Made by a program: the position numbers and the translations under genes. This document shows, piece by piece, positions 1 to 64,000 of a stretch of 64,000 nt of DNA. Under the pieces are notes generated by a model. That model was not told the DNA's origin. It ran no database searches and saw nothing but the letters and a program-made list of their open reading frames with translations. This DNA comes from Gemmatimonadota bacterium. GTDB taxonomy: Bacteria > Gemmatimonadota > Gemmatimonadetes > Longimicrobiales > Gaopeijiaceae. Within the stretch, counting starts at the first letter, position 1; the number at the start of each line of letters is the position of its first letter. The DNA lies in assembly GCA_009692105.1 (NCBI GenBank), contig SHZS01000003.1, positions 5,136-69,135 of the forward strand, given 5' to 3'.

Positions 1-264
1 GAGCCGGCCGCCCTTCACCACCGTGGTCATCATGGAGACAGAGGCCTGGGAGATGGCGCACCCCTCCCCGACGAACCGAAGGTCCATAATTGCGTCACCC
101 TCCACCCGCAGCTGCAGCCGGATCTCGTCTCCGCACGACGGGTTCCGCATGTGCACCTCGACCGTGCCGCCCTCCAACTCGCCGCGGTTTCGGGGACGCT
201 TGTAGTGCTCGAGGATGAGCTCTTGGTAGAGCGAGGAGAGCTGCGGTTCAGGGATTGAGGACAT
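1..264 (-). CDS. sufU: SUF-type Fe-S scaffold SufU/IscU-like (C-terminal part runs off the window)
   Basis: My own reverse-strand translation from ATG at 264 gives MSSIPEPQLSSLYQELILEHYKRPRNRG...NPSCGDEIRLQL...GEGCAISQASVSMMTT, the NifU/SufU Cys pattern. It lies directly downstream of sufS. It is absent from the ORF track because there is no stop inside the window. Confidence 0.8.
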   Translation of the reverse strand, partial: MSSIPEPQLSSLYQELILEHYKRPRNRGELEGGTVEVHMRNPSCGDEIRLQLRVEGDAIMDLRFVGEGCAISQASVSMMTTVVKGGRL

Positions 265-275
265 GCGGCGATCGG

Positions 276-1577
276 TCAGTCCCCGAAGACGGAGCGGACC
301 GTCTCCAGGCCTTGAACAAGCCGGTCCACTTCGTCGCGAGTGTTGTAGAAGTAGAACGACGCCCGCGCAGTGGCTGGCACGCCAAATCGACGCATCACGA
401 GCTGAGCGCAGTGATGTCCGGCGCGGATCGCGATCCCCTCGCTGTCCAGTATGGTGGAGACATCGTGCGGATGAGCCTCCGGGACCGTGAAGGACACCAC
501 CCCCGCCCTTTCGCCGGGGTCGGACGGCCCGAAGAGCCGAACCCTCGGAACCTCCCGCAGGCGGTCGAGCGCATACGCCACGAGTGCCTGCTCGTGAGCC
601 AGGATCGCGTCGGCTCCGATCTCGTCTAGGTAGTCCACCGCCGCGTGAAGGCCGACCGTCCCGGCGATGTTTGGGGTCCCCGCCTCGAACTTGTGAGGGA
701 GCGCCGCCCACGTGGAGTAGTCCCGCTCCACGCGATCGATCATCTCCCCACCACCCTGGTACGGGGGCATCCCCTCGAGAAGCTCCCTCCGCCCCCAGAG
801 GACCCCGATCCCCGTCGGGCCACACATCTTGTGGCCCGAGCAGGCGTAGAAATCCACCCCGAGCTCGCGCACGTTCACCCCGTGGTGCGCGGCTCCCTGA
901 GCACCGTCCACCAGGAAGAGGACCCCGGCTTCGTGCAGCAGCTTCGAGATCTCGGCGATCGGATTGATCGTGCCCAGCGCATTGGACACGTGCGAGAGCG
1001 CGGCGATCCGGACCCGACCGCCGTCCAGGATTTCGGGAAGCGCATCCAGGATAAGGCGCCCCTCATCATCCAACTCGAGGAATCGAAGCTTGGCCCCCGT
1101 CCTTGCCGCAATGAGTTGCCAAGGGACCAGGTTCGAATGGTGCTCCATGTCAGAGACCAGGATTTCGTCGCCTTCCTTGAGATTCGCGGAACCCCAGCTC
1201 GCCGCTACTAGGTTGATGGACTCGGTCGTCCCCCGGGTCCAGATGACCTCGGCCGGCGAGGACGCCCCGATCCATGTGGCCACTCTCGCCCGGGCCCCCT
1301 CATACGCGTCGGTCGCCCTCCGGCTCAGCTCGTGGAGGCCCCGATGCACGTTCGCGTTGTCGTGCTCGTAGTAGTTCCGGAGAGCATCCAGGACGCGAAG
1401 AGGTTTCTGGGACGTCGCGGCGTTATCCAGATACGCCAGAGGCCGGCCGTTCACCATTTGGGCAAGCGCGGGGAAATCGCGCCGGAGGCGCTCGACGTCG
1501 AGCTTCGAGCTCAACGAACGCGGACGGGTCTGTGCGCTGGTCTTCACCGGTGGCGGCGCATCCATTGCCGAGGGCAT
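276..1577 (-). CDS. sufS: Cysteine desulfurase SufS (class V aminotransferase)
   Basis: 433-aa ORF with a PLP-Lys region (SGHKMCGPTGIGVLWG) and a C-terminal catalytic Cys loop (RAGHHCAQ). It sits inside the suf cluster. Confidence 0.93.
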   Translation of the reverse strand: MPSAMDAPPPVKTSAQTRPRSLSSKLDVERLRRDFPALAQMVNGRPLAYLDNAATSQKPLRVLDALRNYYEHDNANVHRGLHELSRRATDAYEGARARVATWIGASSPAEVIWTRGTTESINLVAASWGSANLKEGDEILVSDMEHHSNLVPWQLIAARTGAKLRFLELDDEGRLILDALPEILDGGRVRIAALSHVSNALGTINPIAEISKLLHEAGVLFLVDGAQGAAHHGVNVRELGVDFYACSGHKMCGPTGIGVLWGRRELLEGMPPYQGGGEMIDRVERDYSTWAALPHKFEAGTPNIAGTVGLHAAVDYLDEIGADAILAHEQALVAYALDRLREVPRVRLFGPSDPGERAGVVSFTVPEAHPHDVSTILDSEGIAIRAGHHCAQLVMRRFGVPATARASFYFYNTRDEVDRLVQGLETVRSVFGD

Positions 1578-1581
1578 CCCC

Positions 1582-1896
1582 TCACTCGATCTGGACGAAC
1601 ACTCCGTCTCCCCGGATCTCGACCGGGAAGGTGCGTACGGGCTTCAACGCGGGGAGCTGCACCGCTTTCCCGGTCCGGACGTCGAACTTCGCGCCGTGGA
1701 AGACGCACTCGATTCTGCCGTTCTCCAGCTCCCCATCTGAGAGCGGGAAGTCCTGGTGCGAGCAGCAGTCCTCGAGCGCGAAGAACTCCCCCTCCCACCG
1801 TGCAAGGACGATTGCCTCCCCATTTCCCCTGACCGCCCGCAGGCACCCATCCTCCGCGCAATCCGCGACATCGGCGACGCGGACCCACTCAGCCAC
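1582..1896 (-). CDS. Rieske (2Fe-2S) domain protein embedded in the suf operon
   Basis: 104 aa with CSHQ...CVFHGAKF, the CxH...CxxH Rieske ligand pattern. It overlaps the sufD stop by 8 nt. Confidence 0.85.
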   Translation of the reverse strand: MAEWVRVADVADCAEDGCLRAVRGNGEAIVLARWEGEFFALEDCCSHQDFPLSDGELENGRIECVFHGAKFDVRTGKAVQLPALKPVRTFPVEIRGDGVFVQIE

Positions 1897-3313
1897 GCAG
1901 TCGTTCCTCGATGATGCCGGTCACCTTCTCGACGACTCCCCCCAGGGGAAGGCGGGAGAGGACTTCCTCCAGAAATCCCGTGACGACGAGACGCTCGGCC
2001 TGCGGACGCGTAAGACCCCGGCTCATGAGGTAGAAGACGTGCTCTTCCTCGAGCTGTCCCACCGTCGCTCCGTGCGAGCAGCGCACGTCGTCCGCCTCGA
2101 TCTCGAGCCTTGGGAGCGACTCGGCACGCGCATGCTTTGAAAGGAGCAGGTTCCGATTCGTCTGATAGGCGTCCGTTCGCTGAGCACCCTTGTGGACCTT
2201 GATGATCCCCCGGAAGACCCCTCGCGACTTTCCGTCGAGCGCTCCCTTGTAGAGGAGGTCGCTCTTCGCGTTCGGCGCGATGTGGTCCTGCCGCGTGTTG
2301 TGATCGAAGTGCTGGTCGCGCTCTCCAAAGTAGACGCCCAGCATGTCCGAGTTCGCGCCCGGCCCTCGCAGCTCCGCGCTCAAGTCCACCCGGCTGACGG
2401 AGCCACCCAGGCTCACGTTCAGGGTATCGAGCGTGGCATCCCGCTGCGCGATGGTGCGCTGCTGCGAGAGATGGAAGGCGCCCCACCCCATACGCTGCAG
2501 CGACACGTACTGAATCTGAGCGCCGTCCCGCGCGAAGACCTCTACCGCCGACGATACGAACGTCTGCTCGGCGAAATCCGAGGAGAGCGCCTCGTCCACG
2601 AAGGACACCTGGCTCCCTGCCTCGGCCACAATGAGCGTTCTGGAGAACACGGCCCGGCCGGGCTGCGCAAACCAGCGGCTCACCCGCACCGGCAGGTCGA
2701 GCCGAACTCCACTCGGCACGAACAGGAAAGTCCCGTCCGTCCAAAGCGCCGCGTTCAGCGCCTGAAACTTTCCCAGCGTCGCGGGAACGGCCTCGGTGGC
2801 GAGAAGGGGCTCGAGGAGATCGGGGTACGCACGCACGGACCCCCTGAGCGATCCAAGAATGACGCCCTTCGAGCGGAGTTCGTCCAGCAAATCCACCTGA
2901 GCAACCGCACCGTCGATCTCGATGACGTGTCCGGATGCGGCCTCATCCGCCGCCATCGCGGCGACGAGCGCCACCGGAGCCCGACTCGCCTCGAATTTGC
3001 GGCTCTGCCAGGGGAGCAGCTTCAGCCGATCGAGCTTGAGCTTCCGCCTGAGGTCGGTGTAGCGCCACTCCTCCAGGCGAGTCGTGGGCATGGGCGTCCG
3101 CTCATACACGCTCCAGGCCTCGAGCCGCCGATCGCGGAGCCAGGTGGGTTCATCCGCAGCCAGGGCCTCGACGGCCCCTCGGTGAATGGCCGCCGTGATC
3201 CCCTCCACCGCCGGCAGCGCGCCGGCAGACCCGCCCGATCCGGCCTCGCTCGCGGCCCCAGCCGCCCCCGACGCCACCCATGTGACGCCGGTGGCTTCCG
3301 CCGCTTCAGCCAA
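1889..3313 (-). CDS. sufD: Fe-S cluster assembly protein SufD
   Basis: 474 aa with a SufB/D-family C-terminal region ([14 protein letters not shown]...[18 protein letters not shown]...FYLMSRG). It overlaps the sufB stop by 8 nt. Confidence 0.9.
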
Positions 3314-4721
3314 CGGACCCCTCCATCTCGAACTCGATCAGCCGGTTCAGCTCAACTGCATACTCGAGGGGGAGGAGCTTTGCGATAGGTTCGATGAAGC
3401 CACGCACGATCATGGCCATCGCCTCTTCCTTGGACATCCCTCGGCTCATCAGATAGAAGAGTTGTTCGTCTCCGATCTTCGAGACCGAGGCCTCGTGACC
3501 GACGTTGGACTGGTTCTCCTCGATCTCGATATACGGGTAGGTGTCCGTCCTGGAAGTCTCGTTGATGAGGAGAGCGTCGCACACCACGTTGGAGCGGGCA
3601 TTCACGGAGCCCTCATGGACCTTGAGTAGCCCGCGGTACGTGGCACGCCCGGTCCCCTTCGAGATGGACTTGGAGAGGATCTGGGAGGTGGTATTGGGCG
3701 CGGCGTGGATCACTTTCCCGCCGGTGTCCTGGTGCTGCCCGTCGCCCGCGTAGGCGATCGAAAGGATGGATCCGTGCGCCCCTTCCCCGACCAGGTAGCA
3801 GCTCGGGTACTTCATCGTCAGCTTCGAGCCCAAATTGCCGTCCAGCCACTCCATAGTCGCGTTCTCGTGCACGAGCGCCCGCTGCGTGACGAGGTTGTAC
3901 ATGTTGTTCGACCAGTTCTGAATCGTCGTGTACCGGAAGTGCGCGCCCGGCCTCACGATGATCTCGATGACCCCCGAGTGGAACGAGTCGGTCGAGTAGA
4001 CCGGTGCCGTGCACCCCTCGATATAGTGCGCCTTCGACCCCTCGTCCGCGATGATGAGGGTTCGCTCGAACTGCCCCATCTGCTCCTGGTTCACGCGGAA
4101 ATAGGCCTGGAGCGGCGTGTCCAGCTCGATCCCCTTCGGGATGTAGACGAACGATCCGCCTGACCATACGGCCGAGTTCATGGCCGAGAACTTGTTGTCC
4201 GCCGCAGGGATGACGGTTCCAAAATACTCCCGGAAGAGCTCCGGGTGGTTCTTCAACCCGTCCTCGATCGAGTCGAAGATGACCCCCTTCTTGTCCCACT
4301 CCTCCTTCAGGGAGTGGTAGATCATCTCGGACTCGTACTGCGCGCCTACTCCAGCCAGGATCTTCCGCTCGGCCTCGGGGATCCCGAGCCGCTCAAAGGT
4401 CTCTTTGATGTTCGTCGGCACGTCGTCCCACGAGCGCTCCATCTTCTCCTGCGGCCGCACGTAGAAGTAGATCTGATCCAGAACGTCGTTCAGCTTGGCG
4501 AGGTCGCCGCCCCAGGTGGGCATCGGCTTCGAGTTGTAGACCTTGAGCGCCTTGAGACGGAGCGCGAGCATCCACTCCGGCTCGTTCTTCTGCGCGGAGA
4601 TCTCCCGCACCACGTTCTCGTTCAGGCCGCGCCCCGACCGGAAGACCGGCTCGTCCTGGGTGATGAAGTGGTACTTGTTCTGGTCGATCCCGATGTCCTG
4701 AACCCCCTGATTCACTGGCAT
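3306..4721 (-). CDS. sufB: Fe-S cluster assembly protein SufB
   Basis: 471 aa that reads like a textbook SufB ([46 protein letters not shown]). Confidence 0.95.
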
Positions 4722-4724
4722 ATA

Positions 4725-5498
4725 TTATCTCTCCACTGCGGGTCTGAATTCCTCGTAGCCCTTGGCTTCAAGCTCCTCAGCCAACTCCGGGCCGCCCGAC
4801 CGGACGATCCTCCCTCCCACCAGAACGTGCACCCGGTCGGGACGTATGTAGCTCAAGAGGCGCTGATAGTGCGTGATGATGAGGACGGACATCCCCGCGT
4901 CCTCCTCGTGAAGGGCCTTTACCCCCTTCGCGACCACCTGGAGCGCGTCGATGTCGAGCCCCGAGTCCGTTTCGTCCATGAGGGCGAGCGTGGGACGAAG
5001 CACCGCCATCTGAAGGATCTCGCTCCGCTTCTTTTCCCCGCCAGAGAACCCATCGTTCACCGGCCGTTCGGCGAAGGAGGGTTCTACCTCTAGGAGCTCC
5101 ATCCGCTGAAGCAGCTCCTCCTGGAAGTCGAAGAGGTCCAGCTCCTCGTCCGTCCCCAGCCTCGCCTGAAGCGCGGTGCGCAGGAAGTTGGCGATCGAGA
5201 CGCCTGGGATCTCCACGGGATACTGGAAGGCGAGGAACATTCCCCTCCGTGCCCTCTCGTCGGGACCGAGCCCGAGCACGTCCTCCCCGAGGAAGCGGGC
5301 CTCCCCCCCCGTTACCTCGTACCCTGGGTGACCTGCGAGGACCTTGGCGAGCGTGCTTTTGCCGGAGCCGTTCGGGCCCATGATGGCGTGGATCTCTCCA
5401 TGCAGTATTTCGAGGTTTACGCCGTGCAGGATCTCAATGTCCTGTCCGGCAACCTTGGCGCGGAGATCGCGGATGGAGAGAATGGGGGAGTCGGCCAT
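4725..5498 (-). CDS. sufC: Fe-S cluster assembly ATPase SufC
   Basis: Walker A GPNGSGKST, signature FSGGEKKR, Walker B LALMDETDSGLD. I placed the start at ATG 5498 (MADSPILSIRDL, GAGG just upstream); the ORF-track start at 5537 remains possible. Confidence 0.92.
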   Translation of the reverse strand: MADSPILSIRDLRAKVAGQDIEILHGVNLEILHGEIHAIMGPNGSGKSTLAKVLAGHPGYEVTGGEARFLGEDVLGLGPDERARRGMFLAFQYPVEIPGVSIANFLRTALQARLGTDEELDLFDFQEELLQRMELLEVEPSFAERPVNDGFSGGEKKRSEILQMAVLRPTLALMDETDSGLDIDALQVVAKGVKALHEEDAGMSVLIITHYQRLLSYIRPDRVHVLVGGRIVRSGGPELAEELEAKGYEEFRPAVER

Positions 5499-5692
5499 CC
5501 TCGGGAGGTCTCCAGGATGAGGTGCGGAGAGCTCCACACGTTATTAAGAATGATTCCGATTATCGAAACGTAGACCGTGGCGGTATGGAGCGTCAAGAGG
5601 AATCGCGGCGTAGTTTCTTAATGTTCGGGCACTTTCAGAAGGGGCTGCTGCAGCCAGGTGGGACTGGGAGCACTAGGCATTCGGGAGAGGCC

Positions 5693-6601
5693 ATGCTGAG
5701 GCTGCGGAGGCAGGACGGAGGCAGCGGCGCTGCCGGGCTGGAGCTGGGGGGGGTCTCCCTTGGCAACCGGCCCTGGCTGGTGCTCGGTGGAGGAGGCCTG
5801 CGAGGGCTTGCGCACATAGGCGCGTGGCGTGTCCTGAGCGCCGCTGGCCTCAGGCCCGCGGGGATCATCGGAACAAGCATCGGAGGACTGATCGGCGCGT
5901 GCATCGCCGCCGATCGGCCGCTCGAGGAGATGGAGGCCGACGCCCGGAACCTCCGCCGGGAGGATATCGCGAAGCTCCAGCGCCGCGCAGTCTGGATGAA
6001 GGGGATCCGGGCTCCCGCGCTCTTCAGGGCCGAGACTCTCAAGCGGCACCTGAGCCGGGTACTCCCGGATGGGGACTGGGGGAAGCTCGTGATCCGGTTC
6101 CAGACGAACGCTCTCGAGCTCGGGACAGGGAGGACCGAGTGGTTCGGGATCGGCGCTCGCACCGACGTTTCTATGGTGGACGCGGTCTATGCATCCGCCG
6201 CTCTTCCGCTCTTCTACCCGCCTATTTCCCTCCCCGGTGGCATGTACGTCGACGGAGGCTCGGAGGACGCGCTTCCGATCGGAAGGGCGGCCGAGCTGGG
6301 AGCGTCGGTGATCATCGCGATCGACGTCGGGGGCGCCGAGCGGGCCGACCCGCGGGCGATCGTGTCGCAGGGGATGCTCGCGATCCACGAGCGCGTCTTC
6401 GGGATCATGTCGGGGAACCGTCGCCGTAGGAGCGTCCAGCAGTGGGAGGGTCCCCCACTCCTCTACATCCGCCCGGACGTAGAGCGCTTCGGGACGCTGG
6501 ACTTCGACCACACGGAGGAAATCCTGGAGATGGGTCGGGACGCGGCCGAACGCGTGCTCGGAGGAGCTCCCGTCAGTCCTCGACCCGGGCCAGCTCTCTG
6601 A
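5693..6601 (+). CDS. Patatin-like phospholipase
   Basis: GGGGLRGLAHIG oxyanion motif, GTSIGG (GxSxG) nucleophile and YVDGGSED catalytic Asp motif. I placed the start at ATG 5693 because the track start at 5522 overlaps the sufC start region. Confidence 0.8.
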   Translation: MLRLRRQDGGSGAAGLELGGVSLGNRPWLVLGGGGLRGLAHIGAWRVLSAAGLRPAGIIGTSIGGLIGACIAADRPLEEMEADARNLRREDIAKLQRRAVWMKGIRAPALFRAETLKRHLSRVLPDGDWGKLVIRFQTNALELGTGRTEWFGIGARTDVSMVDAVYASAALPLFYPPISLPGGMYVDGGSEDALPIGRAAELGASVIIAIDVGGAERADPRAIVSQGMLAIHERVFGIMSGNRRRRSVQQWEGPPLLYIRPDVERFGTLDFDHTEEILEMGRDAAERVLGGAPVSPRPGPAL

Positions 6602-8087
6602 CGACTGCGTCGATCCGGTTTCCCATCGCGGCCGACGGCAGATTGGACCCGTTCGAGAGGATGCTGAAGACCACCTCACGTCCGTCGTCTCTGAGGAGGT
6701 ATCCAGAGAGTGAGTTGACGTTACTGAGCGTTCCGGTCTTTGCGAACACTCTCCCCTCGAGCCCGGAGAGCCGGCCCTCGAGGGTGGTATCGAGCCCCCC
6801 GGGGTATGCCATCCCTGCTAGGTACGTGCGGAACCAGGGCTGGCTGCGCACATAGGACAGGATCGCCACAACGGCACGCGGGGAGATCAGGTTCTTGGTC
6901 GAAAGCCCGGATCCGTCCTCCATGCGGAGGTCAAACGAATCGACCCCTACAGCGGAGGTGAGATGGCCGCGGACGGCTCGGAGCCCCTCTGGCCAACTTC
7001 CCGCCGATCCAACCTCGGCGCCGAGAGTGCGCACGAGCTGCTCCGTCATCCAGTTCTGGCTTGGTCCAAGGATCGCGGCCGTGACTTCTGGGAGTGGCGG
7101 TGACCATCGCTCAGCGATCAATACCAGCTCCGGGCACGCTCGGAGGGCACCGGAAAGACAGGAGCCGGAAATAGGCACGTCACGGTCCCAGTGGATCCGA
7201 ACCCCGCCCTCGATCACGATTCCCCCTTTCTCCATCGCCCGCTCGAGCGCCTCGACCGCAAGCCGGACCGGGTCCCGTGCGGGTACAATACGTGTACTCT
7301 CCTGCCCCACTGGGATCGTGCCGGTGACCCTCCAACGACGACGCTCCGGCAGGTAGTCCACAACGAGGCTCGGGCCCAGTCCCTGGGACTCGGTCAGCAC
7401 GCCTGCCTCCACGAAAGTGGAGGCGCCCATCGGAGACCATCCCACTCGCGCCGGATCCCCGTCCGCCAAGCCGCCGATCACCCGGATTTCGAGCTCCCCG
7501 CGAGAGAGAGCGAACGGCCCCCCCGTCGCCCCGGCCGTGGCAACCAGGTCCTCGACCATCCACGAGCCCGGCGCCGAGGTCGAGTCCCACGCGGAAGCGT
7601 CGAGAACCAGGGCACCCGCAATGCGCTGGACGCCGGCCTCCCGGAGCACGGACACGAAAGCGCCCAGCGCATCGTCCGCCGACTCGAAGAATGGCTCGCC
7701 CAGGGATGGATCCCCCGATCCTACGAGGATCAGGTCCCCCTCCAGCACTCCGTTCTCCGGAAGGGTCCGGGCTAGAAAGGGCGTTTTCCAGCGGTATTCG
7801 GACCCGAGGAGCCCCATCGCAGCCGCAGTCACGAGAAGCTTCTGGTTGGACGCCGGAACGAAACGGACCGCGGGGTTCCGCTCATAGAGGGTCCGCCCGC
7901 TTCCCGCGTCGGCCACCAGCACACCCCACTGAACTCCGTCGAACGGCGGCTCCGCCAGGAGGGCGTCGAGGCGCTGGGGGAGGGGGATGCTGCGGGAGCT
8001 CGCGCGCATGCCTGTCGCGCAACCCGTTGCCCCGGCGAGAACGAGGGCGATCGAGCAGCCGACGACCAGCCGTGGCCATTGGGGCAT
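6573..8087 (-). CDS. dacB: D-alanyl-D-alanine carboxypeptidase/endopeptidase, PBP4 family (peptidase S13)
   Basis: 504 aa with an N-terminal signal/lipobox-like segment, SxxK (ASNQKL), LVGSGDPSL and KTG (AKTGTL). Confidence 0.88.
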   Translation of the reverse strand: MPQWPRLVVGCSIALVLAGATGCATGMRASSRSIPLPQRLDALLAEPPFDGVQWGVLVADAGSGRTLYERNPAVRFVPASNQKLLVTAAAMGLLGSEYRWKTPFLARTLPENGVLEGDLILVGSGDPSLGEPFFESADDALGAFVSVLREAGVQRIAGALVLDASAWDSTSAPGSWMVEDLVATAGATGGPFALSRGELEIRVIGGLADGDPARVGWSPMGASTFVEAGVLTESQGLGPSLVVDYLPERRRWRVTGTIPVGQESTRIVPARDPVRLAVEALERAMEKGGIVIEGGVRIHWDRDVPISGSCLSGALRACPELVLIAERWSPPLPEVTAAILGPSQNWMTEQLVRTLGAEVGSAGSWPEGLRAVRGHLTSAVGVDSFDLRMEDGSGLSTKNLISPRAVVAILSYVRSQPWFRTYLAGMAYPGGLDTTLEGRLSGLEGRVFAKTGTLSNVNSLSGYLLRDDGREVVFSILSNGSNLPSAAMGNRIDAVVRELARVED

Positions 8088-8185
8088 GCCGGGAACATAC
8101 CTTGGTGCCGTGCGAGGAAGCCAGCGGGTGAGGGCGCCTCGAGCACCCTTCCGCCGGAAGCGGCTCGATCCGAAGATAAGGGCCT

Positions 8186-10249
8186 ATGCCAGATGAAGCG
8201 CTGGACCTAGACACGCCCGCCGAGGAGCTCCCGCCGGATGACGCCCGCGAGCTCGTCGCGACGATCCGTGCGGAGATCGCACGTCACGACCGCCTCTACC
8301 ACGTGGATGGACACCCCGAGATCTCGGACGCGAGGTACGATCGCCTCTTCCAGCGATTGCAGGAGGTCGAGAAGAGATTTCCCCATCTCCAAAGCGACAC
8401 CTCCCCGACTCAGAGGGTGGCCGGGGAGCCCCGAGGCGAACTCCCGACGCTCCCCCACGCAGCACCGATGCTCTCCCTCGACTCGACGCAGGATCCGGAA
8501 GAGGTGCGCCGGTTCCTCGACCGGATGCGGAAGGCGCTGGGGAGCGATGAGATCGAGTATCTGCTCGAACCCAAGCTGGATGGCGTGTCGCTCGAGCTCG
8601 TATACGAGCGGGGGGTGCTGGCGCGCGCGGTGACGCGAGGCAATGGCCGGGAGGGCGAAGGGGTGATCGACAACGTTCGGACGATCCCCTCGGTGCCACT
8701 CCGGCTCCGCGAAGCGGATCGGGGCACGCCTGAATTCCTGTCCGTCCGAGGAGAGGTTCTGATGTCGCTTTCGGCCTTCGAGGCTTTGAACGAGGAGCTC
8801 GTCAAGGCAGGCGTCGAGCCATACTCGAACCCCAGGAATTCGGCGTCCGGTGCCCTCCGTCAGCTGGACGCGTCCATCACGGCACGGCGACCCCTGCAAT
8901 GTCTCGCCTACGATGTGCTCGAGGTTCGTGGACCGACCTTCCGCTCCGACGAAGAAGTCGTGGGCGCGCTCCGGGAGTGGGGGTTTCCGATCCCGGAGCG
9001 GGTCCGCACGGTTCGGAGCGTTGACGAGATCCTCGAGTACCACGCCGCCTTCGAGCGCGACCGCGACTCGCTCGACTACGAGATCGACGGGATCGTCGTG
9101 AAGCTGAACGGACTGCGCGAGCGCACCGACCTGGGGGCCACAGCCCACCATCCCCGATGGGCGATTGCGTTCAAGTTCGAGCCCCGGAAGGAGATCACCA
9201 GGATCGAGCGCATCGTGATCCAGGTCGGTCGCACGGGTGTGCTCACCCCTGTGGCCCTCCTCCTCCCGGTTGAAGTCGGGGGAGTGACCGTATCACGAGC
9301 CTCCCTCCATAACCGGGAGGAGCTGGAGCGCCGCGACATCCGGGAGGAGGATCTCGTGCGGGTGCAGCGGGCGGGTGATGTGATTCCGCAGGTCGTGGAG
9401 GTCATTGCCGAAGAGGGGCGGACGCGCGCGGCTCCCTTCTCGATGCCCGATCGTTGTCCGGAGTGCCGGACACCCGTGCAGACGAAGGGGCCGTTCACCG
9501 TTTGTCCGAATCGTCTCGCGTGTCCCGCACAGCTCAAGGGGAGACTCAGCCACTTTGCTTCGCGAGAAGGACTCGACATTGAAGGGCTGGGCTCGGAGAC
9601 GGCATCCCTCCTCGTGGAGCGAGGGCTCGTGACAGAGCTCGCCGACGTCTTCGATCTCGAGGAGCAGGACCTGCTCCCTCTCCCGGGGTTTGCGGAGAAG
9701 TCGGCCCGAAACCTCACCGCAGCGATCCGATCGCGCCGCACGACCGAGCTCAGACGATTCCTGTACGCGGTGGGGATCCCCGAGGTCGGCTCAGCCGTCG
9801 CCGGAGACCTGGCCTCCCATTTCGGGACGCTCGAGCGGCTCTGGGATGCGGGGGAGGAGGATATCCAGGACGTGGGCGGTGTCGGCCCCCGGATGGCGGA
9901 GCAGATCCGTGGCTTCTTCCAAGAGCCGGCAAATCGCGCAGCCGTTGCACGGCTCCGCGACCGCATGGAGGCCCTCACCGTGCCCACCGGCGAGTCGCCT
10001 GGGGGTCCCTTCCACGGTCGGCGCTTCGTCTTCACCGGAACCCTCGAGTCCATGTCCCGCTCCCGTGCCAAGGAGCTGGTCGAGGACGCCGGGGGGCGCG
10101 CCGTATCCAGCGTGAGCGGGGAAACCCACTTCCTCGTAGCAGGAGCGGGAAGGGGCTCCAAACTCGAGGCGGCCCGGAAGCTGGGTGTGACGATCCTCAG
10201 CGAGCAAGAATTCCTCGCGATGCTTGCCGACGCAGGCATCGGGCTTTGA
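8186..10249 (+). CDS. ligA: NAD-dependent DNA ligase LigA
   Basis: 687 aa with the adenylation motif EPKLDGVS (KxDG), Zn finger CPECRTPV...CPN..C, HhH repeats and a C-terminal BRCT domain (GRRFVFTGTL). Confidence 0.96.
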   Translation: MPDEALDLDTPAEELPPDDARELVATIRAEIARHDRLYHVDGHPEISDARYDRLFQRLQEVEKRFPHLQSDTSPTQRVAGEPRGELPTLPHAAPMLSLDSTQDPEEVRRFLDRMRKALGSDEIEYLLEPKLDGVSLELVYERGVLARAVTRGNGREGEGVIDNVRTIPSVPLRLREADRGTPEFLSVRGEVLMSLSAFEALNEELVKAGVEPYSNPRNSASGALRQLDASITARRPLQCLAYDVLEVRGPTFRSDEEVVGALREWGFPIPERVRTVRSVDEILEYHAAFERDRDSLDYEIDGIVVKLNGLRERTDLGATAHHPRWAIAFKFEPRKEITRIERIVIQVGRTGVLTPVALLLPVEVGGVTVSRASLHNREELERRDIREEDLVRVQRAGDVIPQVVEVIAEEGRTRAAPFSMPDRCPECRTPVQTKGPFTVCPNRLACPAQLKGRLSHFASREGLDIEGLGSETASLLVERGLVTELADVFDLEEQDLLPLPGFAEKSARNLTAAIRSRRTTELRRFLYAVGIPEVGSAVAGDLASHFGTLERLWDAGEEDIQDVGGVGPRMAEQIRGFFQEPANRAAVARLRDRMEALTVPTGESPGGPFHGRRFVFTGTLESMSRSRAKELVEDAGGRAVSSVSGETHFLVAGAGRGSKLEAARKLGVTILSEQEFLAMLADAGIGL

Positions 10250-11574
10250 ATCCGATCGTGAATGTGCCATTGCTCCCACGCATCACCGTTCCTCCTCCGG
10301 GCCCCGCCTCACGGGCAATGGCGGCCCGCCTGGCGCGGGTAGAGTCGCGGAACGTCACCTACCTCGCCGACGACTTTCCCGTCTTCTGGTCACGCGGGGA
10401 GGGGGCCACCGTCGAGGACGCCGACGGGAACATCTTTCTCGATCTGACCGGGGCGTTTGGCGTCGTGCTCGCCGGCCATGGTCATCCGCGGATCGTAGAA
10501 GCCATCCAGCGACAGGCTGCGGTGCTGGCGCACGGAATGGGAGACGTCCATCCCCCGGTGCGGAAGCTCGAGCTCCTCGAGCGCCTCTCGTCGCTGATGC
10601 CGTGGAAGGAGGCCCGAGGGATCCTCGCCTCGTCGGGCTCGGAGGCCGTCGAGATCGCGCTCAAGGCCGCACTACTGGCCACGGGTCGGAGTGGGATCGT
10701 CGCGTTCGGCGGCGGTTACCACGGGCTCACTGTGGGGGCGCTTTCGGTGACTTCACGGAAGGACTTCCGCGCACCGTTCGCCGACCGGCTCTTCCAGAAG
10801 GTGCGCTTCGTCCCCTTCCCTGACCCCCTTCGCGACGGAGCCGAGGCGGCGCCCCGGTCCCTCCGAGCGCTGGACGATGCGATCGGCAAGCTCGAGGCGG
10901 AGGGGAGCCCAGCGGGCTGCGTGATCGTGGAGCCCATTCAGGGAAGGGGCGGGGTCCGGATCCCCCCTCCTGGCTTCCTCGCCGACGTCGCGCGAAGGAC
11001 CCGGCGCGGAGGAGCCCTGCTCGTCTTGGATGAGATCTTCACCGGCCTAGGACGAACGGGGTCCCTCTTCGCCTTCCAGGAAGAAGGGGTCGTGCCGGAC
11101 GTCCTGTGTCTCGGAAAAGGACTTGGAGGCGGGCTTCCCTTGAGCGCGTGCTTCGCGTCCCGTGAGGTGATGGACGCGTGGCCCACCTCCAGGGGAGAGG
11201 CCCTTCACACCTCCACCTTCTTGGGCCACCCCCTCGCGTGCTCGGCGAGCCTCGCCCTCCTCGACGTGCTCGAATCCGAGGGGCTGGTGGAGCGGGCAAG
11301 AAAGGAAGGGGCTTGGCTCTGCGGCAGGCTCCGCGAGGCGCTTCGAGGTCTTCCAGACGTGCGGGAGGTCCGCGGGAGAGGGCTCCTGGCCGGCATCGTC
11401 CTCGCGTCCGACGGAGCCGGCGCTGGCGCCGCGGTCCGTGCACTCCGAGAGGGACTTATCGTTCTCCCCGCCGGGGAGCAGTCGAACGTAGTCGAGCTCG
11501 CTCCTCCGCTCACGATCGCGCGGGCGCAGCTCGAATGGGCAGTAGGAGCGCTTGTTCGAACGCTTACCTGTTAA
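10246..11574 (+). CDS. Class III PLP-dependent aminotransferase (substrate not assignable)
   Basis: 442 aa with DEIFTGLGRTGSLFAF and LGKGLGGGLPLSA (PLP-Lys region). TTG start overlaps the ligA stop by 4 nt. Confidence 0.85.
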   Translation: MNPIVNVPLLPRITVPPPGPASRAMAARLARVESRNVTYLADDFPVFWSRGEGATVEDADGNIFLDLTGAFGVVLAGHGHPRIVEAIQRQAAVLAHGMGDVHPPVRKLELLERLSSLMPWKEARGILASSGSEAVEIALKAALLATGRSGIVAFGGGYHGLTVGALSVTSRKDFRAPFADRLFQKVRFVPFPDPLRDGAEAAPRSLRALDDAIGKLEAEGSPAGCVIVEPIQGRGGVRIPPPGFLADVARRTRRGGALLVLDEIFTGLGRTGSLFAFQEEGVVPDVLCLGKGLGGGLPLSACFASREVMDAWPTSRGEALHTSTFLGHPLACSASLALLDVLESEGLVERARKEGAWLCGRLREALRGLPDVREVRGRGLLAGIVLASDGAGAGAAVRALREGLIVLPAGEQSNVVELAPPLTIARAQLEWAVGALVRTLTC

Positions 11575-12362
11575 GCCGTGATCTCCTCTCCACCGTCCAC
11601 GTTGATCACGTTCCCCGTGACCCAATGGGTGAGGGGAGAGCAGAGAGCGACGGTCGCGGCGGCAACGTCATCGGGGGTCGTGAGGCGCCCGGAAGGATTC
11701 CTTGCCAGGGCCCCTGCGAGCAACGTCTCGTTCCCCGGGATCTTCCTGAGCGCCGGGGTATCCGTCACGCCACCCCGTAGCGCGTTCACCGTGATTCCTC
11801 GGGGAGCCAGCTCATACGCCAGCTGGCGGCAATGCGATTCGAGCGCCGCCTTCGCACCCGACACGGGTCCGTACGAAGGGATGACCCGGTTCGAGCCCGA
11901 GGACGTCATCGCGAAGATCCGGCCGTCCTTCCTCATGAGATCGCGGGCCAGAATCGCCCGGGTCCAATCGACGAGCGAGTGAGCCATCACGCGCAGCGTC
12001 ATGTCCATTTGCGCAGGCGTGACCGCGTCCTCGCCGACGTACGGTCGGAGGGTGCCGAAGGCAAGGGAGTGCATGAGCACCCCGATGTCCTCCCCCTTCT
12101 CCATGAGGGGGACCATTTCGTCCAGCGTGGCCTCCATCCGTTCCGGGTCGGCAGCGTTGATATTGAAGAAGTGAGCTTTCCGGCCGGACGCGCGGAGCTC
12201 CTCCACGAGCTCCTCCACCCTCTTCAGGCCCGCCCGACGGTCGAGATGCACGCCGAAGACGTGGTAACCAGCCTTAGCGAGCGCTCTCGCGCACGCCTCC
12301 CCGAAGCCGCTCGAGGCGCCGAGTACGAGTGCCCAGCGACCGCCTGTGGCGGACGGGGTCAT
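11571..12362 (-). CDS. Short-chain dehydrogenase/reductase (enoyl-reductase-like SDR)
   Basis: 263 aa with Rossmann motif LVLGASSGFGEA and YxxxK (YGPVSGAK). Its stop overlaps the stop of the convergent aminotransferase. Confidence 0.8.
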   Translation of the reverse strand: MTPSATGGRWALVLGASSGFGEACARALAKAGYHVFGVHLDRRAGLKRVEELVEELRASGRKAHFFNINAADPERMEATLDEMVPLMEKGEDIGVLMHSLAFGTLRPYVGEDAVTPAQMDMTLRVMAHSLVDWTRAILARDLMRKDGRIFAMTSSGSNRVIPSYGPVSGAKAALESHCRQLAYELAPRGITVNALRGGVTDTPALRKIPGNETLLAGALARNPSGRLTTPDDVAAATVALCSPLTHWVTGNVINVDGGEEITA

Positions 12363-12586
12363 GCGGAACCCTCCATCATCTCCCCCAAGTATACCTACTC
12401 ATCGGGATGGCTCTCTCGGACGCCCCGCCGCCAGAAATCGTCGACCGCGGATGGGTTCGAGAGCCGGCAGACCGGGAGAAGATAGAAGGCCCTCGAGCAG
12501 GGGGAAACCGCCGCGCCGGAGGTTGCGGCGTCCACCGTGCATCGCACCTCTCGGGATCCAGAGGCCGGGAGCGGCAAGAGAGACCC

Positions 12587-13354
12587 ATGAGACGAGGACG
12601 CCACATCTCCGCTCTCCTCCGATCCGGTCTGCCGATCGTGGTATTCGCGCTCGCTCCGGCGCTCCACGCCCAGCTCCCAGCGACCCAATCCCCGATGCCT
12701 TCTTCTGCGCAGATTCCCGTCCTGCTCGTTCCGGGCTGGGGAGACGACGCGGACGATCTGGCCGCCCTGCGCGCCCGGCTCGTCGAGGCCGGGTGGACCC
12801 CATACTCTGTTTCCGCGCTCAGCTTCGAGAACTCCGTAGGGAGCAACGGGGTGCATGCCGATGAGGTCGGACGCGCCGTGGAGGCGCTGGGACATGTTAC
12901 CGCGTCGCCCCAGGTGGATATCGTGGCGCATTCCATGGGAGGGCTCGCCGTAAGGAGCTACCTCCTGACCAACCCCGGGGACGTCCGTGTGCGTCGGGTA
13001 GTGTTCCTCGCCACCCCCCACCGGGGCACGGTCACCGCAGCTATCGCGTGGGGCGACGGGGGCCGCGAGCTATTTCCCGGGAGCCAGTTCCTTGCGCAGC
13101 TGAACGAGGGCCGGCCTAGGAGCGACGTCGAAATGCTCTCCGTGAGAACGCCCCTGGACATGCGGGTGGTTCCGGGGTCCTCAGCCATGCTCCCGGATGC
13201 CTACAACATCGAGATCTGCTGCCCATCCCACCGGGGCCTGCTGGATGATTCGGAGACCTTCGATGAGGTACGCCTCTTCCTTCTATACGGATCGAAGTGG
13301 ATCACCCTTATCGACTCGACGATCCCACTCGGGTCAGCGCCTCGGAACCCGTAG
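12587..13354 (+). CDS. Secreted alpha/beta-hydrolase, lipase-like
   Basis: Signal peptide MRRGRHISALLRSGLPIVVFALAPALHAQ and nucleophile elbow AHSMGG. I placed the start at ATG 12587 rather than the track start 12329. The stop is TAG. Confidence 0.75.
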   Translation: MRRGRHISALLRSGLPIVVFALAPALHAQLPATQSPMPSSAQIPVLLVPGWGDDADDLAALRARLVEAGWTPYSVSALSFENSVGSNGVHADEVGRAVEALGHVTASPQVDIVAHSMGGLAVRSYLLTNPGDVRVRRVVFLATPHRGTVTAAIAWGDGGRELFPGSQFLAQLNEGRPRSDVEMLSVRTPLDMRVVPGSSAMLPDAYNIEICCPSHRGLLDDSETFDEVRLFLLYGSKWITLIDSTIPLGSAPRNP

Positions 13355-13411
13355 CGCGTGAAGCGAGGTCCGCCTATAATCCACCCTCCCTTGGTTCCCA
13401 AGGCATCGTGC

Positions 13412-13484
13412 GCCCCCATCGTCTAGTGGCCTAGGACATCTGGTTCTCAGCCAGGAAACCGGGGTTCGATTCCCCGTGGGGGTA
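13412..13484 (+). tRNA. tRNA-Glu (anticodon CUC)
   Basis: Folded by hand: acceptor GCCCCCA/TGGGGGT, anticodon stem TCTGG/CCAGG, loop TTCTCAG, T-arm CGGGG-TTCGATT-CCCCG. CCA is not encoded. Confidence 0.9.
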
Positions 13485-13559
13485 TGCCTTCCCAGGGGCT
13501 CCCGCGCTCGATCTTCGGTTAGTGGGCAGGGGCGTTCGCTGGGAGGGATTCGGAAGGTC

Positions 13560-13632
13560 GGTCGCTTAGCTCAGCTGGTAGAGCACCACGTTCACATCGT
13601 GGGGGTCGCTGGTTCGAGTCCAGCAGCGACCA
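13560..13632 (+). tRNA. tRNA-Val (anticodon CAC)
   Basis: Folded by hand: acceptor GGTCGCT/AGCGACC, D-arm GCTC-AGCTGGTA-GAGC, anticodon stem CCACG/CGTGG, loop TTCACAT, T-arm GCTGG-TTCGAGT-CCAGC. Confidence 0.9.
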
Positions 13633-13719
13633 TCCCTCCGCACGCCGGGGGTCAGAAGAAGTGCAGGGAGCCAAGGCCAACTTGGCAGATCCCTGCGGCA
13701 CCTGCCGGAGGGAGGGCTC

Positions 13720-14337
13720 GTGTTCAGCAAGAAATCGATTTTGTTCGCTAGCGCTGTGGGGGTGGTGGCCGGGGCCCTCGGGTTCGGGCTCGTTCGCTTC
13801 GCGCTACTCCCCCCCGTCGAGCACGTACATTTCCACGCGAACTGGGCGGTCTGGCTGAACGGGGAGCGGGTCGACTTCTCCGCCGATCGATACATGGAGG
13901 AAGTGTCCGCGTGCGCCACCGACGTGGAGATGACCGGACCCGCTCGGGTCCACCTCCACGAGAACAACCCGGACGTGGTCCACGTCCACGATGATGGCGT
14001 GACGTGGGGACACCTCCTACAGAACCTCGGCTGGGCAATCGGGCCCGACTGGATCCTGACGGACCAGTTTCAGCTCTTCAAAGCGGGTGACGGCGCTCAC
14101 CTCACCTTCATCATGGGCGGGATGAACGTCTTCCCGGCCTACGACCGCCTCATCCGCCCAGGGGACCGCCTTCTGATCTCGTTCGGATCGGAGCCTGTGG
14201 AGGAACTGATTGGGGATCGCTTCCCGACGGTCGCCAACAACGCGCCCGAGTACGATGTAAGCTTCGACCCCGCGGGATGCTCGGGGCAGGCGCCGGAGAC
14301 TCTCGGCGAACGGTTTCGCCGCGCGTTCTGGATGTGA
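13720..14337 (+). CDS. Membrane-anchored hypothetical protein with three HxH motifs
   Basis: 205 aa with an N-terminal TM segment (ILFASAVGVVAGALGFGLV) followed by HVHFH, VHLHE and VVHVHDD. I recognise no family. Confidence 0.6.
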   Translation: MFSKKSILFASAVGVVAGALGFGLVRFALLPPVEHVHFHANWAVWLNGERVDFSADRYMEEVSACATDVEMTGPARVHLHENNPDVVHVHDDGVTWGHLLQNLGWAIGPDWILTDQFQLFKAGDGAHLTFIMGGMNVFPAYDRLIRPGDRLLISFGSEPVEELIGDRFPTVANNAPEYDVSFDPAGCSGQAPETLGERFRRAFWM

Positions 14338-14344
14338 GGCGTCG

Positions 14345-14363
14345 CCGGCGAGGCAATCGCCGG
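14345..14363. terminator. Hairpin between convergent genes (possible bidirectional terminator)
   Basis: CCGGCGA-ggcaa-TCGCCGG, a 7-bp stem with a 5-nt loop, lies in the 36-nt gap between stops at 14337 (+) and 14374 (-). There is no clear U-tract. Confidence 0.3.
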
Positions 14364-14373
14364 GCAACACGTC

Positions 14374-15441
14374 TCAATCCCCAAATGAAATCCCAAGCTG
14401 GCGCGCCGTGGTCACCACGTCGCCGTCGCGCGGAACCACCTTCAGGGTGGCAATGGCCTCCTTAAGCGGCACCGCCAGGATCTCACTAGGAGCGAGCGCG
14501 ACCATGCAGCCAAACTTCCCGCGCGCCACTAGATCCACCGCCGCGGCCCCGAACCGGAGGGCGAGGAGTCGATCGTAAGCCGTGGGCTGACCGCCCCTCT
14601 GGAGGTGCCCAAGTACGAGGTTACGGCTCTCGAATCCGGTGAGCCGGAACAGCTCGTCTGCAACCCGCTCGCCCATGCCGTGGTACCGCGCGCCCCTCCC
14701 CAGATGGCTGGACGAGGTCACGGGCTCATCCTCCCCCTCCGGGCTGGCGCCCTCAGCGACCACGACCACGGCGTAAGCGGGACCCCTCTCATACTTTGCA
14801 CGGATGGACTCGGCGAGCGAATCCCACCGGAAGGGGATCTCCGGGATGAGGATGACGTCCGCCGAGCCGGAGATTCCCGCGAAGAGCGCGATCCAGCCCG
14901 TGTGACGCCCCATGAGCTCGACCACCATGATGCGTTCGTGGGAGCGCGCCGTGGAGTGCAGCTTGTCGATGGCGTCCGTCGCAGTCTGCACGGCCGTGTG
15001 GAAGCCGAACGTGACTTGGGTAGCGGCGAGATCGTTGTCGATCGTCTTGGGCACGCCCACGACCGGGAGCCCGCGATCCGAGAGCTGGGAGGCGATATGG
15101 AGGGACCCGTCGCCCCCGATGGCGACGAGGGCATTCAGCCCCCGATCGCGGAACGCAGCGAGCACCTCGTCCGAGCGGTCCGCCACCTCCACCGAGCCGT
15201 CTGGGAGAGGCCTCGGCCATGCGAGGGGGTTCCCCCGGTTGGTAGTCCCAAGGATCGTCCCGCCCAGATGGGTGATCCCCTCCACCGAGCTCCGGTCGAG
15301 ACGCACAACCCCATCCCCGGCGAGGAGCCCGTCGTACCCGCGCTCGATTCCGAAGACCTCCCAGCCCTGGTTGATGGCCGAGAGCACGACGGATCGGATC
15401 ACCGCGTTCAGCCCCGGCGCGTCGCCGCCGCCCGTGTTCAC
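14374..15441 (-). CDS. pfkA: 6-phosphofructokinase (ATP-dependent type)
   Basis: NTGGGDAPGLNAVIR, IGGDGS, PKTIDNDL and ELMGRHTGW. GGDG rather than GGDD favours ATP over PPi. GTG start. Confidence 0.9.
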   Translation of the reverse strand: MNTGGGDAPGLNAVIRSVVLSAINQGWEVFGIERGYDGLLAGDGVVRLDRSSVEGITHLGGTILGTTNRGNPLAWPRPLPDGSVEVADRSDEVLAAFRDRGLNALVAIGGDGSLHIASQLSDRGLPVVGVPKTIDNDLAATQVTFGFHTAVQTATDAIDKLHSTARSHERIMVVELMGRHTGWIALFAGISGSADVILIPEIPFRWDSLAESIRAKYERGPAYAVVVVAEGASPEGEDEPVTSSSHLGRGARYHGMGERVADELFRLTGFESRNLVLGHLQRGGQPTAYDRLLALRFGAAAVDLVARGKFGCMVALAPSEILAVPLKEAIATLKVVPRDGDVVTTARQLGISFGD

Positions 15442-15467
15442 GGCCAGGCGGAACGGGGGGGCCGGCG

Positions 15468-17432
15468 TCAGAAGCTCCGCCAGTCTTCTCTGAGGATCCG
15501 CTGGTAGACCTCGGAGTCGATCAGGAGCTGCACGACATCCGCATCCAGCTGTCCACCCTTCGACTCCATCTCGAGAATCGAGATTGCCCGCTCGGAGGGG
15601 AGCGCCTTCTTGTAGGGACGGTCCGACGCCGTGAGGGCGTCGAAGATGTCGGAGACCGTCATCAGGCGAGTCTGGATCGGGATATCGAGGTCTCCGACCC
15701 CCCGGGGGTATCCAGTGCCGTCGAGCTTTTCGTGGTGCCCGTGCGCGATCTCGGCAACCCGGGAAAGGTCCTTGGTCCAGGGGATCTGACGGAGGAACTG
15801 GTAGGTCAGGGACACGTGCGACTCGATCTGTTGTCGCTCCGCCGGATCCAAGCTCCCCTTGGGGATCGAGAGGAAGTGGAGCTCGTCGAGAGTCAGGTAA
15901 TGCGCGAGGTTACCGGAAACGTCGGGAAATTGGCTGGCCGCGATCTCTCTCAGCACCCCACTAGCCTCTTCGGGAAGGACTCGGGGCTCGTTCGCCTCCC
16001 GCACCGCCAGCTGGTAGCGATCCACCCGCTGGAGACCCTCCTCGTACTCCTTCTTGATGTGCTTGACGAGACGCTTCGCCCCCTCCGGGCCGTGGGTCGT
16101 AACGAGGATAGCCCGACGTTCCTGGTAACCCACCTCGAGGGTGCGTCGAATGAGGTCGAAACGAGCCTCGATCCGCTCGATCATCACCGGGGGGAGCTTC
16201 TTCGACTTGACCAGTACGTGCTCGCGGACGCCAACCTTCCCGAAGTCGTGGAGGAGCCCCGCGTACCGGAGCTCCTTCATCTGCTCCCGGGAGAACCGGA
16301 TGTCCTTGTACGGCCCAGCGTCCGCCCGATCCACCATTTCGGCCAGGTCGCAGGTCAGAGTGGCCACCCGCACGGAGTGCCCCGACGTCGTCGGGTCCCG
16401 CTGATCGATGGCGGTGACGGCAGCCTTGATGAACCCCTCGAAGAGGTTCTCGATGTCCCGATAGAGCCGACCGTTCTCGATCGAGACGGCGGCCTGCCCG
16501 GCGAGGGACTGCACGACCTCGACGTCTCTCTCATCGTAGGGGAGGACAACCCGCCTGGCGTCCTCCTCCGTCCGCACGCGCGCCTCCGCATCTCGCTTCC
16601 GGTTGATGAGCTGGAGCACCCCCACCGTCCGGCCTCGATGATCCTTCATCGGGACCGCCAGCATGGACTTGGCCCGGTACCCGAAGACCTCGTCGAAGCT
16701 GCTGCGGTTGAAGGTGAACGGAACGCCTTCGGGAAGCTCGTACGCATCGCCGATCACCAGCGGCTCCCCGGTGCTTGCGGCGTATCCTGCGATGCTCTTC
16801 TCGTCGATGGGAAGGGTGAAGTCCGGAGCGGGCAGGTCCGGGATCGAATGGTTCTGAGCGAGCCGGAAATGGAGGCAGTCGGGCTCTCCGGCGCGTCCCG
16901 CCTCCACCAGATAGAGGCTCGCTGCGTCACTCACCGTGAGGCGGCGGGCCTGCGTGAGGATCAGGTCGAGGAGGCGGTCCGGATCCCGCTCGCTCATGAG
17001 CGCCATCCCGATCCGGTTCAGCTCACGGAGCTCGTCCCTTGCGTGCGATACGGCCCCTCGAGCCTCAGCCACCCCGTGGACCGCCACCGCGTGGTCGAGC
17101 GCCGCACGCAGGATCCGGAGCGCGACCTCCTCACTCCCCGCTCCCGCGAGGGAAAGGAAATGGCGCCCGGCCCCCTCGGCTGCCTTCGCGCTCCCACTGT
17201 CCAGGCTCACGACCGCCACACCCGCCGGGAGGGCGCGGAGTGCGCCGGCCCCCTCTCCGCTTCCGAGGAGACCCCCGTCCAACAAGAGCAGCGCGGGGAG
17301 CGTGCCGACCTCGACCTGGTCGAGCCTGGAGATCTCGCGGACCTCGAGGCGACTTCCCAGAGCCCGAGCGACTTCGGGGACCCGGCCGGCCGGCGCGAAG
17401 AGGATGGCGATCGGTGCGTCGGGCAGGGTCAT
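15468..17432 (-). CDS. GAF domain / HD-GYP domain protein with N-terminal receiver-like region (putative c-di-GMP phosphodiesterase)
   Basis: 654 aa with LLHDFGK and HHEKLDGTGYPRG (HD-GYP) plus a central GAF-like segment. The N-terminal ~130 aa are receiver-like (ALLLLDGG). Confidence 0.85.
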   Translation of the reverse strand: MTLPDAPIAILFAPAGRVPEVARALGSRLEVREISRLDQVEVGTLPALLLLDGGLLGSGEGAGALRALPAGVAVVSLDSGSAKAAEGAGRHFLSLAGAGSEEVALRILRAALDHAVAVHGVAEARGAVSHARDELRELNRIGMALMSERDPDRLLDLILTQARRLTVSDAASLYLVEAGRAGEPDCLHFRLAQNHSIPDLPAPDFTLPIDEKSIAGYAASTGEPLVIGDAYELPEGVPFTFNRSSFDEVFGYRAKSMLAVPMKDHRGRTVGVLQLINRKRDAEARVRTEEDARRVVLPYDERDVEVVQSLAGQAAVSIENGRLYRDIENLFEGFIKAAVTAIDQRDPTTSGHSVRVATLTCDLAEMVDRADAGPYKDIRFSREQMKELRYAGLLHDFGKVGVREHVLVKSKKLPPVMIERIEARFDLIRRTLEVGYQERRAILVTTHGPEGAKRLVKHIKKEYEEGLQRVDRYQLAVREANEPRVLPEEASGVLREIAASQFPDVSGNLAHYLTLDELHFLSIPKGSLDPAERQQIESHVSLTYQFLRQIPWTKDLSRVAEIAHGHHEKLDGTGYPRGVGDLDIPIQTRLMTVSDIFDALTASDRPYKKALPSERAISILEMESKGGQLDADVVQLLIDSEVYQRILREDWRSF

Positions 17433-17442
17433 GGCGGGGGCC

Positions 17443-18294
17443 TCATCGCCTTATCTCGATGTCCACCCCTTCCCGCGCGGCCTCTATCGACGGTCCGCCT
17501 TCACGTTCCGATCTCTCCTGGAACCCCTCGACGATCCGCCGGAGCTCGGTGTCCGTCCGCTCAGGCGCATGATGGAAGAAGAGGAGGTGGCGGACGCCGC
17601 ACTCTGCGGCAAGCTTGAAGGCCTGCTCGAAGGTCGAATGTCCCCACCCGTGACGCGCAGCGTACTCTTCCTCCGTATACATGGCGTCATGGACAAGGAG
17701 ATCCGCCCCTCCGAGAAAGGTCGCCAGATCCGCCCGCCACTCGGCCCCCCCTACCGGGAACGTTCCGCCCTCAAGCTCGTTGTCCGGGAGGTAGCAGACC
17801 GTCTGACCTCCTACCCGCACGCGGTATCCCACCGTATACGAGGGGTGCCGCATGCGGAAGGCGGCCACCTCGAAGTCATCCCCCTCCCACGTTCCCTCGT
17901 TCAGGTGAGTGAACGAGGTTCCCGCCGCGACTGCAGAGAACGGGATGGGGAAATAGACCGGTCCTATTTGGCCGGCAAAAAGGGTGCGGATATCGAGCTC
18001 TTCCTGCTCGGGACCCACGATCGAGAGATGGAAGCGCGGATCATAGAGCGGAGCGAAAAACGGGAAGCCTTGGATGTGGTCCCAATGGAAATGGGTGAGG
18101 AAGATCTGCGCCGCGGTGGGGCCGGGCCTCCCCCGCATGGGGGCACCCAGGAGCCTCAACCCAGTTCCGGCGTCGAAGATCATCTACCGCCCCGCTGCGC
18201 GGATCTCCAGGCAGGACGTGTTTCCTCCGAACTGGCTCGTGTCAGGCCCCGGCGTGGGAATGGACCCTCGGACCCCCCAGCAGCGGAGAGTCAC
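17443..18294 (-). pseudogene. MBL-fold metallo-hydrolase interrupted by an in-frame TAG (18184-18186)
   Basis: Track ORFs 18184..18396 and 17443..18183 share one frame. The joined protein reads VTLRCWGVRGSIPTPGPDTSQFGGNTSCLEIRAAGR*MIFDAGTGLRLLG...FLTHFHWDHIQGFPFF, a continuous MBL N-terminus. The likely start is GTG at 18294. Confidence 0.75.
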
Positions 18295-18480
18295 AGGGGG
18301 GACGGCAGCAGCTCCCTCGATTGACTCCAACGTAGCGCCTCCGGGGAGAGTGCCATGCACGTGCGGCCCGCCGAATGTACGAGCTCGCCGGACCACGGTC
18401 GAGAGTCTTCGGCTTTCCCCTCCGGTCGGCTCGCCCGTAGATTAGCTACCGCTCAAAGCCAGACCGGAGAACTGTGTAGC

Positions 18481-18780
18481 ATGGCAGCGACCGAGAAGAG
18501 CGTGCTCGACGCACTCAAGACCGTGAAGGACCCCGAGCTCAACCTGAACCTCGTCGTGCTCGGCTTGGTCTACGAGGTCACCGTCGAAGGGGCGCACGTG
18601 CACGCCAGGATCTCCCTTACGAGCCCGATGTGCCCGGCGGCGGAAGAGATCGTGCATATGGCGGAAAAAGCCATCCTGGGGGTCGAAGGGGTGGAGAGCG
18701 CGAAGGTGCAAATCACCTTCGACCCGCCCTGGACCCCGGAGCGGATCCCTCCACTAATCCGCTCATCCCTCGGACTCTGA
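18481..18780 (+). CDS. DUF59/MIP18-family Fe-S assembly protein (SufT-like)
   Basis: Starts MAATEKSVLDALKTVKDPELNLNLVVLGLVYEV and contains LTSPMCPAAEEI. I placed the start at ATG 18481 inside track ORF 18355..18780. Confidence 0.8.
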   Translation: MAATEKSVLDALKTVKDPELNLNLVVLGLVYEVTVEGAHVHARISLTSPMCPAAEEIVHMAEKAILGVEGVESAKVQITFDPPWTPERIPPLIRSSLGL

Positions 18781-19224
18781 GCGGAGATCCAGTCCGTCGA
18801 GGAAGTCCCGGAGCGGGCTGGCCATCTCTACGGCTCGAGAGGTGAGCATGCGGGCAACCGCGGCCAGCCGCGGCCGGCGGCCCTCGACGAGGTGCTCCAG
18901 TACGGCCCTCCCCACGCTTTGATCGGAGCTCTCGGCAGCCCCGTAATACGCCGCGTACCGGGCACCGACCCTCTGCTCGAAGACGGGGATCCGCGCCCTC
19001 GCGGTCCCGTTCGCGACCATATCCTCGAATACGGCTCGGTGGAGATGGTCCAGGACGTCCCGAATGGTGGAATCCGGAACGCGGCGAAAGAAGGACAGTT
19101 GCACGGCACGGGAATGGACCCACATATGGAAGATCATGAGCTCTTCGGCGGCAGTCTCCGAAGGAAGGCTCTCATCGACGGGAACCCCGAGTCGGGCGAG
19201 CATGGCCGACGTCTCCGGGTCCAC
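18763..19224 (-). CDS. Hypothetical protein (may extend upstream through an in-frame TAG to about 19356)
   Basis: 153-aa ORF with GC3-rich codons and no family I recognise. See the finding at 19228. Confidence 0.5.
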   Translation of the reverse strand: MDPETSAMLARLGVPVDESLPSETAAEELMIFHMWVHSRAVQLSFFRRVPDSTIRDVLDHLHRAVFEDMVANGTARARIPVFEQRVGARYAAYYGAAESSDQSVGRAVLEHLVEGRRPRLAAVARMLTSRAVEMASPLRDFLDGLDLRSESEG

Positions 19225-19495
19225 CAGCTAGTCCGAGAAGCTCTCCCAGACCAGTCGGGCGATATGCTCCCCCAGGTCACGGGAGGACATGCGCCCCGAT
19301 GGGAAGGGGTCGCTCATCTCGGCCCGGAGAGTGTCAAGGTCCAGGAATCGGCTCATCGGTCTCCATCCGGGGAACTTCCGCAGGCGCTCGGGACCTAATA
19401 CTTCACCGAAGCAACCGGGGATCAAGCTTGGAAAACAGCGTGGGCTCCGCAGTCGGTCGGGTCGGGTCGGGTCGAGGAACAGGGAGGGTCTTCGA

Positions 19496-20224
19496 ATGCC
19501 TATGCGTTCGGGAACGACCATCGCGGGGGTGCTGCTGGCCGCAGGCCTTGGAGCTTGCTCCAGCGAGCTTCCCCCGCCGCAGACGCGCTCCGTCATCATC
19601 TATTCGGGGCAGCGCATCACGGCCGACCCTGAGCGCATGGGCGAGGTCGACGCGTGGCTTCGTCCGGCCCTCGAAGACATCGATGTCAATCCGAGCTTCC
19701 TGATCCGGATGATCCAGGAGGACACAACCCGGTACCCGTGGGACGCGCTGGAGCTCGTGGCGGACACCGCGGAAGTCAAAATCGCGCGTACGGCACTCGA
19801 TGCCGAGACCCCCTACATGATCTACGCCTACCTGCGGCTCAGGCAGGAGCGCGGCACTCTCGAGGAACTGGTGCCGGAAGCAGTGGATCTGGCGGGGTTC
19901 GCGCTCGAGAAGGCGATCGTCAATCGCGTGGCCGACGTCTGGCTCCTTGGGCGCTCCGCCTTCGACACGCAGCCCTTCGGCCCGGTGGACGAAATCTTGT
20001 ATGCGAGGGAGTTCGGATACCTGGAGGACCTCCTGCTCGCCACCCAGGCGGCCCGGTTCCCGGAGGCGGTCGAGGAGTATCGAGAGCGCAACCCAGGGAA
20101 GGAGGTGGAGTTCCGGGACTGGTTCCTCCGGACCTTCGAGCGAGATGGCCCCGGTTACCTTCGCCCGCCCGGCGAGGTTGAACCAGGCACGAACGCCGAC
20201 GATCCGGCCCCTTCGCCTGCGTGA
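19496..20224 (+). CDS. Hypothetical lipoprotein
   Basis: ATG 19496 gives MPMRSGTTIAGVLLAAGLGACSS, a signal peptide plus lipobox. The track ORF starts earlier, at 19289. Confidence 0.6.
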   Translation: MPMRSGTTIAGVLLAAGLGACSSELPPPQTRSVIIYSGQRITADPERMGEVDAWLRPALEDIDVNPSFLIRMIQEDTTRYPWDALELVADTAEVKIARTALDAETPYMIYAYLRLRQERGTLEELVPEAVDLAGFALEKAIVNRVADVWLLGRSAFDTQPFGPVDEILYAREFGYLEDLLLATQAARFPEAVEEYRERNPGKEVEFRDWFLRTFERDGPGYLRPPGEVEPGTNADDPAPSPA

Positions 20225-20550
20225 CCGTATCGGGTCGAGGGAATCCTCAGCTCCCATCGGAGTCCAACCGGGGGACCAGCGGACGCGGGCTCGACGAGGA
20301 GGTCAGCCCGTCCGGTCGCGCGAATCCGCAAGTCTGAAGGACTTCCTCCAAAGAGCGGAAATCCGAGCACCCGCACCGCGCTCTCCTGCCCATCGGGTGA
20401 CACGGCCTTCAGCACGGCACCCTTGAGGGACCGTACCGTGGGAGGCTCGCCGTCGGCGACCCGGACCCTGAGGATGCGCCCACCGTGTGGGTGGTCCAGG
20501 GCGTCCACCACGAGTAACGTCGTGCCCGTCGCGTCCCTCACTCCGGTCAT
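20155..20550 (-). CDS. Hypothetical protein
   Basis: 131-aa ORF whose 3' end overlaps the convergent lipoprotein gene by 70 nt. No family recognised. Confidence 0.4.
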   Translation of the reverse strand: MTGVRDATGTTLLVVDALDHPHGGRILRVRVADGEPPTVRSLKGAVLKAVSPDGQESAVRVLGFPLFGGSPSDLRIRATGRADLLVEPASAGPPVGLRWELRIPSTRYGHAGEGAGSSAFVPGSTSPGGRR

Positions 20551-20764
20551 CTCCCTCTCCTCTCATCTCGGCGTGCCGACAGGATCCCCGAGTCCCGGGG
20601 CGCGCCGGGTCGCGAGCTGGACGTCGGCGGGGAACCTTAAGTCGCGGCAGAGGAGACGGTCAACGGCGCCTCCCCCGTGCCCACGGGCGGGTTTATGCTC
20701 TGACCCCGGCCGATTCGTTCCCCTCCCCTTGTTCAGCCGGAGGGTAGGGAATAGCGTCGTGGTC

Positions 20765-21247
20765 ATGGAGCTCGACTTTGGTCTGCTCGCGGACGCCGCG
20801 ACGGTGGATGCCTCGGGAAAGCTCAACGTGCTTGGGATCTTCGACCGTATCCAGGCACGGGAGTTCCCGGCCTGCCACGGCCGGATTGCGCTCGTCCTCC
20901 GCTTCTCGGCCAGCTTTGGGGAGGCCGGGAGCCACCAGGTCGAGATCCGACTCAGGGGCCCGAACGGCCATGAGATCCTGAGACTCGACGGACGGATGGA
21001 CCTGGGTCCGGGTGTGCACGCCGCCGCCGAGGGAATCAAGGTCCCGCACGTCCTGAACCTGGACGGGATCACGTTCCCGGAACCGGGAAGCTATTCCTTC
21101 GACATCTACTCGGACGGCGTGAGCGTCATGTCGATCCCGCTGCGGCTCGAATCGGTCGCGGGAATTGGCGCTGGAGAGCCCAGGACCATGCACCCAGCTC
21201 TCCCTTCTGCCTTCGTTCCGGGCCGCGGCGGCTCCGCACAGGCCTGA
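20765..21247 (+). CDS. Hypothetical protein (MELDFGLLADAATVDASGKLNVLGIFDRI... family)
   Basis: I placed the start at ATG 20765 within track ORF 20423..21247. The N-terminal pattern recurs in uncharacterised bacterial proteins, but I cannot name the family with confidence. Confidence 0.55.
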   Translation: MELDFGLLADAATVDASGKLNVLGIFDRIQAREFPACHGRIALVLRFSASFGEAGSHQVEIRLRGPNGHEILRLDGRMDLGPGVHAAAEGIKVPHVLNLDGITFPEPGSYSFDIYSDGVSVMSIPLRLESVAGIGAGEPRTMHPALPSAFVPGRGGSAQA

Positions 21248-21329
21248 GGCCAGCGGCCTTGCAGAAACATTTCTGGCAGGGCAATAGGTACCTTTGGTTA
21301 GGCGGGCTCCCCGAGCACCCGAGGCTCCG

Positions 21330-21752
21330 ATGATCCTCATGTGCAACTTCGAGGAAGTGACGGCGCTCACTCACGGTGCGCATGCGTACCTGAGTGAGCG
21401 GGTCGAGTCGAGTTCGCGCGTGGCTGCCCCGTGCGAGACCCGGGGAGCCGTCGAGTCGCTCCTCTCCCAGCTGTCCGGGGACCTCTCCGTGCACACGCTG
21501 TCCGACCAGCGTCAACTGTGCCTTGCGCTCGAAGCCGTGGTGGAGTTGCTCCGGGAAGAGATGGACACCCGCGTCCTGGCCACTCATGCCGCGTCGGAGG
21601 AGGCTGTTGCCGCCTACTTCGACTTCGCCCACGCCTTCGCTGTCATGGGGCGGGTGAAGGAGATGGGTGAGGAGATGTCCGCCCTCGTGGAGCTCATGAC
21701 TGGAGCGCCGCCGGCTAATTCGATGACTCGGAGCTTCGTCTTCCCGGACTGA
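21330..21752 (+). CDS. Hypothetical protein
   Basis: ATG 21330 (MILMCNFEEV...) within track ORF 21294..21752. The product looks helical and acidic; no family recognised. Confidence 0.5.
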   Translation: MILMCNFEEVTALTHGAHAYLSERVESSSRVAAPCETRGAVESLLSQLSGDLSVHTLSDQRQLCLALEAVVELLREEMDTRVLATHAASEEAVAAYFDFAHAFAVMGRVKEMGEEMSALVELMTGAPPANSMTRSFVFPD

Positions 21753-21944
21753 AGCGTCTCTCATCCGAGGGCTGCCGGACCGATTGAGGTATCTGCCGGG
21801 AGTCCCACCGGCATCGCAACCTAAATCGAAGTTCCTCCGGAACCGCCGGCCCTCCCCTCCTTCTTCACGCCCGCTTTCTTCGCGGTTGGCGTCGGGACAT
21901 CTTCGTGCTGACCCGATTGTCCTTCAGATCCTCGAGGAGTCCGG

Positions 21945-24509
21945 ATGAGCATTACCCAGAAGCGCGAGCGGATCCTTTCCCGCCTGATCGAGGAGGAAAT
22001 GCGCGAGGCGTTCCTCGATTACTCGATGAGCGTGATCGTCCAGCGCGCGCTCCCCGACGTCAGGGATGGACTCAAGCCCGTCCACCGGCGGATCCTCTTC
22101 GCGATGCGGGAGCTGGGGCTCTCGCCCGACCGCCCACACAAGAAGAGCGCCACGGTCGTGGGCGAGGTGCTGGGGAAATACCACCCCCATGGGGACGCCG
22201 CCGTCTACGAGGCGCTCGTCCGCATGGTTCAGGACTTCTCGCTCCGGTATCCGCTGGTGGACGGACAGGGAAACTTCGGGTCCATCGACGGTGACTCCGC
22301 GGCCGCATACCGGTACACGGAAGCGCGCCTCTCACCCGTCTCCCTGGAACTCCTGGCGGACCTCGAGAAGGAGACGGTGGCCTGGTCCCCGAACTTCGAC
22401 GACCGCCTGAAGGAGCCCTCCGTCCTCCCGTCCCGGGTCCCGAACCTGCTCGTGAACGGGTCCTCGGGTATCGCGGTCGGGATGTCCACCAATATCCCGC
22501 CCCACAACCTCCGCGAAGTGTGCGCCGCGCTCCGGCGGCTCATTCGGAAGCCGTCCTGCTCCATCGCGGAACTCATGCGCGACATGCCCGGTCCTGATTT
22601 TCCTACGGGTGGCTTCATCGTGGGAGGCGAGGGGATCCGCGAGATGTACGAGACGGGCCGTGGGCGGATCGTGATGAGAGCTCGCATCGTGAAAGAGGCG
22701 CTCCGAGGAGGGAAGGAGCAGCTGGTCGTCACGGAACTCCCATACGCGCTCTCCAAGGCGCGGGTGATCGAGCAGCTGGTCGAGCTCTCCCGGAAGGGGA
22801 AGATGGACGAAGTAATGGACGTGCGAGACGAATCTGACCGCGATGGGATGCGACTCGTCATCCAGCTGAAGCGCGGTGCCCGCGCGAATGCGACGCTCGA
22901 GATCCTCCATAGGAAAACGAGCCTCCAGACGACGTTCGGGGCGATCCTCCTAGCGCTCGACGGGGGAGTGCCGCGCGAGTTCAACCTGAAGCAACTCCTG
23001 GAGCGCTATCGGGATCACCGCGTCGAGGTCGTAGTTCGACGCTCGCGCCATGACCTCGAGCAGGCGGAGGCCGAGCGGCACGTCCTCGAAGGGCTCCTGC
23101 TCGCACTCGACCACATCGACGAAGTGGTGGGGATCATCCGGAAGTCCCGAGCGCGGCCGCAAGCCTCCGAGAGGCTCCAGAAGCGGTTCGGCCTGTCCGA
23201 TGCGCAGGCGGACGCGATCCTCGACATGCGGCTTGCGAGGCTCACCTCCCTCGAGAGGGAAGGGCTTCAGCGTCGGCAGAAGGAACTCGGGGGAATGATC
23301 GAGGAGCTTCGGGGCATCCTTGCCAGCCCCGAGGCGCAGCTCCGCGTCGTGCTCGCTGAGCTGGACGATGTGAACCGCCGCTTCGGGGACGCTCGCCGCA
23401 CCGCGATCCTCGAGGGCGACGAGGAAGCCCACATCCCGGCTGAGAGCACGGTCGCGGATGAGGACGTCGTGATCACGGTGAGCCACGAGGGATTCGTGAA
23501 GCGCATCCCCGTCCACCTCTATCGCAGAAGGGTCAGCTCGGGAGGTCGGCTCGCCGGGATGGATAACTACGAGAACGATTGGCTCGAACGGGTCTTCACG
23601 GCGCGCACCGGGGGGTGGCTCCTGGCCTGCACCGAAGGAGGGAAGGCCCACTTCCTCTCCGTCCTCGATGTGCCCGAATCCGCTCGTGCATCTAGGGGTC
23701 AGTCCGTCTACGCCCTGGCCGAAGCGGAACGCGAGGATCGCATCGTGGCCTTGGTACCTGTCGAGCAACTGGACGAGGAGGGAAAGGTCCTTCTCTTCGC
23801 CACGAGGAAGGGCACCGTCAAGCGGACGCCCCTCTCCGAGTTCGCGAGCCCCCGGGCGGGCGGGATCATCGCCGCGGGAGTGCGCGAGGGAGACGCGATC
23901 TTGGAGGTCGTGGTCTCGGACGAGCGCGCAGAGGTGCTCCTCTTCTCGAGGGAGGGAAGGGCCATCCGATTCCCAGAGACGGATATTCCCGTAATGGGAA
24001 GAACCGCGCAGGGGGTGAAGGGGATCAGCCTCCGGGACGAAGATGAGGTCGTGGGTGTCATCCTCGTCCGCCGCGATGCGACCGTCCTTTCGTTGAGTGA
24101 CATGGGATGGGGAAAGCGAACCTCTCTCGCTGAGTTCCCGTTGCAGAAGCGAGGCGGGCTGGGCACGATGGCAGTCCCCACCGGAACGGAGACGGGACGG
24201 CTCGTGGCAGCGCTCGAAGTGGTGCCAACCGACGAGATCACGATCGTGACCGCGGCTGGTGTCGTGACGCGAATGTCCGCCTCGAAGATTCCTGAGCAGG
24301 GCCGTCGCACGCGCGGCGTGCGGGTCACGAAGCTCGAGGCCGGGGATCGGGTGGTGGAGGTCGCGAGGAGCGTGGGCGAGGAGGATGGCGCTGGCGTGGG
24401 CGCGGACGAAGAAACCGGCGCCTCCGATGGGCCTCTCGGAGACCAGCTCGGGGACACCGCGGAGGGGGCACCTCAGGGCCAGGCGGAGCTCTTCCGGCCG
24501 GCCGACTAA
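21945..24509 (+). CDS. gyrA: DNA gyrase subunit A
   Basis: 854 aa with [16 protein letters not shown], the catalytic Tyr region [11 protein letters not shown] and a C-terminal beta-pinwheel repeat region. Confidence 0.97.
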
Positions 24510-24560
24510 GAGCGGGGATTCGCGCGGATCCGAGCCTCGATCCGGGGATCACGACCCCCT

Positions 24561-25265
24561 TCAGACCCCCCTGCGGCTCGGTTCCCAGATGAGCTTGTGG
24601 AGCTGGGTCTGGAACCGGACCGGAAGGCGGTCCTCCAAGATCCATGCGGCAAGGGATTCGAGGTTCGGGCCCCCGTCACCCCAAACAGGGGAAATGAGCA
24701 GGGCACGAAGAGAGCCCTCCTCCACCCGGCGATCGAGCCCCCTCTCGCGGATTACGTCGCGGGACCATTCGTAGTCCCCACGGTCCCTCACGACGAACTT
24801 GACCTCGTCCCGATCGTCCAGGTGAGCGAGGTTCTCCCAGAGGTTGCGCGCAGACTCGCCCGAGCCCGGGCACTTCAGGTCCATGATCACGTGCACCTCG
24901 GGCCGGAGCGCCGAGACGTCCTCGGATCCCGACGTCTCTACGAGCACCGTGAATCCCTCTTGGACCAGCCGGTCTGCAAGCAAGAAGGCGTTCGGGTGCG
25001 TGAGGGGCTCGCCTCCGGTGATCTCCACAACCGGGCAGCCGATCCCCCTCACACGCTCCACGATGTCTTCCAACGCCATCTTCTCCCCACCGTGGAACGC
25101 GTATGCGGTATCGCACCAGACGCATCGGAGCGGACACCCGGTGAGACGCACGAAGGCGCAGGGCACCCCTGCCCAGGTGGACTCCCCCTGGATGGAGTGG
25201 AAGATCTCCGTGATCCGCAGGAAGGGAGTTCGCGCGGACTCCTCGTCCTTCGTGCCGTTCGGCAA
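24561..25265 (-). CDS. queE: 7-carboxy-7-deazaguanine synthase QueE (radical SAM)
   Basis: EIFHSIQGESTWAGVPCAFVRLTGCPLRCVWCDT is a typical QueE N-terminus with the radical-SAM Cys cluster. Confidence 0.88.
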   Translation of the reverse strand: MPNGTKDEESARTPFLRITEIFHSIQGESTWAGVPCAFVRLTGCPLRCVWCDTAYAFHGGEKMALEDIVERVRGIGCPVVEITGGEPLTHPNAFLLADRLVQEGFTVLVETSGSEDVSALRPEVHVIMDLKCPGSGESARNLWENLAHLDDRDEVKFVVRDRGDYEWSRDVIRERGLDRRVEEGSLRALLISPVWGDGGPNLESLAAWILEDRLPVRFQTQLHKLIWEPSRRGV

Positions 25266-25349
25266 GCCACCTCGTCAGGTGCGGGTACCCGTTCACTCTA
25301 AGACAGAATCTATGTTCGGACGGGGTCCCCCCGCCTCGCGAGCTCCGGC

Positions 25350-25724
25350 CTAGCGACCCTCGTCCGGGTTTGCATCCGGGAGATCGTCCCGTCCCCGGCG
25401 GATCGCATCGTCCAACAACTCCTTCACCCTATGGATGGAGAGCTCCCCGAGTTCGTGAAGGACGGCGTCACGGGACCTCCCTCTGCAAAGCACGGGGGTC
25501 TCCACGTGTCCGACAACCCCCAGGCCGTTCGCAGCCCACCGTGGGAAGACCAGGTAGCCCTCGTACGGAGCGGCAAGGTTCGGGGTCATCTCGACCTCGA
25601 GCGACACCGAATACGGCGTACCGTCGGACCCCTTGAATGCGGGCGGGCGCTGGTGCTCACGGAAGTAACCGCCCAACGTGGCTTCGGGCGGACTCAGGTT
25701 CTCGCTTTCGCCCATTCGGAGCAC
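25350..25724 (-). CDS. Hypothetical protein upstream of queE
   Basis: 124-aa ORF co-oriented with queE across an 84-nt gap. TAG stop. No family recognised. Confidence 0.5.
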   Translation of the reverse strand: MLRMGESENLSPPEATLGGYFREHQRPPAFKGSDGTPYSVSLEVEMTPNLAAPYEGYLVFPRWAANGLGVVGHVETPVLCRGRSRDAVLHELGELSIHRVKELLDDAIRRGRDDLPDANPDEGR

Positions 25725-25824
25725 CCCTGGTCGTGGCGGCCTCTTACCCCGCGAGGGCCGATGCCCAAGTTAGCGGCGCCCAAAACAACGACCCCGGGAT
25801 ACCCTCCAGGATCCAGGGACGAGC

Positions 25825-26502
25825 GTGAGCACGGTGCCAAAGCCGAGACGGATCCGGCCAATCGCGCGCCTCGCGATGTGCCTAGTGGGCATCGCAGGCT
25901 GCGGAGACCACACCTCCGGAGGTGTGGGGGAGATCGAGGTCGTCCTCGCCGCTGACTCTTTCAACGTCGCATCGCAGCTGGGCGCCGCTCTCTCCCAGCT
26001 CCCCAGCCGAGACCAGCGGACTGGTCCCGCTACCGTGGACGCTCCTGGGACGATCGAAGGGACTCTGACGGTTTCCCTCCGCGTCTACATCCGGAGGAGC
26101 CCGATGGACTGGGTGGAGCTGACGGACGGGGAGTAGGAGATCACGATTCCTCTCCAGGGCGGAGAGGCGACCGTCGTGGCTCGCACGGATCTTCCAGCCG
26201 GCAGCTACACGGACGCGCGAACCCGCTTCACCCGCGTCGAGGTCAACGTGGTTCGTGGGCTGGTCGTGGACGGACAGCCGATCACCGGCCCTGTCCGAGT
26301 AATCGAGCGGGGGGTCGACGAGCCTCTCGACCTGCCCCACCCCGTCGAGCTGGCCGTCAATGAAGGGTCGCTCACCTCGCTCTTCGTAGAGCTCCGGGCC
26401 GGGACGTGGTTGAGGCGCGTCGACCGCACGACCCGAAGGGTTGCCAGGGCCGAGATCGTGGAGGCCCTGAGTGTCCGCCGGGGAACGGCAACCAGTCGCT
26501 GA
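25825..26502 (+). pseudogene. Lipoprotein, DUF4382-like (tentative), interrupted by in-frame TAG at 26134-26136
   Basis: Track ORFs 25825..26136 and 26176..26502 share one frame. The read-through sequence is ...SPMDWVELTDGE*EITIPLQGGEATVVARTDLPAGSYTDARTRF.... The N-terminus carries a lipobox (LVGIAGC). Confidence 0.65.
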
Positions 26503-26556
26503 CTCCCAAGGCCGCCCTCTTGCGGGGCGGAGACGCTGCGGGCCACCCTAGAGGGC

Positions 26557-26877
26557 ATGGAGATCAAGGAAGCCCAGCGGCGCGTCGACGATTGGATCTC
26601 CCAGTTCGAGGAGGGCTACTGGCCGCCCCTCGTGAACCTGGCCCGCCTCGTGGAAGAGGTTGGCGAACTCTCGCGTGAGCTGAACCATCGCTACGGGTCC
26701 AAGACGAAGAGGTCGGACGAGCCCGCGCGCGACCTATCCCTCGAGATGGCGGATGTCCTCTTCGTCCTCCTGGCTCTAGCGAACGAGCAAGGCGTGGATC
26801 TTGACCAGGCCCTGGAGCAGGTCCTCGAGAAGTATCGACTCCGGGACGGCAATCGCTGGACCAGGAAGGAAGGATGA
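26557..26877 (+). CDS. MazG-like nucleotide pyrophosphohydrolase
   Basis: 106 aa with LVEEVGELSRE and EMADVLFVLLALAN, the EExxE/ExxD helical pattern of small MazG proteins. Confidence 0.8.
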   Translation: MEIKEAQRRVDDWISQFEEGYWPPLVNLARLVEEVGELSRELNHRYGSKTKRSDEPARDLSLEMADVLFVLLALANEQGVDLDQALEQVLEKYRLRDGNRWTRKEG

Positions 26878-28094
26878 GCGAGGTCGTCCTCGACGGACCG
26901 ATGATCGGATGGCTGCTCATTGCTCTCCTTCCGTGGATCGTGGTGGGAGCGGTCGTGACGTTCGGGATCCGCGATCCGCGCCCCCTTCCTCCGGTCGTGC
27001 CCGGACCCTCTCCCAACTACGGCCCCCCCCTCACGGTCGCGGTAATCGTTCCTGCCCGGAACGAAGCCCGGAACATCGAGGCTTGCCTGGCTTCCCTCGC
27101 CTCGCAGGAGTATCCGTCCTTCTCCGTTACGGTGGTGGACGATCGATCCACGGATGACACGGGCGCACGGGCACGCAGCGTCCGCAAGGGACACGCGACG
27201 GCAATCCGGGTGTTAGACGGCGAGGCCTTACCCGACGGGTGGTTCGGAAAGCCCTGGGCCTGTCTTCAGGGAGCCCGGTACGCCTTGGGCGAGATCCTCC
27301 TTTTCACCGACGCTGACACTCGACACGACGATCCAAGGCTTCTCGCCCGCAGCGTCCAGGCACTCCGCGAGGACGAGGCACAGGCCCTCTCCCTCATCGG
27401 ACGCCAGGACTTGAATACGTTCTGGGAGAAGCTCCTCCAGCCGCAGGTCTTTGCGCTCCTCGGCCTTCGCTTCCGGCGGATGGACCGCCCGCTCGAGCGC
27501 AGAAACTCCCGGGACGCAATCGCGAACGGCCAGTACCTGCTCGTCACTAGAAGCGCGTATGAGGCGGTGGGAGGTCACGCGGCCGTGAAAGGCGAGGTCG
27601 TGGAGGACCTGCGCATGGCCCAGCTCCTCACCCGCGCCGATTTCCGGCTCACCCTCCGTGACGCGATGGGGTCCTTCTCGACCCGCATGTACCAGTCCCT
27701 CCGGGAAATCATCGAGGGTTGGACGAAGAACATTGCCGTAGGGGCGCGGCAGTCGGCCGGGTTGTGGAAGGTTCTCGTCCTTCCAGCGATCGTGGGCTTC
27801 CTCGTTCTCCTCTGGATGGTGCCGCCGGCCGTCCTACTCGGGTCGGTCGTGCGCTCCTTGGCCCAGGCTCGCGCTCCGGGGCTCTGGACCGTCTGGTCGG
27901 GGGCAGCCACCCTCGCGAGCGTGGCTCTCTGGGCCCGACTGTACGCCCGCTTCGAGGTGCCGTTTGGGTACGTCCTCCTCTTTCCGTTCGGCTCGGCAAT
28001 GGCCGCGTTCATTGTACTCAGGAGCTGGGTGAGGGGAGAGCGCCGCATCGAATGGAAGGGGCGGAGATACGTCGGTGGGAAACGACTCGACTGA
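26874..28094 (+). CDS. Family 2 glycosyltransferase, membrane-bound
   Basis: 406 aa with VVDDRSTDDT, FTDADTRHD and several C-terminal TM segments. It overlaps the mazG-like stop by 4 nt. Confidence 0.8.
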   Translation: MSEVVLDGPMIGWLLIALLPWIVVGAVVTFGIRDPRPLPPVVPGPSPNYGPPLTVAVIVPARNEARNIEACLASLASQEYPSFSVTVVDDRSTDDTGARARSVRKGHATAIRVLDGEALPDGWFGKPWACLQGARYALGEILLFTDADTRHDDPRLLARSVQALREDEAQALSLIGRQDLNTFWEKLLQPQVFALLGLRFRRMDRPLERRNSRDAIANGQYLLVTRSAYEAVGGHAAVKGEVVEDLRMAQLLTRADFRLTLRDAMGSFSTRMYQSLREIIEGWTKNIAVGARQSAGLWKVLVLPAIVGFLVLLWMVPPAVLLGSVVRSLAQARAPGLWTVWSGAATLASVALWARLYARFEVPFGYVLLFPFGSAMAAFIVLRSWVRGERRIEWKGRRYVGGKRLD

Positions 28095-29289
28095 ACGCGC
28101 GGGTGGGGCGCCCGCCACCATAGCATCAGCTGAGCGCTCGCGAGTCCTGAAGGAGTTGGCCCTGTCCGAAGGATTCCAGCTCTCTGCGATCTGCGCGCCC
28201 CATCCCTCCGAGCACACCCCCTTCCTCGAGCAGTGGTTGGCCGAGGGTCGGCACGGAGAGATGGCCTATCTCGCGCGGGCGGACGCATTGGCCCGCCGGG
28301 CTGATCTGCGACTCACATTCGCCGAGGTGAAGGCCGTGCTCTGCGTGGCTGAGGGCTACCACCTTCCGGATCCGGAAGGGGTTCCTGCTGACCCCTCGCG
28401 TGGAGTGATCGCGAGGTACGCTCGCGGCGAGAACTACCACCGGGTCGTCGAGAAACGCCTCCGCCACGTCCATCGGCGATTCGAGGAAGGGCTCGGGGAG
28501 CCTGTTCCCGCTCGAGCCTACGTGGACACAGGGCCAATTCTGGAGCGCGAGCTGGCTCGACGGGCAGGGCTCGGTTGGTTCGGGCGCAACACCATGCTCA
28601 TCCACCCGAGAGAGGGATCCTACTTTTTCCTGGGGATCCTCCTTCTGGGGATCGAGCTGGAGCCGGACCCCCCGTTTGTGAAGGATCACTGCGGGAGCTG
28701 CCGCGCGTGCTTGGATGCCTGTCCCACCGGAGCATTACTCGGACGGGACGAGAGCGGCGCTCCGGTGATGGACGCCCCACGGTGCATCTCCTATCTGACG
28801 ATCGAGCACCGGGGGGCGATCCCGGGAGAGCTCCGTCCCCTGATCGGGAATCGGATCTTCGGGTGCGACATCTGCCAGGAGGTCTGTCCCTTCAACGGGC
28901 GGTTCGTGCGGGACGCGACCGATCCGGCCTACGCGGCCCGGACACCGGAGGACCTACCGGGAACCAATGGCCCCCCCCTTCTCGCCCTCATGGCAATGGA
29001 CCGTGCAGCCTGGGAGCGGTTCTCCAAGGGGTCGCCCATCCGGCGAGCCGGATACGCTGGGTTCCGCAGGAACGTCGCGGTGGCGCTAGGAAACTGGGGC
29101 GCGCCGGAAGCCGTGCCGGCGCTGTCGAGCGCGATGACCGATCCCGACCCGCTCGTGCGAGGGCACGCGGCCTGGGCGCTTGGGCAGGTCGGATCGCAGG
29201 AGGCACTCGCGACGCTGGAGTCACGCAGGTCAGTAGAGTCCGACCCGTTCTCCCGGTCCGAGATCGAGGCGGCATTGGAAGGGGTCTAG
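28075..29289 (+). CDS. queG: tRNA epoxyqueuosine(34) reductase QueG
   Basis: Two 4Fe-4S motifs (CGSCRACLDACP and CDICQEVCP) plus a HEAT-like tail (DPLVRGHAAWALG). The GTG start is uncertain. TAG stop. Confidence 0.88.
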   Translation: MGNDSTERAGGAPATIASAERSRVLKELALSEGFQLSAICAPHPSEHTPFLEQWLAEGRHGEMAYLARADALARRADLRLTFAEVKAVLCVAEGYHLPDPEGVPADPSRGVIARYARGENYHRVVEKRLRHVHRRFEEGLGEPVPARAYVDTGPILERELARRAGLGWFGRNTMLIHPREGSYFFLGILLLGIELEPDPPFVKDHCGSCRACLDACPTGALLGRDESGAPVMDAPRCISYLTIEHRGAIPGELRPLIGNRIFGCDICQEVCPFNGRFVRDATDPAYAARTPEDLPGTNGPPLLALMAMDRAAWERFSKGSPIRRAGYAGFRRNVAVALGNWGAPEAVPALSSAMTDPDPLVRGHAAWALGQVGSQEALATLESRRSVESDPFSRSEIEAALEGV

Positions 29290-29807
29290 CTGTCCCGGAT
29301 CCGGTAGATCGTGAACGCTCCCTCCCCCACGCGGCCCGAAGGGCACCGGCCCGGCAGCGGCCGGTCCGCTGCATGCTCCACGCCGAGGATCCGCGCGAAG
29401 GGCACCGCTCGCCAGCGCTCCACCAAACGCTCGCTCAGGGTCGAGGTGTAAGGCGGGTCTGCAAGAGCGATGTCGTACGCACCTTCCGTCAGCCTATCCA
29501 CAAACGCCATCGCGTCCTTCACGAACACGCGCGTGACGTCCTTGGTCCGAAAGCGGGCCACGTTGGCTCGGAGGGCATGCAACGCCGGACGGCCGTTCTC
29601 GACGAAGTCCACCGATGCAGCCCCGCGGGAGAGCGCTTCCAGGCCCAGCGCCCCGCTCCCGGCGAAGAGGTCGAGAAGCTGCGCACCCGCGATGTCTTCG
29701 CCCAGAGCGTCAAGCCACGCCGCCCGCAGCTCCTCCGCCGTTGGCCGCACACGGCCCCCCGGGGAAACGAGGTCGGTCCCGGCCCACCGCCCGCCCACAA
29801 TGCGCAT
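29286..29807 (-). CDS. rsmD: 16S rRNA (guanine966-N2)-methyltransferase RsmD
   Basis: 173 aa with the SAM motif LDLFAGSGALGLEALSRGA and DPPY (ADPPYTS). Confidence 0.88.
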   Translation of the reverse strand: MRIVGGRWAGTDLVSPGGRVRPTAEELRAAWLDALGEDIAGAQLLDLFAGSGALGLEALSRGAASVDFVENGRPALHALRANVARFRTKDVTRVFVKDAMAFVDRLTEGAYDIALADPPYTSTLSERLVERWRAVPFARILGVEHAADRPLPGRCPSGRVGEGAFTIYRIRDS

Positions 29808-29815
29808 GGCCAGCT

Positions 29816-31057
29816 CTACGCCGAATCTTCCCCGGTCTGCCGAAGGATCAGCTTGTGAGCCCGGAGCCGGAGCCCCTGAAGGCGGATGAAGCCGCGCGCA
29901 TCCTCCTGGTCGTAGCCACCCGCTACGTCCATGGAGGAGAGCTCCTGATCGTATAGTGAGCTGGTCGACGTCCGCCCCATCGAGACCACGTTCCCCTTGA
30001 AGAGCTTCACCTTCACGGTTCCGTCGATGAGGTGCTCGGCTTGCCCGAAGGCCGCCCGGATGAAGTCCATCTCGGGCGAGAACCAGAATCCGTTGTAGAT
30101 GATCTCCGCGAATCGGGGCGAGAGCATGTCCCGGAGCCGCAGGACCTCGCGATCCATGGCCAGCCCCTCGAGGTCGCGGAGCGCGTGGTGGAGGACGGTT
30201 CCGCCCGGCGTCTCGTACACGCCCCGCGACTTGATCCCCACGAACCGGTTCTCGACCATGTCCACCCGGCCGACCCCGTGCATTCCACCCAGGTCGTTCA
30301 GGTACATGAAGAGCGCGACTGGATCCGTATGCACGGTGCCGTCGTCCAGGTTCTCCACCCGGACCGGCATCGCGTCCTCGAAGTCGATGGCGATGAGAGC
30401 CGGCTCATCGGGGGCCTCCTCGAGCGAGCGAGTCAGCTTGAACATGTCCTCCTGAGGAGGAGCGTTCGGGTCCTCGAGCCGTCCCGCTTCGTACGAGCGG
30501 TGCATGATGTTCTCGTCACTCGAGTACGGCTTCTCTGCGGTGGCTTCCACAGGGAGCTTGTTCTCCTTGGCAAACGCCAAGAGGTCCGACCGTCCCTTGA
30601 AACGGCTCAGGAACTCGCGGTCCTTCCAGGGAGCGATCACTTCGAGGCTGGGTGCAAGGGCAGCGTAGGCGAGCTCGAAGCGGACCTGGTCATTCCCCTT
30701 CCCCGTGGCCCCATGCGCGACAGCGCCAGCCCCTTCCTCGAGTGCGACCTCAACCTGCGCTCGGGCGATGACCGGCCGCGCGAGCGAGGTGCCGAGGAGG
30801 TAGCGGTTCTCGTAAACCGCGTTTCCGGCAATCGCCGGAAAAATGAACTCGGTGACGAACTCGCGCTTCAAGTCCTCGACGCGCACGCCGGCCGCGCCGG
30901 TTCGTTTGGCCCGGTCCGCGACGTCCTCGAAGTCCTCCTGCTGACCCACGTCCGCGACGAACGCAATCACGTCGTACCCGCGCTGGATCAGCACCTTCAG
31001 TATGCAGGCGGTGTCGAGACCCCCGCTGTACGCCAGGACCACCTTCTTCTTCGCCAA
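29816..31057 (-). CDS. argG: Argininosuccinate synthase
   Basis: 413 aa with the N-terminal [11 protein letters not shown]-loop; the rest reads as ArgG throughout. Confidence 0.95.
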
Positions 31058-31313
31058 CTCGACCTCCGGGGAGAGAGACGAGGTCCGGCGCGCGACGGGA
31101 TCCGAGACCTGTGAAAGTCAGCTAAGCTACAGAATCCAGCCGTGCGGGTCACGCCGCCGCACGGCTCCCAAAGAGGAGCGCCGCCCTCAGCCAGGCGTTG
31201 AGGTTCGGGGGCGACACGCACATCTTCCCCGGGTTGTCGGCGCGAGATACGCTTCGACTGCAGGCTAGACGGTACGATCTGGCCCGATCTCCCCGCATCC
31301 CGGTCGCCCGTCT

Positions 31314-33209
31314 ATGGAATGGACCGTCGAGGACGCTCGGCAACTCTACAACATCGAGGGCTGGGGAGTCGGCTACTTCGACATCAACGAGAAGGGCCAT
31401 ATCACGGTCCACCCCACGAAGGATCCGAAGATCGGCCTCGATCTCTACGAGATGGCCACGGATCTCCAAGCGCAGGGCCTTGGCCTACCAATCCTCCTCC
31501 GATTTCCAGACATCCTCAGGACCCGGATCGAGACCCTCGTCCGACGCTTCGCGGCTTCGATGGAGGAGTACGCATACGACGGAGGATACACTCTCGTCTA
31601 TCCGATCAAGGTGAACCAACAGCGCCGCGTGCTCGAGGAGCTCTTGGCGGCAGGCGAGGGGTACGGGGTCGGACTCGAAGTCGGGAGCAAGCCGGAGCTC
31701 CAGGCGGTCCTCGCGCTGACCGACCGGACAGACCACCTCATCATCTGCAACGGCTACAAGGACGAGGAATACGTCTACCTCGCACTGATGGGCCAAAAGC
31801 TCGGCCATCAGGTCATGATCGTGATCGAGAAGATCTCGGAGGTGGATCTGCTCCTCAGGCTGGGGGAGGAGATGGGCGTCCAGCCGACCGCGGGGGTCCG
31901 CATCAAGCTGTCTGCTCAGGGCGCCGGAAGGTGGTCCGAGACGGCCGGTGAGAAGAGCAAGTTCGGGCTCTCCGCCTCCGAGCTCATGCGGGTGGTGGAA
32001 AAGCTCAAGGCCGCGGGACGGACGGACCTCATCAAGATGGTCCACTTCCATATGGGCTCCCAGATCCCCGACGTGCGCTATATCAAGGAGGCCATGACGG
32101 AGGTCGCGCGCTACTACGTCGAGCTGCGGCGCCTCGGAATCGACGTTTCCCACGTGGACGTCGGAGGCGGGCTCGGCGTGGACTACGACGGAAGCCGGTC
32201 CACGCACCCGGCAAGCGCGAACTACACGATCCAGGAGTACGCGAACGACGTCGTCTACGTTCTCGCCGAGGCGTGTCGGGAGAACGAGCTCCCCATGCCC
32301 CACATCATCTCCGAATCGGGGCGGGCGCTCACGGCGCACCACACGCTCCTCCTCATGAACGTGATCGCGCTCGAGACGCAGATCGTGGAGGACCGGGACG
32401 AGATCCCGGACGAGATGCACGCCGTGGTCCACGACCTCGCGGAGACACTGCACGGGATGGACGAGCGCTCGCTCCGGGAGGTGTTCCACGACGCCTCGTT
32501 CTGGAGAGAGCGGATGCGCTCCCTATACATCAGCGGGGTCCTCAGTCTCCAGGAGCGTGCCCTCGCGGAGCGGCTCTTCCTGGCAGTCATGACGAGGGGA
32601 GCCGAGCTGGCGCGACGCGATCCCGAGGAGTGGGAGGACGTCCTTCCCGAGATCGAATCGATCCTCACGGACCGCTATTTCTGCAACTTCTCCCTCTTCC
32701 AATCGCTCCCCGACTCCTGGGCCGTGGATCAGCTCTTTCCCATCGTTCCCATCCATCGGCTGAACGAGCGCCCCTCGCGACGGGGCACGCTTCAGGACGT
32801 CACCTGCGACTCCGATGGAAAGATCGACCGTTTCGTCGGAGAGAGGGACGGCAGCCGAAGCCTGGCCCTGCACGCTTTCGATCCCTCGACGCCGTACGTG
32901 CTCGGCATCTTTCTCACCGGAGCCTACCAGGAGATCCTCGGGGACCTACACAACCTCTTCGGTGACACGAATGCGGTACACGTCCACCTCACCCCCGACG
33001 GGGGTTACCTAGTAGGCGAGCTCGTGCATGGAGACACCGTCACGGACGTGCTCGCCTACGTCCAGTTCGACAGCGATCAGCTGATCGCGAACTTCCGAAG
33101 GAAGGTCGCGAAAGCGACCGACCTCCCCCGCTCCGAGGCGAACACCTTCATCGCCGACTACATCGCCGGCCTGGCAGGCTATACCTACCTCGAAGGGGAC
33201 GGGAAGTAG
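31314..33209 (+). CDS. speA: Biosynthetic arginine decarboxylase
   Basis: 631 aa starting MEWTVEDARQLYNIEGWGVGYF, with the PLP region YPIKVNQQ. TAG stop. Confidence 0.94.
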   Translation: MEWTVEDARQLYNIEGWGVGYFDINEKGHITVHPTKDPKIGLDLYEMATDLQAQGLGLPILLRFPDILRTRIETLVRRFAASMEEYAYDGGYTLVYPIKVNQQRRVLEELLAAGEGYGVGLEVGSKPELQAVLALTDRTDHLIICNGYKDEEYVYLALMGQKLGHQVMIVIEKISEVDLLLRLGEEMGVQPTAGVRIKLSAQGAGRWSETAGEKSKFGLSASELMRVVEKLKAAGRTDLIKMVHFHMGSQIPDVRYIKEAMTEVARYYVELRRLGIDVSHVDVGGGLGVDYDGSRSTHPASANYTIQEYANDVVYVLAEACRENELPMPHIISESGRALTAHHTLLLMNVIALETQIVEDRDEIPDEMHAVVHDLAETLHGMDERSLREVFHDASFWRERMRSLYISGVLSLQERALAERLFLAVMTRGAELARRDPEEWEDVLPEIESILTDRYFCNFSLFQSLPDSWAVDQLFPIVPIHRLNERPSRRGTLQDVTCDSDGKIDRFVGERDGSRSLALHAFDPSTPYVLGIFLTGAYQEILGDLHNLFGDTNAVHVHLTPDGGYLVGELVHGDTVTDVLAYVQFDSDQLIANFRRKVAKATDLPRSEANTFIADYIAGLAGYTYLEGDGK

Positions 33210-33219
33210 AGGGAGCGCG

Positions 33220-33831
33220 TCACTGCCTGCTGAAGCCGATCGCGAGCGCTTCTCGATCGCCCACCGTGGCCCCGAACCGGATGGACCAGGAAGGGGTGAA
33301 GGCTAGGTCGAGCCCGAGGTCCACCGCGAACACCAAGTCGAGCTCGTCGTCCGCACCCTCGTCACCCAACGAGGCATCGAGAACGATCCGCGGAGCGAAA
33401 TAGGAATTAACCCGAACATCATCGGAAGTCAGCACCCGCCCAACGGTGACCCCCACGGGAAAGCTGAGTAGGACCGCATTTCCGAACCCTAGCCCCGCGC
33501 CCGTGACCCAGGCCACGTCGAGCGGAAAATCGTCGGAGGCGTCAACGAGACGTCCCGACAGGTCCACGCCGCCGAAACCGGCAAGGTTATCGCCCGGCCC
33601 CTCCGCGAGCCCCCCGCGGAAGCCCATCATCCCCCCCTGCCTCCACGTCCCCATCACTCCGATCCCATTTCCGGGCGAGGGGTCCACGAGATAGACGCCC
33701 CACCCTAGCGGAGTGCTGGGAGCGACCATGAGCGGCGCGTCCCATGCCACCTGGGCCGCCGCGGGCACTGCGATGAACAGAGCGAGAACCGCGGTAAGGA
33801 TGAGTCCGGTCGTGGGCATGGTCGTTCGCAT
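33220..33831 (-). CDS. Small outer-membrane beta-barrel protein (putative)
   Basis: Signal peptide MRTTMPTTGLILTAVLALFIAVPAAAQ followed by a Gly-rich region of alternating hydrophobic residues. I placed the start at ATG 33831. Confidence 0.6.
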   Translation of the reverse strand: MRTTMPTTGLILTAVLALFIAVPAAAQVAWDAPLMVAPSTPLGWGVYLVDPSPGNGIGVMGTWRQGGMMGFRGGLAEGPGDNLAGFGGVDLSGRLVDASDDFPLDVAWVTGAGLGFGNAVLLSFPVGVTVGRVLTSDDVRVNSYFAPRIVLDASLGDEGADDELDLVFAVDLGLDLAFTPSWSIRFGATVGDREALAIGFSRQ

Positions 33832-33909
33832 AGGGACGCTCTCCTTTGGAAGACATGAGACTCCGCGCGCTACAGAGCCCACCCAGCCAGCGCAGGTCGG
33901 AGTTGTTGG

Positions 33910-34860
33910 TCAGGGCGGCCTCACCGCTGGCAGCTGCTCCTCGATCGAGCCCCGGTTCGGCTCCTCCCACGGGGGGAGCTTCAGCGCCCCGCCCAATCTC
34001 GAGGCCGCTTCGTCGATCGCAAACCCCGGCCCGGCCGTGGCAATCTCGAAGAGGACGCCCCCCGGCTCCGGGAAGTAGATGGATCGGAAGTACTGTCGGT
34101 CGCGAACCTCGGTCACGGGCCAACCCATCGAGAGCAGCTTCTCTCGGAACTCGAGCTGCGCTTCGTCCGTGGGCACGGAAAAGGCCACATGGTGGACCGT
34201 CCCCAGCCCATTCCGGGCCGTCGGCGCATTCTGGGAGGGGACGAGCTCCACGAGTTGGCCCGGTCCCCTCTCGGCCACTCCCAGGCGAATGTGAGAGCCC
34301 CGGTCACCGGCGACCTCGAAGCCCAGGGCTTGGGTGAGGAAGTCGGCGGATCGCTCGGGCGAGCGCACCGTGAGGGTGATGTGGTGGAGGCCGCGAAGGG
34401 CCACCTCGGTCTCGATGCCCCCCGGCGTCCATGGCTTGGTCCGGACGTCGTCCTCCCCCTCGACCAACTCCAAGGCGAGGCGGGACGGGTCGGATATGGA
34501 AAGCCCCTCCTCCCCGAAGTCCGTGACGAACTCGCCACAGCGATGCCCCGCTTCGTCCAGACGACCCTTCCAGAAGGCGAGCGATCCCGGAGGAGCCGAA
34601 AAGGCGATCCGCGTGATCTGACCCGCTCCCTCCTGTCCACCGGACATACCCCTCCCCGTGTACGGAAAGGTAGTCATGATCGTCGAGGGGGTGCCCACCC
34701 CGTCGCCGTAGTAAAAGTGGAAGACGCTCGTGTCGTCGAAGTTCACGGTGCGTTTGAGGAGCCTGAGTCCGAGACGCCCCGCGTAGAAGTCCAGATCCTC
34801 CTGCGCGTCGCCCACGATGGAGGTGACATGGTGGAGGCTCGTGATCCTGGCCAAGCTCAC
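33910..34860 (-). CDS. VOC-family ring-cleaving dioxygenase / glyoxalase-fold protein
   Basis: Repeated VOC modules (ITSLHHVTSIVGD, GLHHITLTV, TVHHVAFSV). The likely start is GTG 34860, forming a GTGA overlap with the upstream stop. The track ORF extends to 35133. Confidence 0.75.
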   Translation of the reverse strand: MSLARITSLHHVTSIVGDAQEDLDFYAGRLGLRLLKRTVNFDDTSVFHFYYGDGVGTPSTIMTTFPYTGRGMSGGQEGAGQITRIAFSAPPGSLAFWKGRLDEAGHRCGEFVTDFGEEGLSISDPSRLALELVEGEDDVRTKPWTPGGIETEVALRGLHHITLTVRSPERSADFLTQALGFEVAGDRGSHIRLGVAERGPGQLVELVPSQNAPTARNGLGTVHHVAFSVPTDEAQLEFREKLLSMGWPVTEVRDRQYFRSIYFPEPGGVLFEIATAGPGFAIDEAASRLGGALKLPPWEEPNRGSIEEQLPAVRPP

Positions 34861-35798
34861 CCGTTGGTGACCGACGTAGGGGACCGGGGAAACTGGCCCG
34901 GGTCGTTCGTGAAGAGACCGTCTACCCCGAGGTCGTAGAGGAAGTAGGACATCTCGGTCGCCACGCTCGGGAACGAGCCCGGATCGGCCGCACGGAATGT
35001 CCAGGGAAAGAGCGTCAGTCCAAGCTCGTGCGCCCACTGCACGGCCTCGGGCTTCTCGCGGAGGAGCGCCTTCGCCGGTCCGATGCCATTCGCAAACTTC
35101 GACAACCGCGTGAGACCCTCCCGCGTGAGCCAACCGTCGCGGTCGGGTGAGTCGATCAGAAGGACCTTATCGAGATTGGATCCCAGTTGGGATCCGAGTA
35201 TCTCGAGGCTCTCCGCGCTGAACGATTGGATGGTGACGGGCGTTGCCGGCCTCGCGCCCCGCCGGTCGAGGCCGTGCCGTGCGAGCTCCTCCACGAGCAG
35301 CTTCTCCATCGAAAACCCCTTCGTCCCGTAGACCTCGGGGCCCTTGGTCTCCGGGAAGACTCCGGTCCTTCTCAGGGCCAGCTCGATCGCTTCGGAGAGG
35401 GTCGGCACCCTGGCTCCCCGGAAGCGCTCTCCGAACCAGCTTCCCGCGTCGAGGCGGCGAATCTCCTCGAGGGTGAAGTCGGAAGCATACCACCGGCGTT
35501 CAGTCCGGCGGCGCTCAGTCCGGGGGCCCACCATCTGGCCGCTCTCGACCCCCTCCCGCGATCGCTCCGGAAATATTTCGCGAACGTCGGTGGTACGCTC
35601 GAGGGTCAAATCGTGGAGGCAGATCAGAACACCGTCGCGGGTGATCTGGAGGTCGGGTTCGATGAAGTCCGCTCCCTGGTCAATCCCCAGGCGATACGCC
35701 TCGAGCGTGTGCTCGGGGGCGGAGCCGGACGCCCCTCGGTGCGCGATGAGGATGCGAGACCCGGCGCTCCTAGTGGAGCTCAACTGCGTGGAGCTCAC
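34857..35798 (-). CDS. Glycerophosphodiester phosphodiesterase
   Basis: IAHRGASGSAPEHTLEAY and FIEPDLQITRDG are GDPD motifs. The gene overlaps the modC stop by 4 nt. Confidence 0.85.
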   Translation of the reverse strand: MSSTQLSSTRSAGSRILIAHRGASGSAPEHTLEAYRLGIDQGADFIEPDLQITRDGVLICLHDLTLERTTDVREIFPERSREGVESGQMVGPRTERRRTERRWYASDFTLEEIRRLDAGSWFGERFRGARVPTLSEAIELALRRTGVFPETKGPEVYGTKGFSMEKLLVEELARHGLDRRGARPATPVTIQSFSAESLEILGSQLGSNLDKVLLIDSPDRDGWLTREGLTRLSKFANGIGPAKALLREKPEAVQWAHELGLTLFPWTFRAADPGSFPSVATEMSYFLYDLGVDGLFTNDPGQFPRSPTSVTNG

Positions 35799-36511
35799 CT
35801 ATCGCCATCGGATCGAGAAGTGCGCTCGGCGGCCGGTGCTCGCCCTGGGATGAGCTCCGCTGCTAGCCCTTCGTCCACGACCCGTCCCTTACGCAAGCGG
35901 ACCAACCAGTGAGCGAGCCTCCGCACCTCCTCGACGTCATGCGTCACCAGGAGCATCGCGACCCCCGTTCTCCGGTGCAGCTGAAGTAGCTCGTCCAGCA
36001 GTCGCCAGCGGATCTCGTCGTCCAGACCCGAGAATGGCTCGTCCAAGAGGAGCAGACTCGGCTCCGGAGCCAACGCTCGCGCGAGGGCGACTCGCTGCCG
36101 CTCGCCACCGGAAAGGTCCGAAGGGCGCCGGCCCTCGAACCCCCCGAGACCGACGAGGTCGATCAGCTCCGCGACCCGAGCCATGCGGTCACTCCGTGGC
36201 ATCCCTCGGAGGCCGAATCCAATGTTCCCTTCGACGTCCAGATGGGGAAAGAGCGCGTGATGCTGGAAGACGTACCCCAGCCCCCGCTCCCTTGGCGGGA
36301 GATCGATCTCCGCCTTCCGGTCGAAGAGCACCGAGTCCCCGATGGAGATCCGGCCGGTGGCGGGAGAGTCGAGACCTGCCACACAGCGAAGTGTGAGCGT
36401 CTTTCCTGCCCCGGACGGACCGAACAGAGCCGTGATCCCTCCAGGCGCCCGAAAGGCGACATCTAGGTCGAACTCCCCGACCCGACCGGCGAAGCAGACC
36501 TCGAGACTCAC
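35795..36511 (-). CDS. modC: ABC transporter ATP-binding protein, molybdate-type (short form, no C-terminal TOBE region evident)
   Basis: Walker A GPSGAGKT, LSGGERQRVALARAL and LLLDEPFSGLD. It lies downstream of modA and modB. Confidence 0.8.
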   Translation of the reverse strand: MSLEVCFAGRVGEFDLDVAFRAPGGITALFGPSGAGKTLTLRCVAGLDSPATGRISIGDSVLFDRKAEIDLPPRERGLGYVFQHHALFPHLDVEGNIGFGLRGMPRSDRMARVAELIDLVGLGGFEGRRPSDLSGGERQRVALARALAPEPSLLLLDEPFSGLDDEIRWRLLDELLQLHRRTGVAMLLVTHDVEEVRRLAHWLVRLRKGRVVDEGLAAELIPGRAPAAERTSRSDGDR

Positions 36512-37134
36512 CAGCGACTTCCTCGCCCGATCCTCCCTATGAAGAGGAGCACGCCACCCGCCATGATCGAGAGGAGCAGGGCAAGAAGATGGGCCTCCGC
36601 CAAGCGGCCTCCCTGCACCGCGTCATAGATCGCCGTGCTCGCGGTTCTGGTCCTTCCCGGGATGTTTCCAGCCACCATGAGCGTCGCACCGAACTCGCCG
36701 ACGGCACGTGCAAAGCCAAGGGCTAGCCCCGCCAGGATCCCGCGCCACGCGAGGGGGACCGTGACCGCGAGGAAGATTCCAACCTCCCCCCAACCCAGCG
36801 TCCGCGCCGCCTCCTCGTAGGTGCGATCTACCTGCTCGAAGCCGCCCTGAGCCGCTCGGATGACGAAGGGGAGCGCCGCCACGAAGGCCGCCAGCACGGC
36901 CGCGGTGGGGGTGAACACGATCCGCCCCAGCCCCGCCATCTCCCAGAGCCGGCCGACCAGGCCCTGTCGCCCGACGACGACGAGGAGGTAGTAGCCGAGC
37001 ACCGTGGGGGGAAGCACCATGGGAAGGAGCACCAGCACGCTCAGGAGATCCTTGCCGGGAAAGGCGCGCCGCGCGAGAAGCCACGCAAGCGGAACCCCCG
37101 TGACGAGCGCGAGGAGAGTGGCCAGGGAGGCCAC
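36508..37134 (-). CDS. modB: Molybdate ABC transporter permease (start uncertain)
   Basis: EAARTLG...GFARAVGEFGATLMVAGNIPG is the ModB/CysTW signature. The only canonical start after the modA stop is GTG 37134. The track start at 37350 would overlap modA by 175 nt. See finding. Confidence 0.75.
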   Translation of the reverse strand: MASLATLLALVTGVPLAWLLARRAFPGKDLLSVLVLLPMVLPPTVLGYYLLVVVGRQGLVGRLWEMAGLGRIVFTPTAAVLAAFVAALPFVIRAAQGGFEQVDRTYEEAARTLGWGEVGIFLAVTVPLAWRGILAGLALGFARAVGEFGATLMVAGNIPGRTRTASTAIYDAVQGGRLAEAHLLALLLSIMAGGVLLFIGRIGRGSRW

Positions 37135-37175
37135 CTGGAGCGAAAAGGACAGGGCCTCCCAGACCCCTCCGGTAC

Positions 37176-37982
37176 CTATGGCTCCTCCGCCGGCCCGAAG
37201 CCGTATTGCGCGAGGATCGCCACTCCGTCCGGCGAGGTGATGAGGTCGCGGAGCTCCGTCGCTGCCTCGACGTGGGCACTTCCTGCAATGACAGCCGCCG
37301 CCTGGATGATCGGTACGTGTAGCGCCGGGTCGATCAGTCGGTGCTCCCACCCGTCGTTCTCGAGAACCACCGAGAGGGCGATGATACCGGCGTCCGCGTT
37401 CTCGGTGCGCACGAACTGGGCCGCTTGGGCGACACTCTCCGAAAACACGACCTTCGGAGCCACGACCGTCCAGAGGCCAGCCGACTCGAGCGCCTGCTTC
37501 GCAGCCAGCCCGTACGGAGCCGATTCCGGATTGGCCAGGGCCACCACCGCATACTCGGGCGCCGCCAAATCGCCGAGCCCTTCGGGAAGTCGTCGGCCGG
37601 GCGGGACGACAATAGCGATTCTCCCCGTAGCGTAGTCCCGCTTCGTGCCTGGGACTACGTGTCCCTCGGACTCCAACCGATCCACGAAGGCACGGTCGGC
37701 GGAGAGGAAGAGGTCGCCCGGTGCCCCGTTCTCGATCTGGGCCACGAGGTTTCCGGATGAGCCCAGGACGATGTCCACGCCGACATCCGTGCGACGTTCA
37801 AACTCCTGAACAATCTCCGGAAGGGCGAACTGAAGGCTCGACGCGGCGAGAACCAGGAGACGATCACCCTGGACGGAGTCCTGGCCTCCGCACGCGAGGA
37901 GAAGGACGGCTAGCACCGGGAGCACGCTCACGGTTCTCATGCCGGACATCTTCACCCCGGACGTTCTCATGCTGGACCTCAT
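37176..37982 (-). CDS. modA: Molybdate-binding periplasmic lipoprotein
   Basis: 268 aa with lipobox LLLACGG and a type-II PBP fold pattern resembling ModA. ATGA overlap with the upstream regulator. TAG stop. Confidence 0.8.
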   Translation of the reverse strand: MRSSMRTSGVKMSGMRTVSVLPVLAVLLLACGGQDSVQGDRLLVLAASSLQFALPEIVQEFERRTDVGVDIVLGSSGNLVAQIENGAPGDLFLSADRAFVDRLESEGHVVPGTKRDYATGRIAIVVPPGRRLPEGLGDLAAPEYAVVALANPESAPYGLAAKQALESAGLWTVVAPKVVFSESVAQAAQFVRTENADAGIIALSVVLENDGWEHRLIDPALHVPIIQAAAVIAGSAHVEAATELRDLITSPDGVAILAQYGFGPAEEP

Positions 37983-39082
37983 GCCGGTTGCCCCATCGGC
38001 TCCACGTCGTAGCCTCCAAGGGCCTCGACCTGTGCCCTGAGCCCGGGGGACTCGAGCAGGTCCATGAGGGCCGCGACACCGGGCGCACGGAGGAGGTGGT
38101 CGGGGATCACGAGATCGTAGCGCTCGCTCTCGAGGGGCACCCAGGTGAGGCCGAAGGCGGTGGCAGCGGCCCGGATCCCTACTCCGGCGTCAACCGCTCC
38201 AGAGGCGACCGCCTGGGCCACCGCCCAGTGTCCCGTCGCCGCGCTATCCTCGTATCCGGGAATGGCGGATCCAGGGATGCCCGCCTCGGCCAGAGAGCGG
38301 TCGACGAGCGCCCGGCTGCCCGAGCCCATCTCTCGGTTGAGGAAGCGCAGATCGGGCCGGGCGAGGTCCGACACACTCTCCACTCCGAGCGGGTTACCGG
38401 GGCGCAGCATCAGGCCCACCTCCCACACGGCAAAGCCCACGACCGTGACCCGAAAGGGGAGCCTCCTTTGAACGTCGGAGGTCGCGGCGCCAACTCCCGA
38501 TGCGTCGCGGAGGTGGAAACCCGCGACGTGGGCGAGCCCCTCTCCAAGGGCCTCGAGGGCCCTCCGGCTTCCCGAGGGCACCCAAACCATATCCACGTCC
38601 GCTCGATCCCGGAGAAGCGCTTGGATGAGCGCACTCGCGGGATCGCACCCCACGAGAACCAGGTCCGGATCCCCCTCCGCACCGGGGAGGGAGCGGATCC
38701 GCGCCGTCTTGGTTCCCGACCCACCCGCCTCCAGGACGCCGCTCGCCAGGGAGGGGCCGGCCCCACCGATCCCGTCCGCCGGGACGGTGACGCGCCTTCC
38801 CCCGACGGAGGCAACCCGTACGCGCTGCCCCGTCGGGGAGGCAGGCGACCACACGTGGAGGGGCGCAGCGGCGCTCGACTCCAGGTGGAAGAGGCGCTCG
38901 ACCGATCCCCCCAACGCCTCCGCGAGGCGGAGCGCCACGGAAAGCGAAGGGACCGCGCCCCCCCTCTCGATGGAGCCGTACGCCTGGCGGGAAATCCCGG
39001 CCGCCCGCGCAAGATCTCCCTGAGTCAGGTCTCGCGCCCGGCGCGCCTCTTTGAGCTCGTTCTGAAGGACACTCTCGGACAT
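37979..39082 (-). CDS. XRE-family HTH regulator fused to a PBP-like (COG1910-type molybdate-binding) domain
   Basis: The N-terminus LTQGDLARAAGISRQAYGSIERG is an XRE HTH. The C-terminal ~270 aa look like a periplasmic-binding fold. It is the first gene of the mod operon. Confidence 0.7.
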   Translation of the reverse strand: MSESVLQNELKEARRARDLTQGDLARAAGISRQAYGSIERGGAVPSLSVALRLAEALGGSVERLFHLESSAAAPLHVWSPASPTGQRVRVASVGGRRVTVPADGIGGAGPSLASGVLEAGGSGTKTARIRSLPGAEGDPDLVLVGCDPASALIQALLRDRADVDMVWVPSGSRRALEALGEGLAHVAGFHLRDASGVGAATSDVQRRLPFRVTVVGFAVWEVGLMLRPGNPLGVESVSDLARPDLRFLNREMGSGSRALVDRSLAEAGIPGSAIPGYEDSAATGHWAVAQAVASGAVDAGVGIRAAATAFGLTWVPLESERYDLVIPDHLLRAPGVAALMDLLESPGLRAQVEALGGYDVEPMGQPA

Positions 39083-39102
39083 GCCAGGAATTGTAGTCCC
39101 TG

Positions 39103-39119
39103 CTTGTCACATAGACAAG
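39103..39119. promoter_or_regulatory. Inverted repeat CTTGTC-N5-GACAAG, 21 nt upstream of the regulator start
   Basis: Perfect 6-bp arms seen directly in an AT-richer 226-bp intergenic leader. Candidate operator. Confidence 0.35.
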
Positions 39120-39308
39120 TTGGCACGGAGATTTCCTTATTGGGCGACTCCACTCACCTCTCCGAGGCACGTTCGCCCGGATGGGGAGTATGTGAGGCTA
39201 AGTAGCAACCATACAGGTCTTATGGACATGTATACATTGCCCGTTGCCTCAGGGCACACCTGAGAGATCGGATCGCGATGGGAGCATTTCATCCCCCGCG
39301 GAGCAACC

Positions 39309-40790
39309 TCAGCGAATCGGGAGGCTCACGGTGATCTGATGGGTCAGGACGTGTACGTCCTGCAGGGTCAGGGGGCCGCTCGGCGCCACGATGAAGTCCG
39401 CGCCCGCGAAGGACTTCGCCCTCGCTCCGACGAAGTCCACCCCAGGGAGCCCCGTCCCGGTCGCTAGGCGCCCCGAATACCGGACCTCCACCTCTGGGAA
39501 ACGGATGTTCGCGCCCCAGGTCGGGGTCCATTCCATCCAAGACTCGTCCTGCTGGCGCCGGGAGCGGTCCACGTTGTTGAACTGCTCGAGCTCATATCCG
39601 TAGGAGTTGGCGAGGAGCCCGAGTTGTACGCCCCAGCGCTCCGCATCTCTTCCAATGCCAAACCGGATATGTACGTTACGGAAAAAGAATTCGTTTTCTA
39701 GTTCATTGTCTCCAGGCTTCAAATGTGAGCTGTCGGGCCGCACCACGGTGCTGTCCAGTACGGACCAGGTCTGGCTCCAGATCGGCTCGAGAACCACGTC
39801 CAGACCGACCTGGAGGGGGCCGGTCGACTTAGAGAGTCCCATCCCCATCTCGAACGCCCAGCTCTCCCCGGGATCCCTGGGGATGTTCTGGAGTGCGTAG
39901 TTCGGGATCTTCGGGTGGTCCTTCCGGTTCACCGTGAGGAGGCCCCCCGCGCGCCACCCCTCCGCCGCGATGGGGCGATCGTAGGCCCCGTGCACCCCCC
40001 AGCTCCGGCTGTCGTCCCACTCGGTCTGGTCGCGGACGAAGAGCTCGGTCCGCATCTCCTCCTCGATCCAACGCCATTCGATGTACCGGATGTCGTGCCG
40101 CATATCGAGCCGGTGGTAAAGGAGGAGGAGCTCGAAATCGCCGTCTCGGGAGTCTTTGCCGGAGAGGCCAACGCGAGCGTCTACGAGGTGTCCGCTCTCG
40201 TCCACCCCGTCGCTCCCCTGATAGAGGAGATCCACACCGTCCACGGCACCGATCGAGGCGTACGCGAGGCTCGCCCCGAAGGCCACCGATTCGTTTAGCC
40301 TCCTTCCTGCCAGGGTGTGCAGGTAGACGTTCCTGGCAGCGCCCTCGTCCAGACGCTGGGGCTGGGGCTGCGGCCAGCAGCACATCATCCGGTCCCAGAA
40401 GATGACGGACGTCTGCTGTTCGCGGTTCTCGATCTGCTGGATCGCTACGGTGCCGCCTCCAAACCAGTCGGAGCCGGTGAACAGGACCGCCAGGGGAAGC
40501 GTCTTCCCACCCCCGTTGTCGCCGGAGATTCCGTAAAAAGTAGGAGAGACAAAGAATGCGGACTCGGTCAGCGCCGCTCCTTTGGCTGGGTTCACGAACG
40601 GGTCCTGCCACCGGTCCGTGAGGGCGATCGACGGACTGCCCATCCCGAGGCGCTGGCTCGGATAGATCAGGAATTGGTCTCCGGAGGCGACGGGAACGCT
40701 CCGGAGGTCTACGAGCTGGGCCTGGACGGCGGTGGGATGAATAACTCCCAGTACCAACACCGCGACCAGAAGGGAATGGGTGCGAAACAT
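39309..40790 (-). CDS. Outer-membrane protein, uncharacterised family
   Basis: 493 aa with signal peptide MFRTHSLLVAVLVLGVIHPTAVQAQ. Composition is rich in aromatic/Gly beta-strand-like segments. Confidence 0.6.
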   Translation of the reverse strand: MFRTHSLLVAVLVLGVIHPTAVQAQLVDLRSVPVASGDQFLIYPSQRLGMGSPSIALTDRWQDPFVNPAKGAALTESAFFVSPTFYGISGDNGGGKTLPLAVLFTGSDWFGGGTVAIQQIENREQQTSVIFWDRMMCCWPQPQPQRLDEGAARNVYLHTLAGRRLNESVAFGASLAYASIGAVDGVDLLYQGSDGVDESGHLVDARVGLSGKDSRDGDFELLLLYHRLDMRHDIRYIEWRWIEEEMRTELFVRDQTEWDDSRSWGVHGAYDRPIAAEGWRAGGLLTVNRKDHPKIPNYALQNIPRDPGESWAFEMGMGLSKSTGPLQVGLDVVLEPIWSQTWSVLDSTVVRPDSSHLKPGDNELENEFFFRNVHIRFGIGRDAERWGVQLGLLANSYGYELEQFNNVDRSRRQQDESWMEWTPTWGANIRFPEVEVRYSGRLATGTGLPGVDFVGARAKSFAGADFIVAPSGPLTLQDVHVLTHQITVSLPIR

Positions 40791-40895
40791 GAATTGTCTC
40801 CTGTCGAGAGATCGACATCAGAACGAACGAGATGGGGGAAGCGTGACGCCCCGGATGACGCCCTGGATCACGCCAGAGGCAGCGCCGGCCCCGCG

Positions 40896-42575
40896 TCACT
40901 CGTCCGTGACGCACCCGTGGGAGGCGTCCTGCACCGTGCGGATGTAGCGAAAGAGCGTACCTCGCGTTGCCTTGTACGGAGGCATGGACCACGCTTTCCG
41001 GCGCCGGTCGAGCTCCTTGTCCGCCAACTCGACTGCGAGCGTGTTCTTCTCGGCATCGATGACGATGACATCTCCGTCCTCGAGGAGGGCGATCGCCCCC
41101 CCTTCCTGGGCCTCGGGGACGATGTGGCCAATCAGGAACCCGTGGGATCCCCCGGAAAATCGCCCGTCCGTGAGGAGGGCCACGTGCTCTCCGAGCCCGG
41201 CTCCGACGATCGCGGAGGTCGGGGTCAGCATCTCCGGCATGCCGGGGCCGCCCTTGGGGCCTTCATACCGGATCACGACCGCGTCTCCCTTCTTGATCTC
41301 GCCCCTCTCCAGGGCGACGAGCATCTCCTCCTCGGAGTCGTAGACGCGAGCGGGACCCCGGAACTGGAGCCCCTCCTTCCCCGTGATCTTTGCGACCGCT
41401 CCTCCCGGGGCCAGGTTCCCGCGAAGGATCCGGATGTGCCCCGTAGCTTTGATCGGGTCCTCGATCGAGTGGATGACGTCCTGACCGGCCGAGAATCCGG
41501 GAAGATCGGCGAGGTTCTCGGCCAGCGTCCGGCCGGTCACCGTCATGCAGTCCCCGTGGATGAATCCCTCCGCCAAGAGGTACTTGAGGATCGCGGGCGT
41601 GCCCCCGACTCGGTGCACATCCTCCATGACGTAGCGGCCCGAGGGCTTCAGATCCGCGAGGAACGGAACCCGGTCGCTCACCTCCTGGAAGTCGTCCAGC
41701 TCCAGGGGGACGTCCACCGCCCGCGCCATGGCGATCAGGTGGAGGACTGCATTCGTCGAGCCCCCCAGCGCCATGACGATGACCATCGCGTTCTCGAACG
41801 CCTCTCGGGTCATGATGTCCCGGGGCTTCAGGTCGAGCTTGAGGAGGTTCAGGATGGCCGCGCCGGAGGAGCGACACTCCTCGACTTTCCTGGGGTCGTC
41901 GGCCGGGGTGGAGGAGCTGTAGGGAAGAGACATCCCCATCGCCTCGATCGCGGACGCCATCGTGTTCGCCGTGTACATCCCGCCGCACGCCCCTGCGCCG
42001 GGGCACGCGTGGCGGACAACGTCGGCGCGGGCCCCTTCGTCGATCCGGTTCGCGATGAACTCTCCGTAGCTCTGAAAGGCGGAGATGATGTCGAGAACCT
42101 GGCCGTGGCTGTGCCCCGCGCGGATCGTCCCCCCGTAAATCATGAGCGAAGGGCGGTTCACCCGGGCCATGGCCATGATGCACCCCGGCATGTTCTTGTC
42201 GCAGCCGGGGAGCGAGATGTTCGCGTCGTACCACTGGGCACGCATGACGGTCTCGATGGAGTCGGCGATCAGGTCGCGGGACTGGAGCGAATAGCTCATT
42301 CCCTCGGTTCCCATCGAGATCCCGTCCGAGACTCCGACCGTATTGAAGCGCATCCCAACGAGCCCGGCGGTCACGACCCCCTCGCGCACCCGGGCTGCCA
42401 GCTCGTTCAGGTGCATGTTGCAGGTGTTCCCCTCCCACCAGACGCTCGCGATCCCCACCTGGGGCTTTCGGAGATCCTCGGGCGTGAGCCCGGTGCCAAG
42501 CAGCATGGCCTGGGAGGCTCCCTGGGACTTGGGCTCGGTGACGCGGGCACTGAAGACGTTCAGCTTCTTGGGCAT
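40896..42575 (-). CDS. ilvD: Dihydroxy-acid dehydratase
   Basis: 559 aa with PGCDKNMPG and [11 protein letters not shown]; reads as the IlvD/Edd family throughout. Confidence 0.95.
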
Positions 42576-42690
42576 GGCGAGATTGTACGGGGGGAGCGCA
42601 GGGAGGCCAAGGGGAACATCCTCCGTGGATCGCCGGGGCTTCTCTTCGTTAACTTGGTTCGCTCCTCAAAATCACAGGGATGCCTCGCCG

Positions 42691-43356
42691 ATGTACCTGC
42701 TCGTATTCGACTTCGATAGCACCCTGGTCTCCGTGGAAGGGCTCGACGAGCTCTTCGCACGGTCCCTGACCGGACATCCCGAGCAGGCAAGCCGGATCCA
42801 GGCGTTCCGCGAGGTCACGGACCTGGGGATGGCCGGCACGATCTCGGCGGAGGAGTCTCTGAATAGGAGGCTCGCAATCCTCGACGTGGACCGCGCGACG
42901 GTGGACACAGTTGCGGCCGAGATTCGGGAGAAGGTGACCCCGTCGGTGGCGAAACACGCCAGCTTCTTTCGAGAGAATGCCAAGCGGATCCACGTCGTCT
43001 CAGGCGGCTTCGAGGAGCTTATTCAGCCCACACTCGGCCGACTCGGACTCCCGCTCTCGCAGCTCCATGCGCACCGTTTCCAGTACTCGAAGGGACGCGT
43101 CGTCGGGCTCGATCCCACCACCGCAATGGCCCGGGGTGGGAAGGTCGGTATCGTCGGGGCACTCGGGTCGGGCAGCGAGCCGATGCCCATCTGGATCGTC
43201 GGCGACGGCGCCACCGATTTCGAGGTGAAGGAGCGCGGGTTCGCGGAGCGCTTCGTCGCCTTTACCGAGAACCGGTGGCGCGAACCGGTGGTGGCAACGG
43301 CGGACCACGTGGTCGGCTCCATGGATGAACTCCTCCAACTTCTCGAGGATGGGTGA
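42691..43356 (+). CDS. HAD-IB hydrolase, phosphoserine-phosphatase-like
   Basis: ATG 42691 gives MYLLVFDFDSTLV (DxDxT motif I); motif III is VGDGATD. Confidence 0.75.
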   Translation: MYLLVFDFDSTLVSVEGLDELFARSLTGHPEQASRIQAFREVTDLGMAGTISAEESLNRRLAILDVDRATVDTVAAEIREKVTPSVAKHASFFRENAKRIHVVSGGFEELIQPTLGRLGLPLSQLHAHRFQYSKGRVVGLDPTTAMARGGKVGIVGALGSGSEPMPIWIVGDGATDFEVKERGFAERFVAFTENRWREPVVATADHVVGSMDELLQLLEDG

Positions 43357-43658
43357 TCCCTCCGCTCGACATTCCCACGACCCTTTCGGTGAACTTCCCG
43401 AAGCTGAGCCTCTTCCTGACGAACGGCGCGGCCGGGACCTTTACGGGAAGCTGGACACAGGGGGGGAGCAGCAACGAGGTCGTGAATGGGTCCTACCAGG
43501 ATGGCGTGGTCCGATTCACGCTCGTGGGGTTTCAGGGCGGATCACCCACCTTTGTGGGGGCGCTGACCCACCGTTACCGAATATCAGGGACGCTAGAGCT
43601 GGACGAGCTGGACGGCCCGGCCGTCTTCCGACGCTCATCGTTCACGGTCCCAGACTGA
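43353..43658 (+). CDS. Small hypothetical beta-rich protein
   Basis: 101 aa with a GTG start overlapping the HAD stop (GTGA). GC3-rich. No family recognised. Confidence 0.45.
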   Translation: MIPPLDIPTTLSVNFPKLSLFLTNGAAGTFTGSWTQGGSSNEVVNGSYQDGVVRFTLVGFQGGSPTFVGALTHRYRISGTLELDELDGPAVFRRSSFTVPD

Positions 43659-43699
43659 CGGCGGGGACCCGGAACCCCAACGTTCAGTTGCAGCGAAGG

Positions 43700-44983
43700 T
43701 CAGTCGCGGCGGAAGACGCGATTGCGGGCGAGGCAATCCGCGAGCTCCCCGTAGATCTCCCGGAGCTGGTCCCGATCCCGGCCCCTTAGCAGCTCGTCCG
43801 GATCGCGGCGGGGCCCAAGGCTCCTGACGATCCGACTCGCCAGGGAGCCCTCTTCGAGAATCGTCAGGAGAGGATCGCGACCGTCTCCGTCCCGTTCCGG
43901 CCCCTCGCCCTCCCACGGCACGGGGGGCGCGCGGTCCAGGAGTTCCCACCACACGTCCCGGGCCCAGCGCACCTTTGCGGCTTTCGGGAGCCCCAGCGCC
44001 TCCATGTACCGGACGGACTCCAGGCGAGCGCCCTCGGCCTTCCGGATCACGAGGTCCAGCACGCCGGCCAGCTCGTCGGTTCCGAGCCGATGCGGGCGCT
44101 CGTCTCCGTCGAGGATCCGGGAGCAGAGCTGGTTCACGACCCCGGTGACCGCCCTCACCACGGACAGGTCGGCGGCCGGGCATTCCTGCGTATCCAAGAT
44201 TCGGAGCTCGATCGTGTCGCGCTCGAAGCGGGCGATGGCCCCACGGGCGTTCACCCATTCGTGCCGGAGCGTCCCGTCGGGGTCGTGCAGGGCGAGATCC
44301 CGATAAATCGGCCCTAAGATCTCCCTCTCGTAATCCTTCTGCGTGTCCACCGCATCCGGGACCACAGCACCGGCCACAGAAGGGATGCGGCGGGAATTCT
44401 GCCCATACTCCACCATGCGCTGGTCGAGGGCCTCCTGGACCCGCCCATCCAGGATCGGGCTAGAGGCCGCGACCGCCGGCAAGAGAGGGAGGATCGCGCG
44501 AACGGCCGAGTGGAGCGCCCGGAACTCATCGTCTCCTTGGAAGGGGAGGTTCAGATGGATCGACTGAAGGTTGGCCCACCCGTGCCCGCGACAGGAGAAG
44601 ATCCGGTCGAAGGCCTCATAGACCTCGTTGTTCTCGTGGGGCCAGAGACGAGCTTCGGCGTCGGGGTCCATCCAGGGGTGCGCCCCCCCAGGGAGGAGGA
44701 TCGCATCCAGGGAGGCGAGCGCGTCGTTCGCCTCGATGACATTCCGATGGAAGAGCGAAGAGAGACCGGTCAGCACAGGGGCCGGACCGATGGTCTTGAG
44801 CTCGATGACGTGGAGAACCAGCTCGTTCGACCAGGCGAGCTCACCCCGCTCCACCTCCGAAACCGGTTCCCCCGCCAACCGCTCTAGCAGGCGATCCGAG
44901 ATCGGCCGGACGTCCAGGGTCAGGCGGTCCACGATCATGTATTCGACTTCGACCCCGAACCCCTGGAAGAGGCCGAGGGTCAC
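43700..44983 (-). CDS. Carboxylate-amine ligase, glutamate-cysteine ligase family 2 (GCS2/YbdK-like)
   Basis: Starts LGLFQGFGVEVEYMIVD and contains GGAHPWMDP, as in GCS2 enzymes. GTG 44983 forms a GTGA overlap with the upstream stop. The track ORF extends to 45295. Confidence 0.75.
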   Translation of the reverse strand: MTLGLFQGFGVEVEYMIVDRLTLDVRPISDRLLERLAGEPVSEVERGELAWSNELVLHVIELKTIGPAPVLTGLSSLFHRNVIEANDALASLDAILLPGGAHPWMDPDAEARLWPHENNEVYEAFDRIFSCRGHGWANLQSIHLNLPFQGDDEFRALHSAVRAILPLLPAVAASSPILDGRVQEALDQRMVEYGQNSRRIPSVAGAVVPDAVDTQKDYEREILGPIYRDLALHDPDGTLRHEWVNARGAIARFERDTIELRILDTQECPAADLSVVRAVTGVVNQLCSRILDGDERPHRLGTDELAGVLDLVIRKAEGARLESVRYMEALGLPKAAKVRWARDVWWELLDRAPPVPWEGEGPERDGDGRDPLLTILEEGSLASRIVRSLGPRRDPDELLRGRDRDQLREIYGELADCLARNRVFRRD

Positions 44984-46455
44984 CGCGAGATCTTCCGGCC
45001 TTGGGAGCCGCGCTCGTCCAGCCTGCGACGGATCACCCTCATGATCTCGAGGTAGAGCTCGTCCTTGAGAACGGCGTCCTCCTGGCCTGCGTCCACGTTC
45101 GGGTTGTCGTTCACCTCCGTGACGACACACCGTCCGTTCACCTGTTTCAAGTCCACGCCGTAGAAGCCAGGTCCGATCAGGGTGGCGGCGCGCACCGCGA
45201 TGTCCACCACCTCCTCCGGGACCTCGGCCATCGGCACCGCCTCCACCTTCCCGTACCGGTTCTGCCGGCCGCCCCTCGCGCGAACGATCTGCCAATGGCC
45301 CGGCGCCATGTGGTATCGGCAGGCGAAGAGCGACCGCCCCTCGAGCACCCCGATGCGCCAGTCGAAGGACGACGGCGTCCAGGCCTGAGCGATCACCAGC
45401 TCGGATTCCTTGAAGAGCTCGGGGAGGATCCGCAGGAGATCGGCTCTGTCTTCCGCCTTGACCACTCCCCTCGAGAACGTTCCGTCAGGCCGCTTCAGGA
45501 CGCATGGAAGGCCGACACACTTCTCGATGTCGCCCGTATTTCCTTCGTGTACTACCAGGGTGGCGGGGGTCGGGATCCTGTGGCGCCGAAAGAGTTCCGC
45601 CTGATAGACCTTGTTCGAGCACCGGATGATGGACTCGGGATCATCAATGACGACCATCCCTTCCCATTCGGCGCGCCTGGCCATCCGGTACGTGTGGTGC
45701 TCCACGGCGGTCGTCTCCCGGATGAAAAGCGCGTCGTACTCGGCAACCCGCGCCGCGTCGTCGGGCTCGATCACGTCGGCTCGTATCCCCTGGGCCTGCG
45801 CGGCCTTCACGAACTTCCGGATCGCCCGGGCGTCCGACGGAGGGCTCGGGTCATTCTCCCGCCAGAGGATCGCGAGGTCATAGCGAGTATTCTCGGATCT
45901 CGCGGGGGCGGCGGGGCGGCGGAAGAATCGTGTCGCCTGCTCGACCGCGAACGGACGGTGCTCGTCGGGAAGCTCGGAGGTCGGGATGGGGCGGATCCCC
46001 ACGAGCGACCACTCCCCACGCTCCCTCACGAATCGGGCACGCAGGAGGGGAGCCGGAAACTCGTTGAAGAGCGCTCGGGCCAGCGCGTCGTGGCGACGCG
46101 CCAGATTCTTCCCGAAGTAGATCGAGAGAGTGAACTCGTCCGAAAGGAGCGGGGCCAAGCTCTTCTGGATGAGCGACTCGATATCGTCCGACACAAGGCG
46201 GACCACGCTCGAGCTCCCGAGGGACTGGAGGGTGGTGACCGATGGGATGGGGCGGTGCCCTCGGGCCTGGGCGAGGAGGGACACGTAATACCCGACGGAT
46301 TGGTATCCGTAGCGACGGCAGATATTGAAGACCGCCGCCCCCCTCAGAGCCGAATAGCGGTCCTCCGTCAGATAGGCGCGGGCCGAGACGAGCTCCACCC
46401 CTTCCACATCGAACGGCCAGCGGCTCGGGTTCTCGACGACGACCAGCGCCCTCAT
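44980..46455 (-). CDS. RimK-like ATP-grasp ligase with N-terminal RLAN domain
   Basis: 491 aa. The N-terminal ~90 aa (NICRRYGYQSVGYYVSLLAQARGHRPIPSV) look like RLAN. The C-terminal ATP-grasp region includes CVLKRPDGTFSRGV, VIAQAW, FACRYHMAPGHWQI and VVTEVNDNPN. Confidence 0.8.
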   Translation of the reverse strand: MRALVVVENPSRWPFDVEGVELVSARAYLTEDRYSALRGAAVFNICRRYGYQSVGYYVSLLAQARGHRPIPSVTTLQSLGSSSVVRLVSDDIESLIQKSLAPLLSDEFTLSIYFGKNLARRHDALARALFNEFPAPLLRARFVRERGEWSLVGIRPIPTSELPDEHRPFAVEQATRFFRRPAAPARSENTRYDLAILWRENDPSPPSDARAIRKFVKAAQAQGIRADVIEPDDAARVAEYDALFIRETTAVEHHTYRMARRAEWEGMVVIDDPESIIRCSNKVYQAELFRRHRIPTPATLVVHEGNTGDIEKCVGLPCVLKRPDGTFSRGVVKAEDRADLLRILPELFKESELVIAQAWTPSSFDWRIGVLEGRSLFACRYHMAPGHWQIVRARGGRQNRYGKVEAVPMAEVPEEVVDIAVRAATLIGPGFYGVDLKQVNGRCVVTEVNDNPNVDAGQEDAVLKDELYLEIMRVIRRRLDERGSQGRKISR

Positions 46456-47174
46456 CGTGGGACGCTCCGGACGCCGGGCTCCACGACGAGGAAGTTCGCG
46501 TCGTACGTCAGGACCCCTAGCAGGATCGCTCCGATCAGGCGCTGGATCCCGACCCGGTAGTAGTGCAGAAGGAAGCGAGGGTTCTCACCCAGCGGATCGG
46601 CCACGAGCACTTCGGCCGTGTCGGAGTCATAGCCGGAGAGCACCACGAAGTGCCCGGTCGGGAGGCCCCGCACGTCATCGTAAACGATCCGCCGTTCGCC
46701 CTGCTCCCGAGGGCAGCCGTAGAGGTACGTCGCCGAGAGACCGGTCAGGATCGGCCGTCTCTTCTCTAGGAAGCCGCGAAGGAGCTCCGGCGTGAGCTCC
46801 TGGAACCGGAGGTTACCTCCAAGCGCGAGGAAGTCCAGGTACACGTCGGTTGCGACGTGGAGCTTCGGGTCGTTCTTCACCCGGGCTTGATCCTTCAGGC
46901 GCGCGGGGAGAAGCTCGCGGTCCTCCTCGAACCAGGTCGGGTCGAAGACGTGCAGGTTGTACGTGTAGATGGTCGCCGAATACCCCCGGTGTAGCGCGTG
47001 GCGCGCCAGAAGAACCGCTAGCGTGCCGTGCGTGTCGAGCGGGACGATTTCCCGGATCACCCGCTCGAGCGGGATCTCGTCCCCGTAGAAGCCGTACAGG
47101 GCCTGGAGGCAGGTAGGCCCACAGGTCGTGTCGTCGGGCTGAGGAAGAATTCGGACTTCGAAGAGTTCGGACAT
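46452..47174 (-). CDS. Stand-alone C39-like (papain-fold) cysteine peptidase
   Basis: QPDDTTCGPTCLQALYGFYG carries the catalytic Cys context and PTGHFVVLSGYD the catalytic His context. I placed the start at ATG 47174 (MSELFEV). ATGA overlap with the ATP-grasp gene. Confidence 0.7.
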   Translation of the reverse strand: MSELFEVRILPQPDDTTCGPTCLQALYGFYGDEIPLERVIREIVPLDTHGTLAVLLARHALHRGYSATIYTYNLHVFDPTWFEEDRELLPARLKDQARVKNDPKLHVATDVYLDFLALGGNLRFQELTPELLRGFLEKRRPILTGLSATYLYGCPREQGERRIVYDDVRGLPTGHFVVLSGYDSDTAEVLVADPLGENPRFLLHYYRVGIQRLIGAILLGVLTYDANFLVVEPGVRSVPR

Positions 47175-47308
47175 CCGCGTGTTACCCACACGCACCCGGT
47201 CCGTTGCGGCACAGCGTTCCCGCTCTCGCAACAGCCACGAAGTTCGTCCCATCCCCGGCGCACCCTAAGGTTGACGGCGACGGGAAGCAGACCCAGCATG
47301 AGCAAGCT

Positions 47309-48124
47309 ATGCGGAATCTCCTAGTGGCTTTGGCGATGGGCAGCGCTGTCGTCCTCGTCGCGGCCCCCTCCGACGCTCAGGCTCAGAGGGCCGGCCCCAA
47401 CCCCATCGCCGTGGCGGATTCCTTCTATCTCAGGGAAGGAGACCCGGGTCGGGCGCTCGAGGTCCTCCGCCCCCTGGTGGTTTCCGGAGCCCGGGAATCC
47501 GGGGGCGACCCCCAGCTGTACGATGCTCTGTGGAAGGCCGCTCGGGCCAGCCTCACCATCGGGATCCTGGCCGAACCCAGGCGCGGGCAGGCGGAGTGGT
47601 ACCGGCTCGCCGAGGAGTACGGGCGCAGGGCGGTGGAGCTCGATTCGGAGCGACCCGAGGGACGCTACTGGCTGGTAGCGACGCAGGGACGCATGGCCCT
47701 TCGAGCAGGCGCGGTCGAGGCGTCCTCCCTCGCCGAGGCCGTGCGCGCCGGAGCACACGAGCTCCTCGAGAGGGATCCGGATCACGCGGGGGCGCACAAC
47801 GCACTCGGCCGCCTGTACCTCGCGGTGCTGTCCCTCCCTCGGATGTACCGAATGATGGGGCGGGCCCTCGCGGGAAGGACCACCTTCGCAGAAGCCACCT
47901 GGGCGGCGGCCGAGCAGCACCTCGCCCGGGCAGTCCAGCTCGAACCCGGGATGGTTATCTACCGGGTAGATCTCGCCCGCTTCCACCTGGCGCGGCGAAG
48001 CTGGGATGCCGCGGCGACCGATCTCAACGTTGCGCAGGCTCTCCCGGTCGTCTTCCCGGCGGATACCCTCTTCCAGCGCGAAGCATCGCAGCTCAGGCGC
48101 AGGATCCCTACCGCTTCCCGCTGA
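47309..48124 (+). CDS. Secreted helical-repeat (TPR-like) hypothetical protein
   Basis: ATG 47309 gives [26 protein letters not shown], followed by Ala/Leu/Arg-rich helical repeats. Confidence 0.55.
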
Positions 48125-49022
48125 CGGTTCGGACCACGAGCTCAGGATCGGGACGCAGCTCCGCGAGTCCTTGGAGGGCCCGGGTGCCACGTTCGCGGCC
48201 GATGCGTGTCCGGATCTCGCGGTTCCGGGCGATTGCGGCCGGATCCGCGTAGGGGCGGTCGTGCTCCAGGTGCACCACGGGCAGACGGTGCCGCGCCTGC
48301 ACCCCGCGCACTCCGGCGTTCGCCAGTCGCTCACCCAGAGCGCGGTCCTCCCCCCCGTATGCCATGTCCATGTCGAACCCATTCGCGTCCAGGAGATGAC
48401 GGCGAAGCGCGGAGGCGTTGTGACCGTTCCAGGTGGCCTTCGTCGGGGTGAGCCAGTCCAGGATCCTCGCCGGGGCCTCCCATGGGAGCAGCCGGAGCGC
48501 GCGACGACCGGGATTCCACCCTCGCTCCCGGAGCCAGCCGGAGCGGAAGACGCTTCCGTCTCGCACGCCCTCCGCCGTCACCTGGACCGAGGTCTCCGCC
48601 GGGAGCCTCAGATACCCGCCGGATACGAAGCGCCCTTCCTGGGTGAGTCGAAGGTGCCCCTCCACGAAGTCCCGTCTCGGAATGCAGTCACCGTCCGAGA
48701 AGACCAGGACATCCTCGCCCGCGACTTCGAGCACCCGGTTCAGGATCGCGGTCTTCCGGAACCCACGGTCTGGATGCCAGACGTGGATCAGCGAAAGCCC
48801 GGTCGCCCGCGCGGCCTGGTCAAGAGCCTGGGCGGTCGGGGGGGTAGAGCCGTCATCCGCGATCAGGATCCGATCGGGTCGCCGCGTCTGGCACGCGTAC
48901 CCGTCCAGCACCAGCCGGAGGTAATGGGGCTGGTTGTAGGTCGAAAGGATGACGGCGATACTCACGGCTCCGCTGGACGCTCCCTCCGGCTCCGGGCATA
49001 TTCCACCCTTCCTACCACGCAT
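48108..49022 (-). CDS. Family 2 glycosyltransferase
   Basis: [21 protein letters not shown] and FSDGDCIP. The start is either ATG 49022 or GTG 48965. TAG stop. Confidence 0.8.
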
Positions 49023-49037
49023 GACCTGAGGGAACGC

Positions 49038-49256
49038 ATGCAGAACTCCATCGGAACGCTCACCGCCGAGCTGTCGGCCGTGAATACCGAGCTCTGGCAC
49101 GCGGAAGACGAGGCGAGGGTCGACGATGACCATCGCGTCGCCGCCGCGAAGCGCCGCATCGACAAGCTCAACCAGCGGCGGAACGACCTAATCGAGCGGA
49201 TCGACGAAGCAGTCATGGCGACGGTGCGCGACGCGAAGGGAGGCTCGAATGGCTGA
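49038..49256 (+). CDS. Small helical protein, DUF4254-like (tentative)
   Basis: 72 aa from ATG 49038: [12 protein letters not shown]...[19 protein letters not shown]. It is the 3' part of a long spurious track ORF (48006..49256). Confidence 0.55.
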
Positions 49257-49536
49257 GACCGTGGGCTCCCTCGTGGACAAGCTCGCCATCGTCGAACTCA
49301 AGATCTATCATATGCGCGAACAGACCGAGCGGGAGGATGCAACGGAGCTTTTCCGCTCCGAGTGCCGGGGTCGCCTTGCGGTGCTCGAGAGGCAGAGGGG
49401 CGACCTGGCTGATGAGCTCACGGGTCTGCTCTCCGACGTGGCCGCGCGCCGCGTGGTCCCCAAGGTCTACCGTCAATTCAAGATGTACAACGATCCAACC
49501 TACCGCCCCGCCCGTCCCCCGAGCCCATCGCCGTAG
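49249..49536 (+). CDS. Small helical protein, DUF4254-like (tentative)
   Basis: 95 aa with [18 protein letters not shown] and KMYNDP. ATGGCTGA overlap with the preceding small gene. Confidence 0.55.
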
Positions 49537-50573
49537 TCGCTGCGGTACTTCGCCTGCCATACCCGGACCTTCTCTACGACCGCCGCCACGGTAATCCTGG
49601 ACATCCGGTTCCGTCGTGAAGCGCGCGTGATCGGGTAGCTCTCCCCGGGATCCCCGTAGGCATCCACGATCAGGTCACGGAAGCGCCTGTACGGGCCAAC
49701 GCGCTTGGGGTTGTTGTATCCCATGAGCGAGACGACGGGCCGACCGAGCGCGACCGACATGTGCATCGGGCCGGTGTCGAGGGAGATCGTGAGGGCGGCG
49801 CCATCCAAGAGCCCCACGAGCTCCCGGAGAGGGATTCCGAGGGTGGAGACCACCGGGCACCGGGCGCGCTCTTGAATGATGGCCTCGATGGCGACCTCCC
49901 GCGGTGAGCGTCCGCCGGCGAGGACGGGCTGCAGGCCGAACTCCTCGTAGAGGACGCTGCAAAGCTCCGCCCAGCGCTCGGGAACCCAGTCCTTCTCGGG
50001 GTTGCTTGTCGCGATGACCAGCGGCAAAGCCGGCCGATCGATCTCTTGGTAGAATCGTTCTTGCGCGGGACGCTCGTCCGGCCATGGCCCGATGTTCCAC
50101 TCCACGGGACCGTCGGTAACATCCAGGGCGCGAAGGAACTCGAAGTATTGATCCTGCACGTGCTGGTCGGGGCGCGAAGGGATCCGGTGCGTGGTAAACA
50201 GGAAGTTCAAGTCCCGGGATCGCCGCCGGTCGAAGCCCAGCCGGATCGGGACGCCCGAGAACGCCGTGATGAGCCCGGCCTTGATGGAGATCTGGAAGGC
50301 GAGAAGGACGTCGAAGCGCCGACCGCGCAGCTCCTTCAGGATCTCACGAAAGGCGGAGAGTCCTTGCTTCCGGTGGAAGACCAGGATCTCGTCCACACAG
50401 GGATGGCCCTGCACGAAGCTCGCCGGACCAGGTTGAAGGACCCAGGTGATCCGACAGTCCGGGGAGTGACGTTTCAGGGCCGAAACCACCGGAAGGACGT
50501 GGACGGCATCTCCGATCGCGCTCATCATCACGATGAGGACGTCGTTCAGCGGCGTTCCCTTGAGATCTACCAT
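49500..50573 (-). CDS. Family 9 glycosyltransferase (LPS heptosyltransferase-like)
   Basis: VLIVMMSAIGDAVHVLPVVSALK and SLDTGPMHMSVALG are GT9 hallmarks. I placed the start at ATG 50573. Confidence 0.82.
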   Translation of the reverse strand: MVDLKGTPLNDVLIVMMSAIGDAVHVLPVVSALKRHSPDCRITWVLQPGPASFVQGHPCVDEILVFHRKQGLSAFREILKELRGRRFDVLLAFQISIKAGLITAFSGVPIRLGFDRRRSRDLNFLFTTHRIPSRPDQHVQDQYFEFLRALDVTDGPVEWNIGPWPDERPAQERFYQEIDRPALPLVIATSNPEKDWVPERWAELCSVLYEEFGLQPVLAGGRSPREVAIEAIIQERARCPVVSTLGIPLRELVGLLDGAALTISLDTGPMHMSVALGRPVVSLMGYNNPKRVGPYRRFRDLIVDAYGDPGESYPITRASRRNRMSRITVAAVVEKVRVWQAKYRSDYGDGLGGRAGR

Positions 50574-50632
50574 TGGGTCGTTGCTGCGGGTTCGTATCGG
50601 GCCCAAGGCGACACCCCCAGACATGGCCGCCG

Positions 50633-51382
50633 ATGCCAACGATCACCGCCTACTTGATCACACGCAACGCCGAGCGACACCTGGACGAAGTGCTCCGCTC
50701 GGTTGAGGGAGTCGACGATATCCTTGTCGTGGACTCGGGGTCCACGGACGCCACCCTCGAGATCGCACGCCGTCACGGCGCGCGCGTGATCCACCAGGAG
50801 TGGCTCGGGTACGCGCGCCAGAAGGCCTTCGCCCTCCGGAGCTGTCAGGGAGAGTGGGCGCTGAACCTGGACGCGGACGAGGTGCTTCCCCCGGGAGCGC
50901 TGGACGCGATCCGGACCCGCATCTCCCGGGGTGACGTGAATGGCATCTACTTGCTCCACGACGACACCTTCATGGGTCGCCCCATGCCGGGGAAGCGCCT
51001 GCCCTTCCTCCGCGTCTATCGGCATGCGAAGGCCCGTTTCGACGAAAGCATGGAGGTCCACGAGCGGGTGCACGTCGAAGGTCCGCTCGATCGGCTCCCC
51101 ATCCCGGTACGGCATTACGGGTACGATTCAATCCAGGACTACGTGGACAAGCTGAACCGGTATTCGCTCCTCAAGGCCGGACAGCGGGCCCGGGAGGGAA
51201 GGCCGTTCAGTCGGTCGAGACTCCTCCTCACGCTCCCGCTCACCTTCCTCAAGTTCTACCTGCTCCGCCGTATGTGCCTGGCAGGCTGGAGGGGCTTCAT
51301 CAAGGCCGTCGTTGACTCGTACTACTTCTTCCTGACCGAGGCGAAGCTGTACGAGCAGGCTTACCGGGAGCAGCACGAGTAA
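50633..51382 (+). CDS. Family 2 glycosyltransferase
   Basis: ATG 50633 gives MPTITAYLITRNAERHL, followed by VVDSGSTDAT and NLDADE. Confidence 0.8.
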   Translation: MPTITAYLITRNAERHLDEVLRSVEGVDDILVVDSGSTDATLEIARRHGARVIHQEWLGYARQKAFALRSCQGEWALNLDADEVLPPGALDAIRTRISRGDVNGIYLLHDDTFMGRPMPGKRLPFLRVYRHAKARFDESMEVHERVHVEGPLDRLPIPVRHYGYDSIQDYVDKLNRYSLLKAGQRAREGRPFSRSRLLLTLPLTFLKFYLLRRMCLAGWRGFIKAVVDSYYFFLTEAKLYEQAYREQHE

Positions 51383-51396
51383 TTACTTTGTAATTA
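51380..51396. promoter_or_regulatory. Perfect palindrome TAATTAC-TTT-GTAATTA upstream of the MazE-MazF fusion ORF
   Basis: Seen directly. It is a 17-bp AT-rich element in GC-rich DNA, 22 nt upstream of GTG 51418 (AAGGA Shine-Dalgarno at 51409-51413). Candidate AbrB/MazE-type operator. Confidence 0.5.
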
Positions 51397-51417
51397 CCTC
51401 ATGGACGTAAGGATGCC

Positions 51418-51990
51418 GTGGACGCAAAGCTGGTCGCCATCGGAAACTCCCGCGGGATACGCATCCCGAAGGCTCTTCTGGAGCTGGCTGGTCTGGAAGA
51501 CTCAGTCGTACTTGAGGTTACAGAAAATGGTGTCCTTGTGTCTCCAGCGGTATCAGTGCGGGAGGAGTGGGACGCCGCCGCCGCCCGACTCAGCCAGTTG
51601 GACCCACCCCGGATCGCGAACGACCGCGCCCGGACCCACCCAAAGCGGGGAGACATCTTCCGGCTTGAGGCAGGGACTGGCTCTGCAGGGACTGGCTCGG
51701 GAGGAACTGGCTCAGGGCCCGGCTCGGCGTTGGGAGACCCCTACCTGGTGCTCTCGCCGGACGAGCTGAACCGCAACCTGGCCTCGTTCGTCATGGCACC
51801 CCTCCTCCCCTCCCCCTCGGAGAACCTCCCCTTCCGGATCCGGTGTCGGATCGCGGGACAGGATAGAGTCGCAGCCCTGGACCGACTCGAGACGGTGCCC
51901 GAAGCGCGGATCGGCGAGCGACTGGGCTGGCTCCCCGCCCAAGCGCTCACCGACGCGCTTACCACGCTACGGGAGCTGTTCACCGCGTGA
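51418..51990 (+). CDS. Single-chain fusion of a MazE/AbrB (SpoVT) antitoxin domain and a MazF/PemK-like toxin domain
   Basis: The N-terminus KLVAIGNSRGIRIPKALLELAGLEDSVVLEV is an AbrB swapped-hairpin. The C-terminal part has PKRGDIF, YLVLSPDELN, FVMAPL, VAALDRLETV and RIGERLGWLP, matching the MazF/PemK fold. There is no internal stop. Confidence 0.7.
   Translation: MDAKLVAIGNSRGIRIPKALLELAGLEDSVVLEVTENGVLVSPAVSVREEWDAAAARLSQLDPPRIANDRARTHPKRGDIFRLEAGTGSAGTGSGGTGSGPGSALGDPYLVLSPDELNRNLASFVMAPLLPSPSENLPFRIRCRIAGQDRVAALDRLETVPEARIGERLGWLPAQALTDALTTLRELFTA
51670..51726 (+). repeat. 15-bp tandem repeat (about 3.8 units) encoding (A/G)GTGS repeats inside the toxin domain
   Basis: The units are gcagggactggctct / gcagggactggctcg / ggaggaactggctca / gggcccggctcg, read directly from the sequence. 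Confidence 0.85.
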
Positions 51991-53076
51991 GTTCCATGTC
52001 CGACGACTTCTATCCCTCGATCCGGGCCGTTGATAGGTACGAGAGCCTCGCTGTTCGCGAGAGCTACGTCCGGCTCCCCGACGACTGGGCCGTGGTCGCC
52101 GCAGACGTCGTCAACTCGAGCGCCGCCATAGAGGAAGGACGCTACAAGGAGGTAAACACCGTCGGCGTGTCGATCATCGCCGCGACCCGAAACGCCGTGC
52201 GCCCAATCGAGGTGCCCTACCTTTTCGGGGGAGACGGGGCCCTCCTCTGCATTCCCGGATGGACGGCTCCCGCGATCCGGCGCGCGCTCGGCCCAACCGT
52301 CGCCTGGCGAGCGCGGCGTTTCGGCTGGAGCTGATGGCCGCAGTAGTCCCCGTCTCGTACCTCGCCGACCTCGGACACGAGATCCTCGTGGCCCGTCATC
52401 GGGTTTCGAGCCACCACGTGCAGGGCGCCTTCTTCGGAGGGGGCGCGATGCACGTCGAGCGGGCTCTCAAGGCCGGGGAGCTCCCCGAGGAGTTCCTGGT
52501 CCACCCCGATCCCCTGGCCGACGCCGATTACACGGGGCTCGAGTGCCGGTGGAGCGAGATCCCGAGCCCCGGCGAGGAAACCGTCGCATTGATCGTCGAG
52601 GCGAAGGGCGGACGTGAGGAGGCGCTTCCCACGTGCTACGGAACGAGGGACGGCTTCGCGGCTGGCGGGCCGGCCCCCTTTCGCGCCTGGGGGGCTCGGT
52701 CGTGCTCCGTTTCAAGGTGCTTCCGGGTTGGTTCCTCCTCCGCTTCCGCATCCGTACTTCCGAGATGGATTGGGGGAGGTACAAGAGCGACCTCATCACC
52801 AACACCGACTACCGGAAGTTCGACGGCACAATGCGGCTCGTGCTCGCAGGATCGTCGGAGCAGCGCAGGCGGCTCGAGGCCCAGCCGGCTCAGATGCAGG
52901 AGACGGGCGCGCTCTCCTACGGGGTCCATGTGGCCTCGTCCGCCATCATGACCTGTCTGATCGAGAAGCGGCAGGGTGCGCACTTCCACTTCGTGGATGC
53001 AGCGGACGGCGGGTATGCCGCCGCGGCACGGAAGCTCAAGGCGGGACCCCCGTGGGAGGAGCCGAAGGTGAGGTGA
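51987..53076 (+). pseudogene. DUF3095-like gene disrupted by two frameshifts
   Basis: Homology-like sequence continues across three frames: 51987..52334 (...LFGGDGALLCIP...), 52259..about 52650 (...VVPVSYLADLGHEILVARH...FFGGGAMHVERALKAGE...CRWSEIP...) and 52633..53076 (...NTDYRKFDGTMRLVLAG...HFHFVDAADGGYAAAARKLKA). Confidence 0.65.
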
Positions 53077-53205
53077 ATATCGAGCCCGGCTGCAGGCCCT
53101 CGTCTCCTCGCACCGTCCTTCACGCCGCGCTATGTTTGGAGAAACGCCCCCCGAGGAGCATGATGAGGCGCCTCCCGGAAGGCGAACCCACGATCCGGGA
53201 GCCCG

Positions 53206-53652
53206 ATGGCGCGTGAGGAGGCGGGAGGTCGCAGCCTGGCGGAGAGGGCCCACGACTTGTACTGGAATTCCGACCGGGGCGTGAACGCGATCGCGGATGA
53301 CCTCGGGCTCTCGAAGGGCGGGCTGTACGAGCTCGTCCAGCCCCTCTCCTCAGAGAAGCCCTGCGCCGAATGCGGCACGGAGATGGTCTTCGCGACGCGC
53401 ACCGCGAGGGAACGCGGCTGGTCCACCTGTCCGTTCTGCGGCGCCGGCGAAGAAGAGGAAGACCCAGAGGAGGAGAAGGGGCGGCCTCCTCCGGCAGTCC
53501 GAATCCCCGAGGGCCCCTTCGCCGGAACGAGCTCCCGCCCCCTGACCGGAACGAGTTCCCGCCCTCTGAGTGGAGACCGTGCCCGGATCCTGGGCGGGGT
53601 CCTGATTGGGGTGGCCGGCGTGATCCTTCTCTTCAGGCACCTTCGTCGGTGA
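53206..53652 (+). CDS. Hypothetical HTH-like / zinc-ribbon / C-terminal TM protein
   Basis: 148 aa with CAECG...CPFCG (four-Cys ribbon), an acidic stretch, the tandem GTSSRPL(T/S)G repeat and a C-terminal TM segment (ILGGVLIGVAGVILLF). Confidence 0.55.
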   Translation: MAREEAGGRSLAERAHDLYWNSDRGVNAIADDLGLSKGGLYELVQPLSSEKPCAECGTEMVFATRTARERGWSTCPFCGAGEEEEDPEEEKGRPPPAVRIPEGPFAGTSSRPLTGTSSRPLSGDRARILGGVLIGVAGVILLFRHLRR

Positions 53653-53800
53653 CGGACACGCTCGACCCCAAGCGGACTCGAGCCGTATATCGAGCTCAAG
53701 GCCTTCCTCGAGGGAGATAACGAGAAGCATCTTTTTCGCGAGTTTCAGCTCTGACCTGAAGTACGACAGAATCAAGAACGACAGACCACACGGAGCACCC

Positions 53801-54562
53801 CTGACCTTCTCGATCCTTCCGCCGGCCGCCCTCCGGGCCGCAAGTGCTGCGACGCTCTTTCTCCTCCTGTCCGCGGCGGGATGCGGGGGAGAGGACGACG
53901 AGCTCGAGGCCGCGGCCGAGGAGATCCCTGCGGCGAGCACGCAGCCCGTTCTTTCCGAACAGGGCCTCCAACAGTTCGACCTCTCGGCGATCGGTTATAA
54001 CGAGGGAACCGAAGAGACTGCCGCATTCGGGGTCATCGAGTTCGCCGACTTCGGATGCATCCATTGCTTCGACTTCCACGAGAGCACCTATCCGGCCCTC
54101 CACACGGAGTTCATCGCTTCGGGGGACCTGCTCTGGAAGTACATCCCCGTCACCCTGGCCGGCTTCCCAAACGGAGACCTGGCCGCAGTCTCTGCGATGT
54201 GCGCGGCCGGGAGCGACAAGTTCGGGCCCATGCGCGACTACCTCTTCGGCAAGCGGGAGGAGTGGCTCGTAAGCACACGGGCGGAGGCGCTCTTCGTCGA
54301 GTACGCGGCAGCCGTCGGCCTGAACGCCGCACAGTTCCGTGCGTGCCTCACGGGGCCCGATACCCACGCGAAGCTCGAGGAGAACAACAGGATCGCGCGG
54401 CAGATCGGCGTGACCGGCACCCCCACCTTCATCGTGGCGGGAACCCCCGTCGAGGGCGCGCCTCCGCTCGAGAGCTTCCAGACCGCGCTGAGGCAGATGA
54501 TCGCAGCATCGCGGTCCGCGGCGCAGGCGTCTCCCACGCCCCCCGCGCGCCCGGGTCCCTAG
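53801..54562 (+). CDS. DsbA-family thioredoxin-fold lipoprotein lacking a canonical start (candidate CTG start)
   Basis: My own translation of the frame open from 53624 gives ...LTFSILPPAALRAASAATLFLLLSAAGCGGEDD...FADFGCIHCFDFH...GVTGTPTFIV. The first ATG/GTG/TTG is at 54197, downstream of both the CxxC and the signal peptide. GGAG at 53792-53795 lies 5 nt before CTG 53801. Confidence 0.6.
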   Translation: MTFSILPPAALRAASAATLFLLLSAAGCGGEDDELEAAAEEIPAASTQPVLSEQGLQQFDLSAIGYNEGTEETAAFGVIEFADFGCIHCFDFHESTYPALHTEFIASGDLLWKYIPVTLAGFPNGDLAAVSAMCAAGSDKFGPMRDYLFGKREEWLVSTRAEALFVEYAAAVGLNAAQFRACLTGPDTHAKLEENNRIARQIGVTGTPTFIVAGTPVEGAPPLESFQTALRQMIAASRSAAQASPTPPARPGP

Positions 54563-54626
54563 GCATTCCCGGATCCATGGGCACACCCGGGTCCCCCTGG
54601 TCCCCGCGTCGGCGACGCTCGCGGCG

Positions 54627-55580
54627 GTGGGCGTAGCCGCGGTCAGGGAGGTGTCAGCCAAGACGGCTTCGGTAACGCCGGTCCTCGCGCTGCTCCTCGC
54701 CACCACCTGGGGGTGCAGCCCAGCCCTCGTGGCTTTTTCTGCGCCCTGCTCCCCTGCCGGTCCGGTGCAGCTCCTCCCCCCGGAGATCGGGGAGAGCAGC
54801 GGGATCGTGGCCAGCCGAGCCCGTCCGGGACTGTTCTGGACCCACAACGACGCCTCGGGCGATGGTCCGCTCTTTCTCGTGGATCTTCGCGGAGTATTGG
54901 TGGAAGCGGTTCGGCTGGAGGGGGCGTTCGTCAGGGACTGGGAGGACCTGGCCATCGGCCCCTGCGGGCCCGACGGGCGAGGGTCGTGCCTCTATCTCGC
55001 GGACACGGGCGACAATGCCGAGCGGCGCGACGACTCGGCGATCTACCGGCTCCCCGAGCCAACCCCAGGCGCCACGAAGACGGGAGCGGCGGAGCGCTTC
55101 GCCCTCCGCTTTCCGAACGGCCCGCGCGATGTGGAGGCCATGTTCATCCTTCCCGACGAGCGGCTCTTCCTCGTCACCAAGGGGAGAAACGACCCGGTGG
55201 AGCTGTACCGAGTGCCTCCCTTCCCCACCGTCGCGGGTGCTCAGCTGTCTGCGGGTCCTCTTCTTCTCGAGCGGATCCAGACTCTCACCGAGGACAGCCC
55301 GCCTCTCCCGCGGTGGATCACCGGGGGAAGCGCGTCTCCGGACGGGCGCCTCGTCGCCCTCCGGAGCTACGAGACCCTTCAGCTCTATCGCCCGGACGCG
55401 GACGGTCGGCTGGCCCCGGTGCCCGAGGGGCTCATGAACCTCCGGGTCGTGGGAGAAGTCCAGGGGGAGGGCGTCGCATTCGCCCCGGAGGGAGATCTCG
55501 TTCTCACGAGTGAGGCGAGACCCCTCGGTGGAAGGGGGACGATCGCCACCCTTCGATGCCAGGGCACGGACCCTGCGTAA
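54627..55580 (+). CDS. Hypothetical lipoprotein (beta-propeller-like)
   Basis: 317 aa with an N-terminal hydrophobic segment ending in Cys (LLLATTWGC), plus ESSGI, WTHNDASGD, DWEDLA and ADTGDN. Confidence 0.6.
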   Translation: MGVAAVREVSAKTASVTPVLALLLATTWGCSPALVAFSAPCSPAGPVQLLPPEIGESSGIVASRARPGLFWTHNDASGDGPLFLVDLRGVLVEAVRLEGAFVRDWEDLAIGPCGPDGRGSCLYLADTGDNAERRDDSAIYRLPEPTPGATKTGAAERFALRFPNGPRDVEAMFILPDERLFLVTKGRNDPVELYRVPPFPTVAGAQLSAGPLLLERIQTLTEDSPPLPRWITGGSASPDGRLVALRSYETLQLYRPDADGRLAPVPEGLMNLRVVGEVQGEGVAFAPEGDLVLTSEARPLGGRGTIATLRCQGTDPA

Positions 55581-55636
55581 CGGTTCGTAACTCCCTGAGC
55601 GAGGGTACGCCGTGGACGACCCATTTCTTTGGAAGG

Positions 55637-56161
55637 ATGGTGATGGGAATGTCAGACGCTTCGCCGGAGTACCGTGCCCCCGCCGAGACGCGGATCGGGC
55701 ACGTCCATCTCAAGGTGTCGGAGCTGGAGCGCGCCGTGCAGTTCTACGGCGGGGTGCTGGGGCTCGACCTGACCCAGCTCTACGGCCGGGGCGCCGCGTT
55801 TCTCTCCGCGGGCGGTTATCACCACCAGATCGGGCTGAACACCTGGGAGAGCCAAGGGGGGTCACCTCCACCGGCGGGGACGACCGGGCTCTATCACTTG
55901 GCCATCCTCTACCCGGACCGGAGGAGCCTCGCAGCGGCCGTGCTCCAGGTGCTGAACGCCGGGATCCCCCTCGAGGGGGCGAGCGACCACGGGGTGAGCG
56001 AAGCCGTGTACCTGCGTGACCCGGACGGGAACGGAGTCGAGCTCTACCATGACCGTCCGCCCGAGCTGTGGCCGCGGGGGCCGGGCGGCCACCTCGAGAT
56101 GGGAACCCACCCGCTCGATCTCGGGTCCCTACTCGCGGAAGTGGCGGAAGCCGGAGGCTGA
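55637..56161 (+). CDS. VOC/glyoxalase-family protein (catechol-dioxygenase-like)
   Basis: RIGHVHLKVSELERAVQFYGGVLGL and GGYHHQIGLNTW. I placed the start at ATG 55637 within the track ORF. Confidence 0.75.
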   Translation: MVMGMSDASPEYRAPAETRIGHVHLKVSELERAVQFYGGVLGLDLTQLYGRGAAFLSAGGYHHQIGLNTWESQGGSPPPAGTTGLYHLAILYPDRRSLAAAVLQVLNAGIPLEGASDHGVSEAVYLRDPDGNGVELYHDRPPELWPRGPGGHLEMGTHPLDLGSLLAEVAEAGG

Positions 56162-56191
56162 CCTGACCCGCCTCGCCTCTCGCTCGGGCGG

Positions 56192-56902
56192 TTACCCCCA
56201 GACGTCGAAGGGATCCGGTCCCTTGGAGATCGCTCGCCCGGCGCCCGGGTCCACGTAGCCCACCAGCAGCTCGACCAGCTCGAAGAGGAGCGTGTCCCGG
56301 CCTAGAACGGGTGCCCTTGCGTCCTCCCTTCCCTCTTCGGGAGGTGGCCCAAAGCCCGTCACCGCTGCATCCAATAGGATCCCGGTCGCCACCCGCGCCG
56401 CGAGCGAGGCCCTCGAAGGCTCGACCTCGAGCACCTCCTGGAACTCGGTGGCGAGGAAGGCTTCGAAGCGCCGGCGGCGGGTCGGAGTCGGGTCGTCCAC
56501 GCCGTCCAGCAAGGCGAGCGAGTTCGCCGGCCCCTCCAAGTAGAGCTCAGCGAGCGATCGGACGACGAGCTCCACCTTTCCACGGGCGGCCCCAGCGCGG
56601 GGGAAGGAGGCCCGGGCCGCCCGCCAGACGGATGTGGCCTCCTCCAGGGCACCCTCCCCCAGATACCTGAGGAAGTCCTCCTTTCCCTGGAAGCGCGCAT
56701 AGAACGAGCCCACGGAGGTGTGTGCTCGTCTGGTGACCCCCGTGATGGTCAGTGCCTCCGGCCCGTCAGTCCGGAGGAGGGCAGTTCCAGCGCTGACTAG
56801 CCGCTCGAGGGTCCTCCGGCTCCGGTCCTGTTGAGGCTCCCGGACAAGGGCGTCGCCAGGGGGATCGGGGGCTGGCCGGTCGCCGGACTCGATGATCGTC
56901 AC
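56192..56902 (-). CDS. TetR-family transcriptional regulator
   Basis: HTH region LTITGVTRRAHTSVGSFYARFQGKEDFL; 236 aa. Confidence 0.85.
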   Translation of the reverse strand: MTIIESGDRPAPDPPGDALVREPQQDRSRRTLERLVSAGTALLRTDGPEALTITGVTRRAHTSVGSFYARFQGKEDFLRYLGEGALEEATSVWRAARASFPRAGAARGKVELVVRSLAELYLEGPANSLALLDGVDDPTPTRRRRFEAFLATEFQEVLEVEPSRASLAARVATGILLDAAVTGFGPPPEEGREDARAPVLGRDTLLFELVELLVGYVDPGAGRAISKGPDPFDVWG

Positions 56903-56982
56903 ACCTTCAAATGGCTGAGATGGGTTGTGGATACTCGTGGATCATGGTAAGGCGGATGATATATTAAAACAAGGATTCTGGT

Positions 56983-57012
56983 TTGAATACATCGCGATTG
57001 AATACATCGCGA
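56983..57012. promoter_or_regulatory. Tandem 15-bp direct repeat TTGAATACATCGCGA x2 (each ends in the palindrome ATCGCGAT)
   Basis: Seen directly, 81 nt upstream of the tetR start in an AT-rich gap. Candidate TetR operator. Confidence 0.45.
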
Positions 57013-57301
57013 TGAGGAAATTGCCCGGTGGCGCTGACAGGCCGCTGATCGGCCGGGGCTAGACTGCCAGCGATCCCCGGATCTTCCACGCATACGGAGG
57101 TCGAGTCATGTCTCACCAGTCCCCACTACCCGCTTTCTCTCTCTTCGCCCCGCCCTGTGCGCCGTCCTGACCGGCGACCCGGCCATCCTCGCGCTCAGGC
57201 GATTCGAGGAGATTTGGGCGAACGGGCACGGCCTCGAGGGTCCCATCCTGGCCATTCTGCGGGAAGCCCCCCACCGGACCGAGGTCCCGGACCTCGGCAG
57301 G

Positions 57302-57331
57302 TTGACACTTCCGTCGCGCGTGGGGTATTCA
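57302..57331 (+). promoter_or_regulatory. Sigma70-like promoter candidate for tRNA-Asn (TTGACA-N18-TATTCA)
   Basis: TTGACA at 57302-57307 and TATTCA at 57326-57331, about 30 nt upstream of the tRNA 5' end. Confidence 0.3.
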
Positions 57332-57363
57332 TCCCGTGCCGACGGGCCGTCGGCTCAGGTCGA

Positions 57364-57436
57364 TCCCGTGTAGCTCAGTTGGTAGAGCAGCTGACTGTTA
57401 ATCAGCGGGTCGCAGGTTCGAGTCCTGCCGCGGGAG
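57364..57436 (+). tRNA. tRNA-Asn (anticodon GUU)
   Basis: Folded by hand: acceptor TCCCGTG/CGCGGGA, D-arm GCTC-AGTTGGTA-GAGC, anticodon stem GCTGA/TCAGC, loop CTGTTAA, T-arm GCAGG-TTCGAGT-CCTGC. Confidence 0.9.
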
Positions 57437-57484
57437 TTGAGTAACCACGAAGTCTCCTGCTCTCCCTTCACCCCGGAACTCATC

Positions 57485-58045
57485 TTGGCGCGAGGGCTGA
57501 CCTCCGCGTGGGCCGCCCTGTTGGTCGGCGTCATCGCTCTCTGGACCACTCGACCCGACCTCTTCTCCGAGGGAGGGATAGCCGCAGGGCTCGCCTCCCT
57601 GGGGGCATGGAGCTTCGCCGCCTACATCGTTGTATCCCTGCTGCGGGGCATCGCCCTGGTCCCGAGCACGCCGGTCGTCCTGGCAGGGGGAATCCTCTTT
57701 CCCCACTCGGTCTGGACGGTGCTCCCGATCTCCATGCTGGGCATCGTCCTATCCGCCACGCTCCTCTACTATTTTCCCGGTTACGGCGGGTACGACGCCT
57801 GGCTGGAATCGAAGCATCCGGAGCAGCTGGCCCGCCTTCGCGTGCATCTGGTGAAGCCCCGTGCCCAATGGTTCGTGGCGCTGTGGGCGCTCGCCCCGAT
57901 GGTGCCCACCGACCTCATCTGTTACGTGGCGGGGCTGGTGCGAATGCCCTTTCGGCGCATGATCCTGGGCGTCGTGATCGGGGAGTTTCCCCTGGTCGTC
58001 GCATACATATTGCTCGGCCAACGCCTGGCGGATTTCCTGGGGTAG
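57485..58045 (+). CDS. TVP38/TMEM64 (DedA-related, SNARE-associated) membrane protein
   Basis: LVPSTPVVLAGGILF, PMVPTDLICYVAGL and several TM segments. The track start TTG 57437 abuts the tRNA 3' end, so I prefer the in-frame TTG at 57485. Start uncertain. Confidence 0.65.
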   Translation: MARGLTSAWAALLVGVIALWTTRPDLFSEGGIAAGLASLGAWSFAAYIVVSLLRGIALVPSTPVVLAGGILFPHSVWTVLPISMLGIVLSATLLYYFPGYGGYDAWLESKHPEQLARLRVHLVKPRAQWFVALWALAPMVPTDLICYVAGLVRMPFRRMILGVVIGEFPLVVAYILLGQRLADFLG

Positions 58046-58049
58046 GAGC

Positions 58050-58490
58050 TCAGCTCTTCGAGGGAAGGTCCAGGATCTCCCGAACCCGTTCTCCGAGCTC
58101 CTGTGGGCTGAAGGGCTTTTCGAGGAGATGGGTCTCCGGATCCAAGAGCCCCTGACGCACGAGATCCCGGTCCGCGTATCCCGACATGAAGAAGATGCGG
58201 ATCCCGGGACGGAACCGCGTCACCTTGCTGGCCACCACGAGGCCATTCATCCCGGGCATCATCACGTCCGTGAGGAGGAGGTGAATCCGGCCCTGGTAGT
58301 CGCGCGCCAGGCGGAGCGCGTCCTCGCCACCTTCCGCCGAGAGCACCGTGTATCCAAGTCGGAGCAGGGCTTTGTGCGCCACCGCGCGGACCGCCGTGTC
58401 GTCCTCGACGAGAAGGACGGTCTCCGTACCTAAGGCCCTGGAGCTTTCGACCAAGTAGGCTTCGACGAAGGGTAGTGGGGAGCGAAACAA
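58050..58490 (-). CDS. Stand-alone response-regulator receiver domain
   Basis: VLLVEDD, LLLTDVMMPGMNG and FMSGY. The start is TTG 58490 or TTG 58454. Confidence 0.8.
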   Translation of the reverse strand: MFRSPLPFVEAYLVESSRALGTETVLLVEDDTAVRAVAHKALLRLGYTVLSAEGGEDALRLARDYQGRIHLLLTDVMMPGMNGLVVASKVTRFRPGIRIFFMSGYADRDLVRQGLLDPETHLLEKPFSPQELGERVREILDLPSKS

Positions 58491-58575
58491 CGCCCGATTC
58501 CTACATTATCCCTGCGGGGCCCGACCCGTCTAGTGCGTGCGGGGCCCACGTTACCTTGCCGCGGAGACCCCCAGA

Positions 58576-58992
58576 ATGATGCGCTTCCAGAGCGAGGTCA
58601 GGGTTCGGAGCTATGAGCTCGACTCCCTTGGCCACGTGAATCATGCGGTCTACCTGAACTACTTCGAGCAGGCCCGATGGGACGCCCTGGAGGCGGCCGG
58701 ATATCCGCATACCTCACTCACCACGGGCGAATGGGGCGTACAGGTGGTTCGCATCGAGGCGGAGTATCGGAAGGAATGTCGGCAGGGGCAGCTCCTTCAC
58801 ATCCTCACCCGTGTGGAAGAGCTCCGAAGCGCCTCCGTCACGCTCTCGCACGAGCTCCGCCGCGTGGATGACGGCCCCTTGGCCGATCCCGCGGTCACCG
58901 CGACCGTCGTGCTCGTCTGGGTGGGAAAGAGCAGGCGCCCGATCCGCATTCCTCCCGAGGCGCGCAGGGCGCTCGAGGGCTTCACTTCATGA
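58576..58992 (+). CDS. Acyl-CoA thioesterase, 4HBT/YbgC-like hotdog fold
   Basis: MMRFQSEVRVRSYELDSLGHVNHAVYLNYFEQARWDAL is a typical 4HBT N-terminus. Confidence 0.8.
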   Translation: MMRFQSEVRVRSYELDSLGHVNHAVYLNYFEQARWDALEAAGYPHTSLTTGEWGVQVVRIEAEYRKECRQGQLLHILTRVEELRSASVTLSHELRRVDDGPLADPAVTATVVLVWVGKSRRPIRIPPEARRALEGFTS

Positions 58993-59467
58993 CGATCACG
59001 GAGATCGGCGTCGTCCGCTGCCGGACCTGACCCCCGTGGATCAGCGTAAGCTCGATCCGGGTCGTGCCGGGCCCCGCGCAGTACAGGCGGATCTCGACGT
59101 CGTTGTAGAGCTCCTCCGACGGATGAGCAAGGTCGAGGACACCACCGGGCGCGTCCACCGCGAGCCGGTAGCCGATCGAGTGTTCAGCACCGTTGGAGAT
59201 CGGGATCGCCTCCCCGTCCAGATCGTAGCCGGCCACCGTGAACGGCTTCGACGTTCCGACGAGCCCCGGTGGGAGGGGTGGCAGAGCCGCCTCGACGTCC
59301 CACCCGCCCCACAACGTCCACGTCGCGGCTACCAGTCCCCGCGAGCGAAGCTCGCGGGAGTACATGTCGGTCCAAGGGACTGTCCGCCCCTGAGACCTGC
59401 AGCCGAGAATCCCGAAGACGAGGAGCGCGACCGCACTCCCCATGCCAAGGCCGCGCCAGGGACGCAT
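58982..59467 (-). CDS. Hypothetical lipoprotein
   Basis: ATG 59467 gives MRPWRGLGMGSAVALLVFGILGCRSQ (lipobox). Only the 3' third of track ORF 58982..60040 looks genuine. Confidence 0.55.
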   Translation of the reverse strand: MRPWRGLGMGSAVALLVFGILGCRSQGRTVPWTDMYSRELRSRGLVAATWTLWGGWDVEAALPPLPPGLVGTSKPFTVAGYDLDGEAIPISNGAEHSIGYRLAVDAPGGVLDLAHPSEELYNDVEIRLYCAGPGTTRIELTLIHGGQVRQRTTPISVIVMK

Positions 59468-59569
59468 CAAGGTCGGGGTGGCTCTCCTTCGAACTAACGG
59501 ATCCCGAGCGATCGTGCGCGCCGGGAGCGATGGAACGCCCATTGAACTGGAGGGTGCCTGGATTTGAGC

Positions 59570-60460
59570 ATGGATCCAATCGAAGGCATTACACGAAGCG
59601 CTGAGGGGCAGTTCCGATCTGGCGATCGGGAGGGGGGCGCCTTCGTGTCCGTGGGGAACGACGTGCTCGATCTGGGGCACCCCCGGTGCGGGGACCGTCC
59701 CAAGGGGGACCGGCTGCTCCGGCGCATCCTCGCCCCTGGGGAGAGGGAGTGGCTGGAGGGAGGGGGCCATGCCGAGCTCAGGCCGGTCCGGCTCTGGACC
59801 CTTTGGGCCGCCAAGGAAGCCGCCTTCAAGGTACTGTGCAAGCTTGGCCGCGGGCGCAGGATCTTCCAGCCGAGCGCACTCCCGTGTGACCTGCTCGTCC
59901 ACTGCGGGGAGAGTGCCCTGGACATCCATCCGGTGACCTCCGGTCTCGATGGGCTCCTTCGGATCGAGGGCTCCGTCCGCGGGGAGCGGCCTGACGAGCA
60001 GATCCGGATCGAAGGCACGTCCGACGGGACCTTCGTCCATGTGGTCGGCTGGATCCCCGAGGCACCGGGGCTCGCACGAGCCCGTCTCGAGGTCGGCCTC
60101 GAGCGGATCACGGTCGAGGACGCTGCGCCGTTGGAGCGGCTCAGGGATGAGTTCACCGAGGCCGAGTGGGACGGCATCCGCTCGATCCCGTCCGCGTGGG
60201 TCCGGCTCAAGGCGCGCGCGCGCCTTGAATTCCAGCTCAAAAGAAGCACGAACGGGCCTGCACCCACGGGACCGCCCGGTCGCGTGGAGATCCTGACCCG
60301 ACGCGTGGGCCCACGCGGATCACTCCCTCGCGTCCGGATTGGAGGGATCGAACGCCCTGAGCTCAGCCTCTCCCTCTCGCATCACGGGCGCTATGTGGCG
60401 TGGGCGATCCGCTTCGGCGCTGCACAGGACGGAACCGAGAGAACGGACCGAATCGCATAG
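59570..60460 (+). CDS. 4'-phosphopantetheinyl transferase family protein with a long internal insertion
   Basis: VGNDVLDL, WAAKEAAFK and the C-terminal LSLSLSHHGRYVAWAI are AcpS/Sfp-type motifs, but about 150 aa separate them. Start uncertain. TAG stop. Confidence 0.65.
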   Translation: MDPIEGITRSAEGQFRSGDREGGAFVSVGNDVLDLGHPRCGDRPKGDRLLRRILAPGEREWLEGGGHAELRPVRLWTLWAAKEAAFKVLCKLGRGRRIFQPSALPCDLLVHCGESALDIHPVTSGLDGLLRIEGSVRGERPDEQIRIEGTSDGTFVHVVGWIPEAPGLARARLEVGLERITVEDAAPLERLRDEFTEAEWDGIRSIPSAWVRLKARARLEFQLKRSTNGPAPTGPPGRVEILTRRVGPRGSLPRVRIGGIERPELSLSLSHHGRYVAWAIRFGAAQDGTERTDRIA

Positions 60461-60512
60461 CCTTCGGGCAACCAGACGACGAAAGCGCGGTGCCGGGCGA
60501 TCGCCTCGGAGG

Positions 60513-61685
60513 TCAGAGCGGGCGGTACTGCAGCAGGAAGGAACCCCCAAACCTCTGGAAGTAGGCGCCGCCGATCTCGCTCTCGGCGCGAGTCCACCCC
60601 ACTCGCAACGTGCCAGCCACGTTCCGCGCGATCGCGCGCGAGAAGGAGACGTACGCCAACGAGGCGTTGTTCGCTTCCTCGCCCGGGAGGAGGCGCGCAA
60701 AGCTCGAATCATGCAGGTACTGCTTCCCGGTAACCGCCCCGTACAGAGCGAGCGCCACGTTCCCCGGAATGGACGTTGAGAAGAGGCCCCGCAGGGTGAA
60801 GGCGTCGTACTCAGGGCGGTTCGAGTTCGATCGGTTTGCTCTCCCGTCCAACTCCACTTGCACGAGATATCGGCCCTGATGCGTCCAGGACGCACCGGCG
60901 TAAAAGGTGCGGTCCTTCCGGTACGGATCCTCGGGAGCGAAGGTGCCCTGCTTCGGGTATCGGCTCCCCTCCACAGCGGCGAAGAGCCTCAGGTTCGTGA
61001 CCTCGCCGTCGGTGAGAGTCGCCCCGACTTCCCACCGGATCCCGTCCCGGTCCAGGAGCCGGACCTGGGGAGCGAAGCGCGGCGCGAAGAAGTTGCCCTT
61101 CGATGCGGAGAGCTCCGTGTCGTAGACGACGGCCCTGGGGCCGTCGACCTCCAGGCTGATGCCACCATCGCCCGAGACGTACCCGGGTTGAAGGAAGAGC
61201 GGCATGGGCGGACGGTCCTCCACTTCCCGGCCCCGGAGGCGGGTGCGCAGCCCGAGCCTCGCTCGCTCGCTCACGGGAAGCTGATAACTAGCATCCAAGG
61301 TGCCCACCCACTCCCGCGGCGCATAGTCCCTGAGTTCGAAGCCATGGGCCGAGAATTGGCGGAGTCCTCCGTCGAATGAGAGTAAGAACGCGCCGCGGTC
61401 CGCGATCCGGTAGGTGGCGTCGGCCCTCACGGCCACCTCGCCCACTATGGCCGATACGAACTCAGTCGAGTCGATGACCGGGACACTCACCGCCGGGAGG
61501 TTGCCCTGGTACCCCTCGGCGGAGGCACCAGCGGTGATGACGAGGTCTCCAAACGTGAACTGCGCCTGGACACACTTCGGGGGGACGAGCCCAAGGAGCA
61601 GCGTGGCTACGATGAGGGCGCCGTGAATGCGCCCCGTCGCCCAGTGCTCGGGCGGGCGGGTCCAGGCATGGGAAGTTCTGCTCAT
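60513..61685 (-). CDS. Outer-membrane beta-barrel protein, uncharacterised
   Basis: 390 aa with a signal-like GALIVATLLLGLVPPKCVQAQ and alternating beta-strand pattern. 4-nt overlap with the upstream gene. Confidence 0.6.
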   Translation of the reverse strand: MSRTSHAWTRPPEHWATGRIHGALIVATLLLGLVPPKCVQAQFTFGDLVITAGASAEGYQGNLPAVSVPVIDSTEFVSAIVGEVAVRADATYRIADRGAFLLSFDGGLRQFSAHGFELRDYAPREWVGTLDASYQLPVSERARLGLRTRLRGREVEDRPPMPLFLQPGYVSGDGGISLEVDGPRAVVYDTELSASKGNFFAPRFAPQVRLLDRDGIRWEVGATLTDGEVTNLRLFAAVEGSRYPKQGTFAPEDPYRKDRTFYAGASWTHQGRYLVQVELDGRANRSNSNRPEYDAFTLRGLFSTSIPGNVALALYGAVTGKQYLHDSSFARLLPGEEANNASLAYVSFSRAIARNVAGTLRVGWTRAESEIGGAYFQRFGGSFLLQYRPL

Positions 61686-62617
61686 AGCCCCGACCCGGCC
61701 GAGGCGAGCTGGCGGAAGAGCTGCGCCTGGACACGCGCACGGTCACGATATTGGATCGTCTGGGCGCGGAGGTCCTGGTAGATCCCGAGCTGATCCGGCA
61801 GGGATCGCCCCGCGACGATTGAGGGCCCGGCGCCGCCCTGCGTCTCATCAGGGGGGGCCTGGGCGTCCGTACCAAGCTGGCCGCCCGGCGAAATGTCCGA
61901 GTCGTATCTCCGGAGCCCCTGGAGCAGGCCGGCCGCGTTCTGCAGTTGGAGGAGCCTGGCTTCGACCTGCGCGACCTGCCCCTCGATCCAGAGGATGACC
62001 GCGTCGTACTGCGCGGCCCGCTCCTCCATGAAATCGGCCTTGAAGCTCAAGTCACGAGGCGTGTCGCGTGGGCTCACCGTGAGCTCGGGCACGGGCCTCA
62101 GCGCGATCTGTTCCTCGATTCGCGGTCCCGCGGCCTCCAACTCGTCCACGCGCTGCCCGACCGCGTCCCACTCCGCGGTGAGCACCGCGCGACGTGCGGG
62201 ATTCGACTCACTCTCCAGCTGGGCAAGGATTTCGGCATCTCGGCCATTGAGGACGATGAGGAGGGTGCTGCGCGCCGCCTCGAGTCGCTCGGCCGCCCTT
62301 CCGGCCCCCGCCTCCGCCGCCATCGCCTCGACAGCGAGGGTGCTGAACCGTGCCAGGGCCCCTTCCTGCGCCGCCGTGCCCCGAGCAGCCACCACTTGGT
62401 CCAACGCGACCTCGTAGCTCTGGAATGCTCGACGGTACTCGATGAAGCGTGCGTCATAGTCCGCGAGAGCGGCCTGATGTTGGGCTTCGGCCTGGGTAAC
62501 GTCGAACTGCGCCCGAGCGGAGCCAGGGGCGAGGGCGAGAGCCATCGCCAGAAGAGCGATCGAAAGAGCGCGGCCCAGCGGGGATCCTCCCCCGTGCCCG
62601 CGAGGGCAGAGGCTCAT
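61682..62617 (-). CDS. Secreted coiled-coil hypothetical protein
   Basis: 311 aa with signal LSIALLAMALALAPGSARAQ and long Ala/Glu/Gln/Arg helical segments. 4-nt overlap with the upstream regulator. Confidence 0.55.
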   Translation of the reverse strand: MSLCPRGHGGGSPLGRALSIALLAMALALAPGSARAQFDVTQAEAQHQAALADYDARFIEYRRAFQSYEVALDQVVAARGTAAQEGALARFSTLAVEAMAAEAGAGRAAERLEAARSTLLIVLNGRDAEILAQLESESNPARRAVLTAEWDAVGQRVDELEAAGPRIEEQIALRPVPELTVSPRDTPRDLSFKADFMEERAAQYDAVILWIEGQVAQVEARLLQLQNAAGLLQGLRRYDSDISPGGQLGTDAQAPPDETQGGAGPSIVAGRSLPDQLGIYQDLRAQTIQYRDRARVQAQLFRQLASAGSGL

Positions 62618-64000
62618 CCCTCGATTCCGTACTTTTCCAGCTTGTAGTAAAACACGCTCGGCTTCAGGCCCAGCAGACGGGCAGCTTCGGCTTTGACCCC
62701 TGCGGCCTGTTCGAGGGCCTGCCGGAGGAGCCGCGCCTCCATCCGTTCGACGATCCCGTTCAGGTCCATCCCCTCGGAGGTGAGCATCGGCCCACCGTCT
62801 CCGTCGCGCGCGGCCTGGCCGTCGTCGAACGCGGGAAGGTCGTCCAGCTCGAGCATCTCGCCATCCGCGAGCACCAGCGCCCGCTCAAGTACGTTCTCCA
62901 GCTCCCGGACGTTACCCGGCCAGGAGTACTCGGCCAGCTTCTCGAGCGTTCGTGGATGGACTTCCCGCACCGGAGACCGGGTACGCTCACGCAGCTTCTC
63001 CACGAAATGCGCGACGAGGATGGGGATGTCCTCTTTGCGTTCCCGGAGTGGGGGTAGGGTGATCGGGACGACATGGAGCCGGTAGAAGAGGTCCTCGCGG
63101 AACCCGGTCCCTTGGAGGAGTCGCTCTTGTGGATGGTTCGTCGCCGCGATGATCCGGACGTCCACGGGAATCGTCTCCTCACCGCCGACCCTCTCCAGCT
63201 CCCGCTCCTGGAGGACCCGGAGGAGCCGCACCTGCGTCTGGGGAGCCACGGTCGAGATCTCGTCCAGGAAGAGGGTGCCACCGTTCGCGAGCTCGAACCT
63301 TCCGCGCCTCCGGCGCTCGGCTCCCGTGAACGCTCCTTTCTCGTGCCCGAAGAGCTCCGAGTCCAGGAGGCTCTCCGATAGGGCCCCGCAGTTCACACGC
63401 ACGAACGGCCCTTCGCCCCTTCCCGACCCCGCGTGGATCGCGCGGGCCACGAGCTCCTTTCCGGTACCGGATTCCCCGTAGATCATGACCGTGGACTCGC
63501 TCCGCGCGACCCGATCGATCCACCGGAATACCCGCTGCATGACCGGGGACTCTCCCACGATCGCCCCGTACCGGGGCTCCACCGCCTCTTCCAGCCCCTC
63601 CTTCAGATACGTGTTCTCGACCCGGAGGGACCGGTTATCCATATGGAGCCGGCGTCGCTCCTCCATCGTCTGAACCAGGCGGTCCACCTTCACGGCGAAC
63701 TCTTCGGAGGAGAAGGGCTTCGTCATGAAGTCGACCGCGCCGAGCTTCATAGCTTCCACGGCCTTCTCGATCGTCCCATACCCAGTGATCACGAGGACTT
63801 CGGTCTCGGGATACCGCTCGCGGATGGCTGTCAGGACCTCCATGCCGTCCATCTTGGACATCTTGAGGTCGGTGATGACCAGATCCGCCCCGTTCTCCTC
63901 GAGGAGCTCCATGCCCCGGGCGCCGGTGTCGGCCGCAAGGGTCCGGTGACCCCGGCGGCGGAGGAGCAGCTCGAGGCCCTCCCGCATGGAGTCGTGGTCG
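62614..64000 (-). CDS. Sigma-54-dependent response regulator, NtrC family (N-terminus beyond window edge)
   Basis: Receiver domain (VITDLKMSKMDG), AAA+ region GESGTGKELVARAIH, GAFTGA and a C-terminal Fis-type HTH (AARLLGLKPSVFYYKL). The frame stays open to the window end. Confidence 0.9.
   Translation of the reverse strand, partial: DHDSMREGLELLLRRRGHRTLAADTGARGMELLEENGADLVITDLKMSKMDGMEVLTAIRERYPETEVLVITGYGTIEKAVEAMKLGAVDFMTKPFSSEEFAVKVDRLVQTMEERRRLHMDNRSLRVENTYLKEGLEEAVEPRYGAIVGESPVMQRVFRWIDRVARSESTVMIYGESGTGKELVARAIHAGSGRGEGPFVRVNCGALSESLLDSELFGHEKGAFTGAERRRRGRFELANGGTLFLDEISTVAPQTQVRLLRVLQERELERVGGEETIPVDVRIIAATNHPQERLLQGTGFREDLFYRLHVVPITLPPLRERKEDIPILVAHFVEKLRERTRSPVREVHPRTLEKLAEYSWPGNVRELENVLERALVLADGEMLELDDLPAFDDGQAARDGDGGPMLTSEGMDLNGIVERMEARLLRQALEQAAGVKAEAARLLGLKPSVFYYKLEKYGIEG

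Follow-up and report, generated by a model that had tools for sequence, protein, structure and literature searches.

What would a bacterium make, trim or modify with a cysteine peptidase and two different ATP-dependent amide-bond ligases that are encoded side by side? The question is raised by positions 43700-47174 of the window (the whole stretch of DNA analysed here, 64,000 nucleotides), where three genes follow one another on the minus strand. The C39-like peptidase gene (46452..47174; coding 46455-47174, stop codon 46452-46454; 240 aa, MSR22151.1) is succeeded by the RLAN/ATP-grasp gene (44980..46455; coding 44983-46455, stop codon 44980-44982; 491 aa, MSR22150.1) and by the GCS2 gene (43700..44983; GTG start at 44983, stop codon 43700-43702; 427 aa, MSR22149.1). 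The start codon of the ATP-grasp gene overlaps the peptidase stop codon in the minus-strand string ATGA at 46452-46455, and that of the GCS2 gene overlaps the ATP-grasp stop codon in the string GTGA at 44980-44983, also on the minus strand. Both were read directly, and the strings and open reading frames are found exactly as the original prediction had described them. Bacterial operons often show start/stop overlaps of four bases, which are unremarkable when taken alone. The stretch 43700-47174 is confirmed as a real operon in which the three genes are tightly packed.

The peptidase start at ATG 47174 is supported by homologues from other phyla, which align from residue 1, and the public record MSR22151.1 calls the identical 240-aa protein. 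A longer reading frame from ATG 47252 was rejected, as its 26 extra residues are not common to the homologues. Upstream lies a divergent intergenic region (47175..47308) that is presumed to be the promoter region of the operon; no match to the sigma-70 consensus was found within it. The next gene, on the plus strand, encodes a TPR protein and most probably starts near 47309, and the neighbours of the cassette in the window are housekeeping genes.

The first protein exceeds the gathering cut-offs of two Pfam families, Peptidase_C39_2 (PF13529; E = 2.1e-8, 35.3 bits, cut-off 24) and Peptidase_C39 (PF03412; 24.3 bits, cut-off 22), and its translation contains both motifs that had been quoted for it, TTCGPTC and GHFVVLSGYD. 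The predicted catalytic set occurs in the correct order: Gln12 of the oxyanion hole, Cys18 (codon 47121-47123, minus strand), His175 (codon 46650-46652, minus strand) and Asp193. None of the four varies among 28 homologues, and over 72 sequences each reaches a conservation of at least 97%. A Foldseek search with the AlphaFold2 model (pLDDT 85.6) returned the C39 domains of PCAT1, ComA and LahT (E = 1e-6 to 1e-4, target TM up to 0.83), as well as the phytochelatin synthase Alr0975 (E = 7e-5). A largely helical insertion of ~60-90 residues separates the Cys-bearing and His-bearing parts of the core. The N-terminus has no signal-peptide-like stretch, the homologues beginning at the catalytic core. 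The protein is predicted to be a stand-alone, cytoplasmic, papain-fold (C39-like) cysteine enzyme, which agrees with the stand-alone C39-type peptidase originally proposed.

The second protein carries, as had been suggested, an RLAN domain ahead of a RimK-like ATP-grasp domain, and both Pfam gathering scores are exceeded. RLAN (PF14401) matches residues 25-171 (nt 45943-46383, minus strand) with E = 5.6e-45 and 153 bits, and the RimK family matches residues 280-457 (nt 45085-45618, minus strand) with 36.1 bits against a cut-off of 21. This order of domains is the dominant architecture among 766 representative hits, and the RLAN domain could be a protein-recognition module. RimK, LysX and ArgX head the Foldseek matches (E ~1e-15 to 1e-16), with the graspetide ligase PsnB among the lower ones. 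The more specific NCBIfam models fall short of their cut-offs, both for the RimK family (TIGR00768; 79.3 bits, cut-off 143.4) and for the S6 ligase (NF007764; 39.1 bits, cut-off 331). Over 70-80 homologous loci, R246, K321, R367, D435, E447 and N449 reach a conservation of at least 97%, and all but K321 align with residues of Pseudomonas aeruginosa RimK (R64, R189, D248, E260 and N262, respectively), an enzyme in which R64 and R189 bind acidic peptide or glutamate and the Mg/ATP residues are known (PMC10092738).

The third protein had been called a GCS2/YbdK-type carboxylate-amine ligase. The family assignment holds, with a clear match to Pfam GCS2 (PF04107; E = 2.9e-18, 66.7 bits, gathering cut-off 21), but kinship with YbdK is remote: hhalign against the E. 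coli protein gives a probability of 52% (E = 1.4e-4), and the best NCBIfam match, TIGR02050, reaches 38.7 bits against a cut-off of 176.4. Other glutamate-cysteine ligase models (NF010039-43, TIGR02048) score 17-28 bits against cut-offs of 249-427, and a profile search of PDB sequences recovers the plant glutamate-cysteine ligase with an E-value of only 0.06. Eight positions (E12, E14, E54, H58, E61, H143, E259, R261), which include the acidic and histidine sites for metal/ATP, show at least 97% conservation over 70-80 loci, and there is an extra C-terminal region of ~120 aa. To judge from these comparisons, the protein belongs to a divergent subfamily of carboxylate-amine ligases that is only remotely related to YbdK and to glutamate-cysteine ligase, so glutamate as the acyl donor is a weak assumption. 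Because none of the three proteins reaches the cut-off of any NCBIfam equivalog or subfamily model, the public name of MSR22149.1, "glutamate--cysteine ligase", is unsupported.

The arrangement is not peculiar to this genome. Of 80 loci from about 12 phyla, 73 have peptidase, ATP-grasp and GCS2 genes in the same order and on the same strand, and it is this conservation that exceeds chance. The peptidase and ATP-grasp genes overlap or abut in 44 of the 73 (median gap -4 nt), and the ATP-grasp and GCS2 genes lie within 30 nt of each other in 51. Fused gene calls join peptidase to RLAN/ATP-grasp, ATP-grasp to GCS2, and GCS2 to a fourth partner, a hydrolase of the N-formylglutamate-amidohydrolase family (FGase, PF05013). 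All three enzymes have intact catalytic residues here, with a conservation of at least 97% over 70-80 homologous loci, and word-indexed protein searches returned more than 7,500 sequence clusters for each protein. The FGase gene accompanies the module, directly downstream of GCS2, in 46 of 63 assessable loci; the named member of this family acts on N-acyl-glutamate. A tblastn search of the 64-kb window for FGase gave nothing below E = 0.88. The usual module has four genes, and the cassette in the window is a clean three-gene form without FGase.

Other co-oriented partners are only occasional. MFS transporters occur at 6 of the 80 loci (directly downstream and co-oriented in four), MscS channels beside the module at four, and a GNAT protein with a carbon-nitrogen hydrolase (GNAT-nitrilase amidase) at five, once between GCS2 and FGase. 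The absence of a precursor-peptide ORF, noted originally for this cassette, holds across all 80 loci, where a search 1.5 kb to either side of the module yielded no conserved ORF of 18-90 aa. The same 80 loci show no linked carrier, tag or target gene, no conserved cofactor-biosynthesis gene beside the module and no linked ABC transporter, the last being absent also from the neighbours in the window. None of the three proteins matched a PADLOC anti-phage defence model. Three outcomes had been named beforehand as speaking against the original prediction, namely failure of the HMMs, lack of co-conservation and identity with a characterised pathway; instead, the domain models supported the three calls, the triad proved to be kept across genomes, and no characterised pathway was matched among the NCBIfam and PADLOC models or in the literature searched.

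We tentatively read the module as a self-contained cytoplasmic, ribosome-independent system that makes a small glutamate-containing peptide and trims or transfers it, and we give this reading somewhat less than an even chance. In a first, ATP-dependent step, GCS2 would convert a carboxylate to its acyl-phosphate and couple this to the amino group of another amino acid; the likeliest donor is L-glutamate through its gamma-carboxylate. The RLAN/RimK-type ligase would then activate the free C-terminal alpha-carboxylate of this product and add at least one acidic amino acid, most likely L-Glu; RimK, MptN and CofF perform reactions of this kind, as does GshB in the second step of glutathione synthesis. 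The C39-like enzyme, translationally coupled and probably bound to the ATP-grasp ligase, would form a thioester with the product. Hydrolysis would then control the length of the product or recycle it, much like RimB in the RimK system; alternatively, the product would be transferred to a different acceptor, in the manner of phytochelatin synthase. A terminal glutamate might finally be taken off by the FGase-family amidohydrolase of most other lineages, whose gene is absent from the window. The substrates, the order of the steps, the peptidase-ligase complex and the physiological role are those that we infer.

Several observations are consistent with such a peptide. All three enzymes exceed their Pfam cut-offs and keep their catalytic residues, and the genes stay together through short or overlapping junctions and through fusions. 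The ATP-grasp ligase has the equivalents of the peptide- or glutamate-binding arginines R64 and R189 of RimK, an FGase-family hydrolase is a frequent companion, and no small ORF, carrier or tag is conserved. The MFS, MscS and GNAT/carbon-nitrogen hydrolase neighbours would suit a small solute. The peptidase lacks a signal-peptide-like N-terminus and also matches the fold of phytochelatin synthase, whose substrate is a gamma-glutamyl tripeptide. On the other side, C39 peptidases normally cleave peptides or proteins, the transporter, channel and amidase neighbours are each found at only 4-6 of the 80 loci, and the distance of GCS2 from YbdK and glutamate-cysteine ligase weakens the case for a glutamate donor. 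The original prediction of ribosome-independent synthesis, tailing or trimming of a peptide-like or gamma-glutamyl-type product fits this evidence as an inferred reading. A bolder form of the small-peptide reading, which we consider doubtful, is that the module represents an undescribed, widespread pathway for a glutathione- or phytochelatin-like peptide: a gamma-glutamyl dipeptide made by GCS2 would receive a third, probably acidic residue from the RLAN/ATP-grasp ligase, and a C39/phytochelatin-synthase-like transpeptidase would oligomerise the product or transfer its gamma-glutamyl unit. If so, Gemmatimonadota, Planctomycetota, Myxococcota, Bacteroidota and others would possess a small protective peptide, be it a thiol, a metal binder or an osmolyte.

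Structurally, the ATP-grasp ligase is closest to RimK and the LysW-dependent LysX and ArgX, all of which act on protein C-termini. This argues against a small peptide and for the main rival, a reversible tailing of proteins in the manner of RimK and RimB. We regard this as unlikely, if still the most serious competitor. On this view RLAN would bring in a target whose gene lies elsewhere, perhaps ribosomal protein S6, for the ATP-grasp ligase to extend with C-terminal glutamates. The C39-like peptidase, with FGase where present, would take these off again, and GCS2 would add a gamma-linked branch or an isopeptide, like the related ligase PafA in pupylation. Two ligases and up to two hydrolases do resemble a write-and-erase set, and if the target were a housekeeping protein no linked substrate gene would be expected. 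The pairing of RimK with a dedicated glutamate-removing protease, fused hybrids included, is established (PMC11957791), and fusions of peptidase with RLAN/ATP-grasp are seen here too. However, the TIGR00768 score stays under the RimK family cut-off, none of the 80 loci links a tag, carrier or target gene to the module, and the FGase, carbon-nitrogen hydrolase, MFS and MscS partners point to small molecules. As RimK also makes free poly-glutamate (PMC10375531), likeness to it does not decide between a protein and a small-molecule target.

The glutamates might instead be placed on a non-peptide core, with GCS2 and the ATP-grasp ligase adding gamma- and alpha-linked residues to the tail of a cofactor or metabolite and the hydrolases trimming it. 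Analogues are CofE and CofF for F420, MptN for methanopterin, and MyfA and MyfB for methylofuran. The MptN model is among the better sub-threshold NCBIfam matches of the ATP-grasp protein, yet its 61.9 bits are far under the cut-off of 350; no cofactor-biosynthesis gene is conserved beside the module, and the roughly 12 phyla that carry it differ greatly in metabolism. Although pairs of glutamate ligases are documented to lengthen a cofactor tail (PMC8141765), we hold this explanation to be improbable. The C39 HMM matches, the fold matches to PCAT1, ComA and LahT and the lower-ranked match to PsnB speak for a RiPP, graspetide or bacteriocin-type cluster, in which the peptidase would cut a double-glycine leader and the ATP-grasp enzyme cross-link the core peptide. 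Such a cluster is highly improbable here, given that no small ORF is conserved within 1.5 kb and no ABC transporter is linked, that the peptidase is predicted to be stand-alone and cytoplasmic, and that the ATP-grasp protein is closest to RimK, LysX and ArgX and scores only 16 bits with the MvdC maturase model (cut-off 425). Ordinary glutathione synthesis, with GCS2 as GshA and the ATP-grasp ligase as GshB, is suggested by the public name of MSR22149.1, by the pairing of a GCS-superfamily with an ATP-grasp ligase and by a weak match to the glutathione synthetase model. That match amounts to 24 bits against a cut-off of 408, the glutamate-cysteine ligase models and the plant enzyme score as poorly as described above, and the obligatory peptidase and frequent FGase have no role in glutathione synthesis, so that we give this explanation very little credence.

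The module is of a known but uncharacterised kind, and the cassette in the window is one more example of it, which adds little beyond a clean three-gene form without FGase. In the literature searched we found no paper that characterises the module or links its families, and no product, substrate or phenotype is on record there, in keeping with the original statement that neither biochemical characterisation nor a defined substrate was known to the author. The public names of its proteins ("RimK family alpha-L-glutamate ligase", "glutamate--cysteine ligase", "hypothetical protein") are guesses. Thousands of bacteria in at least twelve phyla keep this enzyme set together, and it is small, with three or four soluble cytoplasmic enzymes. 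Discovery of the product would add a small peptide or a protein modification to those known, mend annotation in thousands of genomes and give RLAN a function.

Among known systems, Pseudomonas RimK/RimB combines a poly-alpha-L-glutamate ligase with a dedicated glutamate-removing protease, the two sometimes being fused (PMC11957791). The module shares with it a RimK-class ATP-grasp ligase adjoining, and at times fused with, a protease, as well as the conserved Mg/ATP residues and acidic-peptide arginines. It differs in that the protease has a papain/C39 fold whereas RimB of the RimABK system is retropepsin-like, in that the ligase has an extra N-terminal RLAN domain and falls under the RimK family cut-off, and in requiring a GCS2 ligase of a different fold, usually with FGase. 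With the glutathione/phytochelatin pathway it has in common a GCS-superfamily ligase, an ATP-grasp ligase and a papain-fold cysteine enzyme (the match to Alr0975), but the three proteins reach no GshA, GshB or YbdK cut-off, and the peptidase matches C39 domains better than phytochelatin synthase. The C39 domains of PCAT1, ComA and LahT are indeed its best fold and sequence matches and the Gln/Cys/His/Asp set is present; unlike them, it stands alone, bears the ~60-90-residue insertion and has no transporter or double-glycine precursor gene nearby. As in YbdK-type ligases, an N-terminal G-x-E-x-E motif and further acidic and histidine positions of the GCS2 protein align with E. coli YbdK, from which it is set apart by its remoteness and its additional C-terminal region; to our knowledge, the physiological substrate of YbdK itself is unsettled. 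The nearest counterpart is the neighbourhood of RLAN-ATP-grasp, GCS2, papain-like peptidase and FGase that was reportedly predicted by comparative genomics by Iyer, Abhiman, Burroughs and Aravind in 2009 in Mol Biosyst. The copy in the window departs from its common form in lacking FGase; RLAN has its own Pfam family, and the cassette appears to be an ordinary member of this neighbourhood.

The cassette opens with the peptidase ORF (46452-47252, minus strand), which codes for 266 aa when read from its first ATG and for 240 aa when the ATG at 47174 is taken as the start; the latter choice is supported by homologues from other phyla, whose alignments begin at the first residue of the 240-aa form. 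The RLAN/ATP-grasp ORF (44980-46455, minus strand, 491 aa) and the GCS2-like ORF (minus strand, 427 aa, with a GTG start at 44983 and a frame running to 43700) follow. Direct reading of the bases confirmed that the genes are joined, as had been predicted, by 4-base start/stop overlaps, ATGA at 46452-46455 and GTGA at 44980-44983, and the expected TTCGPTC and GHFVVLSGYD motifs were found in the peptidase translation. The window derives from a Gemmatimonadetes metagenome-assembled genome, in whose public record the three gene products also appear, as MSR22151.1 (240 aa, “hypothetical protein EXR92_01190”), MSR22150.1 (491 aa, “RimK family alpha-L-glutamate ligase”) and MSR22149.1 (427 aa, “glutamate--cysteine ligase”). 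A scan of window positions 43300-47500 for promoter and terminator consensus sequences returned nothing above shuffled expectation.

Domains were accepted at Pfam gathering scores, and specific functions at NCBIfam functional cut-offs. All domain calls of the original prediction scored above the gathering thresholds. The peptidase matched Peptidase_C39_2 (35.3 bits, cut-off 24) and Peptidase_C39 (24.3 bits, cut-off 22), the 491-aa protein contains an RLAN domain at residues 25-171 (153.1 bits) and a RimK ATP-grasp domain at residues 280-457 (36.1 bits), and the 427-aa protein matched GCS2 with 66.7 bits. In contrast, no NCBIfam functional model attained its cut-off with any of the three cassette proteins; scores were 79.3 against 143.4 for the RimK family, 76.8 against 275.6 for LysX, 61.9 against 350 for MptN, 39.1 against 331 for the S6 ligase, 38.7 against 176.4 for the YbdK family, 17-28 against 249-427 for the glutamate-cysteine ligase models and 17.3 against 150 for the PA2778-type C39 peptidase. 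The folds are therefore secure, whereas the specific functions are not. On these scores, the public name “glutamate--cysteine ligase” for MSR22149.1 is an over-annotation.

The cassette predicted from the window recurs as a unit. A one-genome-per-species scan with an alignment of ATP-grasp homologues gave at least 585 confirmed loci, the best 80 of which were compared. According to their record titles, these 80 belong to the Gemmatimonadota, Myxococcota/“delta proteobacteria”, Tectomicrobia, Planctomycetota, Spirochaetota, Acidobacteriota, Pseudomonadota, Desulfobacterota, Nitrospirota, Fibrobacterota, Bacteroidota and Verrucomicrobiota, with isolates such as Blastopirellula marina DSM 3645 and Pontibacter burrus among them. 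When the window proteins were used in tblastn searches, peptidase, ATP-grasp and GCS2 genes were found in the same order and on one strand in 73 of the 80 loci, the exceptions being mostly truncated contigs. The junction between peptidase and ATP-grasp genes has a median gap of -4 nt (at most 0 in 44 of the 73 loci and at most 30 nt in 67), and that between ATP-grasp and GCS2 genes a median gap of 8 nt (at most 30 nt in 51 of 73). Fused gene calls, several of which are metagenomic fragments, join peptidase with RLAN/ATP-grasp (representative proteins P0375, P0428, P0386 and P0413), ATP-grasp with GCS2 (P0416) and GCS2 with the downstream hydrolase described below (P0306, 703 aa, on a 2.4-Mb contig). 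The co-conservation across genomes for which the original prediction called is clearly borne out.

Clustering of all ORFs of the 80 loci revealed one further conserved gene directly 3' of GCS2. It encodes a member of the N-formylglutamate amidohydrolase family (Pfam FGase, E = 3e-20); of the 63 loci with enough downstream sequence, 46 carry it, usually 10-60 nt past GCS2 (for example L067:8719-9444 and L019:8683-9390). No FGase gene was found anywhere in the 64-kb window, where a convergent HAD hydrolase gene and a small ORF occupy its place downstream of GCS2; the window copy is thus a minority form lacking an adjoining FGase. The small ORF (43353-43658, plus strand, 101 aa) has a protein-like composition, its GTG start overlaps the HAD hydrolase stop (GTGA, 43353-43356), and it converges on GCS2, with 41 nt between its end and the GCS2 stop; neither Pfam nor tblastn against the 80 related loci gave a match for it. 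An acidic repeat with the translation (E-E-G-A-x-x)n lies between GCS2 and FGase at a single locus, in a Longimicrobiales genome (L001, ~8760-8990), where it precedes the FGase-like ORF in the same reading frame.

Besides the four enzyme genes, ORF clustering found no gene common to more than 6 of the 80 loci, and stop-to-stop clustering of ORFs of at least 70 aa yielded only the four enzyme genes, overlapping ORFs in other frames and neighbours common to at most 6 loci. The flanks in the window hold unrelated housekeeping genes, encoding IlvD, a HAD hydrolase, a TPR protein, GT2 and GT9 glycosyltransferases and a DUF4254 protein. The module is therefore self-contained. The DUF4254 gene (49249-49536, plus strand) lies beside a family-9 heptosyltransferase gene (49500-50639, minus strand) and two GT2 glycosyltransferase genes, which together look like a cluster of the lipopolysaccharide-core type, unrelated to the cassette. 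No ABC transporter linked to the module was found, and a defence-system reading was set aside, PADLOC having returned no match.

Several of the less frequent neighbours recur across loci. An MFS transporter occurs in 6 loci from three phyla, being directly downstream and co-oriented in four (L016:8766-10100, L036:8427-9962, L044:5587-7020 and L054:8745-10241) and upstream in two (L018 and L059), and MscS-type mechanosensitive channels occur in 4 loci (L010, L011 at 8715-12233, L029 and L043); these neighbours hint at a possible small product that is exported or osmotically released. A fusion of GNAT with a carbon-nitrogen hydrolase of the nitrilase superfamily is encoded in 5 loci. It is co-oriented with the module in Planctomycetota, directly upstream in L019 (3612-5231) and L022 (3549-5213) and between GCS2 and FGase in L031 (8751-10337), and lies on the opposite strand in L012 and L023.

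Peptidase residues Gln12, Cys18, His175 and Asp193 are invariant across 28 homologues and at least 97% conserved among 72 sequences from the fetched loci; they are the oxyanion Gln and the Cys/His/Asp set of a papain-type enzyme. An AlphaFold2 model (mean pLDDT 85.6) was matched by Foldseek to the C39 domains of PCAT1, ComA and LahT (E = 1e-6 to 1e-4, target TM up to 0.83), to the primitive phytochelatin synthase Alr0975 (E = 7e-5), and also to the pseudomurein endoisopeptidase PeiR and a Bacillus C39-like protein. The query TM is only ~0.5, partly because extra residues (approximately 81-137) are inserted between the helix that carries the Cys and the strand that carries the His; this insertion is mostly helical with a short strand in the model, and the protein has 240 aa, as against ~140 aa for a C39 core. 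No signal peptide is apparent, since the homologues start right at the catalytic core.

In the GCS2 protein, Glu12, Glu14, Glu54, His58, Glu61, His143, Glu259 and Arg261 are at least 97% conserved. Escherichia coli YbdK aligns with its N-terminal G-x-E-x-E motif, at an hhalign probability of only 52% (E = 1.4e-4). Single-sequence and profile searches of the PDB returned no solved structure at E = 0.01 or better, a plant glutamate-cysteine ligase reaching only E = 0.06. The protein represents a distinct and remote GCS2 subfamily. A C-x-x-H-G-W motif at residues 131-136 (Cys131, His134, Gly135, Trp136; window ~44576-44593) is at least 97% conserved within this subfamily, does not align with conserved YbdK residues, and may be a subfamily-specific site.

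A profile alignment pairs Arg64, Arg189, Asp248, Glu260 and Asn262 of Pseudomonas aeruginosa RimK with Arg246, Arg367, Asp435, Glu447 and Asn449 of the window ligase, all of which are at least 97% conserved over the 80 loci. In ATP-grasp enzymes, Mg/ATP is usually bound at the D...E-x-N set. In the crystal structure of P. aeruginosa RimK, Arg64, Arg189 and Asn262 contact the bound poly-glutamate (PMC10092738). The best Foldseek matches of the ATP-grasp model (pLDDT 78) are RimK, ArgX and LysX, with E values of ~1e-15 to 1e-16 over ~300 columns. The possibility that RLAN arose by internal duplication, from either the pre-ATP-grasp domain or the ligase core, was rejected, as hhalign comparisons of the sub-alignments never exceeded a probability of 3%.

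A phmmer search of the full library, with only the RLAN region as query, returned 766 representative clusters (50% identity) at E = 0.001 or better. RLAN followed by RimK (~490 aa) is the dominant architecture; a second carries an N-terminal GNAT acetyltransferase, as in the full-length P0439 (646 aa), and GNAT followed by RLAN was also seen in P0450, P0430 and P0476. A connection with Ngg, a GNAT and ATP-grasp enzyme that synthesizes the osmolyte dipeptide NAGGN, was dropped as unsupported rather than disproven; tblastn with the GNAT-RLAN-RimK architecture gave no Sinorhizobium match in a plasmid collection that may not include pSymB, on which the S. meliloti ngg gene lies. More distant RLAN-RimK proteins, with ~43% identity to the one in the window, are encoded on their own, with neither a peptidase nor a GCS2 gene nearby. 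One is P. aeruginosa WP_016253675.1 (L081:4902-6491, record pZYPA1927), whose gene sits between those of an aminotransferase and an SDR oxidoreductase, the latter adjoining pagP; others are found in the plasmid collection on Azospirillum records of megaplasmid or chromid size (L082, Azospirillum brasilense). The triad is hence one context, specific to a clade, in which members of a larger family occur. ATP-grasp relatives at ~40% identity also occur on six viral contigs from IMG/VR: L085-L088 match the ligase domain in full and lack RLAN, L089 matches only in part, at the end of a contig, and L090 matches the first 73 residues as well. Phage-borne copies of the module were discounted, no peptidase or GCS2 gene being present near these relatives.

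The four enzyme families of the full module all make or break amide bonds, and glutamate is usually involved in their characterised members. Our preferred reading, held tentatively and at a little short of an even chance, is that the module carries out cytoplasmic synthesis and trimming of a small glutamate-containing peptide. The GCS2 enzyme would form the first amide, probably a gamma-glutamyl one, and the RLAN/ATP-grasp enzyme would add one or more acidic residues at the free alpha-carboxylate. The coupled papain-fold enzyme would hydrolyse or transfer the product via a Cys18 thioester, and FGase, where present, would take off a terminal glutamate. The strongest competing explanation is that the module tails, as RimK and RimB do, some protein whose gene lies elsewhere. 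It draws on the structural matches to RimK, LysX and ArgX and on the extra RLAN domain; RimK is known to be paired with a dedicated glutamate-removing protease, RimB, and RimB-RimK hybrid genes exist (PMC11957791, PMC10092738). We consider protein tailing rather unlikely, and favour a small molecule on the indirect grounds that FGase, the carbon-nitrogen hydrolase, MFS and MscS occur as partners of the module and that no carrier, tag or target gene is linked to it.

Other readings are less likely than both small-peptide synthesis and protein tailing. Modification of a cofactor tail, as in methylofuran, whose tail is built by paired glutamate ligases (PMC8141765), seems improbable. A RiPP cluster is most improbable; the original prediction had noted no obvious precursor ORF, and ORFs of 18-90 aa in the 1.5-kb flanks indeed cluster only as pairs from closely related loci. 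Ordinary glutathione synthesis, by an enzyme of the kind named in the public record, merits equally little credence. The cassette of the original prediction is real, and the proposal of a peptide-like or gamma-glutamyl product stands as far as sequence analysis reaches.

A survey of amidoligases by Iyer and colleagues in 2009 reportedly described this gene neighbourhood. Full-text searches of the accessible literature found no paper on RLAN or PF14401, and no relevant one that brings RimK/ATP-grasp together with GCS2, YbdK, FGase or C39. Being both widespread and small, the module is an attractive target that can be tested directly. The NAGGN dipeptide osmolyte pathway offers a further useful precedent (PMC8070244). 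The cassette is not a new kind of system, and the existence of the module will not surprise a specialist; it is an ordinary FGase-less member of a very widespread, biochemically uncharacterised module.

Follow-up and report, generated by a model that had tools for sequence, protein, structure and literature searches.

A fused MazE-MazF open reading frame in a Gemmatimonadota genome is probably a disarmed relic of a two-gene mazEF module

MazEF is the best-studied type II toxin-antitoxin family, and the MazF and AbrB domains of which it is built both work as dimers. Natural single-chain toxin-antitoxins are established as well, fused MNT-HEPN proteins among them. EzeT, an epsilon/zeta fusion of E. 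coli, and CapRel, a fused toxSAS, each form one polypeptide thought to have been fused from a bicistronic operon, and together with the MNT-HEPN fusions they have changed our understanding of how toxins are activated. Two other natural fusions have been described. In Phd-RelE of Ralstonia eutropha, truncations are thought to abolish both toxin activity and inhibition by the antitoxin; PMC4826407, which cites Loris and Garcia-Pino 2014, does not decide whether evolution has reached a dead end there. Slr1999 of Synechocystis 6803 is a HicA-HicB fusion for which no fused homologue was detectable in other organisms (PMC4963859). Two further papers describe engineered MazE-linker-MazF zymogens that are activated by the HCV NS3 or SARS-CoV-2 Mpro protease (PMC3281143, PMC8609969). 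In the literature that we searched, these protease-activated constructs were the only MazE-MazF fusions; we found no report of a natural one, and none is mentioned in either of two large comparative surveys.

Here we analyzed a candidate natural fusion in a 64-kb stretch of a Gemmatimonadota contig, called the window below, which is chromosomal and carries gyrA, ligA, and speA. Named relatives of its GyrA belong to the Gemmatimonadota, and in the closest genome GyrA (P0221, on a 3.0-Mb contig) is 79% identical; looking up four window proteins by exact sequence among protein clusters gave no match. A sequence-only reading of the window had pointed to one uninterrupted 190-codon reading frame in which an AbrB-type MazE antitoxin runs into a MazF/PemK toxin domain.

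51418..51990, + strand: fused MazE-MazF-like reading frame, 190 amino acids, GTG start, TGA stop
51439..51555, + strand: AbrB/SpoVT-type MazE DNA-binding domain, residues 8 to 46 (PF04014)
51646..51987, + strand: domain of the MazF/PemK fold, R77 to A190 (Pfam, AlphaFold2, and Foldseek)

The reading frame is indeed uninterrupted, and every peptide segment quoted in that reading is present in its translation. Both domains share one frame with no stop codon between them, and no internal start codon is made plausible by a ribosome-binding site of its own. Residues 8 to 46 of the fused protein matched MazE_antitoxin (PF04014) at 27.5 bits (Pfam cut-off, 24.7), and residues 108 to 188 matched PemK_toxin (PF02452) at 40.5 bits (cut-off, 23.1). 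When the halves were searched separately, as the sequence-only reading had proposed, both again passed their cut-offs, with scores equal to or higher than those in the full-length protein; the N half alone scored 30.2 bits against PF04014. NCBIfam gave only weak, antitoxin-type matches to the N half.

An AlphaFold2 model of the monomer, built on a 51-sequence alignment, had a mean pLDDT of 82. It contains AbrB-type strands, a helix at residues 51 to 60, a disordered stretch at 64 to 70, and a beta-rich C-terminal domain that ends in a long helix. The top Foldseek matches in the PDB were all MazF proteins (6a6x_B, 4mzm, 4mdx, and 5ck9), namely, MazF-mt9 of M. tuberculosis and the MazFs of S. 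aureus, B. subtilis, and E. coli, each with a probability of 1.00 and with target-normalized TM scores of 0.72 to 0.85. A sequence search of the PDB with the C half gave nothing significant, the best match being MazF3 at E = 1, and a low-complexity loop drew spurious matches. The MazF fold of the C half is therefore settled by the profile and fold searches and not by the PDB sequence search, and the presence of MazE/AbrB and MazF folds in one polypeptide is confirmed.

We then looked for relatives. Scanning one genome per species, together with JGI metagenomes, recovered 87 related loci, of which 80 had both domains. Every one of the 80 encodes them in two frames, and none is fused; in 75 the antitoxin stop and toxin start overlap by 4 or 7 nt. 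Their hosts are mostly Acidobacteriota (Pyrinomonadaceae and Blastocatellia) and Armatimonadota. P0016 and P0043, which are among the nearest relatives, each belong to a two-gene module with overlapping stop and start, and the nearest relatives of the N half are separate antitoxins of 81 to 109 amino acids. There was no fusion among 11 plasmid matches. A word-index search of 5.8 billion protein clusters found no relative above about 50% identity, and with the full protein as the query it returned only the protein itself and four distant MazE proteins. The sequence-only reading had asked whether the fusion is conserved among homologues and had named close relatives with two separate genes at this position as the observation that would point to a local lesion or error. 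Two genes are what all 80 loci carry, in relatives that are only 30 to 50% identical to the window protein.

Comparison with these relatives showed what became of the gene junction.

51559..51600, + strand: conserved MazE helix R48 to L61 (REEWDAAAARLSQL; R-x-x-W-D/E-A-A...), shared with separate MazE relatives and overlapping the modeled helix at 51 to 60
51613..51639, + strand: junction segment I66 to H74 (IANDRARTH), without a counterpart in relatives

The two domains had been described as joined by a linker of about 30 residues. That description stands for approximately I66 to H74 but fails for the remainder as a neutral spacer, because its first 14 or so residues (R48 to L61) are the conserved helix that lies behind the AbrB barrel in separate MazE relatives. 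I66 to H74 stands in for the F-x-x-E-W-x-W end of the antitoxin, the antitoxin stop codon, and the toxin start codon. The W-x-W end (KEWQW, EEWEW, and similar) is found in 79 of 80 separate MazE relatives and is absent from the window in every reading frame. Counted from the conserved Trp in their R-x-x-W helix, separate MazE relatives continue for another 28 to 35 residues, and the toxins of relatives have 2 to 4 residues ahead of the R-F/G-D-V of beta1. From these lengths, about 33 to 39 residues would be expected between Trp51 and Arg77, versus the 25 present in the window protein. The fusion thus appears to have formed by a deletion of about 8 to 14 codons across the gene junction. The nearest separate relatives gave no help in reconstructing the junction: the MazE-like P0012 adjoins a PIN fragment, and of the MazF-like P0008 only a remnant without its 5' end survives, on a 744-bp contig of low coverage.

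A decayed module that had lost its intergenic stop had been offered as the alternative to a regulated toxin. This suggestion comes closest to the evidence, with the correction that the lesion would be a deletion of 8 to 14 or so codons and not the simple loss of a stop. It is neither a point mutation of the stop codon nor a simple frameshift. We considered and rejected read-through after a frameshift as the origin of the fusion: neither the antitoxin end, nor its stop, nor a toxin start codon is recoverable in any frame at the junction, and all nine third codon positions of I66 to H74 are G or C, a normal composition.

The same observations bear on the possibility that a sequencing or assembly indel merged two genes that are separate in the organism. 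The gene downstream of the fused frame is also out of frame twice, a possible hint of indel-prone sequence. Set against this, a separate Logan assembly of run SRR8561390 (L007, 2,787 bp) is 100% identical to window positions 51321 to 54107. Since a different assembler produced the same 2,787 bases, an assembler artifact is unlikely, although the reads are possibly the same as those behind the window. A simple frameshift would not have made the antitoxin end, the stop, and the toxin start unrecoverable, and every junction codon ends in G or C. We consider an artifact highly improbable.

In the toxin half, the changes fall on the active site.

51669..51713, + strand: tandem repeat in the beta1-beta2 loop (period 15 nt, 3.0 copies, 86% matches)
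51736..51738, + strand: Asp107 codon, aligned with the catalytic Arg (E. coli MazF R29, B. subtilis R25)
51805..51807, + strand: Leu130 codon, aligned with the catalytic Thr (E. coli T52, B. subtilis T48)

We aligned the C half with separate MazF relatives and with E. coli and B. subtilis MazF sequences, whose numbering agrees with the published R29/T52 and R25/T48. At the position of the catalytic Arg, every one of the 78 two-gene relatives has Arg, and the window protein has Asp107. The column of the catalytic Thr is less strict, with Thr in 33 of these relatives, Ser in 25, and Ala in 20, and holds Leu130 in the window protein; in the examples checked, relatives with Ala have a Ser or Thr next to it (A-S-T or A-S-S), where the window reads A-P-L-L-P. 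In B. subtilis MazF, Arg25 and Thr48 are described as essential residues of wide conservation, and the R29A and T52A mutants of MazF-sth lost most of their activity (PMC10893535).

The loop between beta1 and beta2 has been replaced. The subfamily normally carries L-D-P-x-x-G-x-E-x-x-K-x-R-P there, and the window protein reads A-G-T-G-S-A-G-T-G-S-G-G-T-G-S-G-P-G-S-A-L-G-D-P. The tandem repeat encodes part of this Gly/Thr/Ser-rich stretch (A85 to G106), which has low pLDDT and no secondary structure in the AlphaFold2 model. In all, 22 of 40 strongly conserved family columns are kept, including all eight residues of the alpha1 motif S-P-D-E-L-N-R-N, along with the structural core. The MazF half has kept its fold and has probably lost RNase activity and toxicity. 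Because the losses look concentrated in the active-site loop, they differ from the even spread that simple neutral decay predicts. P0017 and P0016 (L010), both two-gene relatives, also lack the catalytic Arg, so its absence may mark a subgroup with another activity and not a dead protein.

The sequence-only reading had favored a cis-inhibited toxin that proteolysis or a trigger sets free. On this view, the N-terminal MazE domain would keep the groove of MazF covered until its release, as in EzeT, CapRel, or the engineered zymogens. Both folds and the conserved helix R48 to L61 are present, and the design is feasible, as engineered MazE-linker-MazF fusions are nontoxic until cleaved; moreover, a different natural lineage of fusions, P0056/P0174, retains both Arg and Thr and is under purifying selection. 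In the window protein, however, Asp replaces an Arg that never varies among relatives and that the MazFs tested need, Leu replaces the Thr, a low-complexity repeat stands in for the substrate loop, and the W-x-W end, the main toxin-binding part of the antitoxin, is missing. No PADLOC defense model matches the protein either. With the RNase site absent, there would be no toxin to release from the fused protein. The evidence does not support cis-inhibition, and we regard an active, cis-inhibited toxin as improbable.

Upstream of the fused frame we found a putative operator and a rearranged start region.

51379..51397, no strand assigned: twin 8-nt palindromes, GTAATTAC-ttt-GTAATTAC, 11 nt from start to start, putative operator
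51401..51417, + strand: 17-nt imperfect duplicate of the start region (ATGGACGTAAGGATGCC versus GTGGACGCAAAGCTGGT, 11 of 17 positions identical)

The first copy of GTAATTAC shares bases with the TAA that ends the GT2 glycosyltransferase gene upstream. The 64 kb contain no copy besides these two, versus an expectation of 0.02, and none of 100 shuffled sequences contained two. Among 78 two-gene relatives, 54 carry the exact motif ahead of mazE, and two sites are present in 34 of the 78, always spaced by 11 nt. The pair is therefore a family operator that has been kept in the window, and it is likely that the AbrB/MazE domain binds it, as far as conservation of the motif can indicate. With the AbrB domain and operator both retained, simple autorepression is predicted, if the protein is made.

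In relatives, the second site usually abuts the ATG, which leaves no room for a Shine-Dalgarno box and suggests leaderless transcripts. The operator of the window lies 22 nt further from the coding region. An out-of-frame ATG at 51401, within the 17-nt duplicate, occupies the position of the relatives' start codon and could divert translation from the GTG, and a Shine-Dalgarno-like AAGGA box at 51409 to 51413 is followed by the in-frame GTG of the fused frame. A scan of positions 51100 to 52200 for sigma-70 promoters and terminators found nothing. In the relatives, the promoter would consist of TTGACA at −35 and TAC-x-AT at −10, with a leaderless ATG; the equivalents of these boxes in the window look weak by eye.

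The neighborhood of the fused frame shows further decay. Upstream lie LPS-type glycosyltransferase genes (GT9 and GT2). Directly downstream, a DUF3095 gene overlaps the stop codon of the fused frame, the TGA of the one and the GTG of the next sharing the sequence GTGA. This gene is a pseudogene: it is split over three frames, which cover profile positions 1 to 106, 98 to 200, and 266 to 378, with about 65 positions missing. No mobile-element genes adjoin the fused frame.

Taken together, these data lead us to think that the fused frame is probably a disarmed, lineage-specific relic of an ordinary two-gene mazEF module. A deletion of roughly 8 to 14 codons would have joined mazE to mazF in frame and removed, in the same step, the toxin-binding Trp-x-Trp end of the antitoxin, its stop codon, and the start of the toxin. 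The RNase site of MazF would have been lost through Asp for Arg, Leu for Thr, and a Gly/Thr/Ser stretch, presumably generated by slippage, in place of the beta1-beta2 loop. We infer the order of these events. If made, the fused protein would at most bind the twin GTAATTAC sites through its AbrB domain and repress its own promoter, with the MazF-like domain serving only as a dimerizing appendage. Residues or segments essential to both partners are missing, as expected of a pseudogenized toxin-antitoxin locus. Two local signs of decay fit a relic, namely, the split DUF3095 gene and the 17-nt duplication that puts the ATG at the ancestral position out of frame. Against a relic, the reading frame is intact, its third-position G+C content is host-like (0.90 in the linker, codons 48 to 77, and 0.86 in the MazF core), 22 of the 40 conserved columns survive, and the operator is accompanied by a usable AAGGA-GTG start. 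There is no frameshift or premature stop inside the frame, the 17-nt duplicate at its 5' end being the sole candidate lesion. Since long reading frames persist by chance at 65 to 70% G+C, intactness is a weak argument in either direction.

Other natural MazE-MazF fusions do occur, and it took an exhaustive HMMER search of 1.84 billion representative proteins to find them. This search gave about ten, mostly unrelated and some truncated. P0006 (174 amino acids), P0007 (184), P0009/P0155 (185), and P0019 (169) have neither the Arg nor the Thr nor the L-D-P-x-x-G-x-E motif of the loop; P0056/P0174 (217) and P0079 (148) retain these features; and P0010 and P0011 are short deletion products. When the relatives of the window protein were ranked, the other fusions came 55th to 221st for the N half and 114th to 165th for the C half, and the nearest relatives of each half were ordinary separate proteins. 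These low ranks suggest that the window fusion probably does not descend from an ancestor already fused, and it is best read as an independent, lineage-specific event. P0006, which is 41% identical over its full length and also has twin GTAATTAC sites upstream, was considered as an orthologue that would reveal an old, conserved fusion. We rejected it, since the operator is family-wide and P0006 ranks only 55th and 125th for the two halves. In a neighbor-joining tree of MazF domains, the window protein grouped with P0016, P0017, P0043, and the fusions that lack catalytic residues; a clade of fused proteins only appeared in 0 of 100 bootstrap replicates, so the tree gives no conclusion on single versus multiple origins.

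Two of the fusion lineages are under purifying selection. Comparison of P0009 with P0155 gave a saturated pS of 0.80 and a pN of 0.13; indels are absent, and few parts of the protein are as well conserved as the junction. Judged by these substitution rates, this lineage is clearly under purifying selection. P0009 occurs on six contigs from several samples. P0056/P0174 is under purifying selection as well (pN/pS, 0.23) and is found on 13 contigs; in L106 it adjoins an integrase and IS91 transposases. PADLOC matched neither P0174 nor P0009 to any defense system. Because P0009/P0155 is selected although it lacks the catalytic residues, a "dead-toxin fusion" can be a working protein.

This last point opens an alternative for the window protein, that of a working, nontoxic regulator in which a MazF fold without an RNase site serves as the dimerization or corepressor module of an AbrB-type repressor. 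On this view, permanent tethering of the domesticated MazF fold, which might also bind RNA or a ligand, would free operator binding from the toxin:antitoxin ratio. In its favor are the selection on P0009/P0155, which likewise lacks Arg and Thr, the survival of the structural core and of SPDELNRN while the catalytic loop was remodeled, the retained twin operator, and the host-like third codon positions. The window protein, however, stands alone, as none of its relatives exceeds 50% identity, so selection on it is unmeasurable, and it has no specific kinship with the conserved lineage of fusions. Its antitoxin tail has been deleted, the loop holds a repeat, the 5' end is rearranged, the neighboring gene is a pseudogene, and no target beyond its own promoter is evident. 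We therefore hold a working regulator to be rather unlikely. We are similarly doubtful of a joint reading, in which the window protein is a working member of a scattered, undescribed class of fusions that tether a MazF fold without an RNase site to an AbrB repressor (a "pseudo-toxin" transcription factor), with P0009/P0155 as the clearest members and P0056/P0174 as a true cis-regulated MazF.

Natural MazE-MazF fusions thus exist, and the one in the window is most likely disarmed. As a probable relic, it illustrates how an addiction module may be neutralized without being deleted, the junction being removed and the catalytic loop replaced while the operator stays in place. More promising than the window protein itself are two by-products of the survey: P0056/P0174 makes a stronger candidate for a natural MazF under cis-inhibition, and P0009/P0155 is a candidate pseudo-toxin regulator.

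How does the window protein compare with known systems? Canonical type II MazEF, represented by E. coli and the 80 two-gene loci, has the same two folds in the same order, and those loci share with it the R-x-x-W-D/E-A-A antitoxin helix and the S-P-D-E-L-N-R-N toxin motif. The twin GTAATTAC operator upstream is also common to the two-gene family and the window, where it sits 22 nt further from the start. The window protein differs in being one reading frame and not two overlapping genes, in lacking the W-x-W end, the catalytic Arg, and the catalytic Thr, and in carrying a repeat in place of the active-site loop. The other natural MazE-MazF fusions have the same domain order and are not the nearest relatives of either half; purifying selection is demonstrable for P0009/P0155 and P0056/P0174, whereas the window protein has no close relative. 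With EzeT and CapRel it shares the single chain, but their toxin domains are catalytically competent and regulated in cis, whereas the window protein has not kept its active site and its fusion is not conserved among orthologues. The engineered zymogens combine the same two proteins in the same order; unlike the window protein, they were designed by people, keep the toxin intact, and carry a protease site in the linker. Slr1999 is a one-off fusion like the window protein, although it involves other families, and its catalytic status is not discussed in PMC4963859. The closest precedent in kind is Phd-RelE, which looks inactive, and not EzeT, although the families differ, RelE and Phd in the one case and MazF and AbrB in the other.

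Two natural MazE-MazF fusions that combine the toxin's catalytic Arg and Thr with the antitoxin's own tail are better candidates than the window protein for a natural cis-inhibited MazF.

L102, 3001-3654: P0174, natural MazE-MazF fusion, 217 aa
L106, 1194-1847: P0056, natural MazE-MazF fusion, 217 aa

Both retain the Trp-rich tail of the antitoxin together with the catalytic Arg and Thr, and in both the linker, about 25 aa long, is basic. P0174, which is present on 13 contigs, shares 76% identity with P0056, with a pN/pS of 0.23. In L106 the fusion gene is adjoined by an integrase and IS91-type transposases.

We also found three shorter fusions (184-185 aa), none of which has the catalytic Arg or Thr.

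L003, 530-1087: P0009, MazE-MazF fusion
L008, 2011-2568: P0155, MazE-MazF fusion
L002, 2049-2603: P0007, MazE-MazF fusion

They keep a common junction, W-D-G/P-x-C-R-E-M-P-V-K/R-R-F-E-V. Synonymous divergence between P0009 and P0155 is saturated, whereas their pN is 0.13, with zero indels. These three look like a conserved family of "dead-toxin" fusions.

The catalytic Arg is also absent from two unfused MazF-like proteins.

L010, 584-1178: P0016, unfused MazF-like protein
L012, 61-393: P0017, unfused MazF-like protein

The genes for P0016 and its MazE partner form a two-gene module in which stop and start overlap as ATGA; the partner likewise lacks the W-x-W end. P0016 and P0017 may be a co-degenerating or a functionally different subgroup. 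Four further relatives, P0010, P0011, P0079 and P0008 (the last on L101), are short products. Some look like internal deletions that fused part of the AbrB domain straight to mid-MazF, and others look like 5'-truncated MazF; deletion is evidently a fairly frequent route of decay for mazEF loci of this family.

The window fusion itself lies in a core chromosomal setting, as shown by the tRNA genes and gyrA.

13412-13632 and 57364-57436: genes for tRNA-Glu(CTC), tRNA-Val(CAC) and tRNA-Asn(GTT)
21945-24509: gyrA
51987-53076 (+): DUF3095 gene, directly downstream of the fusion, its GTG overlapping the fusion's TGA

The best named relatives of gyrA are from Gemmatimonadota, and its top relative overall (79% identity) sits on a 3.0-Mb contig. 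The DUF3095 gene is a pseudogene: the Pfam profile matches it in three pieces, each in a different reading frame (positions 1-106, 98-200 and 266-378), about 65 profile positions are absent, and Logan contig L007, from run SRR8561390, shows the identical broken gene. Farther downstream, a small zinc-ribbon-like ORF (53206-53652, +) carries a direct peptide repeat, GTSSRPLTGTSSRPLSG, in its C-terminal part; searched against Pfam, it gave only weak matches, all under the cut-offs.

Across 51200-51600, G+C content falls to 0.585-0.60, compared with 0.66-0.70 in the flanks. That stretch covers the operator, together with the 3' end of the glycosyltransferase gene upstream of it and the part of the fusion that encodes the AbrB domain. 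Third-position G+C in that AbrB part is only 0.55, versus 0.86-0.90 elsewhere in the ORF.

Upstream of mazE, the family shares one promoter and operator design.

L013-L099, upstream of mazE, and L001, 691-709: promoter/operator
51401-51434: start-region duplicate in the window, a 17-nt imperfect tandem, 11/17 identical

The design runs from a TTGACA-like −35 box through TGTAATTAC-N3-TGTAATT to an abutting ATG, and wherever the operator has twin sites they are spaced 11 nt apart (34 of 34 loci). Because the operator abuts the ATG, leaving no room for a Shine-Dalgarno box, this arrangement suggests that the family's mazEF transcripts would be leaderless. In the window, an AAGGA box precedes GTG 51418, the start of the fusion's real frame. 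Whereas the relatives' start codon directly follows the operator, the window has at that place an out-of-frame ATG (51401), which the 17-nt duplicate puts there and which begins a 122-codon ORF.
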